Assembly: GCA_017481745.1 (NCBI GenBank)
Contig: JAFUOV010000011.1
Location: 72,629-136,628 of the forward strand
From: Bacteroidaceae bacterium
GTDB lineage: Bacteria > Bacteroidota > Bacteroidia > Bacteroidales > Barnesiellaceae_A
Direction: 5' to 3'
Length of the DNA stretch: 64,000 nucleotides
The position numbers were made by a program, and so were the translations under genes. Position 1 is the first letter of the stretch. Every line of letters starts with the position of its first letter. The notes under the pieces were generated by a model, which saw only the letters and a program-made list of their open reading frames with translations, was not told the origin of the DNA and searched no databases. Below, one piece after another: positions 1-64,000 of this stretch.

Positions 1-624
1 TACGGTGCGGTCGGACATTTCTGCCAACGACTCGTCGTGTGTAACGATGACAAATGTGTGTCCAAACTCTTGTCGAAGGTCGAAAAAGAGATTGTGCAAC
101 TCGGCTTTGTTGCGTGTGTCGAGGCTGCCCGAAGGCTCGTCAGCCAAGATTACAGCCGGATTGTTTACCAAGGCACGTGCTACTGCAACACGTTGTTTCT
201 CGCCTCCCGATAGTTGTGCAGGCTTGTGTGTGGTGCGGTCTGACAGGTGTAGGTAGTTGAGCAATTCGCGAGCTCGTTTCTCGGCATCACCGGCTTTTGC
301 ACCACCTATCATGGCGGGTATCATCACATTTTCGAGAGCTGTAAACTCGGGTAGCAGTTGGTGAAACTGAAAAACAAAACCAATATTGGCATTGCGAAAG
401 CGTGCCATCTCGCGGTCGGGCAGGTTGTCGACACGCTTGCCGTCAAAGAGTATACTGCCCGAGGTGGGTTTCTCGAGAGTGCCTACTATCTGCAGCAAGG
501 TTGTCTTGCCGGCTCCGCTGGCGCCTACAATAGATATAATCTCGTGGTCGGGGATTGTGAGGTCTATCCCTTTGAGGACTTCGAGGTTGTCAAACGTCTT
601 GGTTATGTTTTTTATTTCAATCAT
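1..624 (-). CDS. ABC transporter ATP-binding protein, LolD/FtsE-like (C-terminal end lies outside the window)
   Basis: Reverse translation from ATG at 624-622 gives [22 protein letters not shown].... It has Walker [10 protein letters not shown], the ABC signature [15 protein letters not shown] and Walker B ILADEPSG. It is missing from the ORF track because it runs off the window edge. Its start overlaps the tcdA stop by 8 nt (ATGATTGA). Confidence 0.85.
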
Positions 625-1336
625 GTTGTGTCAATCTTTGTATAACGTAGGCTGCCAAGTAGCATCCAAATATTGCGGGCATGTACGATACCGTACCTAC
701 GGTGGTGCGCTTGTTGCGTTCGCCGGTAACTTCTTCGACTGCATCGGCTTGTGGTATCTCGGTGGAGTATACCACCGGCAACTTGTGGCGGATGTTCATT
801 TTGCGTAGTCGTGAACGTACCGCACGAGCCAGCCCGCAGTGGGTTGTTTGGTTTATATCGGCATATTTTATTTGCGACGGGTCTATGCGAGCACCTGCTC
901 CCATAGACGATACAACGGCTATGTTCTGTTGTAGGCATGCCGCCAACAAGGCTACTTTGGGAGCTACGGTGTCGATGGCATCGACCACAAAGTCATATTT
1001 CGCTTGTAGCAACTTCTCGGCATCGTCGGCTTCGAGGTATCGTTGTTGCACCGTCAGTTGCAGTGCCGGATTGATATCGAGCAGTCGTTGTGCCAAAACA
1101 TCTACCTTGGGCTTCCCTATGGTAGAGTGTAGTGCTACCAATTGTCGGTTGATGTTGGATGCTGCCACACAATCGCTATCGAGAATGGTTATACGACCTA
1201 TGCCGGCACGCACCAACATCTCGGCAGCATACGCGCCCACACCACCTACGCCCACTACCAATACGTGGCATTGTTGCAAGTGTTGTAAGTTGTTATCGCC
1301 CAATAGGAGCGATGTGCGTTGCATCCATTCTTCCAT
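617..1336 (-). CDS. tcdA: ThiF/MoeB-family protein, tRNA threonylcarbamoyladenosine dehydratase (TcdA/CsdL)-like
   Basis: 239-aa ORF with the nucleotide-binding motif [41 protein letters not shown]. The length and single-domain layout are typical of TcdA. Confidence 0.75.
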
Positions 1337-1419
1337 ACCAACGACGAAGATATAACTTTTTTGTCAATAATAGCGGTAAACAGCAGATAATTTAACAGTT
1401 TGGTAAGGTTGCCCCGCTA

Positions 1420-2211
1420 TCAATCGGCAAGCCATTCGTCGATGCGATTGTCAATGCCCACAAGACTGCGGTCGGGACTTACGGGCACTATCGAAGCGTA
1501 GTTGTGTGCCAAGCAATATTCGTCGGTGTCGGGAGCATCGGGCTCGGCATTCTCGAAATATCCTGTAAGCCAATGGTATGGGCGACCAAACGGGTCGATG
1601 CGCGAGTCGTACTCGCCTGTCCATTTGCCTCGTGCGGCACGACATACCTTCATGCCATTCAAGCTGTCGGTTGCCGGAATATTCACATTCAACCCCATGC
1701 CCTCGGGCATACCCTTTTCAAGCGCTCGGCGGCACAGCGTTTCTACCACCTCGCGGCATATCGAAAAGTCGGCATCGGGAGCAAAATTGCATAGCGAGAA
1801 ACCAATAGAGGGGATACTCTGTATCGTTCCCTCAAAAACTGCCCCCATAGTACCCGAATATACCACACTTACGCCCGAGTTGCTGCCATGATTGATACCC
1901 GAAACAATGAGGTCGGGCATGTCGGCAAAGAGTACGTTCAGTGCCAATTTGATACAATCTACCGGTGTTCCGGTAGTTTTGAATGCTTTGTAACCCGGCT
2001 GTTCGTCGACTTGTGCCATGCGCAACGGTACATTTACTGTGATAGCTGCCGACTGTCCCGAGCGGGCACTATCGGGTGCTACCACAACAACATCGCCAAG
2101 AGGCAGTAGATATTGAGTTAGCGATTTAATTCCTTGAGCATTAATGCCATCGTCGTTGGTAACCAATATAAGCGGACGATTGGAGCGCGTAATTTTATTG
2201 TTATTGTTCAT
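1420..2211 (-). CDS. surE: 5'/3'-nucleotidase SurE
   Basis: Contains PLILVTNDDGINAQGIKSL and GINHGSN, both typical SurE motifs. I prefer the start at ATG 2211 (MNNNNKITR...) over the track start at 2280. The reason is a TATCTTTG -7 box (reverse complement of 2233-2240) that sits inside the longer ORF. Confidence 0.85.
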   Translation of the reverse strand: MNNNNKITRSNRPLILVTNDDGINAQGIKSLTQYLLPLGDVVVVAPDSARSGQSAAITVNVPLRMAQVDEQPGYKAFKTTGTPVDCIKLALNVLFADMPDLIVSGINHGSNSGVSVVYSGTMGAVFEGTIQSIPSIGFSLCNFAPDADFSICREVVETLCRRALEKGMPEGMGLNVNIPATDSLNGMKVCRAARGKWTGEYDSRIDPFGRPYHWLTGYFENAEPDAPDTDEYCLAHNYASIVPVSPDRSLVGIDNRIDEWLAD

Positions 2212-2232
2212 CTGAAAACCTTTAATGTGGAG

Positions 2233-2240
2233 CAAAGATA
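2233..2240 (-). promoter_or_regulatory. Bacteroidetes-type -7 promoter box (TATCTTTG) for surE
   Basis: The reverse complement of caaagata matches TAnnTTTG. It lies 22 nt upstream of ATG 2211. Confidence 0.5.
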
Positions 2241-2466
2241 GTGAAAGGAGCGTGAAAAAGAAAACGATAATCGGTTTCATACTTCACAAATAAATTTAAA
2301 AAAGAGTTTAATATTTCGTTATCAGGTAGTTTTGCATTATCTTCGCGTGGATTTTGCCGAGGAGGTTATTAACAAAACACCCCACTTATCAACAATTTGA
2401 GCAATTTGTGGCAAAAACAGGTGCAAGAGTAGGTAAATTTATCTTTTCTTTGCATGGATAAAAAAG

Positions 2467-3240
2467 ATGAATATGGGTAAAATTATAGCTATAGCCAATC
2501 AAAAAGGTGGTGTCGGAAAGACCACAACCTCGATGAACCTTGCTACATCTCTTGCTCTGCTCGATAAGAAAGTGTTGCTTGTTGATGCCGACCCGCAAGC
2601 CAATGCATCGTCGGGTTTGGGTGTCGATGTGCGCTCGGTCAAATGCTCGATATACGAGTGCTTGATAAGCAACAAGACTATCGACGATGCGCGTTGCGAT
2701 AGTCCTGTGCCGGGAATGTATATCGTTCCGTCGCACATCAACCTTGTAGGTGCCGAGCTCGAGTTGCTCAATCTGCCACAGCGTGAGCGCCGCATGAAGG
2801 CGTTGTTTGAGCCTATACGCGATGAGTATGATTACATCATCATCGACTGTTCGCCCTCGTTGGGACTTATTACGGTGAACGCTCTTACGGCTGCCGACTC
2901 GGTGATAATACCGGTACAGGCGGAGTATTTTGCGCTCGAGGGTATCAGCAAGTTGGTGAATACCATCAGGATGATTAAGGCAAAACTCAATACGGGTCTT
3001 GAGATAGAGGGCTTCTTGCTCACAATGTACGATTCGCGATTGAGACTTGCCAACCAGATATATGAGGAGTTGAAAGGTTACTTTGGCAGTATGGTGTTTG
3101 ATACGGTGATACAACGCAACATACGCTTGAGCGAAGCTCCCAGCCATGGGCTTCCTGTGGCATTGTACGATAGCGAGTCGCGTGGTAGTATCAATCATAT
3201 GCAACTTGCCAAAGAGTTGATAAAACGTAATAAAGGATAA
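2467..3240 (+). CDS. parA: Chromosome partitioning ATPase ParA/Soj
   Basis: Deviant Walker A motif [17 protein letters not shown]. 257 aa, immediately upstream of parB. Confidence 0.9.
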
Positions 3241-3248
3241 ACGATAAT

Positions 3249-4127
3249 ATGGCAGCCGGTAAAAGAAATGCTTTGGGAAGAGGTCTTGATGCCCTCATCA
3301 ATATGGATGATATAGAGACTTCGGGAACATCGTCGATAAGCGAAGTAGAGTTGTCGCGCATACAGCCCAACCCCGACCAACCTCGTCGGGAGTTTGATGA
3401 CGAGACACTCGAAGAACTTGCAGCATCTATTCGTGAGATAGGTATTGTGCAACCCATCTCCTTGCGTCAATTGAACAACGGAAACTATCAGATTATAGCC
3501 GGTGAACGCCGTTATCGTGCTGCTCGTATTGCCGGCTTGCAAACTGTTCCTGCTTACATTCGCACTGTTGAGGATGAGGCGGTTATGGAGATGGCTCTCA
3601 TCGAGAACATCCAGCGTGAAGATCTCAATGCCATTGAGATAGCCTTGTCGTTCAAGAAACTGATAGAGATGTATGCCCTCACACAAGAGCAGCTGAGCGA
3701 GCGCGTGGGCAAAAAGCGCACTACGGTGGCTAACTACCTGCGCCTGTTGAAGCTTCCTGCCGAGGTGCAAATAGGTCTGCGTGATAAAGTGATAGATATG
3801 GGTCATGCTCGTGCGTTGCTTTCGGTAGAGAATGCCTCGGTGCAATTGGAGTTGTACAAAGCCATTGTTGCCGAAGGCTTGTCGGTGCGCAAGGTCGAGG
3901 AGTTGGCACGCAGTATGTCCAAGTCGTCGGCTGCAGCAGCCAAGAAGGTGGCTCGCAATACAGCTCGTCGCAAGGAGTATAGCTTGTTGACCAATCATCT
4001 TTCCAATTTCTTTGGTACCAAAGTACAACTTTCGTGCGACGATAAGGGAAAAGGAAAAATAAGTATACCATTTAAGAACGAAGATGAGTTGGAACGACTT
4101 GTCGCCATGTTTGATAAACTGAAATAA
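3249..4127 (+). CDS. parB: Chromosome partitioning protein ParB/Spo0J
   Basis: Contains the ParB box IIAGERRYRAARIAGL and the HTH segment LTQEQLSERVGKKRTTVANYLRLLKLP. 292 aa. Confidence 0.9.
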   Translation: MAAGKRNALGRGLDALINMDDIETSGTSSISEVELSRIQPNPDQPRREFDDETLEELAASIREIGIVQPISLRQLNNGNYQIIAGERRYRAARIAGLQTVPAYIRTVEDEAVMEMALIENIQREDLNAIEIALSFKKLIEMYALTQEQLSERVGKKRTTVANYLRLLKLPAEVQIGLRDKVIDMGHARALLSVENASVQLELYKAIVAEGLSVRKVEELARSMSKSSAAAAKKVARNTARRKEYSLLTNHLSNFFGTKVQLSCDDKGKGKISIPFKNEDELERLVAMFDKLK

Positions 4128-4915
4128 TGCGATTGTACGATACCATATTGCATCAACGTAAGCACATATTTATATATGTGTTTGTGATGATATGTATATT
4201 GGTATTCCCTCAATCGGGCTACTCGCAAGAGGTTACCGATGCCGAGCCGGTGAGTGCAGCAGAGACTGAACAGACATCGCTTACCGATGCGCAGTCGAGA
4301 TTGAACAAGACTTTACAGTCTTTAAATCAGCGTGTAGACTCTATGCGCATAGGGGCTATGGTCGATACTACGGTTATAGTAGCCGATACATTGCAATTGC
4401 CACAAAAAAATGAGGCAACATTCAACCCCGACGGAATGCGTGCTGTGTGGTTGTCGGCGCTTTTTCCGGGATTGGGTCAGATTTACAATCGTCGATATTG
4501 GAAGTTACCCATTGTTGTGGGAGGTTTTATGGGGCTTGTGTATGCAACAAGTTGGAACGGACGTATGTATGCCGACTATCAACAAGCATATCTCGACGTG
4601 ATGGACTCGGACCCCGCAACCAATAGCTATATGGATTTCTTCCCACCATATTATACCGAAGATGATATAGATACATCTTGGCTCAAAAATGTGCTCAAGA
4701 CACGCAAAGATGCCTACCGACACTATCGCGACTACTGCATCGTGGGTATGGTGGCATTGTATTTGGTGTGTATCTTAGATGCGTATGTCGATGCCGAGTT
4801 ATATCATTTTGATATGTCGCCCGATTTGACTGTCGATGTCAAGCCGGCTATTATTCCTGTAACATCATCAGTACAACATACGGCACTCGGATTGCAGTGT
4901 GCCATTACCTTTTGA
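4127..4915 (+). CDS. Membrane protein, DUF5683-like (conserved neighbour of parAB in Bacteroidales)
   Basis: Has an N-terminal signal-like segment and the motif LSALFPGLGQIYNRRYWKLPIVVGGF, followed by a second hydrophobic segment. Its start overlaps the parB stop by 1 nt. The family assignment is from memory only. Confidence 0.6.
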   Translation: MRLYDTILHQRKHIFIYVFVMICILVFPQSGYSQEVTDAEPVSAAETEQTSLTDAQSRLNKTLQSLNQRVDSMRIGAMVDTTVIVADTLQLPQKNEATFNPDGMRAVWLSALFPGLGQIYNRRYWKLPIVVGGFMGLVYATSWNGRMYADYQQAYLDVMDSDPATNSYMDFFPPYYTEDDIDTSWLKNVLKTRKDAYRHYRDYCIVGMVALYLVCILDAYVDAELYHFDMSPDLTVDVKPAIIPVTSSVQHTALGLQCAITF

Positions 4916-4920
4916 TTATT

Positions 4921-6381
4921 ATGACTATATTCAGTAAAATTCTTTCATTGACCATAGGTGTTTCGTTGTCGACAATGGCGTTGGCACAAGCGCCGGTCGA
5001 TTCGATTGTAGCACGCGATACAATAACCGATGCAAGATTTGAGTTACCTCAAGAGTATGTCGACAATTTGGAGAAAAATCTTGAAGATTGGTATCTGCTG
5101 AATTATACGGTGTATGAGCCGAAAAAGAGCCGTAAACATCATGATGTAAATTATCCCGACTCGGTATATCGTCAACGATTGTCCGATATGGAAACCATTA
5201 TAGATATGCCCTACAACCAGATTGTGCGTAATTGTATAGACCGATATATGCGCAATGTCAACAATTCGTTGAGTGCTATCTTGGGTCGCAGCACCCGTTT
5301 TATGCCCATCTTCGAGCAGGCTCTCGAAGAGGCTGGTTTGCCGCTTGAGTTGAAATATCTGGCTGTTGTAGAGTCGGCTTTGCGCCCCGATGCAACATCG
5401 CGCGTGGGTGCTGCCGGTTTGTGGCAGTTTATGGCTCCTACCGGTAGAATGTACAACTTGGAAGTGAGCTCGTTGGTTGATGAGCGCCGCGATCCCTACA
5501 AATCGTCGGCTGCAGCAGCGCGTTATCTCAAAGATTTGTACGACATGTTCGACGATTGGCACTTGGCTCTTGCTGCCTACAACTGTGGACCCGGAAAGGT
5601 GGCACGTTGCCTCAGAGCTACGGGAAAGAAAGATTTCTGGGATATATATTATATGTTGCCTTCGGAGACTCGCATGTATGTACCTCTGTTTATTGCCGCC
5701 AACTATGCCATGACCTACTATGGTGAGCACAATATCGAGCCTGTCTTGCCTGTTAAACCTCTCACAGTCGACTCGGTAACGGTGAGCCATCGACTCTATT
5801 TTGAGCATATCTCTAAGGTGATGGATATTCCTATGGAGGCGCTGAAAGAGCTCAACCCGCAATATCGTTGCGATATAATACCCGCCAGCAGCGCCAAGTC
5901 GTATTCGCTTACACTCCCTTCACAACAGGCCTTTGCATTTGTTGTGATGCAAGACTCTATCATAGCTTTTGCCAAGAAAGAGATGGAGGCGCAAGGTATT
6001 ACCGAGGATGATTTTACGTCGGAGCCTACTCCGATATATCACAAAGTGCGTAGTGGCGAGACACTATCGAAGATTGCTCGCAAGTATAACACTACCGTCA
6101 AAAACATTAAAAAGTGGAGTGGTATAAAGAGCGACCGCTTGCGTGTAGGTCAGCGAGTGATTGTAGGTTGGAGTAACGGCTCGTATGTCAACCCCAAATC
6201 TTCTACTACAAAAAGCAAAACCACCAAAGCGCAATCGACACCATCGTATCATAAAGTGCGCAAGGGCGAAACGCTCACAACCATTGCACAACGTTATGGT
6301 ACAACAGTGAAGAAACTGAAAAATGCCAATAATCTGAAGAGCGACCACATCAGCGTTGGACAACGCTTGGTTATTCCTTGA
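4921..6381 (+). CDS. Lytic murein transglycosylase (SLT domain) with two C-terminal LysM domains, MltD-like
   Basis: SLT motifs AVVESALRPDATSRVGAAGLWQFMAPTG and AAYNCGPG. Two LysM repeats: YHKVRSGETLSKIARKYNTTV...VGQRVIV and YHKVRKGETLTTIAQRYGTTV...VGQRLVIP. The start at ATG 4921 yields a signal peptide (MTIFSKILSLTIGVSLSTMALA). Confidence 0.8.
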   Translation: MTIFSKILSLTIGVSLSTMALAQAPVDSIVARDTITDARFELPQEYVDNLEKNLEDWYLLNYTVYEPKKSRKHHDVNYPDSVYRQRLSDMETIIDMPYNQIVRNCIDRYMRNVNNSLSAILGRSTRFMPIFEQALEEAGLPLELKYLAVVESALRPDATSRVGAAGLWQFMAPTGRMYNLEVSSLVDERRDPYKSSAAAARYLKDLYDMFDDWHLALAAYNCGPGKVARCLRATGKKDFWDIYYMLPSETRMYVPLFIAANYAMTYYGEHNIEPVLPVKPLTVDSVTVSHRLYFEHISKVMDIPMEALKELNPQYRCDIIPASSAKSYSLTLPSQQAFAFVVMQDSIIAFAKKEMEAQGITEDDFTSEPTPIYHKVRSGETLSKIARKYNTTVKNIKKWSGIKSDRLRVGQRVIVGWSNGSYVNPKSSTTKSKTTKAQSTPSYHKVRKGETLTTIAQRYGTTVKKLKNANNLKSDHISVGQRLVIP

Positions 6382-6398
6382 GGGTAGATAGTTGTGCC

Positions 6399-7124
6399 TC
6401 AGTCGAATATAGTGTGTAGTATGGCAGGCGAGCTGAGGTGTCCCATACCTGTGAGGTGTAAGTTATAATACATTATAATACGGTCGAGTATAGCCGATCG
6501 CTCGTTGCGCGAGAAGCGAAACTTGTGCATGTTGTTGAAATTCATTCGCAACAACTTTGTCATCGCTGCCGCCTCGATAGGGGGTAGCGAAGGATTGATA
6601 ATGGGGCGCATGCGCACAAAGATGCCCTCCTGCATGTCGAAATAAGCACCTCTGTCAAAGTCGTCGGTGTTGGGTGTTATACCTATATAAGATGTGAGCC
6701 CTATCAGAAAGCAGAGATGAAAGTTGCCCAACCCCTCGTTTATACCGTCGAGCAGTTGTATAGACTGTGTTACGTATGCAAACAAATCGGGCTGTGGCTC
6801 GCTGTTGCGCAGTACTCCTCCCAGAAACTCCGATAGGAACATCGCCAACGATGTGCGTATAGGATTGCTCTGTATGCGAGGCAATGGTATCCATGTATGC
6901 GCTTCGCGAATGCGTTGCATGTCGCGCCCTGCACGACACTCAACCTCAAGTTCCAATAACGACAAAGGCATATACAACGCTCTTGCCATCTTGGCACTTC
7001 TGCCATTGCCGCGAGGTAAAGTGTACGACACACGACCATATTTTTCGGTGTAAATGTGTACTACCGAAAGGGTGTCATTATAAGGAATTGTGTATAATAC
7101 TATGCCGCGAGTCTTTTCGTACAT
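6399..7124 (-). CDS. recO: DNA repair protein RecO
   Basis: 241 aa counted from MYEKTRGIVLYTIPYNDTLSVVHIYTEKYGRVSY (an OB-fold N-terminus typical of RecO). The upstream in-frame extension in the track is hydrophobic and was trimmed. Confidence 0.7.
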   Translation of the reverse strand: MYEKTRGIVLYTIPYNDTLSVVHIYTEKYGRVSYTLPRGNGRSAKMARALYMPLSLLELEVECRAGRDMQRIREAHTWIPLPRIQSNPIRTSLAMFLSEFLGGVLRNSEPQPDLFAYVTQSIQLLDGINEGLGNFHLCFLIGLTSYIGITPNTDDFDRGAYFDMQEGIFVRMRPIINPSLPPIEAAAMTKLLRMNFNNMHKFRFSRNERSAILDRIIMYYNLHLTGMGHLSSPAILHTIFD

Positions 7125-7241
7125 AGGTGCAAAATAACATATTATATGGTAAAGAAACAAGAAAAAGAGGTGCAAAGAAGCCTATAAAGAGCCATTTTAA
7201 GCCTAAAAAACAGGTAAATGACAAATTTTGAGCCGAAAAGT

Positions 7242-7272
7242 TTTGCAGTTATAAAAAAGTGCCGTATATTTG
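7242..7272 (+). promoter_or_regulatory. Bacteroidetes sigma-A type promoter (TTTG-N19-TATATTTG) for the tRNA-Glu/rpsT/tRNA-Glu unit
   Basis: TTTG at 7242-7245, a 19-nt spacer, then TATATTTG at 7265-7272. It lies 48 nt upstream of the tRNA 5' end. Confidence 0.6.
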
Positions 7273-7320
7273 CACTCGCTTTTGCAAGTAGCATCTGTGC
7301 ACTGCAAGGTCAATAGGTAA

Positions 7321-7392
7321 GGCCCATTCGTCTATCGGTTAGGACGCAAGATTTTCATTCTTGAAAGAGCGGTTCGATTCCGCTATGGGCTA
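7321..7392 (+). tRNA. tRNA-Glu (anticodon UUC)
   Basis: Cloverleaf folded by eye. Acceptor stem is GGCCCAT/ATGGGCT, anticodon stem CAAGA/TCTTG with loop TTTTCAT (anticodon TTC), and T arm AGCGG-TTCGATT-CCGCT. CCA is not encoded. Confidence 0.9.
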
Positions 7393-7419
7393 CAGATAAT
7401 AAATAAAACACTAAAGAAT

Positions 7420-7671
7420 ATGGCAAATCATAAATCTGCTAAAAAAAGAATTAGAGAGACACAAGTAAGAAACTTGCACAACCGTTACTATGCTAAAACT
7501 GCTCGTAACGCTATGCGTAAGTTGCGTGCTACCACTGTAAAAGATGAGGCAGCCGAATTGTACAAGAAAGTAAGCTCAATGCTCGACAAGCTCGCTAAGA
7601 AGAATATCATTCACGCTAACAAAGCAGCTAACCTCAAGTCGAAGCTTGCTCTTCACGTTAACGCTCTCTAA
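7420..7671 (+). CDS. rpsT: 30S ribosomal protein S20
   Basis: [36 protein letters not shown]..., 83 aa and highly basic. The start is 27 nt after the upstream tRNA. Confidence 0.95.
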
Positions 7672-7714
7672 TCGGAGTTTAACCTTTACAGGTGGTTGTT
7701 AAACCCCTGATGAT

Positions 7715-7789
7715 GGCCCATTCGTCTATCGGTTAGGACGCAAGATTTTCATTCTTGAAAGAGCGGTTCGATTCCGCTATGGGCTACCA
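7715..7789 (+). tRNA. tRNA-Glu (anticodon UUC), second copy, CCA encoded
   Basis: Positions 7715-7786 are 72/72 identical to 7321-7392. Here they are followed by CCA (7787-7789). Confidence 0.9.
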
Positions 7790-7790
7790 A

Positions 7791-7818
7791 GACCGTCTAA
7801 ATCAGACGGTCTTTTCTT
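7791..7818 (+). terminator. Rho-independent terminator of the tRNA/rpsT unit
   Basis: Stem GACCGTCT/AGACGGTC with loop AAATC, followed by TTTTCTT. Confidence 0.75.
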
Positions 7819-7870
7819 GTGTGGCGATACTTCATCATCGCTGTCTATTCATAACCCTATATATTAAGCA

Positions 7871-7906
7871 ACAACCACAAGACCAACGATTGAGTCTTGT
7901 GGTTGT
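7871..7906. terminator. 13-bp hairpin between convergent units (terminator-like, lacks a clear U-tract)
   Basis: ACAACCACAAGAC (7871-7883) pairs with GTCTTGTGGTTGT (7894-7906). It lies 62 nt downstream of the antiporter gene stop. Confidence 0.4.
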
Positions 7907-7967
7907 TTCACTATGCAATGTCTCGAAAAACGTTTCAGGCAGTATGGGTCGCGCTATTGCGGTTGCT

Positions 7968-9434
7968 TTATATCTTTATTTTCTCACGTGGTTTTACCTC
8001 TTGCGATAGCAACAGCAAGCGGTCGCCAACAATAAGCTGTACCGAGCCGTTGGGAACGATGTAATCTTCGCCGCGGCGTATAAGCATCACCAGCGCGCCT
8101 TTGGGCAACTTCACCTCTTTGAGTGTAACGCCGTCTACAAGCATATCGGCGGTAACGTCAATGGCGTTGAGCGATGTGTCGAGCTCTTCGGGGATTTCTA
8201 TACCGAAGTGGTCGGGTGTTTCGGGTTGTGGTTCCGACACCTTTAACCAGCGCGCCATGGTAGAAAGGGTTGTGCCTTGAACAATGAGCGATAGTATTGT
8301 TACAAAAAATACGACATTGAAAATGATATTTGCTCCCTCAACATTGGCTATAATGGGGTAGGTGGCAAATAGGATGGGTGCTGCACCACGTAGACCCACC
8401 CACGACACGAAGAGGCGAGAGGTGAGCTTCATCTTGCGGAATGGTAGTAGGCAGATGAAAACACTGAGAGGACGACCAACGATAATCATGAAGATACCAA
8501 TGAGTGCTCCTGCTCCGGCTATCGACATCATCTCGCGCGGATTTACCAAAAGACCCAATATCAAGAACAATACAATTTGCAACAACCATGTTACACCATC
8601 GAGGAAGGTCGAAATTTCGCGTTTGAAGCAAATGCGGCTATTTCCTACTACGATACCGGCAATGTATACAGCCAAGAAACCGTTACCATGGCACACATCG
8701 GTGATTGAGTATACAAAGAAAGCCAATCCCAAAACAACAATGGGGTATAATGACGTGTTGTGCAACGATAGTTTGTTGATAATCCATACCGAGGCTCTAC
8801 CCAACAGGAAGCCGGCAATGCCACCTACGGCAAATTGTATCAAAAGCATTGATACCACCTCGTTGGCAGATACGCCTCCCGAGCCTACAACTTGTATAAG
8901 TACCAGTGTAAGCATATATGCCATGGGGTCGTTACTACCACTCTCAAGCTCCAGCATGGGTCGCAGATTGTGCTTGAGCGACATACGCTGCGAGCGTAGT
9001 ATGTTGAATACCGAGGCAGAGTCGGTAGACGACATGGTTGCTGCCAGTAGTAGTGAGGTAGTCAGTGATAACGAGATGTTTATCCATCCAAATCCCGATA
9101 GCCAGTAGATAAAAAGACCCGAAAAGAGGGTTGTTAATACAACGCCCAGAGTCGATAACACGATACCCGGAGTAAGTACCGGCTTGATGTCGGAAAATCG
9201 GGTGTCAAGACCACCAGAAAATAGTATGACACTCAAGGCTATAACACCTATAAATTGTGCTTCAGATGCATTATGAAATTGTAATCCAAGACCGTCGCTG
9301 CCAAAAAGCATTCCGGCAATTAAGAAGACAAGTAGTGTGGGGACACCAAAGCGGTATCCGGCTTTGCTGAGCACTATGCTGACGATGAGTAGGATAGAGC
9401 CCACAAGTAAGATATTTCCGGTGGTAATTATCAT
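7968..9434 (-). CDS. nhaP2: K+(Na+)/H+ antiporter of the NhaP2/CvrA type with a C-terminal TrkA-C domain
   Basis: About 12 hydrophobic helices, then a soluble tail LKEVKLPKGALVMLIRRGEDYIVPNGSVQLIVGDRLLLLS (TrkA-C-like). I chose the start at ATG 9434 (MIITTGNILLVGS...). A -7 box lies inside the longer track ORF. Confidence 0.75.
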   Translation of the reverse strand: MIITTGNILLVGSILLIVSIVLSKAGYRFGVPTLLVFLIAGMLFGSDGLGLQFHNASEAQFIGVIALSVILFSGGLDTRFSDIKPVLTPGIVLSTLGVVLTTLFSGLFIYWLSGFGWINISLSLTTSLLLAATMSSTDSASVFNILRSQRMSLKHNLRPMLELESGSNDPMAYMLTLVLIQVVGSGGVSANEVVSMLLIQFAVGGIAGFLLGRASVWIINKLSLHNTSLYPIVVLGLAFFVYSITDVCHGNGFLAVYIAGIVVGNSRICFKREISTFLDGVTWLLQIVLFLILGLLVNPREMMSIAGAGALIGIFMIIVGRPLSVFICLLPFRKMKLTSRLFVSWVGLRGAAPILFATYPIIANVEGANIIFNVVFFVTILSLIVQGTTLSTMARWLKVSEPQPETPDHFGIEIPEELDTSLNAIDVTADMLVDGVTLKEVKLPKGALVMLIRRGEDYIVPNGSVQLIVGDRLLLLSQEVKPREKIKI

Positions 9435-9462
9435 TGTTTTTTTATTATTTATCCAACTTGTA

Positions 9463-9470
9463 CAAAAATA
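9463..9470 (-). promoter_or_regulatory. -7 promoter box (TATTTTTG) for the antiporter gene
   Basis: The reverse complement of caaaaata matches TAnnTTTG. It lies 29 nt upstream of ATG 9434. Confidence 0.5.
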
Positions 9471-9563
9471 GTGAAAACAAAGTGTAAAAACAAGTTCTTG
9501 CAGTGTTGCTTTACATAAAACAAATTTTTTACAACATATTTTTGCAAAAAACGCCGCCAAATA

Positions 9564-9596
9564 TTTGGAAGATACATCAAAAATGTATTACCTTTG
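9564..9596 (+). promoter_or_regulatory. Promoter TTTG-N21-TACCTTTG for tRNA-Glu(CUC)
   Basis: TTTG at 9564-9567, a 21-nt spacer, then TACCTTTG at 9589-9596. It lies 20 nt upstream of the tRNA 5' end. Confidence 0.6.
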
Positions 9597-9615
9597 TCGC
9601 ACCAAAAAGGAAAAG

Positions 9616-9687
9616 GGCCGATTCGTCTATCGGTTAGGACGTAAGATTCTCAATCTTAAAAGAGGGGTTCGATTCCCCTATCGGCTA
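9616..9687 (+). tRNA. tRNA-Glu (anticodon CUC)
   Basis: Acceptor stem GGCCGAT/ATCGGCT, anticodon stem TAAGA/TCTTA with loop TTCTCAA (anticodon CTC), and T arm AGGGG-TTCGATT-CCCCT. Confidence 0.9.
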
Positions 9688-9692
9688 CAATG

Positions 9693-9725
9693 AAGCATCG
9701 TCAATTGGCGATGCTTTTTTATTTT
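9693..9725 (+). terminator. Rho-independent terminator after tRNA-Glu(CUC)
   Basis: Stem AAGCATCG/CGATGCTT followed by TTTTTTATTTTT. Confidence 0.75.
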
Positions 9726-9754
9726 TAGCGCCCTGCAATCTTGTTTTCATCCTA

Positions 9755-9799
9755 CCATTTTACAATTAACCCAATTAACCCCCATTTTACAATTAACCC
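9755..9799. repeat. Direct repeat CCATTTTACAATTAACCC x2 (27-nt period) with an extra AATTAACCC between the copies
   Basis: Exact 18-mers at 9755-9772 and 9782-9799. AATTAACCC occurs three times. Confidence 0.8.
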
Positions 9800-9918
9800 T
9801 TACCCTATACCCCGCATTTGCTATTAGTACATTATGCTCCAATTGGGGCTGTGTGGAAAAATTTCTTTGTTGCTTGAAAATTCTGTTTTCTTTATTTGGT
9901 TTATAATATAAACTACTT

Positions 9919-9926
9919 TATATTTG
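9919..9926 (+). promoter_or_regulatory. -7 promoter box (TATATTTG)
   Basis: Matches TAnnTTTG and lies 26 nt upstream of ATG 9952. Confidence 0.55.
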
Positions 9927-9951
9927 CAGTGGAATTTAAAAACATATTATT

Positions 9952-11019
9952 ATGAAAAAGAAAATACTCATTTTTGTTGCTATCGTTGCCGTTGTTTTGT
10001 TGGTAGGTGTAGGTATGATTGGTTACGGATTGATGAATGATGCCCGTATTGCTGCGGCTTGTAGTGTAACCCGGCTGGATGATGGGTTGTATACCATGAC
10101 TTATAAAGGCGATTATGGCTTTGACGAATACTTGGCGCAGGGTGGTGCTGCAACCGATGCCGAGATGGCGCAATATATCGCAGCGTTCTTGATGAAGGGT
10201 TTTGGAGCTCCTGCTACACCCGACACTACCATGGAATATGGTTGCAGTTCGTTTGTCGTGCGCAATGAGCATGGAAATATCTTTGGCAGAAACTTCGACT
10301 TCGACTTTGGCGATGGTGCTTGCAAGGCAATGATTGTGAAAACATATCCCGACAATGGATATGCCTCTATATCGACTGCCTGCCTCAACTTTATCGGTTT
10401 GCCTGCCGATTGGGCTCCCGATGCCGATATGCAGTCGCGCATGAGTGCTCTTGCTGCTGTATATCTTCCCCTCGATGGTATGAACGAGATGGGATTGTAT
10501 GTGGCAGACTTGGTATCGGGTGATGCCGAGGAGACACACCAGTCGACTGCTAACCCCGACCTTACTATTACTGCAGCCATCCGTCTGTTGCTCGACAAGG
10601 CTGCTACGGTAAACGAGGCAGTAGAGTTGTTGGCTGCACATGATATGAATTCGTCGATTGGCACATCGCACCATTTTGCCATTGCCGACCGTTCCGGTGC
10701 ATCGGTAGTTGTCGAGTATATCGACGGTGAAATGTTTGTTACACCTACCGATGTTGTTACCAACCACTATCTCACACCGGGCAAGAAAGAGGGCGTAGGC
10801 AACGAATTGTCGCTGCAACGCCATGCTGCCATTGCACACAAGTGCTCTATGCATCCTTCTATGAGTATAACTTCTGCCATGAATGTTCTCAAGGAGGCTT
10901 CTTATCCCGAGTATACACAGTGGAGTATTGTATATGCCACCGATGCCTGCGAGGCGCGCTATATATGGCGAGCAAATTTCGATGCGAAAGAACGTATTTT
11001 TACAATTAACGACCTATAA
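9952..11019 (+). CDS. Membrane-anchored Ntn-hydrolase superfamily protein (choloylglycine hydrolase / C45 acyltransferase-like)
   Basis: N-terminal TM anchor (ILIFVAIVAVVLLVGVGMIGYGL), then a roughly 70-aa pro-region. A Gly-Cys nucleophile context follows: YGCSSFVVRNEHGNIFGRNFDFDF. The Cys plus GRNxD pattern is typical of these self-processing amidases. The subfamily is not resolvable by eye. Confidence 0.55.
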   Translation: MKKKILIFVAIVAVVLLVGVGMIGYGLMNDARIAAACSVTRLDDGLYTMTYKGDYGFDEYLAQGGAATDAEMAQYIAAFLMKGFGAPATPDTTMEYGCSSFVVRNEHGNIFGRNFDFDFGDGACKAMIVKTYPDNGYASISTACLNFIGLPADWAPDADMQSRMSALAAVYLPLDGMNEMGLYVADLVSGDAEETHQSTANPDLTITAAIRLLLDKAATVNEAVELLAAHDMNSSIGTSHHFAIADRSGASVVVEYIDGEMFVTPTDVVTNHYLTPGKKEGVGNELSLQRHAAIAHKCSMHPSMSITSAMNVLKEASYPEYTQWSIVYATDACEARYIWRANFDAKERIFTINDL

Positions 11020-11028
11020 TTTATAAAT

Positions 11029-11622
11029 ATGGATAACAGAATACCCACTGCAACAGAGAGCCTTGAGTTGATAACCCGCATGATAGGGGAGACTCGTAAG
11101 CAAGTAGAGAAATCTTCCCACCGTCCATTCTTGGTGTGGGGTTACACAACGATTGTTGTAACATTGGCTGTGTGGTATGCTTATACGGCTACTCATAGCA
11201 ATGCTATCTTCTGGTTGTGGTTTGCCATACCGGTAGTTGGTTGGCTTGCAATGTGGCTTACGTGCAACAAAGAGAAACAGCAGGGATATGTGCGCACGCC
11301 TATCGACCGAGTGTTGTCGCATATATGGACTGTGTTGGGTGTAGCAGGATTGATTGTTACAATAGCATCGTTTATGCGTCCCATCCCGGTGCTGTTTATT
11401 ATTGTATTGCTTATGGGGTCGGGTAGCACCATATCGGGACTGATTTTGCGGTTGCAAGCCATTACCGTAGCGGGTTGTGCGGGCATAGTCTTTTCGTTGT
11501 TATTCCTGATAGTACAAGGTATTGACCAATGTCTTATCTTTGCAACCATATTCTTGGTGATGATGGTTATACCGGGACACATAATGCAATATCAACAGAG
11601 CAAAAACCAATCTCATGTTTAA
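11029..11622 (+). CDS. Polytopic membrane protein of unknown function
   Basis: 197 aa with about 5 hydrophobic helices. It overlaps the downstream regulator gene by 8 nt. Confidence 0.6.
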   Translation: MDNRIPTATESLELITRMIGETRKQVEKSSHRPFLVWGYTTIVVTLAVWYAYTATHSNAIFWLWFAIPVVGWLAMWLTCNKEKQQGYVRTPIDRVLSHIWTVLGVAGLIVTIASFMRPIPVLFIIVLLMGSGSTISGLILRLQAITVAGCAGIVFSLLFLIVQGIDQCLIFATIFLVMMVIPGHIMQYQQSKNQSHV

Positions 11623-11899
11623 GGCATTAGACCCACTTTTACACTCCGAATTGCGATTGGCTGTCATGTCGCTACTCATAGGCGTGGAGGAAGCCGATTT
11701 TGTCTTTCTTCGCAATAAGACCGGAGCTACAGCCGGCAACTTGAGTGTGCAGATAGACAAGTTGCAACGTGCCGGCTATATATCTATAAGCAAGGGGTTT
11801 AATGGCAAGATGCCGCGCACTACCTGTTGCATTACCGACGAGGGTCGTAGCGCCTTTGCAGCTTATGTAGAAGCCCTGCGCGGATATATCGGTAAATAA
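11615..11899 (+). CDS. Small winged-helix transcriptional regulator
   Basis: 94 aa. LHSELRLAVMSLLIGVEEADFVFLRNKTGATAGNLSVQIDKLQRAGYISISKGF has a wHTH pattern of the ArsR/PadR type. Confidence 0.6.
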   Translation: MFKALDPLLHSELRLAVMSLLIGVEEADFVFLRNKTGATAGNLSVQIDKLQRAGYISISKGFNGKMPRTTCCITDEGRSAFAAYVEALRGYIGK

Positions 11900-11957
11900 A
11901 AAGAGTTTATAAAACAAAAATCTCATATCTTGTGGCAATATTATCGGCAGAATGATG

Positions 11958-11965
11958 TACCTTTG
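11958..11965 (+). promoter_or_regulatory. -7 promoter box (TACCTTTG) for the hydrolase/murF-like/ddl operon
   Basis: Matches TAnnTTTG and lies 24 nt upstream of ATG 11989. It overlaps the GTG start used by the ORF track, which argues for the ATG start. Confidence 0.55.
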
Positions 11966-11988
11966 TGTGTCAAACAGAGGATAATAAT

Positions 11989-12765
11989 ATGCCGGCTCAC
12001 ATAACTCTCAAAGGCACGCAGGTGCAATACAAAGTAGGTGGCGAAGGTCGCCCGGTCATCCTATTACATGGATGGGGTTGTAACATTGCCACAATGGCAT
12101 CCATCGAAAATATACTGCTTCCACACTTCAAGGTCTACACACTCGATTTTCCCGGATTTGGCGGTAGCGAAGTCCCCTCGGAGGTGTGGGGTGTTGAGGA
12201 GTATACACGGATGCTCGAACAGTTTGTGTCGGAGTTGCACATCGAGCGCCCCATACTTATAGGGCACTCGTTTGGTGGTCGTGTCTCTATCCTCTACGGC
12301 TCGCGCAACGATGTGCATAAGATAGTTCTTGTTGATGCCGCCGGAGCTAAGCCTCGTCGTCCGCTGAAATACTACGTAAAAGTATATTCTTATAAGTTGT
12401 ATAAGCAATTTTTGTATTGCACCATGGGTCGAGAGCGTGCCGAGGAGAAGTTGGAACAACGCCGTCGCACAGCCGGTTCGGCAGATTATAACGCCTTGAA
12501 CGGTATGATGCGCCGCATCTTTGTAAAGGTGGTTAATGAATACCTTGAGCCGGTAATGCCCCTTATCAAGTGCCCGGTACAACTCATTTGGGGCGCGAAA
12601 GACCAAGATACCAAGTTGCGCGAGGCAAAAGTTATGCTCAAACGCATACCGCAAGCCCGACTGGATGTGATAGCCGATGCCGGACACTACTCGTTCCTCG
12701 ACAATCCGTTCCGTTTTCGCGCTCTGCTCACAGCGTTCTTGAAAGAAGATATTTATGGCAAATAA
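11989..12765 (+). CDS. Alpha/beta-fold hydrolase
   Basis: Oxyanion-region HGWG, the nucleophile elbow GHSFGG, and a C-terminal DAGH (catalytic His context). 258 aa. Confidence 0.75.
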   Translation: MPAHITLKGTQVQYKVGGEGRPVILLHGWGCNIATMASIENILLPHFKVYTLDFPGFGGSEVPSEVWGVEEYTRMLEQFVSELHIERPILIGHSFGGRVSILYGSRNDVHKIVLVDAAGAKPRRPLKYYVKVYSYKLYKQFLYCTMGRERAEEKLEQRRRTAGSADYNALNGMMRRIFVKVVNEYLEPVMPLIKCPVQLIWGAKDQDTKLREAKVMLKRIPQARLDVIADAGHYSFLDNPFRFRALLTAFLKEDIYGK

Positions 12766-12777
12766 AAAGATATAGAG

Positions 12778-14349
12778 ATGATAACAACCATTACACAAAT
12801 AACACTTCTCGTGTCGCTCCTGCTGTATGTAGGTGTGGTACTGAAGTATGAGTTGCAGATGATGCAGCAAAACACCTATCGCAACAATCGCTATTGGAAG
12901 TGGTTTACGAGCAGTGGCACCTCGTCATCGCCTCGTCGCCTCACACTATACTTCTTGTTGCTCATCTCTTGCACACGCTTTACTCCCGAGATTATACATC
13001 CTTTCATTGCACTTGTGTTGGTAATCTTTGCCGTACGCGAGTTGCGTATGAAGTATAAAAAGCCTGTCGTGTTTACCCAACGCGCCACTCGATTATATGT
13101 TGCTTCGTGGGTGGTAGTGTTGCTGTGTGTGGCAGTAACAGCCATAGTGACACAATTAAGCCTACATTGTATGCTGATAACATTGCTTGGTACAGCAGCA
13201 TTCTCTTGGGTGGTTATCATGGTGGCAAACCTCTTGATGCATCCCGTAGAGTTGCAGATAAACAAAAAATTCTATAACGAGGCAAAGAAGATACTTGCCG
13301 AAATGCCACATTTGCGCATTATAGGTGTTACGGGTAGCTATGGCAAGACCAGCACCAAGCATTATTTATATCGCATCCTTTGCGAGAAATATAATGTGAT
13401 AATGACTCCGGGCAGCTTCAACACTCCTATGGGTGTTATACGCACAGTGCGCGAAATGATGAAGCCTTATCACGAAATCTTCATCGTGGAGATGGGTGCC
13501 AAGCAGTTGGGTGATATCAAAGAGATATGCGACCTTGTTTGTCCCACTATTGGTATAGTAACAGCTGTCGGCGAGCAACACTTAGAGTCGTTCAAGTCGA
13601 TAGAGAATGTGCAACGTACTAAGTTTGAACTTATAGATGCCTTGCCCGCCGATGGATTGGGTGTTGTAAACAACGACTTTGAATACATTGCCAATCGCGA
13701 GGTGAAGAATGTTGCCGTAAAACGCTACTCGCTCAATGCCGGCGTAGATTACCATATAGAAGATATTGAATATGGCGAGGTGGAAACGCGCTTTACCGTA
13801 GTAGGCGACGGGCACCGCATAGAGCTTGCCACCAAGCTCGTGGGTGAATGTAACTTGTCGAACCTTATGGCTGCGGTTATCGTAGCACTTTATTTGGATG
13901 TGCCCGAGAAGTCCATCAAATATGGCGTGAGCCAGATAGAACAGGTAGAGCACCGATTGAATATGAAACGTACCCCCGGTGGGTTGTCGATTATCGACGA
14001 TGCCTTCAATTCAAACCCCGACGGTGCACGCATGGCTTTAGACGTACTTGCCCGCATCAAAACAGGCAAGCGCATCGTTATTACTCCCGGTATGATAGAG
14101 CTCGGCGACAAGCAGGTAGAATACAACCAACGCTTTGGTCGTCAGATGGCAGAGGCAGCCGACTATGTAATGGTAGTGGGTAGTTACAACCGCGATGCTA
14201 TCTTGGCAGGACTTGCCGAGGGCGAAATGCCCGAAGAGAACATCTTCTTGGCAGATAGCTTCTTGATAGCACAAGCCCGACTGGTACAAATAGCCCGCGC
14301 CGGCGATGTGGTATTGTACGAAAACGACCTCCCCGATACCTTCAAGTAA
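12778..14349 (+). CDS. Mur ligase family protein, MurF-like (D-Ala-D-Ala-adding type), with an N-terminal polytopic membrane domain
   Basis: Residues 1-165 contain about 5 hydrophobic helices. These are followed by the P-loop IIGVTGSYGKTSTK, then DAFNSNP and PGMIELG (compare the MurF motifs DAYNANP and GDMxELG). Confidence 0.7.
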   Translation: MITTITQITLLVSLLLYVGVVLKYELQMMQQNTYRNNRYWKWFTSSGTSSSPRRLTLYFLLLISCTRFTPEIIHPFIALVLVIFAVRELRMKYKKPVVFTQRATRLYVASWVVVLLCVAVTAIVTQLSLHCMLITLLGTAAFSWVVIMVANLLMHPVELQINKKFYNEAKKILAEMPHLRIIGVTGSYGKTSTKHYLYRILCEKYNVIMTPGSFNTPMGVIRTVREMMKPYHEIFIVEMGAKQLGDIKEICDLVCPTIGIVTAVGEQHLESFKSIENVQRTKFELIDALPADGLGVVNNDFEYIANREVKNVAVKRYSLNAGVDYHIEDIEYGEVETRFTVVGDGHRIELATKLVGECNLSNLMAAVIVALYLDVPEKSIKYGVSQIEQVEHRLNMKRTPGGLSIIDDAFNSNPDGARMALDVLARIKTGKRIVITPGMIELGDKQVEYNQRFGRQMAEAADYVMVVGSYNRDAILAGLAEGEMPEENIFLADSFLIAQARLVQIARAGDVVLYENDLPDTFK

Positions 14350-14396
14350 TAGCGGGTCGGAGGCAAACAACAGCAAACAACAAAAACAAAATAAGG

Positions 14397-15590
14397 ATGA
14401 AAACAACAGTAGGTGTATTTTTTGGAGGACGCTCGGTAGAACATGAAATATCGGTACTCACTGCGCTCCAAGCTATGTATGCATTTGACAGTACAAAATA
14501 CGACATTGTACCCATTTATATCTCGAAAGAGGGTCGTTGGTATAGTGGCGAGGCACTGATGTCGGTGTCCAATTTCAAAGATATGAATGCCCTCAAGGCA
14601 CAATGCGAAGAGGTGTATATGAACCCCGAATTTGGCGATTACAACCTCTATCGTCGCAAAAAGAAACTCTTCGGTTCGCCTATTGTTACAACACTCGATG
14701 TTGTTGTTCCTGCACTGCACGGAACAAATGGTGAGGACGGCGTATTTCAAGGTCTTTTAGAGACCATCGGTATACCCTTTGCCGGCTGTAACACACTCTC
14801 GGCAGCCATTGGAATGGATAAAATTGTCATGAAAATGGTCTTGGAACATTGCAATATACCCATTGTCGACTATGTGTGGTTTACCGACAAACAATGGTTT
14901 GCCGATCGCGACCGTTGGGCAGACGAGGTAGAACAGCAGATAGGCTACCCTGTAATTGTGAAACCTGCCAACTTGGGCTCAAGTGTAGGTATTTCTCGTG
15001 CCGACAATCGTGCCGAGTTGATAACAAAGGTAGACGAGGCAAGCCGCTATTCGACACGTTTGGTTATCGAAGACCTTGTTGAAAATCTCAAAGAAATCAA
15101 CTGCTCGGTATTGGGCGACTGCGACGATTATATGGCTTCGGTGTGCGAAGAGCCTATCAAGAGCGGTAAAATACTCTCATACGAAGACAAGTATATGGGT
15201 GGTAGCCAAGGCGAGAGCGGTATGCAAGCAAGCGAAAAGCGTATTCCTGCCGACTTGACCCCCGAGCAAACTGCTCGTGTGCAATTCTTGGCAGGCGAAA
15301 CATTCCGTGTTTTGTCGTGTCATGGTGTAGCTCGTGTCGACGTGATGATTGACGACAATACCGGCGATATATATGTCAACGAAATCAATGCCATCCCCGG
15401 CTCTCTGTCGTTCTATCTGTGGGAAGCTACTAAAGTGCCCTTCGATGAGTTGATGGACCGTTTGGTGAAACTTGCCCTCAAACGCAAGCGTGAGGCTGCA
15501 AACAAGACGGTAAGCTATTCGCAAAACATCTTTGCCCTCGGTGGTGGTGTCAAAGGTACAAAAGGCGCTAAAGGTGCCAAGATGAAGTAG
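14397..15590 (+). CDS. ddl: D-alanine--D-alanine ligase, long (DdlA/Firmicute-like) form
   Basis: N-terminus VGVFFGGRSVEHEISVLTALQAM. The ATP-grasp core has GYPVIVKPANLGSSVGIS and the C-terminal motif EINAIPG. At 397 aa it is longer than typical Ddl, and it carries a Gly/Lys-rich tail (GGGVKGTKGAKGAKMK). Confidence 0.8.
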   Translation: MKTTVGVFFGGRSVEHEISVLTALQAMYAFDSTKYDIVPIYISKEGRWYSGEALMSVSNFKDMNALKAQCEEVYMNPEFGDYNLYRRKKKLFGSPIVTTLDVVVPALHGTNGEDGVFQGLLETIGIPFAGCNTLSAAIGMDKIVMKMVLEHCNIPIVDYVWFTDKQWFADRDRWADEVEQQIGYPVIVKPANLGSSVGISRADNRAELITKVDEASRYSTRLVIEDLVENLKEINCSVLGDCDDYMASVCEEPIKSGKILSYEDKYMGGSQGESGMQASEKRIPADLTPEQTARVQFLAGETFRVLSCHGVARVDVMIDDNTGDIYVNEINAIPGSLSFYLWEATKVPFDELMDRLVKLALKRKREAANKTVSYSQNIFALGGGVKGTKGAKGAKMK

Positions 15591-15634
15591 CGACATTTGT
15601 TGAGTATCTACTCTACAAGATTTCAATATATAGA

Positions 15635-15676
15635 CAGCCCCAATATTTCGATGTGAAAATTGGGGCTGCTTTTTTA
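15635..15676. terminator. Hairpin terminator between convergent ddl and gadB
   Basis: Stem CAGCCCCAAT/ATTGGGGCTG followed by CTTTTTTA on the + strand. Confidence 0.7.
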
Positions 15677-15712
15677 TGCCTGCAAAGTGTCTATAATTAC
15701 GGCATATCTACA

Positions 15713-17158
15713 CTATTTCTTCTTCCTATGGCAGCCGGTGTGCGTGAAGATAGAGCCGTGCACCTTCTCGTTGCGGTCGTGAGCGATGCGCGAGGGGGTG
15801 GGATATTCGAGTTTCTCGAGCTCGGCAATGGCTGCGCGCATATCGTCGAGTAGCATATCTGCCATATCGCGGCTGAAGCCTTGTCGCACGACAATGCGCA
15901 TCACTACGCTATCCTCTATATTCTTGGGCATAGTGTATGCAGGTACCATCCATCCACTCTGTTTCAGCTTGTCTTGTAGGTCGTAGAGTGTCCACTCGGC
16001 AGCCTTGGCATATTCGGGACGCATGTACCAGATGAAGAGTGGGTTGACAACATCCTTGCAGTAGTTGGCAAATTGCGGCATTTTGCCTATCTCGTCGTGC
16101 AGGTATCGGGCTATCTCCATAGAGTTGTGCTGTACTTGCTTGTACCCCTCAAATCCGAGGCGGATAAATTGGTAGTACTGACCCAATATCTGAGCTGCGG
16201 GACGTGAGAAGTTAAGACCCACTTGTGTAATGTCGGCACCCAGATAGTTGACCGAGAACGACATCTTGCCCGGCAGATACTTCTTGTCTTTCCATACGAC
16301 CCAGCCAAGACCGGGATATACCAATCCGTATTTGTGTCCCGAGGTGCTGATAGATAACACCCACTTGAGACGGAAGTCCCAACGTTTCTCGGGGTAGAGG
16401 AAGGGCAATATAAAGCCACCCGAGGCGGCATCGACATGGATGGGTATATCATGCCCCGTGCGCGCATTATATGCATCCAATGCTGCATCAAGAGCCTCAA
16501 CGTCATCGTTGAGTCCCGTCCATGTAACACCTTGTATAGGTACAACACAGATTGTATTTTCGTCGCACATGTCTATAACCGCTTGAGGGTCGAGTGTTGT
16601 CTTCTCGAGTGTGAGAGGTACGGTGCGCATCTCGATTTGCCACAGGTCGGCAAACTTTTCCCACACCACTTGGTAGCCGGTAGAGATGATAAAGTTGGGC
16701 TTGTCGGTGGGCTTGCCTTGAGCCTCGCGACGCTCTTTCCAACGCAGCCATGCAGCAACACCTCCCAGCATGCAAGCCTCGGACGAACCTATTGCCAATG
16801 CGCCGGTTTTCCATTTTGATTGTTCGGGCGAGTTCCACAAGTTTGCCATGATATTGATACACTTGGCACTCATCACAGCCACGCGAGGATACTCAGTTTC
16901 GTCAATATAGTTGATGCTGATAGCCTCGTTCATAAGTCGTGTGGCAAAGGGGTCCATGTACGTAGTAACAAACGTAGCGAGGTTGAGGCGGGGTTGAGTT
17001 TGAGCAAAAGTCTCGTCTTTGACCATTTGGTAGGCAATTTCGGGACGGGTTCCGTGCTGAGGTATTACGTCGGTAGGAGCGGGTTGTAACATCTCTTCCG
17101 AGCCAAATACAGCTGTATTGTCGTGCTCGTTTCTGTAATCAGATTTTTCCATAATCAT
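15713..17158 (-). CDS. gadB: Glutamate decarboxylase (PLP-dependent)
   Basis: 481 aa. Contains SISTSGHKYGLVYPGLGWVVW (PLP-lysine context) and IHVDAASGGF. Collinear GAD-type similarity runs from the N-terminus. Confidence 0.9.
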   Translation of the reverse strand: MIMEKSDYRNEHDNTAVFGSEEMLQPAPTDVIPQHGTRPEIAYQMVKDETFAQTQPRLNLATFVTTYMDPFATRLMNEAISINYIDETEYPRVAVMSAKCINIMANLWNSPEQSKWKTGALAIGSSEACMLGGVAAWLRWKERREAQGKPTDKPNFIISTGYQVVWEKFADLWQIEMRTVPLTLEKTTLDPQAVIDMCDENTICVVPIQGVTWTGLNDDVEALDAALDAYNARTGHDIPIHVDAASGGFILPFLYPEKRWDFRLKWVLSISTSGHKYGLVYPGLGWVVWKDKKYLPGKMSFSVNYLGADITQVGLNFSRPAAQILGQYYQFIRLGFEGYKQVQHNSMEIARYLHDEIGKMPQFANYCKDVVNPLFIWYMRPEYAKAAEWTLYDLQDKLKQSGWMVPAYTMPKNIEDSVVMRIVVRQGFSRDMADMLLDDMRAAIAELEKLEYPTPSRIAHDRNEKVHGSIFTHTGCHRKKK

Positions 17159-17274
17159 AAGGATTGTTTTATAAATAATAAGGTACGAAAAGTCAACAAA
17201 AGATAGGCGGTAAAGGTTGGCTGTGGTACGCTATATTAGCGAATTTTGCATTTATTGAACATTTGGGCACAATA

Positions 17275-18564
17275 CTAAAAGTTGTATTGTATCATGGCGT
17301 TGATGCGGTGTGCATCGCCTGCAACGTCGTTGTAGTTGCGACGATTTCCGTAGAGGTATTCTATTCCTATCTGACAGTTGTTGAAAGGCGAATAGAAGGC
17401 GTTGGCAACAACATATTGTCCGTTGCGATAGGCGGTGGCTGCCAGCGATGGCTTGTCGAATAGGCGGCATTGGCTATATGCTGCCGAAACAAACAATCGG
17501 GGTATAATAGTGTATTGTATTCCTCCTACCACTCCCATGGCGTATGGTGCTATCATGCTGCCGTTGTGCTCGCCCGGGATGAGGTCGAAGCCATTACCGC
17601 CCAAGTCGTTGAGGTATGTAGTGTACCCACGCCCATATGAACCCTGAAAGTAGAATGTAATGTGCGACGATGCTTTGATAACACCACTCAACTGCGTAGC
17701 CCAACCGATGACAAACTTGTTCTTGTCGGCGACCAAATTGCGATATGATAGTGCTCGGAAGAGGTTTGACAATCGTATATGACTACTGCCTTCGTTCCAT
17801 TCATATTGCACATACGACGGTACGTCGGGGATGCGCTGGTTGATATAACTATTGTATTGCCTGTCGGTTGTGTAGGTGGCTGTAGCTGCCTCTACTGCCA
17901 TTGCCATGCTCCAATGATTGCCCAAGGGCTGCACATACTGCAACATCGTATTCATTGAAATGGTAACGCCCGAAGGTCCTTGAAAGTCGATTGTTGGCGG
18001 AATGGCTGCCACATCGGTAAATGTACTCCAAGCTCTACCAATGCGCAGTCGCCACAACTGAATGTATGCCTTGCGCAGTCGCATACCGTAGTATCCTGCT
18101 GCTGTTCCACGAAAATCGCCCTCTATATAGACCGAGAAATCGCCGATGGCAGTGTTTCGCCCTACCAATTTAAAGAAAATGCGCGAGGTTGAGGCATCCA
18201 TTTGGAATTGGCTGCGCATGTCGGGCTGCTCGGGTGTGGGTATATTATAGGTTACAAAATCGGGGCTGTTGGAGATGCCGTCCATATCGACCGACATTGT
18301 ACCCTTGACATAGCCACCAATACCCAGCGCTACACGCCCTTTGCGGTCGAGGAAGAGGAAACGTGGTGCGCGTGGATCTTGAAAGTGCAATCCGTTTGCC
18401 TCGTACATCGCCTTCATAACCTCGTAAGAGTTGTTTTTTACCTCTTCATTCTCATTGCTTACAACTACTGCTGTGGGCGTAAAGATAGAGTCTACAACGG
18501 CTGCCATAGCCGTTGTGCAACCTACCACTGCCAACGTTGCAGCGATTAAAATAGTTTTTTTCAT
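17275..18564 (-). CDS. Outer-membrane beta-barrel porin (DcaP-like)
   Basis: Signal or lipoprotein-type N-terminus MKKTILIAATLAVVGCTTAMA. It has an alternating amphipathic strand pattern and an aromatic C-terminal residue (...INAMIQYNF). The motif RKAYIQLWRLRIGRAWSTFTD...IDFQGPSG resembles DcaP-type porins. Confidence 0.6.
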   Translation of the reverse strand: MKKTILIAATLAVVGCTTAMAAVVDSIFTPTAVVVSNENEEVKNNSYEVMKAMYEANGLHFQDPRAPRFLFLDRKGRVALGIGGYVKGTMSVDMDGISNSPDFVTYNIPTPEQPDMRSQFQMDASTSRIFFKLVGRNTAIGDFSVYIEGDFRGTAAGYYGMRLRKAYIQLWRLRIGRAWSTFTDVAAIPPTIDFQGPSGVTISMNTMLQYVQPLGNHWSMAMAVEAATATYTTDRQYNSYINQRIPDVPSYVQYEWNEGSSHIRLSNLFRALSYRNLVADKNKFVIGWATQLSGVIKASSHITFYFQGSYGRGYTTYLNDLGGNGFDLIPGEHNGSMIAPYAMGVVGGIQYTIIPRLFVSAAYSQCRLFDKPSLAATAYRNGQYVVANAFYSPFNNCQIGIEYLYGNRRNYNDVAGDAHRINAMIQYNF

Positions 18565-18672
18565 ACAAGTCGTTTTTGGTTTTATGCAAGAACAATACAG
18601 CTTGTACTAAAGTTTACAGCAAACCTTCGCGACGGCGTGGTTGTTATAGCCTACGAACCAAAAAATAGTATT

Positions 18673-20175
18673 ATGGCAAATATTGGTAAAACAACCAAAC
18701 TGAGCGTTGCAACGCTCGCTATTATGAATGTAACGGCGGTAGTGTCGTTGCGCGGACTGCCCGCCGAGGCAGAATATGGTATTAGTTCGGCATTCTACTA
18801 TCTGTTTGCTGCATTGGTATTTCTCATCCCGACGGCTTTGGTGGCAGCCGAGTTGGCAGCTATGTTTTCCGACAAGCAGGGCGGTGTATTTCGTTGGGTA
18901 GGAGAGGCTTTCGGTAAGCGCATGGGCTTCTTGGCGATATGGCTACAATGGGTAGAGAGTACAATATGGTATCCTACGGTGCTCACTTTTGGTGCTGTTT
19001 CGTTGGCGTTTATCGGCATGGATAGTACCCATGATATGACATTGGCATCCAATCGTATGTATACCCTTGCCGTCGTACTCATTATCTATTGGCTTGCCAC
19101 GTTTATTTCGCTCAAAGGTATGTCGTGGGTAGGACGAGTATCGAAGATTGGCGGTCTGGTAGGTACTATCATTCCGGCGGGATTGTTGGTGGTTTTGGCA
19201 ATTATATATCTTGCTACCGGCGGTGTGTCGCAAATGGATTTTGGTGGTAGTTTCTTCCCCGACCTCACCAATTTCAACAATCTTGTCTTGGCAGCTGGTA
19301 TATTTTTGTTCTATGCCGGTATGGAGATGGGTGGTATACACGTGAAAGAGGTAGATAATCCTTCGCGCAACTATCCCAAAGCAGTATTTATAGGCTCACT
19401 TATTACGGTGCTGATTTTTGTGTTGGGAACGTTTGCTTTGGGTATAATCATCCCGAAGAGCGATATAAACCTTACGCAGAGTTTGTTGGTGGGTTTTGAC
19501 CGCTACTTTGCCTACGTCAAGGCTTCGTGGCTCTCGCCTATTATTGCCGTAGCTCTCGCATTTGGTGTGTTGGCAGGAGTGCTCACATGGGTAGCAGGTC
19601 CTTCAAAAGGTATCTTTGCCGTAGGTCGTGCCGGCTATCTGCCTCCATTTTTTCAGAAAACCAATAGCCGCGGTGTGCAACGCAATATATTGCTTATACA
19701 GGGCGCTATCGTAACGCTGTTGGGGTTGCTGTTTGTTGTAATGCCCTCGGTGCAAAGTTTCTATCAGATACTCTCGCAGCTTACGGTGTTGTTGTACCTT
19801 ATCATGTATCTCATGATGTTTGCTGCAGCTATCTACTTACGATACAATATGAAGAAAGCCAATCGCCCCTTCCGCATCGGCAATAAAGGCAACGGTATGA
19901 TGTGGTTTGTGGCAGGAGTAGGTTTCTTGGGCTCTCTCTTGGCGTTTATACTCAGCTTTATTCCGCCCGGACAGATTGCAGTGGGTAGTAGTGCTGTGTG
20001 GTATGCGGTGCTGGTGATAGGTTGTATTGTAGTAGTTGCTGTGCCTATTATTATATATGCTCTGCGCAAACCCTCGTGGCGCGACCCTTCGGCTACATTT
20101 GAGCCGTTCCATTGGGAAGAGAATACCACCCCGGCGACCGACAAAAATGAGAGCGCATCGGGTGAACATTCATAA
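18673..20175 (+). CDS. gadC: Glutamate:gamma-aminobutyrate antiporter (APC superfamily)
   Basis: MANIGKTTKLSVATLAIMNVTAVVSLRGLPAEAEYG..., about 12 TM helices and a C-terminal soluble plug-like tail. It is adjacent to gadB. The start is taken at ATG 18673. Confidence 0.8.
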   Translation: MANIGKTTKLSVATLAIMNVTAVVSLRGLPAEAEYGISSAFYYLFAALVFLIPTALVAAELAAMFSDKQGGVFRWVGEAFGKRMGFLAIWLQWVESTIWYPTVLTFGAVSLAFIGMDSTHDMTLASNRMYTLAVVLIIYWLATFISLKGMSWVGRVSKIGGLVGTIIPAGLLVVLAIIYLATGGVSQMDFGGSFFPDLTNFNNLVLAAGIFLFYAGMEMGGIHVKEVDNPSRNYPKAVFIGSLITVLIFVLGTFALGIIIPKSDINLTQSLLVGFDRYFAYVKASWLSPIIAVALAFGVLAGVLTWVAGPSKGIFAVGRAGYLPPFFQKTNSRGVQRNILLIQGAIVTLLGLLFVVMPSVQSFYQILSQLTVLLYLIMYLMMFAAAIYLRYNMKKANRPFRIGNKGNGMMWFVAGVGFLGSLLAFILSFIPPGQIAVGSSAVWYAVLVIGCIVVVAVPIIIYALRKPSWRDPSATFEPFHWEENTTPATDKNESASGEHS

Positions 20176-20197
20176 TGCCTGTTTTATTCTTTAGACA

Positions 20198-20235
20198 GCA
20201 AAGGCTGCACTTGACTTGTAAGTGCAGCCTTTGTC
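20198..20235. terminator. Bidirectional hairpin terminator between gadC and the GH2 gene
   Basis: 13-bp stem CAAAGGCTGCACT/AGTGCAGCCTTTG with a 9-nt loop. Confidence 0.65.
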
Positions 20236-20254
20236 GTATGTATGTGGGTGATAA

Positions 20255-22771
20255 TTATTGTGCAACGATGGTTGTTTGTGCCATAGTTAGACCGTCGGCA
20301 GTAGCTGTCAGAGTAGCGCTTCCCGATGTCCCGTTGTTTTGCAAAACAACCAAGCATTTGCCGTAGAAAGCCTTGCGGTGGTTGGCTTTGAAACGCTCCA
20401 TAGAGAAGGGCGAACCATTGTCGACACCGGCAATAAAGGCATTGCCGTCGATATCGAATGTTACAAGATTATCGGCGCTTGGGCACAAACTGCCGTTTTC
20501 ATCGAGAATTTCTACTGTAACAAAACTGAGGTCGCGACCATCTGCGTGGAGTTGTGAGCGGTCGGGGGTAAGGCGTATTTGCGCAGGCTCACCGGCGGTG
20601 CAGATGGTTTGCGATGCAACTTCCTTGCCCTCTCGACGTGATACAACGCGCACCTCGCCCGGCTCGAATGTTACGCGCCACATTACGTGGAACTCGCCTT
20701 TATCCTTGCTGCGAACACCTTGCGAAACACCGTTTACCCACAACTCTACTTCATCGGCATTGTTGTAGTAGCACCACATATCTATTGTTTCGCCCGGGGT
20801 ATGGTTCCAATGGGGGAACAGGTGCAACACAGTTTCGTCGCTCCATTCGCTCTTATACATATAATATATGTCTTTGGGGAAGCCTGCCAAGTCTACTATA
20901 CCAAAGTATGAACTGCGTGCCGGGAAGGTGTAGGGTGTAGGTTCGCCAATATAGTCGAAACCGGTCCAAATAAATGTGCCGCTCACATATTCACGCTCGC
21001 TGACCATGCGCCAGTTGCGCTCATGTGTAGAGCCCCAAGGAGCATGCACGTTGTCGTATGCCGAGCAAGAATAGGTGTCGTTTTTGTAGGGTATATCCCA
21101 GCGTACCGGGCGAGGCATAAAGCTATCGGACGGTTGCTCATAGAAGCCGCGAGTCATCAGTGCCGAAGCACTCTCGGTAGCGATGAAAGGTTTCTCGGGG
21201 AACCAGCCGGGCACCGAGTCGAACCAATCTATATGGTAGTTGTAGCCGATAATGTCGAGTGAGCCGGCGCGGAAAAGGTGGTTGCTGGGGTTGGGCTCGT
21301 CGTTACCGGTGGTGATGGGTCGGGGATCGTATCTCTTCACAATCTCGCACAAACGACGTGTTATGAGCGAGTTGGTGCTGAGTGTATCTCCTTGTTGGGC
21401 GAGGGCAGTGGCATCCTTCATGAGGTTGAGGGGCATATTGGCATCTTCGAGTGAGAGAATGTCGCTTGCCTCGTGTGTCCATTGCTCGCGTACCTCGTTA
21501 CCGATGCTCCACATGATGATTGAGGGGTGGTTGCGGTCGCGCAACACAAGGTCGGTAAGGTCGCGTTCGTGCCACTCTTTGAAGTATCGGGCATAGTCGT
21601 TCTTGGTTTTGGGTCGGCTCCACATGTCAAATGCTTCGTCCATTACAATGAAGCCCATGCGGTCGCAGAGGTCGAGCACCTCGGGAGCAGGAGGATTGTG
21701 AGAGCAACGGTAGGCGTTGCAACCCATTTCCTTGAGTATCTCGAGTTGTCGTTCAATAGCGCGGGTGTTGACAGCTGCGCCCAGACAACCCAAGTCGTGG
21801 TGCATACACACGCCCTTTATCTTTACGGGTTCTTCGTTGAGGAAGAAGCCTTTCTGTGCATCGAAACGATAGGTGCGCACACCCAGCGGTGTGTTGTAAC
21901 TATCTATGACAACGCCATCTTGCTCAATTTGTGTGCAGACGGTGTAGAGATATGGATTTTCAATAGACCAGCGTTTGGGATTTCTTAATTGTAGTTCTAT
22001 TGAGCCCTCGGTGGTTGTATCGGGGGCGAGTGTCATGTTGGCTTGTGCTGTGGCTACTGTTTTGCCGGCAGCATCAAGGATGTATTGCACAATAGTTACC
22101 TCGGCAACGTCTTGAGTAGTGTTGAGTACTCGGGTCGCTACATTTACAACTGCCTTGCTATTGTCTATTATGGGCGTCGTTACATAAGTACCCCAATTAT
22201 CAACGTGTATGGCATTGGTTTTCACCATCCATACGTGGCGATAAATACCGCAACCGCTATACCAGCGCGAGTTGGGTTGCTCGGAGTTGTCGACACATAC
22301 AGCCACAACATTTTCGCCCACATGCAGCAGAGGTGTAATGTCGCGACGGAACGATATGTATCCGTATGGGCGTACGCCTGTCGACACGCCGTTTACATAT
22401 ACGTTGGAGAGCATATATACACCGTCAAAGTCGAGGTATATTTTGGCGCCATTGGCAAGGTCGGCACTATCGACTGTAAAGGTTTTGCGATACCAACCCA
22501 TACCGCCCGGCAGTGCGCCACCGGCATATCCCGAGGGATTGTCTTTCGAGAAGTCACCTTCGATAGCCCAGTCGTGAGGCAGAGTGAGTTCTCTCCATGA
22601 CGAGTCGTCAAATTGTGCTTGCTCGGCGTTTTCTACATCGCCCAGCATAAACTTCCAGTTTTCGTCGAAGTTTTCTCTTACCCGAGGTGTGTGTGATGTG
22701 TCGGGTGAAGAGATGCAGCTTGCCATTAGAAGGATAACTGCCGGCAATAGCCATTTACTCATTTGTTTCAT
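20255..22771 (-). CDS. Glycoside hydrolase family 2 (beta-galactosidase-like) lipoprotein
   Basis: 838 aa. Contains RDRNHPSIIMWSIGNE (acid/base Glu context) and the sugar-binding N-terminal motif LPHDWAIEG. Lipoprotein signal LLMASC. Confidence 0.85.
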   Translation of the reverse strand: MKQMSKWLLPAVILLMASCISSPDTSHTPRVRENFDENWKFMLGDVENAEQAQFDDSSWRELTLPHDWAIEGDFSKDNPSGYAGGALPGGMGWYRKTFTVDSADLANGAKIYLDFDGVYMLSNVYVNGVSTGVRPYGYISFRRDITPLLHVGENVVAVCVDNSEQPNSRWYSGCGIYRHVWMVKTNAIHVDNWGTYVTTPIIDNSKAVVNVATRVLNTTQDVAEVTIVQYILDAAGKTVATAQANMTLAPDTTTEGSIELQLRNPKRWSIENPYLYTVCTQIEQDGVVIDSYNTPLGVRTYRFDAQKGFFLNEEPVKIKGVCMHHDLGCLGAAVNTRAIERQLEILKEMGCNAYRCSHNPPAPEVLDLCDRMGFIVMDEAFDMWSRPKTKNDYARYFKEWHERDLTDLVLRDRNHPSIIMWSIGNEVREQWTHEASDILSLEDANMPLNLMKDATALAQQGDTLSTNSLITRRLCEIVKRYDPRPITTGNDEPNPSNHLFRAGSLDIIGYNYHIDWFDSVPGWFPEKPFIATESASALMTRGFYEQPSDSFMPRPVRWDIPYKNDTYSCSAYDNVHAPWGSTHERNWRMVSEREYVSGTFIWTGFDYIGEPTPYTFPARSSYFGIVDLAGFPKDIYYMYKSEWSDETVLHLFPHWNHTPGETIDMWCYYNNADEVELWVNGVSQGVRSKDKGEFHVMWRVTFEPGEVRVVSRREGKEVASQTICTAGEPAQIRLTPDRSQLHADGRDLSFVTVEILDENGSLCPSADNLVTFDIDGNAFIAGVDNGSPFSMERFKANHRKAFYGKCLVVLQNNGTSGSATLTATADGLTMAQTTIVAQ

Positions 22772-24617
22772 TGGGTTGTATTTTAAAGTTTATATTGTCT
22801 GGGTTGTTTTCTGCAAGTTTTCGAGAGAGATATTCTTGTATTGACTCCTCTGCCGGTACTTCCAGCTTTTTGCGTAGGCGGTTACGAGCCGACTCGATAC
22901 TGCGCACCTCGCGGAAGGTGATAGAAGATATCTCTTTGGTTGATAATCCGATGTATAACAATGCGCACAAGCGTTTCTGCCGTTGTGTAATGCCCGGGCT
23001 TATCTCGTCCAATCGGTCGTAGAAAGATGGGTGTACTTGTTCAAAATAGTACTTAAACTCCTGCCAGTTGTCGGGTGCGCAGTGTTGCTTTATTCGGGCT
23101 ATGAGGTTGCGCAATTGTTCTTGGTGAGCCTTATCGCGAGGGTTTAGTTCCAATAGCATTTGTTTCAGTTCGTCCGACAACTGCATGAGAAATTCGTTGC
23201 CCTTTGTGTATGATAGGGCATATCCCGATAGTTCTCGGTTCTTTCTGTCAATCAGTTTGTTAAGCTCCTGTTCTTTGATTTGTTGCAACTCCTTTTCTTT
23301 CTCTTGCAAGGCTATTTGATGCTCGGCAAGTTGTGTATTGGCTTTGTGTTGTTTCTGTTGCAGTTGCGATAGGGTGATGAGGAAAATAATAATAATGATG
23401 AGGGCTATCAGTACGATGATAATTACCGTAACCGTACGGTCGGTTTCCAGTTTGCTTATCTGCATCTCATTGATAGTTTTGGCGTTCTCGCGTAACTTTT
23501 GCTCGTTGTCGTAAATGCGCTCCAAGTTGTTCACCTTGCGCACATCATTGGCTTTTACGAGCGAGTCTTTTAGTACAGCAGCCTCCTTGAGATGGTTGTA
23601 AGCCTTTATATAATTGTTGTTTCGTTGGTAAAACTCTGACAAGGTGATTCGAGCCTTCGACTCTACCTCACTGTTAGACAACTTCAATAGTAGTCCGTTT
23701 TCTATTTCCTGTGCGCACTCGTTGGCTTTTGCTTGCAAACCGGCTTTTTCGTATGCTTCGATGAGTAGAGAGTAAATTGTTACGAGTTCCGAGTAGTTGT
23801 GCCTCTCTTTGAAAAACTCCATTGCATTGTTTATGTAGGAAATAGCAAGATATAAATCACCCTTTTGTAAGTATAGAGAGCCGATGTTGCATTGCATGCT
23901 ATGGTACATGTCGGGGTGATTTTTTTCATTAATCATCTGCAAGGCTTGCAGGGCATAATCGAGCGCTTCGTCGTAGTTTTTGAGTTTTACATTGATTGCT
24001 GCAAGGTTGTTGTAGTTTATGAATAGCTCGCGCTTGTCGCCTATTTCGCTATTGATTTTCAGCGACTTGTTTATATATTCTTCCGATTTTTCTATGTCGG
24101 TTGGGTAGTATGCTGCACCTATATTATTATATATACGTGCAATATCGCCTTGCATGTCGTTGTCTTGTGCTATTCTCAACGCTTTGTGATAGTATTCCAT
24201 GGCGCTACTCCACAATCCCACTTCTTCAAATGCAGCTCCCAACGGCAGGTATAGTTTCAGCAAAGTTTTAGGGTCGCTCTCTTTCTGCTCAAGATAATCG
24301 ACGGCATCGGAAAATACCTCTATCGCCTTGGATTGTTGACCTTGTTGTCGGAAGTATTCGCCTATCTCTTTGGTAAGAAATGTTACAAAATTGCTATCCG
24401 ATTGAGCAGGCGCTTGCGCCATCGAATCTATGGCGAAACATACTCTTTTTGATAGACTATCTTGCGTGTCGATTAATAATTGTGAGTTTTTTAATATTTT
24501 GGCTTGCAAAGTGTCATTTGTGGCAGCCGATAAGGTGTTGCATAATGCCAAAACAGATACGGCGAACCATATAATGCAGGTTGTAATGTTATATTTTATT
24601 CTTATTTTTTGCATCAT
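22755..24617 (-). CDS. Transmembrane one-component regulator: periplasmic TPR array, one TM helix, coiled coil, and LuxR/GerE-type HTH
   Basis: N-terminal signal-anchor. The TPR-like repeats have a recurrent A..YY/YN..A pattern. The TM helix is VTVIIIVLIALIIIIIFLITL. The C-terminal HTH is ITQRQKRLCALLYIGLSTKEISSITFREVRSIESARNRLRKKL. The gene overlaps the GH2 start by 17 nt. Confidence 0.75.
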   Translation of the reverse strand: MMQKIRIKYNITTCIIWFAVSVLALCNTLSAATNDTLQAKILKNSQLLIDTQDSLSKRVCFAIDSMAQAPAQSDSNFVTFLTKEIGEYFRQQGQQSKAIEVFSDAVDYLEQKESDPKTLLKLYLPLGAAFEEVGLWSSAMEYYHKALRIAQDNDMQGDIARIYNNIGAAYYPTDIEKSEEYINKSLKINSEIGDKRELFINYNNLAAINVKLKNYDEALDYALQALQMINEKNHPDMYHSMQCNIGSLYLQKGDLYLAISYINNAMEFFKERHNYSELVTIYSLLIEAYEKAGLQAKANECAQEIENGLLLKLSNSEVESKARITLSEFYQRNNNYIKAYNHLKEAAVLKDSLVKANDVRKVNNLERIYDNEQKLRENAKTINEMQISKLETDRTVTVIIIVLIALIIIIIFLITLSQLQQKQHKANTQLAEHQIALQEKEKELQQIKEQELNKLIDRKNRELSGYALSYTKGNEFLMQLSDELKQMLLELNPRDKAHQEQLRNLIARIKQHCAPDNWQEFKYYFEQVHPSFYDRLDEISPGITQRQKRLCALLYIGLSTKEISSITFREVRSIESARNRLRKKLEVPAEESIQEYLSRKLAENNPDNINFKIQPNETNE

Positions 24618-24638
24618 TTTTTTACTTATATCGCTGCA

Positions 24639-24646
24639 CAAAGGTA
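24639..24646 (-). promoter_or_regulatory. -7 promoter box (TACCTTTG) for the regulator gene
   Basis: The reverse complement of caaaggta lies 22 nt upstream of ATG 24617. Confidence 0.5.
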
Positions 24647-24717
24647 AAAATTAATACCGGAAAATCAATATTTCATTGGAAAATATTTGTTTTTTCAAAA
24701 ATTATTCTCTTCTATTT

Positions 24718-24813
24718 TGCAGTGTAAATATCTGGAATATTTGATATTAAAATATAATGCAGTAGTAAATGCAGTATTCTTGTATACCATTGCAGTAGTA
24801 AAACAATGGTATA
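24718..24813. promoter_or_regulatory. Repeated TGCAGT(A/G) motifs plus a 10-bp inverted repeat in the divergent control region
   Basis: TGCAGTG at 24718. TGCAGTA at 24758, 24770 and 24791, with TGCAGTAGTAAA exact at 24758 and 24791. The inverted repeat TATACCATTG (24783-24792) / CAATGGTATA (24804-24813) has an 11-nt spacer. Confidence 0.45.
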
Positions 24814-24840
24814 GTATGTGCTGCCATTGTTGCGATTTAC

Positions 24841-24848
24841 TAAATTTG
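24841..24848 (+). promoter_or_regulatory. -7 promoter box (TAAATTTG) for the T9SS-cargo operon
   Basis: Matches TAnnTTTG and lies 30 nt upstream of ATG 24878. Confidence 0.55.
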
Positions 24849-24877
24849 TGTCTATAAATAATGCAAAACGCAAGCAT

Positions 24878-27800
24878 ATGGATAAAAAACTACTATTTGT
24901 AATTGCTTTTTTATTTTCATTCGCATTTAGCCATGCCGAGTGGAATGTAACAACCGAAGTTCAGTATAAAAAAGTTCTCGTTGAAGAGTTTACCGGCATA
25001 CATTGTGGCTATTGCCCTTATGCCCATGCCATTGTTGCCGAATTGCTCAAGGCTCAACCCGACAAGGTGTATGCAATCGCTTTCCATACAGGCTCGTTTG
25101 CTGTGCCCGGTTCCGATGAGCCCGACTACCGCTTAAGCAAGAGTGCCGTAATCAACGATTATTTTGGCATAACGGGATATCCTTCAGGAATGATCAATCG
25201 CCAACGTTTTGCCGATTATATTATATGTAGCCGCACCATGTGGGCTGCCTACGCGCACATGCAATCGCAAGAAGTTGCCCCTGTTAACCTGTGGTTGGCA
25301 AGTAGTTATGATAGTCTTTCGCGTGAACTTACCATTGATATCGAGGGCTATTATACTGCCGATGTAGATGCCGACTTCAACTTGCTGAATGTAATGGTTA
25401 CCGAAAACAATGTAATGGGACCTCAACGAGGTGGTGGTTTGGGTGATGAGTATATACACCAACACATGATACGTGGTTATGTTACCGATACATGGGGTGA
25501 TACCATTACCAATTGTAAGAAAGGTGAGTACTTCTCGCGCCAATATAAATATGTAGTACCCGAGAAGATACATGATGTAGAGCTCAATCCGGCAGAGTTT
25601 GAGGTGGTGGCTTTCCTTAGCGAGAATGAAGAGAATGTACTCAATGTAACAGGTTGTCGTCCCGAATATCCCGGTTTGGAGTTGCCTTTGGCTGCTGAGA
25701 TATCTGAGGCGCTGTTGCCCATTGCCGACACTTACGGATATGACTATTTCGAGTTGGCTCTCAATAATAAATCGACCGACGAGATAACCAAAGCTACTTT
25801 CAAAATAACCCTTAACAGTGTTGAACATACGGTAGAGTGGACAGGCTCTGTAGCTCCACGCTCTACTTCATACATCCAAGTACCCTTGGCAATGAGCGAT
25901 GAGTTGGATGCTGTGAGCAACCGATATGCCATAGAGTTGACCGGTCTTAATGGGGTTGAATATAAAGGTAATAAGCTTGCAGGTAAATTTGCTGCTCCGT
26001 ATAGCGTTACACCTACCGTAAGGTTTGAAATCAAGACCGACGAGTATGCCGATGAGAACCGCTTCCTCATTAAAGATATGTCGGGTAACGTCGTATATGA
26101 GTTGGGTGCATTCCCAGTCGGACAGGTTGTGTTTACATCGCAGTCGGTAACACTTGCTCCCAACACCCAATATTGTCTTGAAGTTACCGATGCGTGGTCT
26201 AATGGCATTATGGAGGGTCGTGTAGTAATGTACGATGCATATAACAATGTTGTTTGCGAGGAGAAAGCCATCGAAAATCATGGCTGTCGCATTTTCTTTA
26301 CAACTGCCGACAGAAATGTGTCGACCGATATTGAGAATAAAAAAGCGCTTATTGAAGAGTTTACCGGTATATATTGTGGCAACTGCCCCGACGCACACGT
26401 TATTATAGAGGAGTTGCTCAAGGCTCAACCCGATAATCTGATAGCTTTGGCATATCACGCCGGTCATTATGCCTATCCTCATGGTGCAGGCGACCCCGAC
26501 TATCGCACAGCGTTGGGCGATACACTCGATAGCTATTTTGTTCCCGATGGTTACCCCAATGGTATGATAAATCGTGTAGCCTTTGAAGGCGATGGTTATA
26601 TGTATAGCAGAGGTATTTGGGCTTCATGTGCACACGCCATAACCGACCAAGAAGCTCCTGTAAATATCTGGCTCAATAGTGTTTACGACAGCAATACCCG
26701 AACACTTACTATCGACGTAGAGGGTTATTATACTGCCGATGTTGATGCAGCAACAAACAGGCTCAATGTCGTTGTTACACAAAGCAACATTGTCGGTCCG
26801 CAGAATGGCAGCGACAAGGGCGACTCGTACATACACGAGCACATGGTGCGCGCCAATATTACTCCCATCTGGGGCGATGCCATCGAGTCGTGCAAGCAAG
26901 GCGATTTCTTCAAGAAACAATATGTATATGTTGTGCCCAATGATATCAATGGTGTCGCTACCGACCCTGCCAACTTCCAAGTTGTTGCATTTGTTGCCAA
27001 GGACAAGACCGATGTGTTGAATGTTGCAGCATGTCGTCCCGACTATCCCGGTTTGGAGCTCCCCTTGGATGTTGAGATAGAGGCATACCGTTTACCGGTG
27101 AAGGGTGGTACTTATGGCTACAACTATTATGAGGCTTATCTCAAGAACAATTCTACCCAACTGATCTCTTCGGCACAATTTGTCATTACGCTCAATGACG
27201 AAAAGTTCACCGCCGAGTGGGTAGGCGAGGTAAAACCCCGTTCAACAGCCTATATAATGATACCTTTCAAACAAAGCGAATTGCTGAAGGCATCTAACGA
27301 TTATGTAGTAAAACTTGTAGGTGTAAACGCTGTGGCATACGCCGGCAATAGCTTCGATGGCAGCTTCCAAGACCCCATTGAAACCACTCCCGACAATAAG
27401 TTTGTCATCAAGACCGACGAGTATGCCGACGAGAACCAATATATTATTAAGGATGTTAATGGTAAGGTCGTTCACACATTCGGTCCTTATCCTGCCGGCG
27501 TTGTCAGTGAAGTAACCGAAACGTTGAAGCTTACCGCTAACAAGGTTTATACACTCGAGATTACCGATGCGTGGGGCAATGGTATAATGAGCCCGCGTGG
27601 TAGCTGCAAGATATACAATGCCGATGGCAAACTCGTTTTGCAACAACTCGAAATCAAAGATCATGGCTGTCGCATGGCAATCAACACTACTGCCGAGTCG
27701 TCGGTAGACAAGGTCTTGACCGATAATACTTTTACTGTACGTTACAATAAAGCTGCGCAAGCCGTAGTGGTAACATCGCAACAAGATGCCGCTTACGCAG

Positions 27801-27946
27801 CATCGCTCTACAATGCAGCCGGACAATGTGTTGCTACAGCTGCCGGCACACAAGAACTGAGCATGCCCGTACAAGCGCAAGGCATATATTTAGTTGAAAT
27901 TGTTGCCGAGGCAACTCGTGAGGTTGTAAAGGTTGCAGTTCGATAA
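24878..27946 (+). CDS. T9SS-sorted protein with two tandem Omp28-related / thioredoxin-like CxxC modules
   Basis: Signal peptide MDKKLLFVIAFLFSFAFSHA. Module 1 has VLVEEFTGIHCGYCPYAH and module 2 has ALIEEFTGIYCGNCPDAH. Each module is about 458 aa and the two are collinear. The C-terminal tail ...AQGIYLVEIVAEATREVVKVAVR fits the T9SS sorting-domain pattern. Confidence 0.7.
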   Translation: MDKKLLFVIAFLFSFAFSHAEWNVTTEVQYKKVLVEEFTGIHCGYCPYAHAIVAELLKAQPDKVYAIAFHTGSFAVPGSDEPDYRLSKSAVINDYFGITGYPSGMINRQRFADYIICSRTMWAAYAHMQSQEVAPVNLWLASSYDSLSRELTIDIEGYYTADVDADFNLLNVMVTENNVMGPQRGGGLGDEYIHQHMIRGYVTDTWGDTITNCKKGEYFSRQYKYVVPEKIHDVELNPAEFEVVAFLSENEENVLNVTGCRPEYPGLELPLAAEISEALLPIADTYGYDYFELALNNKSTDEITKATFKITLNSVEHTVEWTGSVAPRSTSYIQVPLAMSDELDAVSNRYAIELTGLNGVEYKGNKLAGKFAAPYSVTPTVRFEIKTDEYADENRFLIKDMSGNVVYELGAFPVGQVVFTSQSVTLAPNTQYCLEVTDAWSNGIMEGRVVMYDAYNNVVCEEKAIENHGCRIFFTTADRNVSTDIENKKALIEEFTGIYCGNCPDAHVIIEELLKAQPDNLIALAYHAGHYAYPHGAGDPDYRTALGDTLDSYFVPDGYPNGMINRVAFEGDGYMYSRGIWASCAHAITDQEAPVNIWLNSVYDSNTRTLTIDVEGYYTADVDAATNRLNVVVTQSNIVGPQNGSDKGDSYIHEHMVRANITPIWGDAIESCKQGDFFKKQYVYVVPNDINGVATDPANFQVVAFVAKDKTDVLNVAACRPDYPGLELPLDVEIEAYRLPVKGGTYGYNYYEAYLKNNSTQLISSAQFVITLNDEKFTAEWVGEVKPRSTAYIMIPFKQSELLKASNDYVVKLVGVNAVAYAGNSFDGSFQDPIETTPDNKFVIKTDEYADENQYIIKDVNGKVVHTFGPYPAGVVSEVTETLKLTANKVYTLEITDAWGNGIMSPRGSCKIYNADGKLVLQQLEIKDHGCRMAINTTAESSVDKVLTDNTFTVRYNKAAQAVVVTSQQDAAYAASLYNAAGQCVATAAGTQELSMPVQAQGIYLVEIVAEATREVVKVAVR

Positions 27947-27970
27947 TAATTACTTTTAAAACAGTGCCCT

Positions 27971-29719
27971 ATGAAGAAATTCTTTTTTACCCTACTGCTT
28001 ATACTTAGTTACCTTGTTGCACAAGCGCAATGGGGGAAAACTCCTGTCGAAGCTCGTTGGATAAATTACGACAACGAATACTTCTATGAGTATGAAATGG
28101 AGCAAACTGCCGAAGGTAATACATGGTTCTACATGGGTGGATCGTACAATGCAAATTATGTGCAGTTGTTCGACTCGATAGGTGTTGCCTTGTTGGGCGA
28201 TACCGATTTGATGTTGTTGTCCGATTATAAGCAACAACAGAGTGTCCCCATCAACCAGACACTCTATGTAGATCGTGACGGTAATGCCATTGTTGTCGTT
28301 TCTGATATGCGATACAATACCGATGGTACCGATACCCCCGCCTTTACAGCTTATAAAATATCGCAAACAGGCGAGCAGTTGTGGGGTGCTGAGGGTGTTG
28401 CTCTCAACAAAGACGCTCACACCTATATCAATGGTTTCTTGGGTTTCACACAATTGAGCGATGGTAGCTATGTATTTACATGGTTGCATAGCGACGAGAC
28501 CGAGGTTATATGGAACATCGACATACAACGTGTAAGTAGCGACGGTAAGTTGCAATGGAATGTCGAAGATACACGTGTAGGCGACCCCACAGGCAAGACG
28601 ATGTACTTCTGGCCCTATGTTGTCGATGCAGGCAATGCTCAATGTATATTGGTGTATACCAAAGGCTCCAATTACGACCTCTATGCGCGCAAGCTCGACT
28701 TTGACGGCACACCCGTATGGAGCGAAGATACACGCATTTATAAGGGCGGTTTCCCCATGATACCTCTGTGGACAATCCTCGATGTAGAGCCTTCGGGCGA
28801 TGGTGGTGTAATCATTACTTGGTATGACGACCGTTTCTTTACCGATATCGAGTCGATATATATGACGTATGTGAAATCCAACGGCGAATTGGGCTTCTCG
28901 GCAGGCGAGGAGGGTCAGCGATTGAGTTATAGCGGACTGCGTGCCCTGTCGACAAGCTGTAAGTACGACCCCGCCAGCGACACATTCATTGCATTGTGGC
29001 GCGAAGCCTCTTCGGGTCAAGGTTCATATCGTATAGTAGCCCAGAGCGTATCGAAAGATGGCGAATTGTTGTGGGGCGAAAACGGACTTGAAATTGAGCC
29101 GCTGGAAGAGTGTGAGTATGCCGGCTTGTCGTTGGTAGAAGGTCATGATGGAGAGATGGTAGCTTTCTATATGAAAAGCAATACCTATGAATATGGCAAT
29201 ATAGATGTGCGCATGCAACGCATCGATACCAAGAATGGCAAGTTGGTGTGGAACGAAAGCAAGGTGCTCACCAATACGTTGTCGCCTACCCACAAAACCG
29301 ACCTTGTGGCAACTTCTATGAAGTACAATAACTCGGGTGTATTTGGCTGGGACGACCGTGGCATCACTTCCGACCCCGATTACAAGCGCCTCTATCTGCA
29401 ACGTGTCAACTATGACGGCTCGGTAGGCAATCCCGACAATACTTCTGTCGAAGGTGTTAAGGTAGCCGATAAGAGTTTCTATGCCACCTCTTCAGTGGTT
29501 TATAACGAAGCCGTTTTTGTGGTAAACTTGCCCGAGGCATCGGTAGCAACACTGTCTGTTTACGACATTAACGGTGCTGTGGTAGCAACCCCGTTCAGTG
29601 GCGAGTTGGCAGCCGGCAAGCAATATGTCGAGTGGTGTGCCAATGTACCTGCCGGTGTATATATTGCTACACTTACCACCCCACAAGGAATACAGAATAT
29701 AAAAGTAATAGTAAAATAA
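27971..29719 (+). CDS. T9SS-sorted hypothetical protein with repeated propeller-like motif (paralog A)
   Basis: Signal peptide ending AQA followed by Q. Seven repeats of the type [YQ][KR][ILV]xxxG[EK]xxW about 50-60 aa apart. C-terminal tail LSVYDINGAVVATPF...AGVYIATLTTPQGIQNIKVIVK. Confidence 0.7.
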   Translation: MKKFFFTLLLILSYLVAQAQWGKTPVEARWINYDNEYFYEYEMEQTAEGNTWFYMGGSYNANYVQLFDSIGVALLGDTDLMLLSDYKQQQSVPINQTLYVDRDGNAIVVVSDMRYNTDGTDTPAFTAYKISQTGEQLWGAEGVALNKDAHTYINGFLGFTQLSDGSYVFTWLHSDETEVIWNIDIQRVSSDGKLQWNVEDTRVGDPTGKTMYFWPYVVDAGNAQCILVYTKGSNYDLYARKLDFDGTPVWSEDTRIYKGGFPMIPLWTILDVEPSGDGGVIITWYDDRFFTDIESIYMTYVKSNGELGFSAGEEGQRLSYSGLRALSTSCKYDPASDTFIALWREASSGQGSYRIVAQSVSKDGELLWGENGLEIEPLEECEYAGLSLVEGHDGEMVAFYMKSNTYEYGNIDVRMQRIDTKNGKLVWNESKVLTNTLSPTHKTDLVATSMKYNNSGVFGWDDRGITSDPDYKRLYLQRVNYDGSVGNPDNTSVEGVKVADKSFYATSSVVYNEAVFVVNLPEASVATLSVYDINGAVVATPFSGELAAGKQYVEWCANVPAGVYIATLTTPQGIQNIKVIVK

Positions 29720-29743
29720 GTTTAACTTTTAAATAACAAGCGT

Positions 29744-31507
29744 ATGAAAAAAATTTTACTTTTTGCAGCAGCCGGTGTAATGAGTTGTACTGCAGCCTTG
29801 GGTCAATGGAATAGCGATCCCGCTACCAACCTTGTTGTGTGGCCCGAGGGTGAGAGTTATTACACTACTCAAATGGATGTTGCTCCCAATGGTAATACTT
29901 GGTTGGCAGCATCACGCCCTCTTACCGATGGCGTAACTGTTAGTTTGCAGTTGATTGATTCTACCGGTAATCTTCTTTTTGAAGAGCCCCTTACAGTTTC
30001 TCAATACAAAGCTCGTACATGGGTGTCGGTAGGCGATATCCTCTATGTCGATCGCGATGGCAATGCAATTATTGCTGTAACCGATTGTCGCAATGATCCC
30101 GAAGCCGGTGAGTATGGATATGAGAGTTATACAGTATATAAGGTGTCTCAAACAGGAGAGCTCTTGTGGGGTAAAGAAGGTATCTCGCTCGACGGTGAAA
30201 ATGTATACGACCTTGTTGCCGCTATGCGTATTACACAAATTGCCGATGGTAGTTACATATTTGCATGGATGCACAATCATAAAGAAAATACCAATATGAT
30301 GAGTATCAAGATGCAACACGTGAGTGCCGATGGCGAAATTTTGTGGGATGTCAATGAGACATGCTTGCATGATGCATCAGGCAAAGTGGCATACATGTAT
30401 CCCTATGTTGTAGATGCAGGTAATAATCAATTCCTTCTCTTGTGGGCACAAGGTAGCAACCAAGATATTTATGTTCGTAAGATCGACTTCGACGGTACAT
30501 CGGTATGGAGCGAAGATACTCGCATATATCGCAGTGGATGGGGCTCAATTCCTATTTGGACACTGATAGATGTGAAGCCTTCGGGTGATGGTGGTCTGAT
30601 TATGTCGTGGAACGACGACCGTAACTTTACCAATATCGAGTCGGCATATCTTACTTATGTAAAACCCAACGGTGAGATAGGCTTTATGGCAGGCGAAGAA
30701 GGTCAAAAATTGGGCTATTCGGGCTGGCGTGCTCTGTCGGTAAGATGTAACTACGACCCTAAGTCGGATTGTTTCTATGCTATGTGGTATGAGTGTAATT
30801 CGGGTCAATCGTGGAATCGCGTAGTAGCACAACGTGTATCGAGAGATGGCGAATTGTTGTGGAGCGAAGAAGGTTTGGAATTGAAACCTATGGAGCTTAC
30901 CAATTATGGATACTTCTCGGTGCAAAATGGTATTGATGATGAAATGGCATTCTTCTATATGCGCAACTATGCCGGATCATTTGGTGATGTAGAGGCATTT
31001 GTAACCACTGTAAACGTCAACGATACCACCGTACGTCGTGAGAGTGAGTTTACAAAAAGCACACGTGTCAGCGAGAAAGCCGGCTTGACCACTACTCGTA
31101 TGGTCGATGGTAAGTATTGGATTGCTAAATGGAACGATGGTGGACGTGTAGAAGACGAAGTGAAAGTAGATCGTTTGATGATGCAACGTATCAACAACGA
31201 CTTTACATTGGGTAATCCCAATGCCGACGATGCAGTTGTGGACGTGAAAGCCGCGAATACTACTTTCGTAGCGCTTGCTTCTCTTGTTGATGGTGAAGCC
31301 ATGTTTGCAACCAGCATGTCGCAAGCTACACCTGCTACACTTACAATATATAATGTAAACGGTGCTATCGTAGCAACACCCTTCAATGGTGTGTTGGCTG
31401 CCGGCAAGCAATATATCGAGTGGACTGCCGACGTTCCTGCCGGTATCTATTTGGCTACACTCGCTACTCCTCAAGGTGTAGAGACTGTAAAATTGTTGGT
31501 GAAATAA
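29744..31507 (+). CDS. T9SS-sorted hypothetical protein with repeated propeller-like motif (paralog B)
   Basis: Collinear with 27971-29719. Example: YVRKIDFDGTSVWSEDTRIYRSGWGSIPIWTLIDVKPSGDGGLIMSWNDDR versus YARKLDFDGTPVWSEDTRIYKGGFPMIPLWTILDVEPSGDGGVIITWYDDR. Tail: LTIYNVNGAIVATPF...AGIYLATLATPQGVETVKLLVK. Confidence 0.7.
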   Translation: MKKILLFAAAGVMSCTAALGQWNSDPATNLVVWPEGESYYTTQMDVAPNGNTWLAASRPLTDGVTVSLQLIDSTGNLLFEEPLTVSQYKARTWVSVGDILYVDRDGNAIIAVTDCRNDPEAGEYGYESYTVYKVSQTGELLWGKEGISLDGENVYDLVAAMRITQIADGSYIFAWMHNHKENTNMMSIKMQHVSADGEILWDVNETCLHDASGKVAYMYPYVVDAGNNQFLLLWAQGSNQDIYVRKIDFDGTSVWSEDTRIYRSGWGSIPIWTLIDVKPSGDGGLIMSWNDDRNFTNIESAYLTYVKPNGEIGFMAGEEGQKLGYSGWRALSVRCNYDPKSDCFYAMWYECNSGQSWNRVVAQRVSRDGELLWSEEGLELKPMELTNYGYFSVQNGIDDEMAFFYMRNYAGSFGDVEAFVTTVNVNDTTVRRESEFTKSTRVSEKAGLTTTRMVDGKYWIAKWNDGGRVEDEVKVDRLMMQRINNDFTLGNPNADDAVVDVKAANTTFVALASLVDGEAMFATSMSQATPATLTIYNVNGAIVATPFNGVLAAGKQYIEWTADVPAGIYLATLATPQGVETVKLLVK

Positions 31508-31527
31508 TAGAGTAAGAACCTGAAAGT

Positions 31528-31629
31528 ACTGCCACAAATTTAATATTTGTGGGATAGGTAAACGAATTTTTAAAAAAAATACCGCGAATAGTGATAATAA
31601 CCATTATTTAATATTAAATTTGTGGCAGT
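31528..31629. repeat. Perfect 20-bp inverted repeat flanking a 62-nt AT-rich spacer
   Basis: ACTGCCACAAATTTAATATT (31528-31547) is the exact reverse complement of 31610-31629. A competing local hairpin CCACAAAT-TTAAT-ATTTGTGG lies at 31532-31552. The right arm contains TAAATTTG (31615-31622). Confidence 0.85.
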
Positions 31630-31700
31630 TTGTAGTTCTTTCCAAGAAAATAATAACAAATTAAAATATTAACGGAGTAATAACCTTTAAAAATGCGCTT

Positions 31701-34493
31701 ATGAAAAAGCTATTTTTACTTTTGACAGTGTTATGTGCAGCTGTAACTGTGCAAGCACAAGTAATCTCGGCTTATACCATGCAAGCTACGCAAGGTACTT
31801 ATACCGAGATAACCGACGGTACTGCAATGGATACAACCGGTATCGAAGTTACTGATATGGCAGGAAAGGTATGGTATCCTGACGGTGTTAAGACCGAATT
31901 GACAACCAAAGCCGGTTTCTCTATTGGTTTCGACTTTGAGTTTAATGATATTATTTGTAACCAATTTGTGATTGGTTCAAACGGTTATATAGCATTGGGT
32001 CGCGACTCAATCTGCAATGATCCCAGCAATGGTTCGTACATTATGGGCAGCGACTTGGGTGCCGATAATGTTATTGGTGTTATACCTAATGTATGGGATA
32101 TGTGGCGTTGGGAAACTACCGAATTCAGCTACAAAGTTGTAGGTGAAGCTCCCAGCCGTACACTTGTTGTTCAATTTAAAGATTGGGGTCCCAAGTTTAG
32201 TTGGGAAGACGGTGGTGATGTTAAGATGAATATGCAAATACGTCTTAACGAAGCCGGCAACACTGTACAACTTGTCTTTGGTGCTTGTTTAGACACAATA
32301 AGCGACTCCGGTAAATCTACTCGTATAGGTTTGCGTGGTAGCTATGACGACTTGCTCACTCTTACCGATGGCGAAACAGAGGGTATGATTAACTACGTTG
32401 CCACTCCCGGCGACAACTCGGTATGGATCGAAGCCGCTATGATTACATCGGGTATTACTTACACATTTACACCCCCTGCAGCTTGTGAGGCTCCTACAGC
32501 TCCTTTTGAAATTACAGACTTGGTAGCAACTACCAACTTGGTATCGTTGCAATGGAAACCCCTTGCCGATGCCGACCACGTACTTCTTTTGCTCTCAAAA
32601 GATTATATGTTGACCGAAGAACCCGCCGATGGCAAGTTCTATGAAGAAGGTGCTTCGTTGGGTGATGCTCAAGTTCTTGCTTACACAACCGACACCGTAT
32701 ATGCTCCCGAAACATGGCAATTGACTCTCGAGCCTGCTACCGATTACTATCTGCACGTATATCCTGCTAACTCGGTATGTGCTCACGGTCCTGTTTATGG
32801 TAAAACAAATGCTGTGTTTGCAAGTTTCACAACAAAACCCGCAGCTCCCAGTGCAGTTGCTATTACAGGTACAACTCTCAACACCCTGACATTTGACGTT
32901 GAAGCCAACGGTACCGACAATGTTATCGTTATCTTGACCGACTCTGTTCGCCCCAATCCTCCTTTTGCAAGCGTAGTTGAATTTGGTACTCCTGATGCCA
33001 ACTCGAAAGTGGGTGATGTGCTTCAAGATATGGGTCGCGTAGTATATATGGGCGCTTCAGCTCAAAATGTTGTGGTTGAAGGTCTTGAGCCCGGTACTGC
33101 ATACTATCTCCGTGCGTTGAGCTACAATGATAGTTATGATTACTCTACCGAGTATGTACAATGCTCAAATGTTACTGTAGCCAACTTGCCCTGGGCTCTT
33201 GATGTAACAAATGTCGATTTGGGTGCTGTTCCTGCAGGTTGGGAAAGTACAAGTACAGGTATTACATGGTCTATAATGAATAAAAGAGACCAAACAGGTA
33301 CAGAAGCAAGAAGATTTGATGTAAACACCAGTCCCAATGCAACAGAGGGTTATATTGCCGATTTGACAACTCCCAGTATCTTGATAGACAAGCGTGATGC
33401 TCTCTTCTCGGTTAAATATTGTATGTATATGTGGGCTCGTTTCGGTGGAAACAAACCTTACGATGCATGGGAAGCAAACGATAAATTTGCCGTTCAAATA
33501 AGCCGTAACGGTGGAGAGTTTGAAGAAGTTTATGCAATTACTGCCGCAAACAACGTGAAAGTTGACTCTGTAACTCAATTTATCCCCGTTGAGGTTGACT
33601 TGTCAGCTTATCAAAATGAGGTAATTCGTATTCGTATCCATTGGGAGTGCTTCTATGGCTCGCAAGTACGTTGTCCTCTCGAAGGTTGGAATATAGACGG
33701 TCGTCCTATCCCCGTTATCCCCGATGTAACAGTTAGCGATATTACTTGGAATAGTGCCAACGTTTCTTGGCGTGGTGAGCAAGAGTCTTACGAGTTTGCT
33801 TTTGCCAAGGCTGGTGAAGAGTTTGTAGCTAAGGTTGTAAACGAAAAGGCTGTGGCTCTTACCGACCTCACACACCTCACCGAGTATCAAGTGAAAGTAC
33901 GTGGTATTGTTGCCGAAAATGATACTACCGACTGGTGCGAGGTTGTAACTTTCACAACAGCCGACCTCCCCGTATGTCCCGTTCCCGAGGGTCTTGCTCA
34001 CGCAACAACCGAGGATTTTGGCGACAAGCTCTCTTGGACACTCAACGAGGAGCACCTCTCTTGGGATCTCCGTTATCGTGAAGGTTCAAGCACTACATGG
34101 GTAGATGTAGAGAACATCGAGACCAACGAATATACACTCTACAACCTTGTAGCAGGCGCTGCTTATGTATGGCGTGTACGTGCACATTGCGATATGGACC
34201 GTGTAAGTGGCTATGCTTCGCAAGAAGAATTCAATGCCAATGCTAAGTCTGCCATCAGTGCAGCCGGTGCCGACCGCTTGAAAGTTGCAGCCGGTAATGG
34301 CAACGTTACTATCTTCAACAGCGACGTATATGTTGAGAGCGTAACATTGCTCGACGTGCAAGGTCGCGTATTGGGCAACTACGTAGTGAATGCTCGCGAA
34401 AACATTACTATTCCTACCAATACCAACGGTGTAGCAATCGTATTGGTAAATACTGTGGATAAACAACTCGTTTACAAAGTAAGCATCAAATAA
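31701..34493 (+). CDS. T9SS-sorted large surface protein with FN3-like domains
   Basis: Signal peptide ending VQA followed by Q. FN3-like segments include DITWNSANVSWRGEQESYEFAF...LTEYQVKVRGIV and LSWDLRYREGSSTTWVDVENIETNEYTLYNLVAGAAYVWRVRAHC. Tail: VTLLDVQGRVLGNYVV...GVAIVLVNTVDKQLVYKVSIK. Confidence 0.7.
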   Translation: MKKLFLLLTVLCAAVTVQAQVISAYTMQATQGTYTEITDGTAMDTTGIEVTDMAGKVWYPDGVKTELTTKAGFSIGFDFEFNDIICNQFVIGSNGYIALGRDSICNDPSNGSYIMGSDLGADNVIGVIPNVWDMWRWETTEFSYKVVGEAPSRTLVVQFKDWGPKFSWEDGGDVKMNMQIRLNEAGNTVQLVFGACLDTISDSGKSTRIGLRGSYDDLLTLTDGETEGMINYVATPGDNSVWIEAAMITSGITYTFTPPAACEAPTAPFEITDLVATTNLVSLQWKPLADADHVLLLLSKDYMLTEEPADGKFYEEGASLGDAQVLAYTTDTVYAPETWQLTLEPATDYYLHVYPANSVCAHGPVYGKTNAVFASFTTKPAAPSAVAITGTTLNTLTFDVEANGTDNVIVILTDSVRPNPPFASVVEFGTPDANSKVGDVLQDMGRVVYMGASAQNVVVEGLEPGTAYYLRALSYNDSYDYSTEYVQCSNVTVANLPWALDVTNVDLGAVPAGWESTSTGITWSIMNKRDQTGTEARRFDVNTSPNATEGYIADLTTPSILIDKRDALFSVKYCMYMWARFGGNKPYDAWEANDKFAVQISRNGGEFEEVYAITAANNVKVDSVTQFIPVEVDLSAYQNEVIRIRIHWECFYGSQVRCPLEGWNIDGRPIPVIPDVTVSDITWNSANVSWRGEQESYEFAFAKAGEEFVAKVVNEKAVALTDLTHLTEYQVKVRGIVAENDTTDWCEVVTFTTADLPVCPVPEGLAHATTEDFGDKLSWTLNEEHLSWDLRYREGSSTTWVDVENIETNEYTLYNLVAGAAYVWRVRAHCDMDRVSGYASQEEFNANAKSAISAAGADRLKVAAGNGNVTIFNSDVYVESVTLLDVQGRVLGNYVVNARENITIPTNTNGVAIVLVNTVDKQLVYKVSIK

Positions 34494-34534
34494 TAACTAA
34501 TAGAGTAAAGTTTTTTCATAGTACTTTTGTACAA

Positions 34535-34574
34535 AACCTGCGATGTGCGCGAGCATGTCGCAGGTTCTTTTTTT
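34535..34574 (+). terminator. Rho-independent terminator of the T9SS-cargo operon
   Basis: Stem AACCTGCGA...TCGCAGGTT followed by CTTTTTTTA. Confidence 0.75.
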
Positions 34575-34610
34575 ATGCGAGAGTTGAGTGTTTAGTGTTG
34601 AGAGTTTAGA

Positions 34611-34654
34611 GTAGGGACGTACCGCAGGCTCGTCCCTACTTTACTGTTTTTTGT
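34611..34654 (+). terminator. Second hairpin with a T-rich tail
   Basis: Stem GTAGGGACG/CGTCCCTAC with an 11-nt loop, followed by TTTACTGTTTTTTG. Confidence 0.5.
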
Positions 34655-34822
34655 TCTTATGTCTTAACTAAACATTTCCCGTCGATGAAGACGGATATGG
34701 TATAAAAACGCCGTCATCCCCCAACGATCCAAGCGTAGCGACGGCGAAGTTGGGGGCTACTGAAATCTCGCGTGTGCCACGCTTGACACGTGCTTCGCAC
34801 GATTTTTCTCAACGCAAACACG

Positions 34823-34995
34823 TTCCCCTCTCCTTTCACTATCTTTATAGAAGATAGGAAGCGGTACGGAAAAAATTTCAAGCAAGTTTGACATTCTTCT
34901 CTCACCTTTCACTATCTTTGTAGAAGATAGGATGCGGTTCGGAAGAATTTTCAAACAAGTTTGACATTCTTCTCTCACCTTTCACTATCTTTGCA
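34823..34995 (+). repeat. Tandem repeat, 73-bp unit, about 2.3 copies, each carrying a promoter-like TATCTTT(A/G) box
   Basis: The anchor CACTATCTTT occurs at 34837, 34910 and 34983. Copies 1 and 2 share 63/73 identical positions. Copy 3 is identical to copy 2 over its first 24 nt. Confidence 0.85.
34986..34993 (+). promoter_or_regulatory. -7 promoter box (TATCTTTG) proximal to the U32 gene
   Basis: Matches TAnnTTTG and lies 26 nt upstream of ATG 35019. A second full box sits 73 bp upstream at 34913-34920. Confidence 0.55.
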
Positions 34996-35018
34996 AAATA
35001 GACTATATGATATAAGAA

Positions 35019-36269
35019 ATGAGAAGAGAAGAATTTGAGATAATGGCGCCGGTGGGTTGCTACGAATCGTTACAGGCTGCTATACAAAGTGGTGCAAACT
35101 CTATTTACTTTGGTATCGAAGGGCTGAATATGCGTGCGCGGTCGTCGGTAAACTTTACCATCGACGACTTGCATAATATTGCTCGTATTTGCGACGAAAA
35201 TGGTTTGAAGAGCTATCTTACCGTCAACACTATTATCTACGATAATGATATGGAGTTGATGCGTCGCATTGTCGATGCTGCCCGCGAAGCCGGTATCTCT
35301 GCCATTATTGCCAGCGACGTGGCTGCTATGACTTATGCCCGCAGTGTGGGTGTTGAGGTGCACCTCTCTACTCAGTTGAATATATCGAATGTCGAGGCTT
35401 TGCGCTTTTATGCCCAATTTGCCGATGTTGTGGTGTTGGCGCGTGAACTGAATATGGACCAAGTAGCTCGTATCTACAAGGCTATTCATGAAGAGAATAT
35501 CGTGGGTCCTGCCGGTAAACCTATACGCATCGAGATGTTCTGCCATGGTGCATTGTGTATGGCTGTGTCGGGCAAGTGTTATTTGAGCCTGCACGAAATG
35601 AACCATTCAGCCAATCGTGGCGGTTGTATGCAGATATGTCGTCGCTCGTACAACGTTACCGACCGCGAGACCGGCGAGGAGTTGGCTATAGAAAACCAAT
35701 ATATCATGTCGCCCAAAGACCTCAAGACTATCCACTTCCTCAACAAACTTATCGACTCGGGTGTGCGTGTCTTCAAGATAGAGGGTCGTGCACGTGGTCC
35801 TGAGTATGTGAGTCAAGTGGTGTCGTGCTACAATGAGGCGATAGAGGCTTGCTTGGAGGGTACGTTTACCGACGAGCGCATCGAGCAATGGAATACACGT
35901 CTTGCTACGGTATTTAATCGCGGATTTTGGGATGGCTACTATTTGGGTCAACGCCTGGGCGAGTGGTCGAAGAACTATGGCTCGTCGGCTACCAAGCGCA
36001 AGGAGTATATAGGTAAAGGTATGAAATACTTCTCGAACATAGGTGTGGCTGAGTTCTTGTTGGAAAGTGGCGAATTGTCGGTCGGCGACGAAATACTGAT
36101 AACCGGTCCTACAACAGGTGCTATCATTGTTACCGTCGACGAGTTGCGCGTAGCCCTTAAGCCGGTAGAGAAGGCAGTAAAAGGACAGCATTTCTCTATC
36201 AAAATAGACCAAAAGATACGCCCTTCGGACAAGTTGTACAAATGGGTGGATACCAACCGCAAACAATAA
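35019..36269 (+). CDS. Peptidase U32 family protein (PrtC/YegQ-like)
   Basis: 416 aa. N-terminus EIMAPVGCYESLQAAIQSGANSIYFG, and the Cys-rich centre FCHGALCMAVSGKCYLS...GGCMQICR is typical of the U32 family. No signal peptide. Confidence 0.8.
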   Translation: MRREEFEIMAPVGCYESLQAAIQSGANSIYFGIEGLNMRARSSVNFTIDDLHNIARICDENGLKSYLTVNTIIYDNDMELMRRIVDAAREAGISAIIASDVAAMTYARSVGVEVHLSTQLNISNVEALRFYAQFADVVVLARELNMDQVARIYKAIHEENIVGPAGKPIRIEMFCHGALCMAVSGKCYLSLHEMNHSANRGGCMQICRRSYNVTDRETGEELAIENQYIMSPKDLKTIHFLNKLIDSGVRVFKIEGRARGPEYVSQVVSCYNEAIEACLEGTFTDERIEQWNTRLATVFNRGFWDGYYLGQRLGEWSKNYGSSATKRKEYIGKGMKYFSNIGVAEFLLESGELSVGDEILITGPTTGAIIVTVDELRVALKPVEKAVKGQHFSIKIDQKIRPSDKLYKWVDTNRKQ

Positions 36270-36284
36270 TGTGATAGAGGGTCA

Positions 36285-39200
36285 ATGATGAATAAGTTAT
36301 ATATTGTAATTCTTTTATTTGCAACAACAATCCTGTGTGCGCCGGCTCAGATGTTGCACACGACAGATGCTGCATCCGACTTTGACAAGGGTCGTGCAAT
36401 GTATATGAATGGCAATTTCTCGGGTTGCTTGGATATCATGCAGTCGCTGTTGCGACGCGATGAGGCTGCACCCTACTACGACGAGGCTGCCTTCTATGTA
36501 GCCATGTCGCAAGCACGCCGCAGTAGCGATTGCACCGAGATTGTGTTGGGTAAATACTTGCAAGAGTACCCATTTACGATACATCGTCATGAGATATTAT
36601 TGGCTCTTGGTAACTATTACTACAATAATGGCAACTATGCAAAGGCGGGCGATTGTTATAAAAACCTCGACCTGAAAAATGTCAATACCAGCGAACGCGA
36701 TGGCGTAATATATCGTACGGCTTTCTGCCATATCAAAGCAGGTGAGCAAAAGAAGGCTATGCCCTTGTTGAGGGCTTTGGCGCAAAACTCTGCCAAATAT
36801 CGCGACGAGGCGCGCTATTATGAGGGCTATATTCATTATGAAAACAAAGATTATAGCAGTGCCTACCGTAGCTTGTCGAGGGTAAATTCAAACTCTCGCT
36901 ATGGCTATGAAGCGCAATATATACTCACCAATATCGACTTCCTGAAGAGAGATTATGCCAAAGCTATTGCCCACAGCGAGCAGCTGCTCGATGCCGACTA
37001 CGACACCATACATGTGGCAGAGTTGCATCGGATAATGGGCGAGAGCCACTACCAACTGGGTAATGATAAAAAAGCAAACGAGTATCTTGCCAAATACTTG
37101 CAACGGACAAAAGCCCCTGCACGTAATACCTTGTATATGGCGGGTATCTTGGCGTATCGCAACGGCAACTATCCTCGCTGTATCGAGTTGTTGAGCCAAA
37201 CTGCCGATACGCTCGATGCCATAGGTCAGAATGCTTTGTTGCACGTAGGATTGTCGCACTTGCAACAGAAAGAGGTGCAGAAGGCTGCTCAAGCCTTTGA
37301 GAGAGCTGCCTTGTCGCAACAAGACAAGACGGTGCGCGAGGTGGCGTTATACAATCTGGCACTATGCTACTACGACAGCAACTTCTCGATGTTCGATAGC
37401 ACCATTTCGCTTTTTGAAAAATTTCTATCGGAGCATCCCACGTCGGTATATGCCGATGAGGTGAAAGTACGTCTATCCGATTTGTATATTCACTCACGCA
37501 ACTATAAGGCTGCGCTGAACTATATAGACAACATCAAGAAACCCTCTGCCGAGTTGTTGAAGAAACGACAAGAGGTGTTGTATATGATAGGTACAGAAGA
37601 GTTTGCCAACAACAGTATAAGCAGTGCCGGAGATTGGTTTACACAAGCCATCAAGGTGGGTAATTATGCGCCCGAATATCGAGCACGCTCTATCTATTGG
37701 TTGGGCGAGTGTTGCTATCGTAACAAAGCCTACAGCGCGGCACTGAAGTGCTACAATCAGTTCCTGTCGACACAAATAACCACCGATGCCGATATTGTGG
37801 CGTTGGCGCATTACAATGCCGGTTATTGTCATTTTGAAATGAACAACTACGATAAGGCACTCACGTCGTTCGATGTCTTTACCAAGCAAGCAAGCAATGC
37901 CGATGAGGCGCTGCTCACCGATGCCTACAATCGTATAGGCGACTGCTACTTCCACGACAAGGCATACGACAAAGCCAACGACTACTATGCCAAGGCATCG
38001 CTCTCTCGCGCGGGAGGTGGCGACTATGCTTTGTTGCAACAAGCAGTCATATCGGGCATAAACAAAAAGAACAAACAGAAAGTTGCCAAGTTGCAGCAAC
38101 TCATCAAGCTATATCCTCAATCGGAATACAGTGAGGAGGTTTACAACGAAATGGGACAAACGTACCTCGCCATGAACAAGTATAAGAATGCCATAAAAAC
38201 ATATCAAGAGCTTGTAGAGAAGTATCCCGAGGGATTGTGGGCACGAAGGGCGATGCTGCAAATAGGTTCGATTTATTACAATATCGACGATGTGGACAAC
38301 TCAATAGAGGCATATCGTGCGCTTGTAGAACAACATCCTACCAGCGGTGAGGCTAAAATTGCAGCCGAAGAGCTCAAGTCGATTTACATTGAGATAAACC
38401 GTGTGGGCGATTTGTCTGCCTTTATGCAGGATTATGGCGTTTCCTATCAGAAGAACGAGCTCGACTCGCTCACCTACTTGGCTGCCGAGCGTAGCTACAT
38501 AAAACAGGGCGAAAGCGAGCCTTTCAAAGCATATATAGCTCAATATCCGCAAGGAAATTATGTGGCTAATGCCTATTTCCACTTGGGCAATGTGGCAGAT
38601 GCTCAACCCAACGAAGATGAGGCGTTGCAGTGCTACCAAAACTCATTGGCAAGTAACCCCGTAAGTGAGTTTGCCGAGGATGCCCTCATTCGTTGCAGTG
38701 CCATCTTGTACGACAAGAAAGACTATACAAAGGCTGTCGAGTACTACAATCGCTTGGAGACTTTGGCATCAAGCATCGAGGTGCGCCAGTCGGCACGATT
38801 GGGTGCTATGCGTTGTTACGCATCGTTGCAACAGCACAAAGAGGTGATAGATGTAGCCAATCGTTTGTTGACCAACAGCAACCTCTCGCCCGAGATAAAA
38901 CAAGAGGCGTTGTATAGCCGAGCAACAGCCTATACCGCCCTTGCCGAGCATGGTAAAGCATACAACGACTATACGACTCTTGCTGCCGATACCCGCAGTG
39001 TATATGGTGCCGAGAGCGCTTATAAAGTGGCAGAATATCTCTTCGAGCACAATCAACTCGATAGAGCCGAGAAGGCTGCCAATGCCTTTGTAGAACAAGG
39101 TACGACACATGCCTATTGGATGGCGCGCAACTTTATCTTGTTGTCGGATATTTATGCTGCCAAGGGCGATAGCTTCACAGCGCAGCAATATCTTGTACAA

Positions 39201-39287
39201 CTGAAGGAGAACTATCCGGGCAAAGATGACGACATTGCCTCTATTATCGACGAAAAGTTGTATGCCTTAAATTTTCAACAACAATAA
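36285..39287 (+). CDS. Very large (1000 aa) TPR-repeat protein with signal/lipoprotein-type N-terminus
   Basis: N-terminus MMNKLYIVILLFATTILCAPAQ. TPR-like A..Y/..A..Y...P periodicity runs throughout. It starts 15 nt after the U32 stop. Confidence 0.7.
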   Translation: MMNKLYIVILLFATTILCAPAQMLHTTDAASDFDKGRAMYMNGNFSGCLDIMQSLLRRDEAAPYYDEAAFYVAMSQARRSSDCTEIVLGKYLQEYPFTIHRHEILLALGNYYYNNGNYAKAGDCYKNLDLKNVNTSERDGVIYRTAFCHIKAGEQKKAMPLLRALAQNSAKYRDEARYYEGYIHYENKDYSSAYRSLSRVNSNSRYGYEAQYILTNIDFLKRDYAKAIAHSEQLLDADYDTIHVAELHRIMGESHYQLGNDKKANEYLAKYLQRTKAPARNTLYMAGILAYRNGNYPRCIELLSQTADTLDAIGQNALLHVGLSHLQQKEVQKAAQAFERAALSQQDKTVREVALYNLALCYYDSNFSMFDSTISLFEKFLSEHPTSVYADEVKVRLSDLYIHSRNYKAALNYIDNIKKPSAELLKKRQEVLYMIGTEEFANNSISSAGDWFTQAIKVGNYAPEYRARSIYWLGECCYRNKAYSAALKCYNQFLSTQITTDADIVALAHYNAGYCHFEMNNYDKALTSFDVFTKQASNADEALLTDAYNRIGDCYFHDKAYDKANDYYAKASLSRAGGGDYALLQQAVISGINKKNKQKVAKLQQLIKLYPQSEYSEEVYNEMGQTYLAMNKYKNAIKTYQELVEKYPEGLWARRAMLQIGSIYYNIDDVDNSIEAYRALVEQHPTSGEAKIAAEELKSIYIEINRVGDLSAFMQDYGVSYQKNELDSLTYLAAERSYIKQGESEPFKAYIAQYPQGNYVANAYFHLGNVADAQPNEDEALQCYQNSLASNPVSEFAEDALIRCSAILYDKKDYTKAVEYYNRLETLASSIEVRQSARLGAMRCYASLQQHKEVIDVANRLLTNSNLSPEIKQEALYSRATAYTALAEHGKAYNDYTTLAADTRSVYGAESAYKVAEYLFEHNQLDRAEKAANAFVEQGTTHAYWMARNFILLSDIYAAKGDSFTAQQYLVQLKENYPGKDDDIASIIDEKLYALNFQQQ

Positions 39288-39302
39288 ACACCCTGAGCCG
39301 AC

Positions 39303-41012
39303 ATGAAAAAGATAGCCCTACTATATATCATCGCCCTATTGCCGGCAATCTCGTCGTTGGCACAAGACAGCGACACCTTGCAGCGTGCAGTTACTATCGT
39401 CAAGGAGTTTACCCCCATAGTGCGCGATGCCGAGAAGATAAATACAATGCCCTCGGTTGCAACACCTTCGTTCAATCGCGATTCGGTGCAATACAATTAT
39501 AATGCAACCTCGACAGCTGTACCTACTATAGCAACCGATGTGAATATACCTTATATACCCACACCTGCCAACAACGACCGCAAGTATCGTGGATATTTTG
39601 ATGTCGGTATTGGTAATTATCTTGCCTTGACAGGAAATGCCGGATATCACATTCTTGACACTCCGCATGACAAGCTCAATATCGGAGCGCAATTTACATC
39701 GTTAAATTGGGATGTGCCTATCAATAGTCATGCATCGGCTATCGGTGAGAGCCTTACCCGTCAGACATTCTATGATGCACGTGCAGGATTGCACTATGCA
39801 CACACTTTCGACAATAATATTTCGGTATCGTTGCGAGGCGCATATCGTTTCTTGGATTTCAATTATTACGGTGTGGCAGGTGTTGCTCCGGTGGGTAGCG
39901 ATGTGCATCCGTTCAACAGGGTTAATAACCTCTATGCCGAGTTGCAGATAGACAATAAAGAGGCGCAGCACTACGACTATGAGCATTGGTATGCTACTGC
40001 CGGATATAGCCTTTATCGCAACAAAAGAGGAGCTTATGTGCCCACGCCGAGTAGTGAGCATCATGCCTATCTGAAGGGTGGATATAGTTATATGCTCGAC
40101 CAATATTGGAGTGTAGGCGGTGTGCTCAATATCGACTATTTGCAGTATAACGGAGTGATACACCTCGATAATTCGCCCGAAACGCCGGGTTACGTACTCA
40201 ACACAAACAATGTTTTCATGGCACGATTGTTGCCTCATGTCGAGTATCGAAAAGACCGTTTCAACTTCCATGCAGGAGTAAAGGTAGATATCTCTGCCAA
40301 CGACAAGACAGTGTTCCGTTTTGCTCCCGATATACGCATGGATTGGGAGTTTCACGAGAATTATTTCTTACAAGCCAATATCGAGGGTGGCAAGAAGTTG
40401 CATACATGGCACGATATGTCGCAACAATGTATCTACTTTGATCCTTCATACCGAATACCTTCGACCTACTCGCCTCTCGATGCCAAGGTGGGCTTCCGTT
40501 TCCGCTTTATACCCGAGTTGTCGCTATCGGCGTATGCCGGCTATGAGGTGGCAGCAGGCGCATTGTTCCAATCGGTAGAGGCTTCGTCGCAAGCTATTGC
40601 ATGGCAAAGTATTGATGCCTCTTGTTTCAAGTTGGGAGCGCGTGTTGAGGCGTATGTTTTGCAATATGTTACATTGTCTGCCGATATTGCTTACCGCGAA
40701 TGGAAGCAAAAAAACGGCTCACTCATTTCGTACGACAAACCACGTTGGGAGGGTAATGCTCGAGTAACGATACATCCCCACAAACTTTTCGATATAGAGT
40801 TGGGTTATAACATGCAACTTGGGCGCGACTATGGTATATATGGCAAGCTCAACGATATACACAATGTGCAAGCCATGGTAACGTATCATCCCAATCAGTG
40901 GTTGTCGATCTTTGTGCAAGGCAACAACTTGTTGAATTGTAAGTATGATTACTACTACGGATTGCCTGCTCCGCGCATACAAGGCATGGTAGGAGCCGAA
41001 TTGAAATTCTAA
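39303..41012 (+). CDS. Outer-membrane beta-barrel protein (porin/TonB-receptor-barrel-like, no obvious plug)
   Basis: Signal peptide MKKIALLYIIALLPAISSLAQ. Alternating-strand pattern with aromatic girdles. The C-terminal strand GMVGAELKF ends in Phe. It starts 15 nt after the TPR gene. Confidence 0.6.
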   Translation: MKKIALLYIIALLPAISSLAQDSDTLQRAVTIVKEFTPIVRDAEKINTMPSVATPSFNRDSVQYNYNATSTAVPTIATDVNIPYIPTPANNDRKYRGYFDVGIGNYLALTGNAGYHILDTPHDKLNIGAQFTSLNWDVPINSHASAIGESLTRQTFYDARAGLHYAHTFDNNISVSLRGAYRFLDFNYYGVAGVAPVGSDVHPFNRVNNLYAELQIDNKEAQHYDYEHWYATAGYSLYRNKRGAYVPTPSSEHHAYLKGGYSYMLDQYWSVGGVLNIDYLQYNGVIHLDNSPETPGYVLNTNNVFMARLLPHVEYRKDRFNFHAGVKVDISANDKTVFRFAPDIRMDWEFHENYFLQANIEGGKKLHTWHDMSQQCIYFDPSYRIPSTYSPLDAKVGFRFRFIPELSLSAYAGYEVAAGALFQSVEASSQAIAWQSIDASCFKLGARVEAYVLQYVTLSADIAYREWKQKNGSLISYDKPRWEGNARVTIHPHKLFDIELGYNMQLGRDYGIYGKLNDIHNVQAMVTYHPNQWLSIFVQGNNLLNCKYDYYYGLPAPRIQGMVGAELKF

Positions 41013-41013
41013 A

Positions 41014-42477
41014 TCATATCTCTTTGCGAAGGCGTGCCACCGGTATGCCCAATTGTTCGCGGTACTTGGCAACGGTGCGACGAGCGATGGGGTAACCTTT
41101 CTGATGCAACAACTCGCACAGACGGTCGTCGGAGTAGGGGGCACTCTTATCCTCTTGTTCCACACACTCTTGCAAGATGTGTTTTATTTCGCGAGTAGAT
41201 ACTTCGTCGCCTTCGGCATTTTGTACACCTTCCGAGAAGAAGTGTTTGAGTGGATAGATGCCAAAGGGTGTCTGCACATACTTGGTGCTGGTTGCGCGCG
41301 AAATGGTAGATATGTCGTAGCCTGTCTTCTCGGCGACATCGCGCAGCACCATCGGATGCAGGTCGCTCTCTATCCCGGTGAAAAAGAACTCTTTTTGTAA
41401 CTCGACAATGGCTGTGATGGTGTCGAGTAGTGTCTTGCGACGTTGTTGAACAGCATTGACAAACCATTGGGCAGCATCCAATTTTTGCTTGACAAATAGT
41501 ATCGCATCGCGGCGCTCTGTGGTACGATTTCGCTTGTTGGCATTGTAATCTTCGAGCATCTCGCGGTATTGGCGGCTCACTGTCAGTGTAGGAATATTAC
41601 CACTGATGTAGTTGATAATCAGTTCACCATCTTGCTCATATACCTCAAAGTCGGGAGTGATGTGCTCTGTCGGTGATACATCGTCGTTCCAAGCACTACC
41701 GGGCTTGGGGTTGAGGTTGTTGATTTCGTGTATTGCATCGCGCAACTCCTCCTCCGAAACCTCAAGTTGCTTGATGATTTTGTCGTAATGCTTCTTGGTA
41801 AAGGCATCGAAAGCCTCGCTGATGATGCGATATGCAAGCATATTTGATGGTGTTCCGTTGCGGCGTTCAAGTTGCAACAGCAGGCACTCTTGCAGGGTAG
41901 AAGCACCTACTCCTGCCGGCTCAAAGTCTTGTATGATTTGTAGCAAATCGGCAATTTCGGTAGTCGATACATCAAGTCCGATTTGGAAAATAAGGTCGTC
42001 CGATATGGCATCGAGCGGGCGTTGCAGATAGCCGTTGTCGTCGATGTTGCCAATGATATACTCGGCTATATGAGTATCTCGCTCACTCAGCTTGCGTACA
42101 GTGAGCTGCTCCATCAGATACTCGTGGAAGGTAGAGCCTCCGCCTACGGGGGTATATTCGGGACGTTCTTCTGCTACGTAGCTGTTGCTACCAAAGCGAT
42201 AGTCGGGTATATCGTCTTCCGACGAGTAGTCGCCCAACGATAGTTGTTCGGCACTCTCGGTAGGCAAGCCGTCTTCATTGAGGTTTGTGTCGGGCGATAT
42301 TGTATCGTCGGTAGAACCATCTATAACTTCATCAATAGCGGGATTTTCTACCAACTCTTGTTTTATTCGCTCCTCCATTTCGGGCTCGTTAAGTTCCAAC
42401 AAGCGCATGAGCTGTATCTGTTGAGGAGACAGCTTCTGTTGTAGTTTTTGTTCTTGTTGTAGTGTTTGTCGAGCCAT
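41014..42477 (-). CDS. rpoN: RNA polymerase sigma-54 factor
   Basis: Gln-rich region I QQEQKLQQKLSPQQIQLMRLLEL and the RpoN box PIARRTVAKYREQLGIPVARLRK. 487 aa. Confidence 0.95.
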   Translation of the reverse strand: MARQTLQQEQKLQQKLSPQQIQLMRLLELNEPEMEERIKQELVENPAIDEVIDGSTDDTISPDTNLNEDGLPTESAEQLSLGDYSSEDDIPDYRFGSNSYVAEERPEYTPVGGGSTFHEYLMEQLTVRKLSERDTHIAEYIIGNIDDNGYLQRPLDAISDDLIFQIGLDVSTTEIADLLQIIQDFEPAGVGASTLQECLLLQLERRNGTPSNMLAYRIISEAFDAFTKKHYDKIIKQLEVSEEELRDAIHEINNLNPKPGSAWNDDVSPTEHITPDFEVYEQDGELIINYISGNIPTLTVSRQYREMLEDYNANKRNRTTERRDAILFVKQKLDAAQWFVNAVQQRRKTLLDTITAIVELQKEFFFTGIESDLHPMVLRDVAEKTGYDISTISRATSTKYVQTPFGIYPLKHFFSEGVQNAEGDEVSTREIKHILQECVEQEDKSAPYSDDRLCELLHQKGYPIARRTVAKYREQLGIPVARLRKEI

Positions 42478-42492
42478 TTGTTGTATCTGTTA

Positions 42493-44652
42493 TTATCTTT
42501 TGTGTGTATCAATGAGGGCAAAATCGAGTTGCTTTTTCTCAAGGTTTGCATTGGCAATACATACGCGCACAGCATCGCCCAAGCGGTAGATGCGGCGGGT
42601 GCGACGTCCTACGAGGCAGTAGTTCTTCTCGTCGAGCTCGTAGTAGTCGTCGTCGAGGTCGCGTATAGGCACCAAGCCTTCGCACTTATTCTCGTTCAGC
42701 TCTACGTAAAATCCCCACTCGGTTACGCCCGATATCACGCCATCAAACTCTTCGCCAAGACGGTCGCCGAGAAACTCTACTTGCTTGTATTTGATAGAGG
42801 CACGCTCGGCGTTGGCGGCAAGTTGCTCCATTTGCGACGAATGTTTACACTTCGATTCGATAGATTGTTCTACGGCACTGCGCCCACCGTTGAGATAGCG
42901 GTCGAGTAGGCGGTGTACCATCATGTCGGGGTAGCGACGTATGGGCGATGTGAAGTGTGTATAGTAGTCAAATCCGAGTCCGTAGTGTCCTATGTTCTCG
43001 GTTGTATATATTGCTTTCGACATTGAGCGTACAGCTATTGTCGAGATGAGATTTTCTTCGGGGCGACCTTTTATCTCTTGCAGCAATTTATTGAGCCCTT
43101 TTGACAGCTCTTTACCGTTGCTACGCAGCTTGGTGCGATAGCCAAATTTTGTTACAAACTTTGTGAGGTCGTTTATCTTTGAGGGATCGGGTACATCGTG
43201 TACGCGATATACAAATGTTTTGGCTTTCTTGCCCACCGGGGTATCTCCAACGGTTGTTGCAACGGTCTGGTTTGCCAGCAACATAAACTCTTCGATAAGC
43301 ATATTTGCCTCTTTGGCAACTTTGAAATATACACTTATAGGATGACCCTCCTCGTCAATCTCGAAGCGTACTTCCTGACGGTCGAAGCTGATAGAGCCAT
43401 TCTCAAAGCGGCGATTGCGTAACTTCTGTGCAAGGCTGTTCAGCACGAGTATCTCTTCCTTGTAGTCGCCTTCGGCACCTTCTATGATGGCTTGGGCCTC
43501 TTCGTAGGCATATCGACGGTTGGAGCGAATGATGGTGCGTGCTATGTGAGAGCGCTTGATGTGAGCGTTGTCGTCCATCTCAAATATACAAGAGAAAGCC
43601 AACTTGTCCTCGTCGGGGCGCAATGAGCAGATGTAGTTGCACAAACGCTCGGGAAGCATAGGTACGGTGCGGTCTACAAGATATACCGATGTGGCGCGTT
43701 TCTCTGCCTCTTTGTCTATAATACTGCCGGGTTGTACGTAGTGGGTAACGTCGGCAATGTGTACACCTACTTCCCACAATCCCGATGGCAGCTTGCGAAT
43801 GGAGAGAGCATCGTCAAAGTCCTTGGCATCGTGGGGGTCGATGGTAAAGGTTGTAACCGGGCGAAAATCTTCACGTCGAGCTATCTCGTCGTCGGGTATT
43901 ATGTCCGATATCTTTTCGGCTGCATTCTCCACAGCCTCGGGATAGCGATATGGCAAGCCAAACTCGGCAAGTATGGCGTGCATCTCGGCATCGTTATTGC
44001 CTACTTCGCCAAGGACATCTACAACCTCGCCTATGGGGTTTTTGGAGTGCTCGGGCCACTCGGTAATGCGTACAACGGCTATTTCGCCATCTTTTGCACC
44101 GCGCAGCTTGTTCTTCGGAATGAAAATGTCATTGGCAAGAGTCTTGCTGTCGGTGATGAGGAAGGCGTATTGCTTTTCGATATTCAATGTGCCGACAAAA
44201 GTGTTATCGGCTCTCTCGATGATTTGTGTTACTTCGCCCTCGGGCTCGGCATGACGTCGACGTGCAAAGACGTACACCTCTACTTTGTCGCCGTTAAGGG
44301 CGTGCATCGAGTTGCGCTCGGCTACAAAAATCTCTTCTCCCTCGTCGGTTACAATCTGATTTTTGCCGTTGTTGCGACGCTCGAAAGTTCCTGTTACGCG
44401 AGTGCCTCTATCTCTCTTTTTAAATCGACCGGGAGTCGTTTCGATGAGAAACTCTTGTTGTGCCATTGTTGTCAACACTTCGTAAACCTTCTGCTTCTGT
44501 GCCGAAAGCTTCAATCCGAGTTGTTGTGCAACTTGTTTGTAGTTATATTGTTTCTGTGGCTCGGCATTGAACAAAGCAACGATTTGTTGCATCAACTCGT
44601 TGATGTTCATGCGATTGCCCGATTTTTGATTTTTCTGCGACATACTTTTCAT
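42493..44652 (-). CDS. rnr: Ribonuclease R
   Basis: RNB-domain motifs TIDPHDAKDFDDALS and YTHFTSPIRRYPD. C-terminal S1 domain FDGVISGVTEWGFYVEL. 719 aa. It ends 15 nt upstream of the rpoN start. Confidence 0.9.
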   Translation of the reverse strand: MKSMSQKNQKSGNRMNINELMQQIVALFNAEPQKQYNYKQVAQQLGLKLSAQKQKVYEVLTTMAQQEFLIETTPGRFKKRDRGTRVTGTFERRNNGKNQIVTDEGEEIFVAERNSMHALNGDKVEVYVFARRRHAEPEGEVTQIIERADNTFVGTLNIEKQYAFLITDSKTLANDIFIPKNKLRGAKDGEIAVVRITEWPEHSKNPIGEVVDVLGEVGNNDAEMHAILAEFGLPYRYPEAVENAAEKISDIIPDDEIARREDFRPVTTFTIDPHDAKDFDDALSIRKLPSGLWEVGVHIADVTHYVQPGSIIDKEAEKRATSVYLVDRTVPMLPERLCNYICSLRPDEDKLAFSCIFEMDDNAHIKRSHIARTIIRSNRRYAYEEAQAIIEGAEGDYKEEILVLNSLAQKLRNRRFENGSISFDRQEVRFEIDEEGHPISVYFKVAKEANMLIEEFMLLANQTVATTVGDTPVGKKAKTFVYRVHDVPDPSKINDLTKFVTKFGYRTKLRSNGKELSKGLNKLLQEIKGRPEENLISTIAVRSMSKAIYTTENIGHYGLGFDYYTHFTSPIRRYPDMMVHRLLDRYLNGGRSAVEQSIESKCKHSSQMEQLAANAERASIKYKQVEFLGDRLGEEFDGVISGVTEWGFYVELNENKCEGLVPIRDLDDDYYELDEKNYCLVGRRTRRIYRLGDAVRVCIANANLEKKQLDFALIDTHKR

Positions 44653-44885
44653 CTCTTACAGATTGTCAATAAGACTATTTGTTGTACAAAGTAAGTGAAT
44701 TTTTTGCAAAGGCCGGCAGTAATTAATATTTTATAATATATGATGTTGTATCTGTAAGCATACTTGCAAGTGCCAGCCTCTCTCTTGTGTGTGGCTTCAT
44801 CTTGTAGTTTGGGTCTTTTTGTAAAAGTTGAGAGGCCGTACCAATGATGTTGATACGGCCTCTTGGGTATTTAATTGTAGTTATT

Positions 44886-46850
44886 TTATGCGTCGATGTT
44901 GGCGTATGTTGCGTTCTCTTCGATGAAGTCGCGACGAGGTGCTACCTCTTCGCCCATCAGCATCGAGAAGATACGGTCGGCCTCGGCGGCGTTTTCGATG
45001 TTTACTTGTTTGAGAATACGGTTCTCGGGGTCCATGGTAGTTTCCCACAATTGCTCGGGGTTCATCTCACCAAGACCTTTGTAGCGTTGTATCTCAATGT
45101 TTTCTTCTTTGCCTTCGCCGTAGTTAACAATGAATTGGTCGCGTTGAATATCGGTCCAGCAGTACTCCTCAACTTTGCCACGTTTGCTCTTGCACTTGTA
45201 TAGGGGCGGAGTGGCAAGATAGAGATAGCCTTGCTCGATGATAGGACGCATGCGACGGAAGAAGAATGTCATCAACAAAGTGGCAATGTGAGCACCATCG
45301 ACGTCGGCATCGGTCATGATGATGATTTTGTGGTAGCGCAACTTGTCGATGTTGGCAGCTTTGCTATCGTCTTCTGTACCGATTGTTACGCCAAGCGCCT
45401 TGAACATATTGCTGATTTCTTGGTTCTCAAACACCTTGTGGTCCATCGCTTTCTCTACGTTCAAGATTTTACCACGCAGGGGTAGGATGGCTTGGAACAA
45501 GCGGTTACGACCTTGTTTTGCCGAACCACCTGCCGAGTCTCCCTCGACGATGAATATCTCACACTCCTCGGCATTGCGCGATGAGCAGTCGGCAAGTTTA
45601 CCGGGCAATCCACCACCCGAAAGAGGTGTCTTGCGTTGTATCTTTTCGCGGGCTGCGCGGGCTGCATGACGTGCTTGTGCGGCAAGTATTACCTTGTCAA
45701 CAATTGTTTTTGCTTGTTTGGGGTGCTCCTCAAGATATTGTGAGAGGGCTTCGTTGATGGCTTGTTGCACAGCTCCTGCCACCTCGCTGTTACCCAACTT
45801 GGTCTTGGTTTGACCCTCAAATTGAGGTTCCATCACTTTTACCGAGATAACGGCTGTCAAGCCCTCGCGGAAGTCGTTGCTGTCGATTTCTATTTTTACT
45901 TTCTCAAACATCTTCGAGTCTTCGGCATACTTCTTGAGTGTGCGGGTAAGACCCATACGGAAACCGGTGAGGTGTGTACCACCCTCTATTGTGTTGATGT
46001 TGTTGACATAAGAATAGAGGTTCTCGGTAAACGATGTGTTGTAGGTCATCGCTACCTCAACGGGTATGCCTTGTTTCTCGGTTGTGATGTGTATAATATC
46101 TTCGATAAGAGCCTCTTTGCCATGGTTGATGTATTTGACAAACTCTTTCAGACCCTCTTGCGAGTAGTATACTTCGCTGTGTGGCTTGCCCTCTTCGTCG
46201 AGGCGACGACGGTCGCTGAGCGATAGTCTGATGCCAGCATTGAGGAATGCAAGGTCGCGCAAGCGGTGTGCCAAGGTGTCGAAGTTGTATTCGGTGGTCT
46301 CTTGGAAGATTGAGGGGTCGGGTTTGAAAGTAACGCTTGTACCTGTTGTGTCGGCAGTGCCAATGATTTGTACGTCGTGCATGGGCTTACCGTAAGAAAA
46401 TTCTTGCATGTGTACCTTGCCGTCGCGGCGCACTTCGGCACGCAAGTAGGTCGACAAAGCGTTGACACACGACACACCTACACCGTGCAGACCACCCGAT
46501 ACCTTGTAAGAGCCTTTGTTGAATTTACCACCGGCGTGCAGCACTGTCAGTACTACTTCAAGAGCCGATTTGCCCTCTTTCTCGTGAATGTCGACGGGGA
46601 TACCACGACCATTGTCGACTACGGTTATCGAGTTATCTTCATTGATGAATACTTCTATATGTGTGGCATATCCGGCAAGCGCCTCGTCGATAGAGTTGTC
46701 TACTACCTCATATACGAGGTGGTGCAAACCCTTTGCTCCGGTGTCACCAATATACATGGCGGGACGTTTGCGAACAGCTTCAAGACCTTCGAGTACCTGA
46801 ATACTATCGGCGGAATAGCTGCCGTTTTTCTCTTCCAATTCTTCTGACAT
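44886..46850 (-). CDS. gyrB: DNA gyrase subunit B
   Basis: YSADSIQVLEGLEAVRKRPAMYIG, GLHGVGVSCVNALS, EGDSAGGSAKQGR and PLRGKILNVEKA. The start is set at ATG 46850 (MSEELEEK...). Confidence 0.95.
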   Translation of the reverse strand: MSEELEEKNGSYSADSIQVLEGLEAVRKRPAMYIGDTGAKGLHHLVYEVVDNSIDEALAGYATHIEVFINEDNSITVVDNGRGIPVDIHEKEGKSALEVVLTVLHAGGKFNKGSYKVSGGLHGVGVSCVNALSTYLRAEVRRDGKVHMQEFSYGKPMHDVQIIGTADTTGTSVTFKPDPSIFQETTEYNFDTLAHRLRDLAFLNAGIRLSLSDRRRLDEEGKPHSEVYYSQEGLKEFVKYINHGKEALIEDIIHITTEKQGIPVEVAMTYNTSFTENLYSYVNNINTIEGGTHLTGFRMGLTRTLKKYAEDSKMFEKVKIEIDSNDFREGLTAVISVKVMEPQFEGQTKTKLGNSEVAGAVQQAINEALSQYLEEHPKQAKTIVDKVILAAQARHAARAAREKIQRKTPLSGGGLPGKLADCSSRNAEECEIFIVEGDSAGGSAKQGRNRLFQAILPLRGKILNVEKAMDHKVFENQEISNMFKALGVTIGTEDDSKAANIDKLRYHKIIIMTDADVDGAHIATLLMTFFFRRMRPIIEQGYLYLATPPLYKCKSKRGKVEEYCWTDIQRDQFIVNYGEGKEENIEIQRYKGLGEMNPEQLWETTMDPENRILKQVNIENAAEADRIFSMLMGEEVAPRRDFIEENATYANIDA

Positions 46851-47186
46851 ATTCTTGTTTTCTTTTGGTTCTGTTTTATCAGTGCAATGATTGCACAAAC
46901 TAAAAACCTGCATAAGCAACTAATACTCATGCAAGGCTACTTTTGCGAAACAAAGATACGAAAAAATAATGAAATTTACTGCTATATAATCGAAAAAATA
47001 TGCGCAGATTTATGCTTAAAAGTTTATAAAAAACAAATTGTTTTTATCTCTTTTTTGATTGTTTTCAATACGCATATTATCAGTGTGTTACAGCGATTGT
47101 ATTTCCTATGCAATAGACCCGTTTATACAACTTCTTGCATACGAAAAAAGGTTGCGCCAATTTTTCTGACACAACCCTTTATGATG

Positions 47187-47259
47187 TGACCCCGGAGAGG
47201 CTCGAACTCTCGACCCAATGATTAAGAGTCATTTGCTCTACCAACTGAGCTACGGAGTC
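47187..47259 (-). tRNA. tRNA-Lys (anticodon CUU)
   Basis: The reverse complement is GACTCCGTAGCTCAGTTGGTAGAGCAAATGACTCTTAATCATTGGGTCGAGAGTTCGAGCCTCTCCGGGGTCA. The anticodon loop is CTCTTAA, and the acceptor stem is GACTCCG/CGGGGTC. Confidence 0.9.
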
Positions 47260-47280
47260 ATCTTTTTGCTATTGCGGTTG

Positions 47281-47288
47281 CAAAGATA
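47281..47288 (-). promoter_or_regulatory. -7 promoter box (TATCTTTG) for tRNA-Lys
   Basis: The reverse complement of caaagata lies 22 nt upstream of the tRNA 5' end. Confidence 0.5.
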
Positions 47289-47405
47289 TGACATTTTTTT
47301 GGAAGTGCAATACTTTTATTCAAAAAATATACCTTTTTGTCGCAAGGAAAACTTAAAAAACAATCTTTAAAGTGATTATTTAGTGCTTGTTTCAATAATA
47401 TTCAT

Positions 47406-47413
47406 TACCTTTG
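47406..47413 (+). promoter_or_regulatory. -7 promoter box (TACCTTTG) for metK
   Basis: Matches TAnnTTTG. It implies a 5' leader of about 185 nt before ATG 47605. Confidence 0.5.
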
Positions 47414-47433
47414 CAACCGTAAAATCATTGTGG

Positions 47434-47510
47434 AAGGATTTGACTGCTTGCAACCACACAAAAAAATTGCTAAAACTGTTCTATGTCGAGCTGCCTATCG
47501 GGCGGTTTTG
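47434..47510 (+). promoter_or_regulatory. Candidate SAM-responsive leader element (class uncertain) plus a weak attenuator hairpin
   Basis: The segment is GGATTTGACTGCTTGCAACC...AAATTGCTAAAAC. GCAA (47450-47453) can pair with TTGC (47467-47470). The GAUUU...GCUU...UGCUAAAA layout resembles my recollection of the SAM-II/SAM-I-clan conserved cores. A hairpin CTGCC-TATCG-GGCGG followed by TTTTG lies at 47491-47510. Confidence 0.3.
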
Positions 47511-47604
47511 TGAGTTGTCAAGTGCAAGCCTTTCTTGAAATGAGTGTTTCGATGCGCATGTGTCGATGTGGTATTGTATTTATTGACAACTATTTATAAG
47601 AATT

Positions 47605-48924
47605 ATGAACTATTTATTCACTTCCGAATCGGTGTCTGAAGGACACCCCGATAAAGTAGCCGACCAACTGTCGGATGCTATACTTGACGAGTTCTTGGCG
47701 CAGGATGCCACCTCTAAAGTAGCTTGCGAAACACTGGTAACAACCGGACAGGTTGTGCTTGCCGGTGAAGTGAAATCGACTGCATACGTCGACTTGATGG
47801 ATACTGCACGTCGTGTTATCAACCGTATTGGTTACAACAAAAGTGCTTACAAATTTGACGGCGATTCTTGTGGTATTTTCTCTGCCATCCATGAGCAGAG
47901 TGCCGACATCAATCGTGGTGTTGAGCGCAAAGATCCCATGGAGCAAGGTGCAGGCGACCAAGGTATGATGTTTGGCTACGCTTGTAACGAAACCGACAAT
48001 TATATGCCTCTCTCGCTCGAGTTGTCGCATCTGTTGTTGGTTGAGCTTGCCAATATACGTCGTGAGGCGGAGCAGATGACTTATCTGCGCAAAGGTCGTG
48101 TTACCTCTTATCTTCGCCCCGACTCGAAGTCGCAAGTAACAATCGAATATGACGAGCAGAACAAGCCTGTGCGCATACACACGATTGTTATTTCAACCCA
48201 ACACGACGAGTTTATAGCTGCTGCCGACAACACCCCTGAGGCTCAGTTGCAAGCCGATGAGAAGATGCTTGCCACTATCCGCGAAGATGTCGAGAAGGTG
48301 CTTTTGCCTCGTGTAAAGGCTCAGTTGCCCGAGCGTGTGCAAGCCCTCTTTGACGATGCTTTGATATTGCACGTCAATCCTACCGGTAAGTTTGTTATTG
48401 GTGGTCCTCATGGCGATACCGGCTTGACAGGTCGCAAGATTATTGTCGATACTTATGGTGGTAAAGGTGCGCATGGTGGTGGTGCTTTCTCGGGTAAAGA
48501 CCCCTCGAAGGTCGACCGCTCGGCTGCCTATGCTGCACGCCATATAGCCAAGAACTTGGTTGCTGCCGGTGTGGCAGACGAGGTGCTTGTGCAGGTGTCG
48601 TATGCTATTGGTGTGGCTCGTCCTGTAAGTATATATGTCAATACTTATGGCAAGTCGCATGTGAAGCAGAGTGATGCCGAGATAGCTGCTATTGTCGACC
48701 AACTTTTCGACCTGCGCCCGCGCGCTATCGAGGAGCGCCTCAAGTTGCGCAATCCTATCTATGAGGAGACTGCCTCGTATGGTCATATGGGTCGCACACC
48801 GCGCACTGTTACCAAGACATTTGCTTCGCGTTATTTGCCCGAACCTATTGTTCGTGAGGTTGAGTTGTTTACTTGGGAGAAACTCGACTATGTTGATGCC
48901 GTACGCAAGGCATTCGATTTGTAA
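47605..48924 (+). CDS. metK: S-adenosylmethionine synthase
   Basis: [34 protein letters not shown] and [16 protein letters not shown]. 439 aa. Confidence 0.95.
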
Positions 48925-48944
48925 TAATTCTATCTACTATAATA

Positions 48945-48976
48945 AAGAGGGCTCGCCGTCGGCGAGCCCTCTTTTG
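48945..48976. terminator. Bidirectional terminator between metK and the GT9 gene
   Basis: Stem AAGAGGGCTCGCC/GGCGAGCCCTCTT followed by TTTG. Confidence 0.75.
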
Positions 48977-48995
48977 CTTATGTATTGCGAGCGGT

Positions 48996-50042
48996 TTATC
49001 CGATTGTTTGTAGCACACGCTCAACGATAGTTTGTGGCAGGATGTTGCGTAGGCAGGCATAGTCGCCTCTGTGGCAAGGTTTGTTGCCAAATACCGAGCA
49101 GGGACGGCAGGGTAGGTCGGTCTCGACAATAAGCTGCGTTGACACGCCATAACCCATAAATCCGGCGTAACGATGTGTTGCGCCCCATATAGAGACTACC
49201 GGTACGTGTGTGAGCGCTGCCAAGTGCATATTGGCAGAGTCCATCGACACCATAACGTCTAAGTGGCTGATGAGTGCCAGCTCTACGGGAAATCCGTTGC
49301 GACGGTCGGCAAGCGATGTTACATGCTCGTATTTATCGCGCCAAGCTCCCAATATTTTTGCCTCGTGCTCGCCTGCTCCAAAGAGGAATATGCGAGTATC
49401 TTTTTGTTGGCTCAGTAGCGCTACAACCTTTTCCATGAGGTCGATAGGGTATATCTTGCCCTCGTGCTTGGCAAAGGGTGCTATGCCTATCCATTTTTCG
49501 CCGGCTTGCTTGGGCGATGACAGGTGGGCAAATGTCTCAGGGTTGCCGCGTTCTGCGCCGTATAGCGAGTCGAATTGTGGCGCATAAGGCAATCCCATGC
49601 GGGCAAAGACTTCGGCGTAGCGCTCGCTCGATGTTTTGAGTTGCACCATGCGCTTGTTGTGGCGTGCGGTGAGTAGTTTCTTGCCTATTCTACCTTTGTC
49701 GATGATGTGGATAGGCTTGCCCATAAATCGTAGCAAGAAGCGCAAGAAGTGTGTGCGCATTACGTCGTGAAGGTCTACCACAGCATCAATGTCCAGCGCG
49801 TTCAGCTCATGAGCCAATCGCCATATACCCACGATGCCTTTGTGGCGGTCGTAAATCTGTGCTACGTATAGTTGCAGGTTGGCGGGGTGATTGACAAAAA
49901 GCGACGATGCCACCTTTTGTGTAAGCATTACAAAGGTGGTATCGGGATAGGCTCGGCACACCGAGTATACTTGTGGCACAGTCATTGCCACGTCGCCCAA
50001 TGCCGACAAGCGCACTACAAGCACTTTCTTATATTCTGCCAC
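48996..50042 (-). CDS. Glycosyltransferase family 9 (heptosyltransferase-like)
   Basis: N-terminus KKVLVVRLSALGDVAMTVP. The C-terminal region DSANMHLAAL...PVVSIWG is typical of GT9. 348 aa. Confidence 0.8.
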   Translation of the reverse strand: MAEYKKVLVVRLSALGDVAMTVPQVYSVCRAYPDTTFVMLTQKVASSLFVNHPANLQLYVAQIYDRHKGIVGIWRLAHELNALDIDAVVDLHDVMRTHFLRFLLRFMGKPIHIIDKGRIGKKLLTARHNKRMVQLKTSSERYAEVFARMGLPYAPQFDSLYGAERGNPETFAHLSSPKQAGEKWIGIAPFAKHEGKIYPIDLMEKVVALLSQQKDTRIFLFGAGEHEAKILGAWRDKYEHVTSLADRRNGFPVELALISHLDVMVSMDSANMHLAALTHVPVVSIWGATHRYAGFMGYGVSTQLIVETDLPCRPCSVFGNKPCHRGDYACLRNILPQTIVERVLQTIG

Positions 50043-50081
50043 GACTGCGATAAGATTATTCTTTACAACTATTGTCGGCTG

Positions 50082-50687
50082 TTATTTCTTGCCGTACAAT
50101 ACAGGGTTGAGGTTGGGGTCGTTATACATCTTCATTTGCTTGTACACCTTCATGTACTTGTTACCGGTAGCTATGTCGTTCAATAGCTGGTCGATAGCAG
50201 TAGAGAGGTCTACGCGTTGTTGCAACAATACATTCAACTTGTTGGTGCAAGCCTCGATGTGTTCGGCGGCAGCATCGGTGCGCTCTACCTCTTGTTGCAT
50301 GTGATATATTTTTAGCGCGAGGATAGAGAGGCGGTCGATAGCCCAAGCGGGGCTCTCGGTGTTGATTGTAGCATCGGCAGCTACCTTTACGTCTTTGTAT
50401 TGGTCGAGGAAGTAGCTGTCTATCAACTCTACAAGGTCGGTGCGCTCCTGATTGCTGCGGTCGATGCGGCGTTTGATAGCCAATGCCTCTACCGGGTCAA
50501 TCTCGGGGTTGCGAATGATATCTTCGAGGTGCCATTGTACGGCATCAATCCAATTCTTGAGGAAGAGAAAATAGTTTATTGTGCGCTCCTCATAGGGGTT
50601 TTCAACTACTGCATCTACATTGTCATACTTGTGATAGAGGGTAGTTGTGTCCCAAAATATCTTGTTACATACTTCGCTGAAACTCAT
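50082..50687 (-). CDS. DUF4254-like protein (common neighbour of GT9 genes in Bacteroidota)
   Basis: 201 aa and soluble. Contains the motif ESPAWAIDRLSILALKIYHM. The family name is from memory. Codons 14-33 are duplicated at 56748-56807. Confidence 0.5.
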   Translation of the reverse strand: MSFSEVCNKIFWDTTTLYHKYDNVDAVVENPYEERTINYFLFLKNWIDAVQWHLEDIIRNPEIDPVEALAIKRRIDRSNQERTDLVELIDSYFLDQYKDVKVAADATINTESPAWAIDRLSILALKIYHMQQEVERTDAAAEHIEACTNKLNVLLQQRVDLSTAIDQLLNDIATGNKYMKVYKQMKMYNDPNLNPVLYGKK

Positions 50688-50712
50688 ATTGTCGTTTTTT
50701 TGTTATTTATCG

Positions 50713-50720
50713 CAAATATA
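50713..50720 (-). promoter_or_regulatory. -7 promoter box (TATATTTG) for the DUF4254-like/GT9 unit
   Basis: The reverse complement of caaatata lies 26 nt upstream of ATG 50687. Confidence 0.5.
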
Positions 50721-50821
50721 GAGTTTATAATTGTACGTTGCAAATTTTTGACCGATGTAAATACCTCTATTTGTTAAATGATAGTCGAATGACGGAGTGT
50801 GTATCGAGGGGGTAACTCATG

Positions 50822-50862
50822 CAAACAAAAAGAAACTGTGTCAAAATTTGCTTTTGACACAG
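50822..50862 (-). terminator. Rho-independent terminator of the pilus-like operon
   Basis: 11-bp stem CTGTGTCAAAA/TTTTGACACAG. On the minus strand it is followed by TTTCTTTTTGTTTG. Confidence 0.7.
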
Positions 50863-50908
50863 CTTCCTGAAGAGTTATTATAAATATCTATAAGGATATT
50901 GTTTTTTG

Positions 50909-53900
50909 TTAGTTGAGACGGCCAACGATTTCGTTGCGAATGTTCTTGCCTGTACCTGTACCGTTAGCCGAAACAGTTACATTTACAACAGAGCAGCCTG
51001 TTACATTGCTGTCAAAACCATTGAGGGCAGCACCTACTATCTGACCTGCATCACGACCGGCAGAGATTGTAACATTCTTGGCGGTACAATCTTTTATGTA
51101 GCCATTATGTTCTGCCAAGATACCGGCAATAGAACCTGCTTTGTCGCCACTTGCCTCGCTGTTGGCATAGGTACAAGAAACGTTGGCATTCAATACATGG
51201 CAATTCTCTACTGTTCCGATAAGATAACCGGCAATAACTGCGCAGTTGTGGTGACCTTTGATGGTTGCACCATCTACTGTCAAGTTCTTAATTACGCCCG
51301 ATGTGCCGTATGAGCCGTGTACCTCTACCCAACCGAAAAGACCTGATGAATAGTGGTCGCCTGTTTCAGCCTCTGAATCGACATTCAAGTTGTAGATAGT
51401 ATTGTTGTTACCATCGAATGTGCCCAAGAAACCGCAGTTGCCTGTTTGACCGATAGGTTCCCAATCAACGCCATCGAGGTCGATGTCGCCGGTAAGTTGT
51501 ATTGTTTTGCCCGAGAAGCTGTTTTTGTTTACGTTCAGTTCTTTGGCAAACCATTTCATGCCATCGACCGAGCCGATTGAGTATGTTTGGGTAGCATCGT
51601 CGTAAGTATAGTAGGGATAAGCCAAGTTGCCATCAATGTTGATAGTTACATATTGTTCGCCACCTTTGATGTTCCACAATGTGTTCTCGCTGAACAATCC
51701 CTTGCCAAAACCGTTGGCAGTTGTGTTGTTGATGTTTACAGTAAATTTCTCACCGTTGCTATTGATATCGATTGCAGTAACAGGCTTGCTGTCCCATGTG
51801 TAGCCAACCTCGGCAGCTGTAAATGTACAGTTGCTTATATTGATGGTTGTGTTGCTCTTATTATTGTCGTTGTATACTTGGATGGCTTTACCTTTTGAAG
51901 CGTTGAAAGTACAGCCTTCAAAGTCGGCGTTACCATAGTCGGTATAGATGTAGCTGTTTTGAGGATCGATAGTACAGTTGGTAAACTTAACAGCTCCCAT
52001 ATTACGGAATTGACCGGTGTATGTACAGTTATTAAATTCAGCCAATACGATACGTCCGAAACCTCCGGTATAAGAGCTGCCGGTGTTGGGCGACACAACG
52101 TTGATGTTGTCGAAGATTAGTGTCATGCCATCGGCGTAGCTGTTAAGACCGCCATCGGCTCCACCGGGGGTCTTGTTGAATTGCATTACAGAGCTTTTGC
52201 CCATGCCCTTGAATGTGATTGTTCCGGGAGTTGCAGTAGTCATCTTTGTAGGGATAACAAATTCGCCGGCAGGTATATTGATTATATCACCATCTGCAGC
52301 GGCAGCCAAAGCATCTGAAATTGAAGTGTAGAAAGCAGCTTTGCCCTCAATAGTGATTGCGCCTTCGAGAATTTTGCTTCCACCTGTTACATTTACCAAG
52401 TCAAATGTTGCGGGAGCATCGGCGTCAACCCATACAGCATTTACATTGTCGGCAGCAACGTTATCTATATTGACATTTTCGAGTGTGATGTCGGCACCGG
52501 CTGTCGATTTTACCATGATGGCAGCTTTCTTGGCTGTTGTAAAGGTTGCATTCTTAACTTCCAATGTTACTTTTGCAACATCTTCATTTACATATTGCTC
52601 GTCGATTTTGATACCACGACCTGCCGAGTTGATTGTCAAGCCGTCGATTTTTACTGTTTGACCGGCTGCCGAAATCCACAATGCGTAGTAGTCGTGTGTT
52701 TCGTTGATAGTTACATTTTTCAAAACCGAAGTTTTGCCATTGTTATCGAGTGCAAGAGCTTTTTCCAAAACTACATTTTCAAGTTGTACGTTGCTTTGGA
52801 ATGTTACGTCGTACGAGTTCCAAGTTCCTGTTTTTTGTGTACTTGTGAGCTTGGCATTGCGTATGATGATAGTTGCATCGGGGTTCACTGTGTTCAAGCG
52901 AGACCAGTAGTTGGTTGACAATGTGAGTGTGTGGTTGCCTTCGCCTGCTACGATGCCGGCGCCATCAATGATGATAGAGTCTGTTTCTGCACCACCAAGT
53001 TGGAGGTATGCATTACTTGCGTTCAACGAAACATTATCAGCCAAGACAATTCTTATTATTTTGTCGTTTTTCTTAACGGCATTTTCGAGTTGCTCGTTTG
53101 TTCTTACAACTACCACTGTTGTATCGGCGCTTTCGTCGAGATAATCGGGCTCGATTGTAACATTAACGTCGACACTGCTTGTGAGAAGTTGTCCGAAGAT
53201 GTTGGTACGGTGGTTTCTTTGTACGGGCACAGATCCTACGGTGCGGGTTTTCTCGTCAGAGCCGTTGGTGTAGGCAAATTGTACGTCTACAACTTCTTTG
53301 TCTGCCGATACCAACAAGTAGTTCATTGCGAGGTATTTGTAACCGGCAATGGGGAATGTCTCGCTTGTGGGAATGTTGTTCAAGTTGAACTTGCGTAGGT
53401 GCTGTGATGCTACATCGCCAGTTGCCAAATTCAAGGTAGTGTAAACGGGTACAGCCACCCACGATTGTGTAACATCATAACCTGCTTTTTTAGAGGCTTC
53501 GATGTCGTTTGTACCGATGTTGAGTTGTGCAAACGGACGAGTGAGCTTGATATCAACCGGCGACATGCCACTTGTTACGGTGAATGTTTGGTATTTGTAG
53601 AAAGCATCACGATTTTCGTCATTGCTTACGGCGTTGGTATAGTCTACTGTCATAGATTTGTTGGTGAGGTCGACAGTGTAGGGCGCATTGGGAGCAGCTG
53701 CCCAGAACAATACCGAGTAGGTGTTGCCGGTAGTGAGTTGCAAGTTGACGGTTGTGTTCAATTTGATAGTACCATCGGTAACGGTGAGTTCGTCGAGGAT
53801 GTCACCTTGAGCATCGTAAACGGCATACTGCAAGTGGGTAGCAGTAGTACCATCACTGTATGAACGGTTCACAATTTCGGGTGTGCCTATTTTGAACGAA

Positions 53901-54010
53901 ACGGTTGTTGTTTCGCCGGCATTGCCCAACAAGTTTTCATCTTCTTGGCAAGATGTTGTGAACAACATCATAGCTGCCAATGCACCATAGAAGAAATGTT
54001 TTGTTTTCAT
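50909..54010 (-). CDS. Large (1033 aa) surface lipoprotein: fimbrillin-like N-terminal region fused to beta-helix / GLUG-like repeats (putative pilus tip adhesin)
   Basis: Lipoprotein signal MLFTTSC. The C-terminal two thirds carry recurring beta-helix rung motifs: NNCTYTG, FTNCTI, FEGCTF, ISNCTFTA, IKNLTVDGATI, VENCHVLNANV, IKDCTAKNVTI and VTGCSVVNVTV. G-rich turns are also present: SGLFGWV, AGSIAGIL and AGQIVGAAL. Confidence 0.55.
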   Translation of the reverse strand: MKTKHFFYGALAAMMLFTTSCQEDENLLGNAGETTTVSFKIGTPEIVNRSYSDGTTATHLQYAVYDAQGDILDELTVTDGTIKLNTTVNLQLTTGNTYSVLFWAAAPNAPYTVDLTNKSMTVDYTNAVSNDENRDAFYKYQTFTVTSGMSPVDIKLTRPFAQLNIGTNDIEASKKAGYDVTQSWVAVPVYTTLNLATGDVASQHLRKFNLNNIPTSETFPIAGYKYLAMNYLLVSADKEVVDVQFAYTNGSDEKTRTVGSVPVQRNHRTNIFGQLLTSSVDVNVTIEPDYLDESADTTVVVVRTNEQLENAVKKNDKIIRIVLADNVSLNASNAYLQLGGAETDSIIIDGAGIVAGEGNHTLTLSTNYWSRLNTVNPDATIIIRNAKLTSTQKTGTWNSYDVTFQSNVQLENVVLEKALALDNNGKTSVLKNVTINETHDYYALWISAAGQTVKIDGLTINSAGRGIKIDEQYVNEDVAKVTLEVKNATFTTAKKAAIMVKSTAGADITLENVNIDNVAADNVNAVWVDADAPATFDLVNVTGGSKILEGAITIEGKAAFYTSISDALAAAADGDIINIPAGEFVIPTKMTTATPGTITFKGMGKSSVMQFNKTPGGADGGLNSYADGMTLIFDNINVVSPNTGSSYTGGFGRIVLAEFNNCTYTGQFRNMGAVKFTNCTIDPQNSYIYTDYGNADFEGCTFNASKGKAIQVYNDNNKSNTTINISNCTFTAAEVGYTWDSKPVTAIDINSNGEKFTVNINNTTANGFGKGLFSENTLWNIKGGEQYVTINIDGNLAYPYYTYDDATQTYSIGSVDGMKWFAKELNVNKNSFSGKTIQLTGDIDLDGVDWEPIGQTGNCGFLGTFDGNNNTIYNLNVDSEAETGDHYSSGLFGWVEVHGSYGTSGVIKNLTVDGATIKGHHNCAVIAGYLIGTVENCHVLNANVSCTYANSEASGDKAGSIAGILAEHNGYIKDCTAKNVTISAGRDAGQIVGAALNGFDSNVTGCSVVNVTVSANGTGTGKNIRNEIVGRLN

Positions 54011-54063
54011 AGGTTGTTTGTTTTTTTGTTGTTTGTAAATATGTTATTTGTTTGATATTATTT

Positions 54064-55140
54064 TTACCAATTAATCTCTATGTTGTAGTCATCGCCTTCG
54101 TATCCGGGTTGTATGCACACTCCTCCGTTGGCTATCGCTGTGAGGAATTCGCCCCTTACAACGGTGAGTTTGCTGCGTACAATGGGTATTTCTATTGTAG
54201 GGCTTGATGATATGAGTATGTTGTTTTGGTCGTAAACTTCGACGACTATGGCCATCAGGGTTTCGCTTCCGTTGACAAATATGTAGTCAAATCCCATCTC
54301 AATCTCTTGACTGTTCAGTGGGCGCATTGTGCTCTCAAACGACACCCTTTCCCAAGAGTCGGCAGGTTTGTCGGTGAACATGTTGTATTCAAAAGGCATA
54401 AACGACTTGTAGTGTATCACAATTCGATAGTCGTTCCAGCGCACGCTTTCCAATCGGCGGTCTATGGCGGTCTCTCCTCGGGTTATCACTCCCGACTCCT
54501 TCAATGCCTCTTCGACGCGGGTGAGGAACACCTCAACATCGGTCGATATGATTTGGAATTTTCCCATAGGACGTCGCATGTCGACCGTTGCTTCGTTTGC
54601 AATCTCATTGGCGGTGTTGCTTGTGTAGTACTCTTTGTTTATGACTACTGCTGAGGTTTCACCTCGGAAGGCATCGCGGAAATCGTTGCTGCCGGGATGG
54701 TTGTAGCGGTCGCGTAGTTTTATCTTTTCAAAGTTGTATGTATCGTAGAACTTATCTTCTTTGCTGCCGGCATCTATATAGTCTGCCCAAACCCGGAAGC
54801 GATATGCTCCCTCGGGCAGTTCTATACGTGCGGTATAATCGAGTTGATATATATTTGATTGAGTGATGACAAAAGTTGTGTCGGCTGTACGGCTCTCTGT
54901 TGCGACGTTGTCGGTGCGATATGCCTTTATGGTGTAGCGCACATCATGGGGCTCGACTTGAGCGTTTTCGGCGTTACTGCGTGTGCAAGTTATCTCTTTG
55001 TATAGCGGCATCTCGCTGTTAAAGTCGAGGTGTAGCAAGAAGGGAACGAGTGTATTCTCCTCCTCAGGAAATTCGTGCACATCGCAAGCTGTAAGCCATA
55101 GTACAGAGATGCACATAAGTATATATATGCATCTTTTCAT
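54064..55140 (-). CDS. Lipoprotein, FimB/Mfa2-like type V pilus anchor/accessory subunit (tentative)
   Basis: Lipoprotein signal MKRCIYILMCISVLWLTAC from ATG 55140. There is a 4-nt ATGA overlap with the upstream gene. The call rests on position and size within a DUF3575-led operon. Confidence 0.45.
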   Translation of the reverse strand: MKRCIYILMCISVLWLTACDVHEFPEEENTLVPFLLHLDFNSEMPLYKEITCTRSNAENAQVEPHDVRYTIKAYRTDNVATESRTADTTFVITQSNIYQLDYTARIELPEGAYRFRVWADYIDAGSKEDKFYDTYNFEKIKLRDRYNHPGSNDFRDAFRGETSAVVINKEYYTSNTANEIANEATVDMRRPMGKFQIISTDVEVFLTRVEEALKESGVITRGETAIDRRLESVRWNDYRIVIHYKSFMPFEYNMFTDKPADSWERVSFESTMRPLNSQEIEMGFDYIFVNGSETLMAIVVEVYDQNNILISSSPTIEIPIVRSKLTVVRGEFLTAIANGGVCIQPGYEGDDYNIEINW

Positions 55141-56441
55141 CGCTTGCCTCCTTTCTTGTCGAGGGGCAGTCGGTATGAAATCGTTATACCCACGTGGTCG
55201 ATACCCCAATAGGTGTCGTGGTAGGTGTTGTCGAGACGTCCGTTTTCGACGTTATGGAATGTGTCGTAGTAGAGGTCGTAAACACCACCACCCAAGGCAA
55301 GCTCCAGATGCCATCTTTGTGGTCTGTCAAGAGCGATACGGTATCCTACGTTAATGCCGCCACCCCAAGCCGGCGATGTACCGTTGTGGTCTTGGTAGCG
55401 ATAGTCGCCATTAAAGGCAAAGTTGTAGTATATAAAGCCGGCGTGAGCACCAAAGAACACACCTTCATTCTTGCTGTTGAGCCAATAACGAGCTTCGGGT
55501 ATAATGGCGAATGTGCGGAATTTCAATGAGGGCTGGGCGTAGTTCCATGCCGAGTAGTATATGGGCACAGAGAGCGACCAGTGAGGTGCCAAATCTACCT
55601 CGGCAGCCACATTCGATATGGCAAGTCCCCAAGCTGCGAGGTTGGTCTTCAAGTATAAGTGTCTTGTCCACACATCGGCGGGTGTTAGCGAAGAAGATGC
55701 AATATTGCATATTGTCGATGGCTTTGTCGGGGCTTGTGCCGCTATCTCCTTTATTTGTGGTTTTAGGACTTCGGTAGCCGGAGCATTCGATTTTGTTTTG
55801 GAGCGATAAATAAAGAGAGCCGATGAGTTTCTGATGAGAGGATACCATGTCGAAATCAGATACCGATACTCGGGCTGCTGTTTCATGCGCCACTTTTTGG
55901 TGTCGATGTTGACGTCGGCATTTATGATGGCCATAAATTTTTCTTTGGTCTTTTCCTTTAACGACTTGTCGTTTTTGATACATTCGCGTAGTTGGTCCCA
56001 CGACTCGCCATCGGAGTGTGATATTACTCTGGAAGAAACTTCGGGATGGTTGGTGTCGATATAGTTGCGTATTGATTGTGCCCGTTGTTCTGCCAGTCGA
56101 AGGTTGTATTTGAGTGTACCATCGGGCGACGATTGTGTGCGAATGACTACCGAATCTATGTACTCTATTCCTACCGAGTCGATGACATGCGCGAGGTGCA
56201 TCAAGGCATCGGCATTATTCATGTAGTTGGGGTCGATATCGTATTTGTTGAGCCTGAAGTGTACAGAAGTAGTATTGAGTTGTTGAGAAATATATATGTG
56301 TGGAGTATTGTGATTTGTGAGATTTGTGATAGCGTGTGTGTCGTTTGCAACTGCCTCGTTTTTTGCATTATGTGCACTATGAGCGTATGTAACGACCATG
56401 AAACACCAACAAAACACAACTGTTAAAAAATTTCTTTTCAT
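55137..56441 (-). CDS. DUF3575-like outer-membrane protein (first gene of type V pilus-type operons)
   Basis: Has a signal peptide. The C-terminal half LKTNLAAWGLAISNVAAEVDLAPHWSLSVPIYYSAWNY...GGGINVGYRIAL...LELALGGGVY matches my recollection of the DUF3575 barrel-like domain. Confidence 0.55.
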   Translation of the reverse strand: MKRNFLTVVFCWCFMVVTYAHSAHNAKNEAVANDTHAITNLTNHNTPHIYISQQLNTTSVHFRLNKYDIDPNYMNNADALMHLAHVIDSVGIEYIDSVVIRTQSSPDGTLKYNLRLAEQRAQSIRNYIDTNHPEVSSRVISHSDGESWDQLRECIKNDKSLKEKTKEKFMAIINADVNIDTKKWRMKQQPEYRYLISTWYPLIRNSSALFIYRSKTKSNAPATEVLKPQIKEIAAQAPTKPSTICNIASSSLTPADVWTRHLYLKTNLAAWGLAISNVAAEVDLAPHWSLSVPIYYSAWNYAQPSLKFRTFAIIPEARYWLNSKNEGVFFGAHAGFIYYNFAFNGDYRYQDHNGTSPAWGGGINVGYRIALDRPQRWHLELALGGGVYDLYYDTFHNVENGRLDNTYHDTYWGIDHVGITISYRLPLDKKGGKR

Positions 56442-56501
56442 TTATTAATCAGTCTATAAGACTTGGAAAAGATTTTACAAATAAAATATTCAATCAGATT
56501 G

Positions 56502-56509
56502 CAAATATA
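56502..56509 (-). promoter_or_regulatory. -7 promoter box (TATATTTG) for the pilus-like operon
   Basis: The reverse complement of caaatata lies 61 nt upstream of ATG 56441. A C7/G7 tract (56526-56532) lies 16 nt further upstream. Confidence 0.5.
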
Positions 56510-56747
56510 AGTATAAGAATATTTACCCCCCCTAACGGATGTTAAAAAATGTTATATATAAGGTTTTTGACACTTGAAGTAGGGCTTTTTCTTGTAATAG
56601 TTGTGTGTGCGAGTTGTATGTGTTTCTCTTGTTTGTTTGCTTTTGGGGTTACAATTATCTATAATGATATTATGTGTGTATGCTCTTATGGTGCAGATGT
56701 GATAATGTGGTGTTGTTGTATCTCGGGTGATACGAAAAAGGGTGAGT

Positions 56748-56807
56748 CTCATAGGAGTTTTCAACTACTGCATCTACATTGTCATACTTATGATAGAGGG
56801 TAGTTGT
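56748..56807 (-). pseudogene. 20-codon fragment of the DUF4254-like gene (direct repeat of 50589-50648)
   Basis: 58/60 nt are identical to 50589-50648 at a constant offset of 6159 nt. In the gene frame it reads TTTLYHKYDNVDAVVENSYE, against TTTLYHKYDNVDAVVENPYE in the intact gene. Confidence 0.85.
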
Positions 56808-56837
56808 ACCCCCTCAATAATGTCTAAATAATTGTGA

Positions 56838-56888
56838 GGAAAAATAAAAAAAGAATGTTACCATACCACAAAAGTATAGTAACATTCT
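56838..56888 (-). terminator. Rho-independent terminator of the rimP-nusA-infB operon
   Basis: 10-bp stem AGAATGTTAC/GTAACATTCT. On the minus strand it is followed by TTTTTTTATTTTT. Confidence 0.75.
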
Positions 56889-56935
56889 CTATGAGTAGTA
56901 TAAAAGAGGATTTATTGTTTTGTTATTTATGCTGA

Positions 56936-59797
56936 TTACAAGCTTTTCTTTACTTCTATCTCTTCGTAGGCTTCTATGAGGTCGCCCACTTTTACGTCGT
57001 TGTAGTTGGTGATGTTCAAACCGCACTCGTAGCCGGTGAGAACCTCTTTTACGTCGTCTTTGAAGCGTTTGAGTGAACCAAGTTCGCCGGTGTATATAAC
57101 GATACCGTCGCGGATGAGGCGTACGCGAGCCGAGCGGCGCAACTTACCTTCCTTAACGATACATCCGGCAATAGTACCCACCTTCGAGATGTGGAATGTC
57201 TCGCGTACCTCGGCAGTACCGATAACCTCCTCGCGTACCTCGGGCGAGAGCATGCCTTCCATAGCGGCTTTTACTTGCTCGATAGCATCGTAGATAATCG
57301 AGTACATGCGCACATCGACACCCTCTTTCTCTGCCAAGCGGCGTGCTGCCATAGAAGGACGTACTTGGAAGCCCACGATGATGGCGTTTGATGCTGCTGC
57401 AAGAATTATATCCGACTCTGAAATTTGTCCCACTGCTTTGTGCAGAACGTTGACTTGTATCTGCTCGGTCGAGAGCTTGATAAGTGAGTCTGTCAACGCC
57501 TCTACCGAACCGTCAACGTCACCCTTAACAATGATGTTGAGCTCTTGGAAGCCACCGACAGCGATGCGGCGACCTATATCGTCGAGTGTGAGGAGTTTTT
57601 GTGTACGCAAGCCTTGTTCGCGTTGTAATTGTTCGCGTTTGTTGGCAATCTCGCGAGCCTCTTGTTCGCTCTCCATTACGTTGAATGTGTCGCCTGCTTG
57701 GGGTGCGCCGTTCAAGCCGAGGATGAGTACCGGCTCGGCGGGTCCTGCCTCTTGTATGCGTTGGTTACGCTCGTTAAACATCGCTTTGATGCGACCATGG
57801 TGAGTACCTGCCAAGACAATATCGCCCATGCGGAGTGTACCGTTTTGTACCAATACGGTGGCCACATATCCACGACCTTTGTCGAGGGTCGATTCGATAA
57901 TAGAACCTACTGCGCGACGGTTGGGGTTGGCTTTGAGTTCGAGCATTTCTGCCTCAAGGAGTACCTTTTCGAGCAATTCGTCAACGCCGGTACCTTTCTT
58001 GGCAGAGATGTCTTGCGACTGGTATTTACCACCCCATTCCTCAACGAGGTAGTTCATATTGGCAAGTGTCTCTTTGATTTTGTCGGGGTTGGCGGCGGGC
58101 TTATCGACCTTGTTGATGGCAAAGACGATGGGCACACCGGCTGCCGATGCGTGGTTGATAGCCTCGACGGTTTGGGGCATGACGTTGTCGTCGGCTGCCA
58201 CAATGATGATGGCGATATCGGTAATCTTCGCACCACGAGCACGCATGGCGGTAAATGCCTCGTGACCCGGTGTGTCGAGGAATGTGATGTGGCGACCATC
58301 TTCGAGTGTTACGTTGTATGCACCAATGTGTTGTGTTATACCACCTGCCTCACCGGCAATAACATTGGCGTTACGGATGTAGTCGAGCAACGATGTCTTA
58401 CCGTGGTCTACGTGTCCCATTACGGTTACAATAGGCGGACGTTGCATCAAATCGTCGGGAGTATCTTCCTCAACGGCTATGGCTTCCGATACTTCGGCGC
58501 TTACATATTCTGTTTGGAACCCAAACTCCTCGGCAACGATGTTGATGGTTTCTGCATCGAGACGTTGGTTGATAGATACCATGATGCCAAGGCTCATACA
58601 AGTACCAATAACCTTGTTGATGGGTACATCCATCATAGATGCAAGGTCGTTGGCGGTAACAAACTCGGTGAGCTTGAGTATCTTGCTTTCGGCAAGTTCT
58701 TGCTCTACGCGCTCTTGCTCGCGAGTTGAGAATGCTTCGCGTTTCTCTTTACGCCATTTGGCGCCTTTCTTCTGACCCTTTTGGGTGAGGCGGGCAAGTG
58801 TCTCTTTGATTTGCTTTTGTACATCCTCTTCGTTTACCTCTGCCTTGATGGGGCGTTTGGGTTGTTTATTGGGCTTGCCGTTCTTTTTGTTGTTGGCGGC
58901 AGCGTTGTTGTTGGGTTGTTGGTTCTTGCGCTCGGGATTGGCACCTATGGTCGATGCTGTCTTCTCGATGTCAACGCGGTCTTTGTTGATGCGTTTGCGT
59001 TTCTTGCGCTCGCCGGTGGGTGTGGTAGCTGCGCCGGCTGCCGGTGCGACTTGTTGTTTTGCCTCGCGCTCTTTGCGTTTCTCTTCCTTCGATTTTTTCT
59101 TGGGACGAGTTTGTTGGTTGATGCTGTCGAGGTCTATGCGACCCAATACTTGGGGTTTGGGTGCTGCGGCAACACTGCCCAGTGAGAATACTTCATTCTT
59201 GTTCTCCTCAACCTCGGCTTTCTCCTCTTTTTTCTCTTCAACAGGAGCGGGAGCGGGTTTGGGCTCTTCGGTCTTCTTGGGTTGAGGTGCAGGAGCGGGT
59301 TTCTCCTCTTTCTTCTCAGCGACAACAGGTTTTTCCTCTTTCTTTACCTCTACTTTCTTGGGTTGAGGTGCGGGTTGTGGAGCTACCTTTTCAACGGGCT
59401 TCTCTTCCTTCTTCTCTACGACGGGCGCAGGAGCGGGTTGGGGCTCGGGTTTGGGTTGTTGAGTCTCGGCAGGTTTGGCAGTAGAGGGCTTGTTATCCAA
59501 GTCGATTGTACGCAAAACTTTGGGCTTTGCAGGCTCCGCAACAGTAACAGGAGTGGGTGTGGCGGGTTTCTCGACGGCAGGCGTAGGACGCTTTTGTCGC
59601 TCGAGGCTGATGTTGTCCGATTCTTTTTTCAAGATTTTATCGGGAGCAAACTCCTTGACAAGCAGGTCGTATTGCTCGTCGCTGATTTTTGCGTTGGGGT
59701 TTGAGTCGACCTCAATACCTTTCTTCTGGAGGAAACCGACAACTGTGTCGATACCTACGTTTAAGTCTCTTACTACTTTATTTAACCTTACTGACAT
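56936..59797 (-). CDS. infB: Translation initiation factor IF-2
   Basis: G-domain motifs [20 protein letters not shown] and NKVD. The N-terminal region is low-complexity and Pro/Lys/Glu-rich. 953 aa. Confidence 0.95.
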
Positions 59798-59857
59798 AGA
59801 CTTTAATTACTGATTAGAAATTCTTGTAACATTCTCAACGTTGTGTGCCGAGTCGGG

Positions 59858-61297
59858 TTAGTCTTCAAACTCTGCTTTGAGGATTTCGATAACTTCGTCG
59901 ACAGTGTCCTCTTCCAAGTCCGCCTTGTCGATAAGTTCTTCGCGTGAATGTGCCAATACTTGTTTTGCGGTTTCGCAACCCATTTTCTTGAGGGCGTCGA
60001 TAACCCATTGGTCTATTTCGTTGGTAAATTCATCCAAGAATACATCTTCCTCGTCGTTGAGGAATGCTTGTATTTGTTTTACCAAGTTGCTGTCCAAGCC
60101 TGTCTTGCCAACCAACTCTTCTACCGAAGCGCGGATAACGCTTTGGTCGGTTGTATAGCCGGCTGCCATGAATGCGTTGATGGCTGTGCTGTCGATTTCG
60201 CCATCGTACTTGTCGAGTGTGATGCCTACCGACTCTTCGCCTTCTTGCTTCATGCGGCATACTTCGATTTCGTAGCCGGTGAGCTTCATGGCAAGACGTA
60301 TGTTAAGACCGTTCTTACCGATGGCAAGCGAAACCTCTTTCGAGTCGCTCAAGTATACCGATGCTCTCTTGTTCTCCTCGTCAACTTCGATAGAAGCTAT
60401 CTTGGCGGGGCTGAGGGCACGTTGTATGAAGAGTGAGGGGTTGGATGTGTAGTTGATAACGTCGATGTTCTCGTTGCGCAACTCGCGTACGATACCATGT
60501 ATGCGTGAGCCTTTTACACCTACGCACGCGCCTACGGGGTCGATGCGATCGTCGTACGACTCAACAGCAATCTTGGCACGTTCGCCGGGGATGCGTGCGA
60601 TGGCGCGGATGAGGATAAGACCGTCGTGTATCTCGGGTACTTCCAATTCAAACAGACGGCGCAAGAAGTCGTTTGATGTACGCGATACGATGATTTTGGG
60701 GTTGTTGTTTTTGTTTTCAACATCGAGCACTATGGCGCGGGCAGTGTCGCCTTTGCGATAGTAGTCGGTGGGTATTTGCTCCTCTTTGGGCAAGAGCAAC
60801 TCGTTGTTTTCGTCGTCAACGAGCAGTGTCTCTTTTTTCCATATTTGATATACTTCGGCACTTACCAACTCGCCGATGCGGTCTTTGTAACGGTTGTAGA
60901 GAGCATCTTTTTGCAAGTCGAGAATTTTTGAAGCCAACGTTTGGCGCAAGTTGAGGATGGCACGACGACCGAATTTTTCGAAAATCACCTCGTCTGTTAC
61001 CTCTTCGCCTACTTCAAAGTCGGGGTCAATAGCCTTTGCTTCAGAGAGCGAAATTTGCATATTGGGATTTGTTACAGCACCGTCCTCTACGATTTCACGA
61101 TTGCGCCATATCTCAAAGTCGCCTTTGGCGGGGTTGACAATCACGTCGAAGTTCTCGTCTGTGCCAAACATCTTTGCGAGCACATTGCGGAACGACTCCT
61201 CCAAAACGCTTATCATGGTGGTTACTTCGATATTCTTGAGTTCTTTAAACTCTGAGAACGTATCTACCATACTGATGGTTTCTGCTTTCTTTGCCAT
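59858..61297 (-). CDS. nusA: Transcription termination/antitermination factor NusA
   Basis: An S1 domain, and KH domains with ACVGVKGSRIHGIVRELRNENIDVI and LAIGKNGLNIRLA. The acidic C-terminal extension brings it to 479 aa. Confidence 0.9.
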   Translation of the reverse strand: MAKKAETISMVDTFSEFKELKNIEVTTMISVLEESFRNVLAKMFGTDENFDVIVNPAKGDFEIWRNREIVEDGAVTNPNMQISLSEAKAIDPDFEVGEEVTDEVIFEKFGRRAILNLRQTLASKILDLQKDALYNRYKDRIGELVSAEVYQIWKKETLLVDDENNELLLPKEEQIPTDYYRKGDTARAIVLDVENKNNNPKIIVSRTSNDFLRRLFELEVPEIHDGLILIRAIARIPGERAKIAVESYDDRIDPVGACVGVKGSRIHGIVRELRNENIDVINYTSNPSLFIQRALSPAKIASIEVDEENKRASVYLSDSKEVSLAIGKNGLNIRLAMKLTGYEIEVCRMKQEGEESVGITLDKYDGEIDSTAINAFMAAGYTTDQSVIRASVEELVGKTGLDSNLVKQIQAFLNDEEDVFLDEFTNEIDQWVIDALKKMGCETAKQVLAHSREELIDKADLEEDTVDEVIEILKAEFED

Positions 61298-61300
61298 AGC

Positions 61301-61768
61301 TTACTTAAATCTTATTAGATATTTAGTGTATTTTACTTCTTCGTATGTGAGGTTTATATCTTCTTCAACCTCTATTTTGCGTTTGCTGCCCTCGGGTTTC
61401 ACCTTCTTGGTAATGGTGATGACAAAGGCTTGGTCGTCGCACTCTTTCAACACGCCTGCCATCTTGCGACCGTCGCGTGTGAGCACTTCTACTTCGTTGC
61501 CTATGTTCTTGCGGTATTGCGCAACAACCTTGAAGGGCGACGTGATACCTGCCGAGCCTACTTCGAGTTCATAGTCCTCTACTTCTCGGTCGAGCTTCGA
61601 CTCTATGAAGCGGTGCAATTTTTCGCATCGTTCTATGTCGATGCCTTCTTGATTGTCAATCTCTACAACGATGATGTTGCCGGGACGTACCATTACGTCT
61701 ACAACAAAGCAGTCGCTGTCTTGCAATCCCTCGGTTACGATATCGTATACTATTTGTTTGTCTATCAT
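61301..61768 (-). CDS. rimP: Ribosome maturation factor RimP
   Basis: 155 aa counted from ATG 61768 (MIDKQIVYDIV...). It sits immediately upstream of nusA (3-nt gap). Confidence 0.8.
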   Translation of the reverse strand: MIDKQIVYDIVTEGLQDSDCFVVDVMVRPGNIIVVEIDNQEGIDIERCEKLHRFIESKLDREVEDYELEVGSAGITSPFKVVAQYRKNIGNEVEVLTRDGRKMAGVLKECDDQAFVITITKKVKPEGSKRKIEVEEDINLTYEEVKYTKYLIRFK

Positions 61769-61829
61769 GTTTTTCGTTTTAAGAAAAAAATGAGGGGACA
61801 TCATTGCCCCCTCCACTTCCTATGTGATG

Positions 61830-61837
61830 CAAATATA
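61830..61837 (-). promoter_or_regulatory. -7 promoter box (TATATTTG) for rimP-nusA-infB
   Basis: The reverse complement of caaatata lies 62 nt upstream of ATG 61768. Confidence 0.5.
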
Positions 61838-61924
61838 ATACTTTATTGTAGTCGATACAAGTCTTGTGCCCCAATTGCCCTCAAATGGCTCGAAATATTA
61901 TGATTTATTTGTAATATTTAATAT

Positions 61925-62662
61925 TTATAAACTTATCGGAAAGCGAAATTGCCGCATTTCTTTGCGCCATATTGCCTCGTTGCCTTGACAGTATTCGTTG
62001 CACAGACGGTGAAATGCGGGGCTGTGATTGAAGTGTGTGAGGTGGGCAAGTTCGTGGCAGACGATGTATTGTCGCAGGTGCATGGGAAAGAACAACACGT
62101 ATGCCGAGATGGTTATCACCCCACTGCGAGAGCAGTGCCCTAACGTGCGGCTGCCGCGACCTATGCGCACCTCTTTTACTTGCAGGGCAAACTGCTTGGC
62201 ATACTCGGCAACCATTTGTCGCAATACATGCCCATATCGTTGTGTGATTTGCCGCAAAATTAAGCGCGAAAAACCTTGAGCGAACTCCTCTTCCGCGAGG
62301 TCGTGGGTAGGGTTGTATGCAAAGACGAGTTTGTCGCCTTCGTTGTTGACCTTTACGTTGCGTAGTCCTACATTGTTGTCGGCTACGATATGTATGTCGC
62401 CCTCGACAAGCGATATGACTTTGCCATTGTATAATGTTGTGTCGGAAGTCTTTTCGGAAGCCCTCAATAACAATCGGCGCAGGGCATCGCGATTTGTGTC
62501 GACCAAGCCCTGTATGTATGCGTTGTCGCATCTCAAAAATTGCGGAATTACCACCAAAAGAGCATTGTTCCGCACCTTAAAAAGTATGCGTCGCGCTCTC
62601 AAGCTGCGTTGTATCGAGAGTGTCCCCAATTCGGCATCGGATATTTTATTGTTTTCGGGCAT
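61925..62662 (-). CDS. YgjP/DUF45-like zinc metallopeptidase-fold protein (M48 family annotation type)
   Basis: HExxH motif in YIVCHELAHLTHFNHSPAFH. 245 aa. Confidence 0.75.
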   Translation of the reverse strand: MPENNKISDAELGTLSIQRSLRARRILFKVRNNALLVVIPQFLRCDNAYIQGLVDTNRDALRRLLLRASEKTSDTTLYNGKVISLVEGDIHIVADNNVGLRNVKVNNEGDKLVFAYNPTHDLAEEEFAQGFSRLILRQITQRYGHVLRQMVAEYAKQFALQVKEVRIGRGSRTLGHCSRSGVITISAYVLFFPMHLRQYIVCHELAHLTHFNHSPAFHRLCNEYCQGNEAIWRKEMRQFRFPISL

Positions 62663-62781
62663 GGATTTGTAATAAAACGATGCAAATGTATGTTTTTTGG
62701 CGAATAAGTGGAAATTTATGGGTGCAAAATATTTTTAGCGAAATTCTTGGTATAATTTGGGCTTTGATAACTTTAATTTAT

Positions 62782-62789
62782 TAACTTTG
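62782..62789 (+). promoter_or_regulatory. -7 promoter box (TAACTTTG) for korA
   Basis: Matches TAnnTTTG and lies 63 nt upstream of ATG 62852. Confidence 0.5.
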
Positions 62790-62851
62790 CACCAAACCTA
62801 TGGCTTGTCCGTAGGAGTAGTTAACCTAATCTACAAACTAATAGCAACGAA

Positions 62852-64000
62852 ATGACAGAATCAACAAAGGTGAAAGCTTTGGATAAGGTGGTTGTTCGTT
62901 TCTCGGGAGACTCGGGCGACGGTATGCAACTTGCAGGCAACATCTTCTCAGCAATCTCGGCTGCAATAGGCAATGAGATTTCGACATTCCCCGACTATCC
63001 GGCAGAGATACGCGCACCGCAAGGCACCTTAAGCGGCGTGTCGGGTTTCCAAGTTCACATAGGTAAAGGCGTGTATACACCCGGCGACAAAGCCGATGTT
63101 TTGGTGGCAATGAACCCCGCCGCGTTGAAAACACAAATCCAGTTCTTGAAAAAAGGTGGAGTAGTTATTATTGATACCGACTCATTCAAAGAGAGCGACT
63201 TGAAGAAGGCTCTCTATGAGACTGACGATGCTATCGCCGAGTTGGGTATCGACCCGGCACAAGTTATGTCGGTGGCTATCACTACACTCACCAAAGAGTC
63301 GCTTGCCGATTCGGGTCTTGATGTGAAGAGCATCGTTCGATGCAAAAACATCTTTGCCCTCGGTCTTGTATGCTGGCTTTTCGATCGTCCTGTTTCTCAA
63401 GCCGGACACATGCTTTCGCACAAATTTGCCAAGAAACCTTCTATTGCCGAGGCAAACGTGAAAGTATTGAACGATGGTTACAACTATGGTAACAACATAC
63501 ATGCATCGGTGTCGACCTACCGCGTAGAGACTGCATCGGTGCGCAAGGGTATTTATACCGACTTGAATGGTAACACTGCTACTGCATGGGGTCTTATAGC
63601 TGCCTCGGAGAAAGCAGGTTTGCCCCTCTTCCTCGGTAGTTATCCTATCACACCTGCTACCGATATCCTTCACGAGCTTGCCAAACGTAAAGATCTTGGT
63701 GTAAAAGCCGTTCAAATGGAGGATGAGATTGCCGGTGCTTGCTCGGCTATCGGTGCTGCTTTTGCCGGTAACTTGGCTGCAACATCTACCTCGGGTCCCG
63801 GTCTTGCACTCAAGAGCGAGGCGATAGGCTTGGCTGTAATGGCTGAGTTGCCTTTGGTAGTTATCGACGTGCAACGTGGTGGTCCCTCGACAGGTCTTCC
63901 TACCAAGACCGAGCAAACCGACCTCTTGCAAGCCCTGTATGGTCGCAATGGTGAGAGCCCCCTTGTTGTAGTGGCTGCTTCAACTCCTGCCAACTGCTAC
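62852..64000 (+). CDS. korA: 2-oxoglutarate/2-oxoacid:ferredoxin oxidoreductase alpha subunit (C-terminal end outside the window)
   Basis: My own translation from ATG 62852 gives MTESTKVKALDKVVVRFSGDSGDGMQLAG...YPITPATDILHELA...VQRGGPSTGLPTKTEQTDLLQALYGRNGESP. The frame stays open to the window edge (383 codons). Confidence 0.85.
   Translation, partial: MTESTKVKALDKVVVRFSGDSGDGMQLAGNIFSAISAAIGNEISTFPDYPAEIRAPQGTLSGVSGFQVHIGKGVYTPGDKADVLVAMNPAALKTQIQFLKKGGVVIIDTDSFKESDLKKALYETDDAIAELGIDPAQVMSVAITTLTKESLADSGLDVKSIVRCKNIFALGLVCWLFDRPVSQAGHMLSHKFAKKPSIAEANVKVLNDGYNYGNNIHASVSTYRVETASVRKGIYTDLNGNTATAWGLIAASEKAGLPLFLGSYPITPATDILHELAKRKDLGVKAVQMEDEIAGACSAIGAAFAGNLAATSTSGPGLALKSEAIGLAVMAELPLVVIDVQRGGPSTGLPTKTEQTDLLQALYGRNGESPLVVVAASTPANCY

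Follow-up and report, generated by a model that had tools for sequence, protein, structure and literature searches.

A conserved module of an alpha/beta hydrolase, a membrane-anchored MurF-type ligase and a Ddl in a Bacteroidaceae bacterium

Background

Canonical MurF is a soluble enzyme, and in B. subtilis the ddl and murF genes are adjacent. Among the wider relatives of the Mur ligases, PgsB is membrane-associated and MurT lacks the N-terminal domain. H. pylori has a membrane MurF as its sole known MurF copy. PMC9448923 (citing Blair 2018) and PMC9507126 describe this protein as essential and located in the inner membrane, with four N-terminal transmembrane (TM) domains, and its gene, HP0740, is 1485 bp in length and encodes 494 aa (PMC6501431). 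In C. jejuni, a cluster includes Cj0795c (murF), Cj0796c (an alpha/beta hydrolase that is possibly essential) and Cj0798c (ddl) (PMC5530802). Here we describe a locus of related content from a Bacteroidaceae bacterium (assembly GCA_017481745.1, contig JAFUOV010000011.1), lying within a stretch of 64,000 nucleotides that was analysed as a whole and is referred to as the window.

Organization of the locus

The listing of open reading frames contained three co-directional genes on the + strand, encoding in order an alpha/beta hydrolase (11989-12765), a Mur ligase (12778-14349) and a Ddl (14397-15590), with intergenic gaps of 12 nt between hydrolase and ligase and 47 nt between ligase and Ddl, and the three-gene operon proposed in a preliminary description of this DNA is borne out by that layout. 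The promoter assigned to it, a -7 box TACCTTTG (11958-11965, + strand), fits the Bacteroidetes TAnnTTTG type and lies 24 nt 5' of the hydrolase ATG, inside an 89-nt intergenic gap. The TAnnTTTG motif occurs 62 times in the window against 46.5 expected, a modest enrichment, and the motif by itself is weak evidence, but its position makes a promoter role plausible. At the other end of the trio, 45 nt 3' of the ddl stop and just ahead of a convergent gene ending at 15713, is the hairpin earlier called a terminator (15635-15676, + strand); its folding energy is -20.4 kcal/mol (z = -4.95), T6 follows it, and it resembles an intrinsic terminator, as had been claimed. The consensus terminator scanner missed this hairpin solely because of its large apparent loop.

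The Mur ligase

Comparisons with Pfam, NCBIfam, PDB and AlphaFold2 models identified the product of the second gene (12778-14349, + strand; GenBank MBQ8565205.1, annotated MurF) as a membrane-anchored MurF-type ligase of 523 aa. Its catalytic core, made up of the central ATP-binding and C-terminal domains (13303-14349, + strand), matched PF08245 with 144 bits and PF02875 with 50 bits, and these middle and C-terminal Mur ligase domains, spanning residues 184-513, were the only Pfam domains found in the protein. All three MurF-type motifs singled out in the preliminary description are present on the + strand: the P-loop GVTGSYGKTSTK (residues 183-194; 13324-13359), DAFNSNP (residues 408-414; 13999-14019) and PGMIELG (residues 437-443; 14086-14106). 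Of the Mur ligases, it is MurF that matches best, whether judged by NCBIfam, by PDB sequence (2am1 and 1gg4, E about 1e-32) or by the predicted fold of the core (4qf5 and 3zl8, E about 1e-25). The TIGR01143 murF model scored 242 bits against a curated cutoff of 288.6. Since its alignment begins no earlier than profile position 66, MurF domain 1 is absent from the ligase, and it is this missing domain that leaves the score under the cutoff.

With canonical MurF (E. coli 1GG4, S. pneumoniae 2AM1 and A. baumannii 4QF5) the ligase shares the ATP-binding and C-terminal domains, the P-loop, the Mg-binding Glu and His, motifs of the DxxNxNP and GxMxELG types, and a genomic link to ddl, murE and mraY. 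It differs in family-specific variants of the motifs (GxTGSYGKTS, DDAFNSNP and TPGMIELG), and in having a membrane domain of about 175 residues instead of the soluble domain 1, which carries TDSR in Phocaeicola MurF. PgsB/CapB, MurT and cyanophycin synthetase likewise combine a Mur ligase core with the lack of a canonical UDP-binding domain, but their similarity to the trio ligase is very weak, their partner genes are others, and the genomic context of the trio is that of core peptidoglycan synthesis.

The membrane domain occupies residues 1-175 (12778-13302, + strand), which are hydrophobic. AlphaFold2 modeled the region as five membrane helices and one short amphipathic helix, with helical segments at residues 2-31, 36-45, 52-65, 73-90, 101-124, 129-141 and 143-174 and pLDDT values of 94-98 for these segments; the membrane region was modeled with a pLDDT of 96, and the models gave values of 94-96. 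The preliminary description had counted about five hydrophobic helices and no soluble domain in the first ~165 residues and had suggested a prediction of topology and structure, and the model agrees with that count. A Pfam search with this domain gave no match, nor did a comparison with PDB folds (best E 2.3). Full-length proteins represent more than 150 clusters formed at 50% identity, and the membrane domain is conserved in them. The alignments of nearly all of 150 such representatives start at residue about 5-25, which makes the ATG at 12778 the true start; a start-codon artefact, the other origin considered for the hydrophobic region, is ruled out by the same alignment. Some family members are short forms of 476-503 aa with three TM helices.

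Overall identity in the N-terminal domain is just about 29-36% across the family; Q30, Y34, T100, R102 and P156 are nonetheless invariant in the family alignments. Three motifs on the + strand stand out: a predicted cytoplasmic loop, LQMMQQNTYRNNRYWKW (12853-12903; consensus LHMLQQNSYxNxRYxxW), in which Q30 and Y34 do not vary between phyla; a basic juxtamembrane segment, KYKKPVVFTQRATRL (13051-13095; consensus KKPLVxTxRxKRL), whose TxRxxR core all 123 distinct family members possess; and HPVELQIN (PxExxIN; 13240-13263), situated where the last membrane helix ends, in which P156 is invariant, as is E158 in alignments A1 and A4. The membrane domain is genuine and subject to selection. The term "membrane tether" used for it earlier is right in that the N-terminus is membrane-embedded, but falls short in that this is a conserved domain, bearing invariant polar residues, in place of domain 1, and is more than a tether.

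The hydrolase and the Ddl

The first gene (11989-12765, + strand, with an alternative GTG start at 11965; GenBank MBQ8565204.1, "alpha/beta hydrolase") encodes an EstV-like alpha/beta-fold serine hydrolase of 258 aa according to Pfam (Abhydrolase_1 and Abhydrolase_6) and NCBIfam. Its best NCBIfam match was the EstV family lipase model NF058580, with a score of 115 bits (cutoff 300), and all six module hydrolases tested had this H. pylori-derived model as their best match, with 115-154 bits. The alpha/beta fold and the intact Ser-Asp-His triad are held in common with EstV. The scores fall below the equivalog cutoff, and the module hydrolases are therefore relatives of EstV and not members of its family. 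All 124 module hydrolases compared share the triad of Ser94 (GHSFGG), Asp205 and His233, and the HGWG oxyanion motif is a further conserved feature. No signal peptide was seen in the hydrolase, which is accordingly predicted to be cytoplasmic. The trimming or editing role suggested for it earlier is pure speculation.

The third gene (14397-15590, + strand; GenBank MBQ8565206.1) encodes a DdlA-type D-alanine--D-alanine ligase of 397 aa that, from NCBIfam and PDB comparisons, belongs to a module-specific subfamily. It scored above the cutoffs of NF002528 (321.8 against 262) and TIGR01205 (271 against 245.65), while all Van-type NCBIfam models were far under theirs, and its best PDB match was S. 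aureus Ddl (E 7e-60). With S. aureus-type DdlA (2I80) and NF002528 it shares the full-length ATP-grasp Ddl architecture. Compared with S. aureus DdlA, the omega-loop MGGSQGESGMQASEKR (residues 267-282; 15195-15242, + strand) has 8 additional residues, 4 residues are missing at PGSLSFYLWE, and a C-terminal extension of 25 residues, SYSQNIF...GGGVKGTKGAKGAKMK (15513-15587, + strand), has the form aromatic-x-S/T-N-I/L-F and ends in a basic Gly/Lys tail. The insertion and the Gly/Lys tail noted earlier in this 397-aa protein were thus both confirmed. In Muribaculaceae, a Bacillales MAG and Longicatena, the Ddls linked to the trio share the long omega-loop. Across 104 distinct module Ddls, the long-loop pattern matched 58, the PGSLSFYLW segment 64, the aromatic-x-S/T-N-I/L-F motif 87 and a G/K/R-rich tail 79. 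Loop and tail are both kept in trio-linked Ddls of other phyla.

Distribution and genomic context

In all 58 related genome loci the membrane MurF gene came after the hydrolase gene; Ddl stood next in 42 of them and was not adjacent in 16. No partner of the ligase is more constant than the hydrolase, and the linkage to Ddl is facultative. Among metagenome loci with room on both sides (GC 24-69%), the full trio was found in 43 of 53; two distant ligase family members, L107 and L127, lacked both partners. The order hydrolase, ligase, Ddl recurs in Bacteroidales, Bacilli, Erysipelotrichales, Clostridia and Anaerolineae, with named hosts including Erysipelotrichaceae, Bacillales, Clostridia, "Alphaproteobacteria" and Bacilli MAGs, and Anaerolineae, among them the isolate Aggregatilinea lenta.

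At locus L138, a dcw cluster, the order is mraZ, rsmH, ftsL, ftsI, murE, hydrolase, membrane MurF, Ddl, mraY. No other murF is present in this cluster, whose murF slot is taken by the trio, and the MraY encoded there scores as an ordinary pentapeptide transferase. The gene directly 5' of the trio is murA in Anaerolineae and murI in a Clostridia MAG, other loci have glmM, murI or mraY nearby, and on low-GC Bacilli MAG contigs the trio is close to mraY-ftsW. In one Bacilli MAG it precedes cshA, ydcA, acpS, ydcC, alr and mazEF, which is the position of ddl-murF in B. subtilis. These neighbourhoods speak for a place in core peptidoglycan synthesis. In Muribaculaceae, the genes flanking the trio are variable. 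Because Phocaeicola massiliensis, a member of the related family Bacteroidaceae, has a canonical soluble MurF of 431 aa with the TDSR motif, the Muribaculaceae module represents either a displacement of canonical MurF or an addition to it.

Function of the module

We consider it probable that the trio supplies this gut bacterium with the housekeeping D-Ala-D-Ala branch of its peptidoglycan precursor synthesis, in a membrane-anchored form and encoded by a conserved three-gene module. Ddl would condense two D-alanines, as its family membership suggests, and the catalytic domains of the ligase, held on the cytoplasmic face by the five-helix N-terminal domain, would add the dipeptide to the MurNAc-tripeptide precursor beside the working site of MraY; this chemistry is proposed because the MurF catalytic motifs are retained and because of the genomic context. 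The membrane domain would replace the usual UDP-binding domain 1. By the positive-inside rule its invariant polar and basic loops are predicted to face the cytoplasm, where they probably take part in binding the substrate or a partner, and one may speculate that the basic Gly/Lys tail docks Ddl to the membrane or to the ligase. The EstV-like hydrolase appears to be catalytically competent and an obligate genetic partner of the ligase. A membrane-embedded MurF paired with a serine hydrolase would thus be a widespread, little-studied form of ordinary cell-wall machinery. The preliminary description had offered two readings, a housekeeping Ddl/MurF pair and a system dedicated to a non-canonical acceptor at the membrane. 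The former is favored by the dcw murF slot, by co-operonic linkage to murA or murI in other phyla, by replacement of ddl-murF at the B. subtilis-like locus of the Bacilli MAG and by the precedent in Campylobacterota; the latter is unsupported and the less likely of the two for this genome, although the related Phocaeicola has a canonical murF.

A paralogous trio, spread horizontally and working beside a canonical soluble MurF (and Ddl) that serves bulk peptidoglycan, seems unlikely to us. Such a trio would put D-Ala-D-Ala or a variant dipeptide onto another acceptor, or act under stress or in antibiotic tolerance. The canonical MurF of Bacteroidaceae relatives and the variable Muribaculaceae flanks would suit it, as would a Ddl altered in the omega-loop and the PGSLSFYLW segment near the second-substrate site, and the cross-phylum identities of the module (35-56%), found in many unrelated gut lineages, are compatible with horizontal spread. 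Yet no plasmid carrying the trio was found, the Ddl scores lie on the D-Ala-D-Ala side and not the Van side, and the dcw, murA/murI and mraY-ftsW linkages described above speak against it; in addition, the H. pylori MurF is described as an essential protein of the inner membrane (PMC9448923, PMC9507126).

We think it improbable that the substrate of the ligase is lipid-linked, in the form of undecaprenyl-pyrophosphate-MurNAc-tripeptide (lipid I or II without D-Ala-D-Ala), with the enzyme adding the dipeptide at the membrane as a main or repair route. With the UDP-binding domain lost, the membrane domain and the basic juxtamembrane motif would then bind this substrate, and both the absence of domain 1 and the predicted position of the invariant KKPLVxTxRxKRL motif and QxxxY loop at the cytoplasmic membrane surface fit such a role. 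The precedent would be MurT, a Mur-ligase-like protein named lipid II isoglutaminyl synthase subunit in NCBIfam, but similarity of the ligase to MurT is negligible (27 bits), the L138 MraY scores as the ordinary transferase, and the standard pathway is generally assumed for H. pylori, which has a membrane MurF (PMC9507126). There is very little to recommend the idea that the trio makes a non-peptidoglycan amide polymer or modification, with a peptide built on a membrane acceptor in the manner of PgsB or cyanophycin synthetase. PgsB-type enzymes are also membrane-anchored Mur-ligase relatives, and cyanophycin synthetase was among the distant fold matches, but the cyanophycin synthetase models scored 34-37 bits against cutoffs of 850-877, no PgsB-type model was among the best 25 NCBIfam matches of the ligase, neither pgsC nor pgsA was among the neighbouring genes examined, and the ATP-grasp enzyme is a genuine Ddl. 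The dcw, murA and murI context effectively refutes this idea.

Comparison with Campylobacterota

Comparable features have already been documented in Campylobacterota, namely an essential membrane-embedded MurF and a cluster of murF, hydrolase and ddl (PMC9448923, PMC9507126, PMC5530802). The Campylobacterota cluster may be partly analogous to the trio. An alpha/beta-fold hydrolase adjoins murF in C. jejuni with ddl near, but the gene order differs, ddl being upstream (PMC5530802). H. pylori Ddl (2pvp) is a distant match to the trio Ddl (113 bits) and lies outside its long-loop, basic-tail subfamily. Going by its published description, H. pylori MurF resembles the trio ligase in having multi-pass N-terminal TM helices, four being reported against five in the trio ligase, and its length of 494 aa falls within that of the short forms of the membrane MurF family.

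Organization of the operon and the catalytic core of the ligase

The three co-directional genes of the trio encode a hydrolase of 258 aa, a MurF-type ligase of 523 aa and a Ddl of 397 aa. The hydrolase ORF lies at 11989-12765 (+ strand), with an alternative GTG start upstream at 11965; the ligase ORF (12778-14349, +) begins 12 nt after the hydrolase gene and the Ddl ORF (14397-15590, +) 47 nt after the ligase gene. A promoter-like box, TACCTTTG (11958-11965, +), conforms to the TAnnTTTG consensus of Bacteroidetes and is located inside the 89-nt intergenic gap upstream of the trio. Motifs of this type occurred 62 times in the window against an expected 46.5, so that the position of the box is merely suggestive. 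On the 3' side of ddl, a terminator-like hairpin followed by T6 is found at 15635-15676 (+), with a folding energy of -20.4 kcal/mol and a z score of -4.95, although a simple terminator scan of the window did not pick it up. The ORF coordinates and the hairpin fold confirm the layout proposed in the preliminary description, that is, three genes separated by 12 and 47 nt between a promoter box and a terminator. The three proteins are identical to those of the consecutive GenBank entries MBQ8565204-206 of a ruminant-gut Bacteroidales MAG, where they bear the annotations alpha/beta hydrolase, MurF and Ddl. Close homologues of the trio carry the taxon labels Muribaculaceae or Bacteroidales.

The ligase was analyzed for known domains using Pfam, which gave hits over cutoff to PF08245 (144.2 bits) and PF02875 (49.6 bits), restricted to residues 184-513. 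Foldseek matched the predicted structure to MurF structures with an E value of about 1e-25 across roughly 360 columns, and the top matches of a PDB sequence search were all MurF. When the Mur paralogues were ranked by NCBIfam score, the murF model TIGR01143 came first with 242 bits, followed at a distance by MurE (74-92), MurD (79) and MurC (62). The TIGR01143 score of 242.0 is under the whole-protein cutoff of 288.6 because domain 1 is missing: the soluble UDP-binding domain 1 is absent from the ligase, the TIGR01143 alignment begins at profile position 66 of 418, and the aligned part of solved MurF structures begins near chain residue 96. From these partial alignments with the MurF Pfam domains, TIGR01143 and the PDB, the catalytic core is, by sequence and predicted fold, clearly of MurF type, with MurF as its best match. 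PgsB, cyanophycin or MurT-like chemistry was rejected on scores and genomic context. The ligase scored 36.7 bits against the cyanophycin synthetase model (cutoff 850) and 27.6 bits against the MurT model (cutoff 800), no PgsB-type model was present among its 25 best NCBIfam matches, and neither pgsC/pgsA nor gatD turned up as a partner in the gene neighbourhoods inspected.

The N-terminal membrane domain

Residues 1-175 of the ligase (the N-domain) are hydrophobic and stand where MurF domain 1 would be. Structure prediction placed helices at 2-31, 36-45, 52-65, 73-90, 101-124, 129-141 and 143-174 (pLDDT 94-98), the last of which continues directly into the P-loop domain. These high-confidence helices bear out the earlier description of a polytopic hydrophobic N-terminus in place of a soluble domain. 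The isolated N-domain had no Pfam match, and a comparison with PDB folds returned nothing meaningful (best E value 2.3, TM-scores <=0.34). Based on the distribution of Lys and Arg and the positive-inside rule, we infer that the catalytic domains are cytoplasmic, as are loops 25-51 and 88-105, and that the N-terminus is outside.

A scan of 1.84 billion cluster representatives with the ligase produced 4,411 matches below 1e-30; the best 150 of these were nearly all 475-570 aa long and aligned from query residue about 5-25. Alignments of family ligases spanning 33-92% identity contained invariant residues in three N-domain motifs: Q30 and Y34 in LHMLQQNSYxNxRYxxW, after TM1; T100 and R102 (plus K94 and R105) in KKPLVxTxRxKRL, before TM4; and P156 (and E158) in PxExxIN, after the last N-domain helix. 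The TxRxxR core was present in all 123 of 123 distinct family members, and the short forms of the family (476-503 aa) have one helical hairpin fewer and retain the N-domain motifs. All of the conserved polar motifs are predicted to lie on the cytoplasmic face beside the catalytic domain. A wrongly chosen start codon, which the preliminary description had named as a possible source of the hydrophobic region, is ruled out by the N-terminus shared with homologues, the 12-nt gap after the upstream stop and the invariant residues within the region. Judged from this conservation, the N-domain is neither an artefact nor a mere tether.

Two family ligases, L107:5881-7638 and L127:5992-7674, are found on metagenome contigs of more than 1.2 Mb (GC 38% and 43%). 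Their first N-domain motif is divergent, VHVYQQVGYKHNEYWSW, and neither locus has an adjacent hydrolase or ddl. Pfam identified an NTP-transferase, an FtsX-like permease and glgB as neighbours of the L127 ligase, and the L107 ligase is surrounded by ORFs matching the L127 flanks in size and order. These two ligases may represent a separate subfamily.

The hydrolase and Ddl partners

The hydrolase has an alpha/beta fold according to Pfam. Among curated models it scored best with that of the EstV family lipases, NF058580, at 115 bits, short of the equivalog cutoff of 300. EstV was likewise the best match (131-154 bits) of five more hydrolases of the module, which come from Erysipelotrichaceae, Bacilli, Muribaculaceae and a contig of proteobacterial appearance. 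Since EstV is the best match but falls below the cutoff, the module hydrolase is a relative of the EstV family rather than a member of it. EstV itself we take to be H. pylori HP0739, located between ddlA and murF. Every one of the 124 distinct module hydrolases has Ser94 (in GHSFGG), Asp205 and His233, and the HGWG oxyanion motif is nearly as constant (H27 in 118, G28 in 124, W29 in 123 and G30 in 122 of the 124). The invariant Ser-Asp-His triad together with the conserved HGWG motif argues that the hydrolase is catalytically competent.

The Ddl passed the curated cutoffs for D-Ala-D-Ala ligases with both NF002528 (321.8 vs 262) and TIGR01205 (271 vs 245.65). A Van-type ligase was rejected, as every Van model scored far under its cutoff (VanG 227 vs 495, VanA 170 vs 775). 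The closest protein in the PDB is the S. aureus Ddl (E value 7e-60), compared with which the window Ddl has an omega-loop that is 8 residues longer, a 4-residue deletion at PGSLSFYLWE and a C-terminal extension, SYSQNIF...GGGVKGTKGAKGAKMK. Trio-linked Ddls of other phyla share those differences; of 104 distinct module Ddls, 87 carry the tail motif and 79 have a tail rich in G, K or R. The long-form Ddl with an insertion and a Gly/Lys tail that had been noticed in the window is borne out by the comparison with the S. aureus enzyme, and this form recurs among module Ddls. The H. pylori Ddl is not of this long-loop, basic-tail type.

Distribution of the module

Among 58 related genome loci, the hydrolase preceded the ligase in all 58 and Ddl lay directly downstream in 42, the remainder having unrelated genes 3' of the ligase. 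The same gene order occurs in Longicatena (Erysipelotrichaceae), a Bacillales MAG, a termite-gut 'Alphaproteobacteria' MAG, a Clostridia MAG, low-GC Bacilli MAGs and Anaerolineae, including the isolate Aggregatilinea lenta. We also collected 80 metagenome loci ranging in GC from 24 to 69%, 53 of which had room on both sides of the ligase; 43 of these contained the full trio, seven the hydrolase only, one Ddl only and two neither. The ligase is almost always translationally coupled to a serine hydrolase. A plasmid-borne or mobile module was rejected by tblastn of 72,556 plasmids, in which no record covered the membrane domain and no full-length membrane form was present.

Two loci contain additional genes. 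In a Muribaculaceae MAG (L015:2673-4429), an opposite-strand insert of two genes, encoding a DUF4276 protein and an AAA_21 (AbiEii/OLD-like) ATPase, lies between the membrane murF and ddl and looks like a defence island splitting the operon. In Aggregatilinea lenta (L149:12879-13652), a 257-aa protein with a weak match to Peptidase_C39 is encoded directly after ddl on the same strand and may be a lineage-specific addition to the operon.

Gene context and the role of the module

The genomic context of the trio in other lineages is decisive for the family and points to peptidoglycan synthesis. On contig L138, the gene order is that of a dcw cluster: mraZ, rsmH, ftsL, ftsI, murE, hydrolase, membrane MurF, Ddl, mraY. 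The murE and mraY genes score over their equivalog cutoffs, the ligase is 38% identical to the window ligase over its full length with the N-domain motifs present, and there is no other murF within this dcw cluster. The position of the trio between murE and mraY thus puts the membrane form in the canonical murF slot. In Anaerolineae, the gene just before the trio is murA (that of L140 is over the NF006873 cutoff, and the corresponding L149 gene is 70% identical to it), and in a Clostridia MAG this position is taken by murI (TIGR00067, 221.6 vs 146.65). Further loci have glmM, murI or mraY-ftsW near the trio. In a Bacilli MAG, the trio precedes genes for a DEAD-box helicase, a rhomboid protein, acpS, ydcC, alr and mazEF, which on the B. 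subtilis map is the position of ddl-murF.

At L138:9893-11116, the gene after mraY is LppC/LpoA-like (PF04348) instead of murD, and FtsI resembles proteobacterial FtsI/PenA. A low-GC proteobacterium in which the dcw cluster has been rearranged is the probable source of this contig.

A similar arrangement has been reported in Campylobacterota. In C. jejuni, Cj0795c (MurF), Cj0796c (an alpha/beta-fold hydrolase) and Cj0798c (Ddl) form a gene cluster, and deletion of Cj0796c failed, the gene being reported as possibly essential (PMC5530802); cj0795c and cj0798c are in a gene list of the essential-gene section of PMC3229698. By this published gene order, C. jejuni is like the window and its relatives in having an EstV-like or alpha/beta-fold hydrolase adjoining murF, with ddl nearby. 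H. pylori MurF is described in PMC9448923 and PMC9507126 as an essential peptidoglycan precursor enzyme and an inner-membrane protein, and PMC9448923, citing Blair et al. 2018, gives it four N-terminal transmembrane domains. Its gene, HP0740, is 1485 bp and encodes 494 aa (PMC6501431), which by length is the size of the short forms of the family. Several N-terminal transmembrane helices thus precede the catalytic domains in the H. pylori protein, by published description, as in the window ligase. A general description of membrane-anchored MurF was not found in the literature beyond the H. pylori work. Taken together, the H. pylori and C. jejuni reports indicate that housekeeping MurF enzymes embedded in the membrane and partnered by a hydrolase are an existing, barely characterised kind.

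The preliminary description had offered two alternatives for the trio, a housekeeping Ddl/MurF pair attached to the membrane or a dedicated system acting on another membrane acceptor. The dcw, murA and murI contexts of relatives favor the housekeeping pair, which is the best-supported reading and which we consider probable. A dedicated system in the window's genome is unsupported and has a low probability. In the window itself, ddl is the sole peptidoglycan precursor gene adjoining the ligase, and the flanks of the trio (a choloylglycine-hydrolase-like protein, an HTH regulator, glutamate decarboxylase, a porin and a permease) have no cell-wall link. The MurF of Phocaeicola massiliensis is soluble, has 431 aa and a TDSR motif, and is 32% identical to the catalytic core of the window ligase; a hydrolase adjacent to its gene was not found. 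The presence of this canonical MurF in a related species implies that the module of Muribaculaceae is either a replacement for the canonical gene or an addition to it, and no canonical murF of the window's lineage occurred in the approximately 1 Mb of loci examined.

It is tempting to speculate, although we regard this as rather unlikely, that the conserved N-domain and the hydrolase with its invariant triad are functional components of a distinct, membrane-located variant of the last cytoplasmic precursor step, in which the N-domain would bind the precursor, MraY or the lipid carrier at the membrane surface in place of UDP recognition, the hydrolase would be required for processing or proofreading, and the basic tail would serve to dock Ddl. 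If so, thousands of 50%-identity clusters across several phyla would use a three-enzyme machine instead of the textbook soluble MurF. If the ordinary reading holds, Muribaculaceae use a membrane-anchored MurF format noticed earlier in H. pylori, and the notion of the window trio as a special system is corrected. The membrane format is very widespread, as the 4,411 cluster representatives at E < 1e-30 include Bacteroidales, Bacillota and Chloroflexota. The family merits biochemistry, having lost the UDP-binding domain, gained a conserved membrane domain without a structural relative and become obligately paired with an active serine hydrolase. MurF is an antibiotic target, and inhibitors or assays developed from the soluble three-domain MurF may not carry over to the membrane form; the module hydrolase, a possibly essential protein in C. 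jejuni by published account, would be a new target candidate.

Genes flanking the trio

Immediately upstream of the trio, at 11029-11899, are genes for a 197-aa multi-pass membrane protein and a 94-aa winged-helix HTH_34 regulator that overlap by 8 nt. This pair is kept in only two of the 58 related loci and thus probably has no connection with the trio. Approximately 5.6 kb upstream, at 4897-6381, lies the gene for a cell-wall enzyme, a lytic transglycosylase that has an SLT domain and LysM repeats, but this linkage is not conserved. Directly downstream of the trio is a glutamate decarboxylase gene (15713-17158, -), which is found after the trio in five close relatives as well. It is succeeded by genes for a DcaP/porin-like outer-membrane protein (17275-18564, -) and an amino-acid permease (18637-20175, +), and the decarboxylase, porin and permease (15713-20175) look like a GAD-type acid-resistance cluster.

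Follow-up and report, generated by a model that had tools for sequence, protein, structure and literature searches.

The pilus-type operon described here most resembles the type V (FimA/Mfa) pilus systems. Like those, it encodes a small and a large pilin-like protein, and the smaller, a 358-aa lipoprotein, has a predicted fold like that of Mfa2, Mfa3 and Bacteroides FimA-family structures. Its families, however, are DUF6562 and DUF3575, the curated FimA/Mfa Pfam families being absent, and the P. gingivalis fim and mfa operons, to our knowledge, lack a DUF3575/OmpA-like outer-membrane protein. As a genomic variant the locus resembles strain-variable islets and flexible-gene cassettes that strains exchange through homologous recombination in the flanks (gene-specific sweeps), present or absent at one chromosomal site within a species. 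In about 21 long contigs the insert is nearly invariant (at most 0.1%) while the flanks differ by 0.5-1.2% and, past a block of about 1 kb, have a mosaic structure; but a second haplogroup, 3% diverged, means that very recent arrival of the cassette is too simple an account here.

Integrative elements that carry a replacement gene end likewise leave same-orientation repeats of gene sequence with the gene intact on one side, yet at this locus the repeat comes from within the coding sequence (codons 14-33) and not from a gene end, the DNA separating the right joint from the second repeat is still present in the empty site, and there is no integrase. In mechanism there is a likeness to illegitimate recombination and SPDIR (joints with at most 4 nt of homology and no recombinase or element features, a short stretch copied from about 115 nt away at one joint, a few target bases lost). 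SPDIR patches, in contrast, span tens of nucleotides and carry no attached 6-kb foreign cassette, and homology-facilitated illegitimate recombination normally sets foreign DNA beside a homologous anchor that is not duplicated; unlike those processes, the mechanism proposed here is reconstructed from its end product alone.

Layout of the locus

The window is the whole stretch of DNA analysed, 64,000 nt from a Bacteroidaceae bacterium (GCA_017481745.1, JAFUOV010000011.1:72629-136628). All genes of the locus from infB to GT9 lie on its minus strand, and their layout is the one that the initial annotation described: infB, a terminator, a gene fragment, three pilus-type genes, a terminator, DUF4254 and GT9. 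The features are:

56936-59797, minus strand: infB
56850-56890, minus strand: infB intrinsic terminator hairpin (terminator scan), in flank A, in empty and occupied alleles
56805-56849, minus strand: end of flank A, which ends ...CCTCACAATTATTTAGACATTATTGAGGGGGTACA
56748-56804, minus strand: R1, a non-coding copy of DUF4254 codons 15-33 (57 nt, or 61 nt with TACA)
56442-56747, minus strand: leftmost 306 nt of insert B, with the leader and promoter of the pilus operon
56526-56532, minus strand: G7/G8 tract, in the left 306 nt of B
56502-56509, minus strand: TATATTTG, -7-like box of the pilus operon, in the left 306 nt of B
55137-56441, minus strand: OmpA-like (N-terminal) and DUF3575 (C-terminal) protein, 434 aa (Pfam PF12099, 4.8e-32)
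54064-55140, minus strand: DUF6562 lipoprotein, 358 aa (Pfam PF20200, 2.9e-76)
50909-54010, minus strand: 1033-aa protein, an N-terminal DUF6562 pilin-like module and about 730 aa without a family match
50764-50908, minus strand: right tail of insert B, with the terminator hairpin of the operon; the last bases of B, up to 50764, read ...TTTAACAAATAGAGG
50830-50868, minus strand: pilus operon terminator hairpin (terminator scan)
50649-50763, minus strand: segment C, 115 nt, single copy in both alleles, with the DUF4254 promoter and codons 1-13
50713-50744, minus strand: DUF4254 promoter, TTTG-N20-TATATTTG, within segment C
50082-50687, minus strand: DUF4254 gene, intact, 201 aa (Pfam PF14063, 1.5e-64)
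50589-50648, minus strand: R2, codons 14-33 of the intact DUF4254 gene
48996-50042, minus strand: GT9 (heptosyltransferase-like) gene, downstream of DUF4254

The infB terminator has the same sequence in empty and occupied loci, save for the length of the adjacent T-run. The last 4 nt of flank A, TACA (56808-56805), are the sole homology at the A|R1 joint; GGGGGTACA is assigned to the flank and not to the repeat because type-2 empty alleles read ...ATTATTGGGGGTACAGATATTTACA. In the leader, the motif GGGGGGG(G)TAA...TATATTTGCA recurs in another genome (L102), where it precedes a homologue of 67% identity. Segment C has a homologous counterpart before DUF4254 in a sister species (over the promoter-proximal part, which was compared). 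In nearly all of 80 Bacteroidales loci DUF4254 has a GT9 gene as its partner, and the 5' part of the GT9 gene here falls inside a haplotype block of about 1.2 kb linked to the insert.

Proteins of the pilus-type operon

The 434-aa protein has a weak Pfam OmpA match and weak NCBIfam Pal/OmpA matches, and its stop codon is overlapped by the ATG of the DUF6562 gene. Both proteins encoded downstream of it have a lipobox by reading of the sequence: ...LWLTAC with Cys19 in the 358-aa protein, where it is invariant in 55 homologues, and ...LFTTSC with Cys21 in the 1033-aa protein, for which a role as tip adhesin is our guess. Searches for curated FimA/Mfa families gave no match, Pfam reporting DUF6562 and DUF3575 only, and NCBIfam and PDB sequence searches yielded no pilin. 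The "type V pilus-like" label is nevertheless borne out at the level of fold. A Foldseek search with an AF2 model of the 358-aa protein (pLDDT 78, pTM 0.75) gave as its top 22 PDB matches exclusively Bacteroidales FimA/Mfa-family pilins (E 8.5e-10 to 6e-5, TM 0.28-0.54), among them Mfa2 (5nfi) and Mfa3 (5nf4), which supports a type V pilin-like fold for the modelled protein. The search for a donor identified none; the nearest outside homologues (protein identity 67% for DUF3575, 74% for DUF6562) are on short contigs in other contexts.

Empty and occupied alleles

The alleles compared are contigs from other samples that encode an identical DUF4254 protein. About nine are empty, with infB directly beside DUF4254 (L001, L002 and three similar, L006, L007, L009, L010), and about twelve are occupied (L003 and eight similar, L004, L005, L008). 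By alignment the empty arrangement is A-C-R-D and the occupied one A-R1-B-C-R2-D; the indel is R1+B, an inserted block consisting of R1 and the operon (window 56804-50764, about 6041 nt). Empty alleles, which the initial annotation had proposed to look for in related strains, exist within the species, and together with an insert far less diverse than its flanks they support its proposal of a scar left by an event that placed the operon between infB and the DUF4254/GT9 genes. Its view of the two repeats as brackets of the insert does not hold, since 115 nt separate R2 from the right edge of the indel, which is some 20 nt upstream of the DUF4254 promoter. Nor does its suggestion of precise excision through the repeats: R1 x R2 recombination would remove segment C, and with it the DUF4254 promoter and codons 1-13, rather than restore the empty allele. 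The TGA that precedes R1 in frame would then stand directly upstream of the hybrid repeat, and the product would be a null allele of the conserved DUF4254-GT9 gene pair; such a deletion structure occurs in none of about 45 contigs examined.

The left edge of the indel (56805-56808) and the outer limit of the R1/R2 homology are at most 4 nt apart. These are independent measures, since comparison of empty with occupied alleles sets the edge and comparison of R1 with R2 the homology, and for a random deletion endpoint in 6 kb such a coincidence has a chance of about 1e-3; it is what one would expect were R1 the leading part of the insert. The right joint has a few ambiguous nucleotides of homology and about 2 nt of the target (GA) lost, and is not clean (GAGG|TATTT versus TA(Y)AGA|TATTT), the A before TATTT being found in empty alleles and the sister species and missing from occupied alleles. 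Three differences within 12 nt of this joint were considered as junction mutagenesis, a reading that was dropped when the sister species proved to have the occupied-state T at one of them; they are more likely old allelic differences.

The repeat itself is as first reported: 50589-50648 and 56748-56807 match at 58 of 60 positions, in the same orientation and 6159 nt apart, with a synonymous mismatch in His codon 19 (CAC/CAT) and one in codon 31 (CCC/TCC) that replaces Pro by Ser. None of 100 dinucleotide-preserving shuffles produced a comparable pair, so none is expected by chance. The alignment tool stretched the match to 65 nt (61/65), but comparison with the empty alleles shows the extra 5 nt (GGGGT) to be infB-side flank, outside the duplicated segment. 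The codon 31 TCC of R1 is private, occurring in 0 of 13 DUF4254 variants. Two other bases are derived, codons 30 and 19 reading AAT and CAC in empty alleles and the sister species: the AAC of codon 30 is common to R1 and the R2 of the window, and the CAT of codon 19 is common to R1 and the R2 of haplogroup 2 (see below). Because R1 thus has derived bases in common with the gene copies in lineages that bear the insert, it was copied in cis, with R2 as its template.

A dispersed repeat family is ruled out, with two copies in the window and one per empty allele, this last being the DUF4254 gene itself. JGI metagenome contigs gave no match to the repeat core, an uninformative scan, as that collection apparently lacks this species. 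An Rfam search of 50000-57500 found nothing even at E<=1, so that R1 and the 306-nt leader match no RNA family, and an 84-aa plus-strand ORF over R1 (56549-56803) was rejected as spurious (no family match, single-member cluster).

Diversity and age of the insert

Among eight contigs R1+B shows 0-6 nt differences in 6068, and the flanks up to about 110 in 9000. All occupied alleles have one right-flank haplotype over about 1.2 kb, the first 960 nt of which hold 9 fixed differences between occupied and empty alleles; beyond this block the mosaic begins. Haplogroup 2 (L101, L113-L115), about 97% identical, has its R1|B and B|C joints at the same places, evidence that the insert had a single origin. 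The 3% divergence of the haplogroups also shows that the insertion is not very recent, and later changes may have blurred the joints.

A search of genome contigs with DUF4254 gave a best match of 83%, and infB, metK or pilus genes lie near DUF4254 in 0 of 80 loci. The sister species, 94% identical, has the order abhydrolase-DUF4254-GT9-TonB/ExbBD; in the nearest species DUF4254-GT9 stands in another context, and among the loci examined none is an outgroup with the infB-DUF4254 junction. The polarity of the indel is consequently drawn from three things: the coincidence of boundaries, an insert of low diversity and a single shared base. Composition, a check that the initial annotation had proposed, goes only part of the way: the insert is mildly atypical (tetranucleotide distance in the top 3% of 6-kb windows; GC 0.444 against a mean of 0.464 in other 6-kb windows), but the foreign signal is weak.

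Origin of the insert and its junctional copy

The reading we prefer, to which we give about an even chance, is one ancestral illegitimate insertion with a templated junctional copy, followed by spread through homologous recombination. A foreign cassette of about 6 kb, self-contained with its promoter, three type V pilus-like genes and terminator, would have been joined in one ancestral genome into the intergenic DNA, some 20 nt before the DUF4254 promoter, by illegitimate recombination at microhomology that was neither site-specific nor transpositional. In the same repair or replication event the nascent strand would have switched template at TACA to the coding sequence of DUF4254, 115 nt away, and after copying 57-61 nt (codons 14/15-33) would have gone on into the foreign DNA. 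At the joint nearer infB this copy, R1, would be non-coding "filler" without a function, and both the promoter and the gene of DUF4254 would have stayed intact. Later, R1 and the operon, with about 0.7 kb of left and 1.2 kb of right flank, would have moved among strains by homologous recombination in the flanks, giving the present presence/absence polymorphism. Illegitimate recombination is indicated by TACA at A|R1, the loss of about 2 nt (GA) and the derived bases that R1 shares with R2. The sequences show where the indel begins and ends, that mobile-element features are lacking, that the insert has one origin and little diversity, and that R1 arose in cis; that a single template switch and not several steps produced the locus is inferred, as are the direction and vehicle of the original transfer. 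Intermediates number 0 among the roughly 45 contigs. A narrower version, in which a single MMBIR-like replication-template switch caught both the foreign 6-kb operon and the 57-61-nt copy and the cassette then swept a recombining population, can be put forward only tentatively; it would make the locus a natural instance of a gene acquired with no mobile-element machinery.

A multi-step history is less likely but a serious rival. Here the operon would have entered with a duplication of about 175 nt (promoter and codons 1-33) to give A-C-R-B-C-R-D, either by single-crossover (Campbell-type) integration of a circle with the operon and the DUF4254 5' region or when a DUF4254 gene interrupted at codon 33/34 underwent homology-facilitated repair; the promoter and codons 1-13 of the left copy would later have been lost in a 115-nt microhomology deletion (GGG/TACA), leaving R1. 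This naturally gives same-orientation repeats, with the 5' end of the gene restored beside the intact gene, and the A|R1 joint does resemble a small deletion between ...GGGGGTACA and ...GGGATACA of a haplogroup-2-type gene. Selection for an intact DUF4254-GT9 pair is plausible too, given how widely the pair is kept. Set against this are the two or three independent events needed, the lack of intermediates in the contigs examined and in the diverged haplogroup, and the call for a circle or donor already joining the operon to this species' own DUF4254 5' end, which is itself unexplained.

It is improbable that the occupied arrangement came first and that the empty alleles arose from it by deletion of R1 and the operon. 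The insert is old enough to be in the 3%-diverged haplogroup, the junction has no outgroup, and short ACAA/GAGG motifs lie near both ends, all of which would suit such a history; but the deletion would have had to start by chance within 4 nt of the outer edge of R1, and no microhomology pair in the occupied allele yields either empty junction sequence. The two empty junctions (GAGGGTATAGA, GGGGGTACAGA) would need independent deletions with identical endpoints or later divergence, an A precedes TATTT in empty alleles and in the sister species but not in the occupied allele, and the diversity of the insert is far below that of its flanks.

Features of mobile elements are lacking. Pfam and NCBIfam searches find only DUF3575/OmpA and DUF6562 in the insert, confirming the early impression that it holds no integrase or transposase; three ORFs fill it, between infB and DUF4254 as neighbours. 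Its ends have no terminal inverted repeats, and no tRNA gene adjoins it (the nearest lies about 3.3 kb past the DUF4254-side end of the segment, with no other near the segment). A transposon or insertion sequence is rejected for want of inverted repeats and transposase and since the 60-nt copy abuts the left end only, its partner sitting 115 nt outside the right end. An att-flanked site-specific element is rejected likewise, the empty alleles keeping the 115-nt segment C and no recombinase being present. Logan contigs running from R1 to R2 (6186-6187 nt) are not circles either; their ends are the first and last unique 31-mers, at breaks of the assembly graph, which makes them k=31 unitigs. Same-orientation 60-nt repeats flanking a self-contained operon beside a conserved housekeeping gene might still suggest attL/attR-like sites or a long target duplication, with precise excision possible and a recombinase lost or acting in trans, but this is hardly credible when the empty alleles, segment C included, are not the R1 x R2 product, when recombinase gene, tRNA target and terminal inverted repeats are all missing, and when the R1-to-R2 contigs hold no circle junction.

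Implications

The locus is ordinary strain-to-strain variation of a ruminant-gut Bacteroidaceae species, not a mobile element or an excision switch, and it leaves current understanding unchallenged. It is a clean natural case of a non-mobile surface-structure operon entering a gut Bacteroidales chromosome without integrase or transposase, and with empty, occupied and diverged occupied alleles at hand its joints are readable base by base. There is a practical warning in it too: long direct repeats around an island do not of themselves denote an att site or an excision substrate, and recombination between R1 and R2 here would disable a conserved pair of envelope-biosynthesis genes. For the organism itself, what follows is that strains differ in a putative adhesive pilus.

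A pilus-like operon present or absent between infB and DUF4254

All genes of the region lie on the minus strand:

56936-59797, minus: infB
56850-56890, minus: infB terminator hairpin
55137-56441, minus: 434-aa DUF3575/OmpA-like protein
54064-55140, minus: 358-aa DUF6562 protein
50909-54010, minus: 1033-aa protein with an N-terminal DUF6562 module
50830-50868, minus: operon terminator hairpin
50082-50687, minus: DUF4254 gene
48996-50042, minus: GT9 glycosyltransferase gene

The initial annotation placed a scar of insertion here, and the arrangement of other strains bears this out. Contigs encoding exactly the DUF4254 protein of the window (ten places shown, plus similar ones) show two arrangements, in independent ruminant-gut assemblies; the source is an uncultured MAG lineage, "Bacteroidaceae bacterium". 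The empty arrangement, in which about 205 nt separate infB from DUF4254, occurs in six of the ten places and three similar ones (contigs L001, L002, L006, L007, L009, L010), while the other four places and eight similar ones (L003, L004, L005, L008) are occupied by the three-gene operon. Because both types accompany an identical DUF4254, and related strains do include an empty site, an insertion/deletion polymorphism is favored. Domain searches of the region find no integrase or transposase, as first reported, and Rfam families have no match within 50000-57500; the sole tRNA gene near the segment lies about 3.3 kb past its DUF4254-side end.

Separately, the infB product varies in length among strains (953 vs 962 aa, L001-L010) independently of the insert, and its Pro/Lys/Glu-rich N-terminal low-complexity region (59215-59466) contains imperfect tandem repeats. 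metK (47605-48924) is preceded by a SAM-II riboswitch (47424-47483, plus; 72 bits, gathering score 44), which shares an AT-rich spacer with a tRNA-Lys gene on the opposite strand (47186-47259). A group of three tRNA-Glu genes, two with TTC and one with CTC, lies within 2.4 kb at 7321-9688.

The direct repeat does not delimit the insert

Codons 14-33 of the minus-strand DUF4254 gene (50589-50648; copy R2) recur as a non-coding direct repeat on the infB side (56748-56807; copy R1), 58/60 identical and 6159 nt apart, the longest perfect run being 33 nt and both mismatches as originally described: CAC/CAT at His19, synonymous, and CCC/TCC, changing Pro31 to Ser. A search allowing three mismatches finds no copies but these two in the 64-kb window and the pair in none of 100 shuffles. 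Alignment of the alleles gives A-C-R-D for the empty structure and A-R1-B-C-R2-D for the occupied one, the segments in gene-strand order being:

A: infB end, infB terminator and 45 nt past the terminator
B, 56747-50764, minus: inserted operon
C, 50763-50649, minus: 115 nt, DUF4254 promoter and codons 1-13
R: codons 14-33 of DUF4254 (R2, 50648-50589, minus)
D: remainder of DUF4254

The inserted block is thus 56804-50764 (about 6041 nt), made up of R1 (56804-56748) and B. The empty junction has two variants, ...ATTATTGAGGGTATAGATATTTACACCGACAAAAATTTGC and ...ATTATTGGGGGTACAGATATTTACACCGAC..., and the occupied allele reads ...ATTATTGAGGGGGTACA|ACTACCCTCTATCAT... at its left joint, where flank and gene have TACA alone in common, and ...TTTAACAAATAGAGG|TATTTACATCGGTCAAAAATTTGC at its right. 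(A 65-nt repeat proposed by the repeat finder was rejected, since comparing the empty-junction variants with the occupied left joint assigns GGGGGTACA to flank A.) The insertion point is about 20 nt upstream of the DUF4254 promoter, TTTG-N20-TATATTTG at 50744-50713, which is intact and which we take to be of the canonical Bacteroidetes type. A 23-nt imperfect direct repeat (20/23; 50878-50900 and 56649-56671; AATATCMTTATAGATAWTTRTAA on the minus strand) lies within the inserted operon, about 80-135 nt from either end, and is kept in a second, diverged occupied group (haplogroup 2); it may be chance in AT-rich DNA.

The 60-nt repeat does not bracket the operon as had been suggested: the block itself begins with R1 (57-61 nt), and R2 lies 115 nt beyond the block's other end. 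Recombination between them would delete B and C together, removing the promoter and first 13 codons and leaving an A|R-D junction, TTGAGGGGGTACAACTACCC...CCTATGAGGAGCGCAC, in which an in-frame TGA of flank A would directly precede the hybrid repeat. The product would be a null allele of DUF4254, a gene that has GT9 as its partner in almost every one of the 80 Bacteroidales loci examined. As this product is not the empty allele and is found in none of the contigs examined, the proposal of precise excision is unsupported.

Polarity of the indel

No outgroup with infB-DUF4254 adjacency was found. The best species-level relatives have DUF4254 at most 83% identical and different neighbors, and a sister lineage (DUF4254 94% identical) has the order abhydrolase-DUF4254-GT9-TonB/ExbBD (L103-L112; an alpha/beta-hydrolase gene on one side of DUF4254-GT9, tonB-exbD-exbB on the other). 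That infB and DUF4254 are neighbors in the window species is thus a rearrangement in its own right. Many sister contigs come to an end a few hundred nt before the hydrolase gene; in the DNA upstream of this gene L103 carries a restriction-modification cluster and L104 unrelated genes, which suggests another variable spot.

Comparison of the alleles favors insertion over deletion. The left indel edge, from empty against occupied alleles, falls within 4 nt of the outer edge of the R1/R2 homology, an independent measure; this is expected if R1 entered with the insert, and has a chance of about 1 in 1000 for a deletion endpoint. Neither empty junction is reproduced by joining the occupied allele at any pair of short homologies. 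The region upstream of DUF4254 in the sister species aligns with C from ...ATATTT(C/A)CA rightwards, and the A before TATTT is present in empty alleles and sister species and absent from the occupied allele. Composition gives a weak further signal: the insert ranks in the top 3% of 6-kb windows for tetranucleotide distance, and its GC is 0.444, the other 6-kb windows averaging 0.464.

Origin of the repeat copy and proposed mechanism of insertion

Variants of the repeat segment, compared with 5 nt of upstream context:

Sister species copy: GGGATACAACAACC...CACAAG...GAAAATCCC
Empty-allele copy: GGGACACAACTACC...CACAAG...GAAAATCCC
Window R2: GGGACACAACTACC...CACAAG...GAAAACCCC
Haplogroup-2 R2: GGGATACAACTACC...CATAAG... 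(contig ends)
R1, both haplogroups: (flank)TACAACTACC...CATAAG...GAAAACTCC

R1 has a derived AAC in common with window R2 and a derived CAT in common with haplogroup-2 R2, neither occurring in empty alleles or the sister species, so the template of R1 was the DUF4254 gene of the insert-bearing lineage itself. The TCC is peculiar to R1, 13 DUF4254 variants all having Pro31. In the window, what separates R1 from R2 is partly allelic difference rather than decay after duplication.

The new joints, A|R1, R1|B and B|C, call for an explanation that involves no element machinery. The one we favor, about as likely as not, is a single complex event of illegitimate recombination: foreign DNA would be joined upstream of the DUF4254 promoter, and at the infB-side joint the growing strand would anneal at TACA to the gene 115 nt off, copy 57-61 nt and switch into the foreign DNA, leaving R1 as templated filler. 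Such an event resembles microhomology-mediated template switching and, among bacteria, SPDIR, double illegitimate recombination at microhomologies (bioRxiv 10.1101/2023.11.22.568220). The main rival, a multi-step route in which integration duplicates the promoter and codons 1-33 (A-C-R-B-C-R-D) and a 115-nt microhomology deletion then removes the left C, yields the same structure but seems rather unlikely; it requires more events, and its intermediate, marked by the junction C-R|ACTCACCC, is seen in none of the contigs examined. By whichever route, the operon very probably arrived by illegitimate insertion, R1 being a by-product and not an att, target-duplication or excision site.

The pilus-like cargo

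By sequence searches the operon's proteins fall in DUF3575 and DUF6562 only. An AlphaFold2 model of the 358-aa protein (pLDDT 78, pTM 0.75; 55 homologues) gives, by Foldseek, top 22 PDB matches that are all Bacteroidales FimA/Mfa-family pilins, including 4qdg (BT2657, E = 8.5e-10), 5nfi (Mfa2) and 5nf4 (Mfa3). The modest TM-scores (0.28-0.54) are in keeping with two hinged domains. The protein carries a lipobox cysteine invariant in the family. These predicted-fold matches support the original label of type V pilus-like.

After its pilin-like module, the 1033-aa protein has about 730 C-terminal residues (about 300-1033; 50909-53110, minus) with no Pfam, NCBIfam or PDB sequence match and abundant N-x-T/G repeats; they may form a tip-adhesin domain. 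The two haplogroups' versions of the 1033-aa protein are about 98.8% identical, against only 95% for the DUF3575 protein. A G tract (56526-56532, minus; loci L014, L015, L016, L019, L119, L101) 16 nt upstream of the operon's TATATTTG box varies on otherwise nearly identical alleles, 13 contigs having G7 and six G8. The G8-TAA...TATATTTGCA motif recurs in a homologous operon of another genome (L102, 67% identical). The tract may reflect slipped-strand phase variation of the operon promoter.

Single origin and probable spread among strains

Haplogroup 2 (L101, L113-L115), known from short Logan contigs only and carried by ruminant samples of the ERR151570xx runs, is about 97% identical across the entire 6.1 kb, and its R1|B and B|C joints match those of the window, so the architecture has a single and not very recent origin. 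Across eight occupied contigs, 0-6 of 6068 nt differ in R1+B, while their flanks have up to 80 differences in 9000 nt, and flanks of empty and occupied classes differ by up to about 110. Occupied alleles have one common haplotype for about 1.2 kb rightwards, the first 960 nt of which hold nine fixed differences from every empty allele, and for about 0.7 kb leftwards; outside these blocks the flanks are mosaic. The exact window GT9 protein is found on occupied long contigs only. This is the pattern of a block transferred among strains by homologous recombination in its flanks. The locus is a well-resolved yet ordinary case of strain-variable gene content, which illegitimate recombination would create and homologous exchange would maintain.
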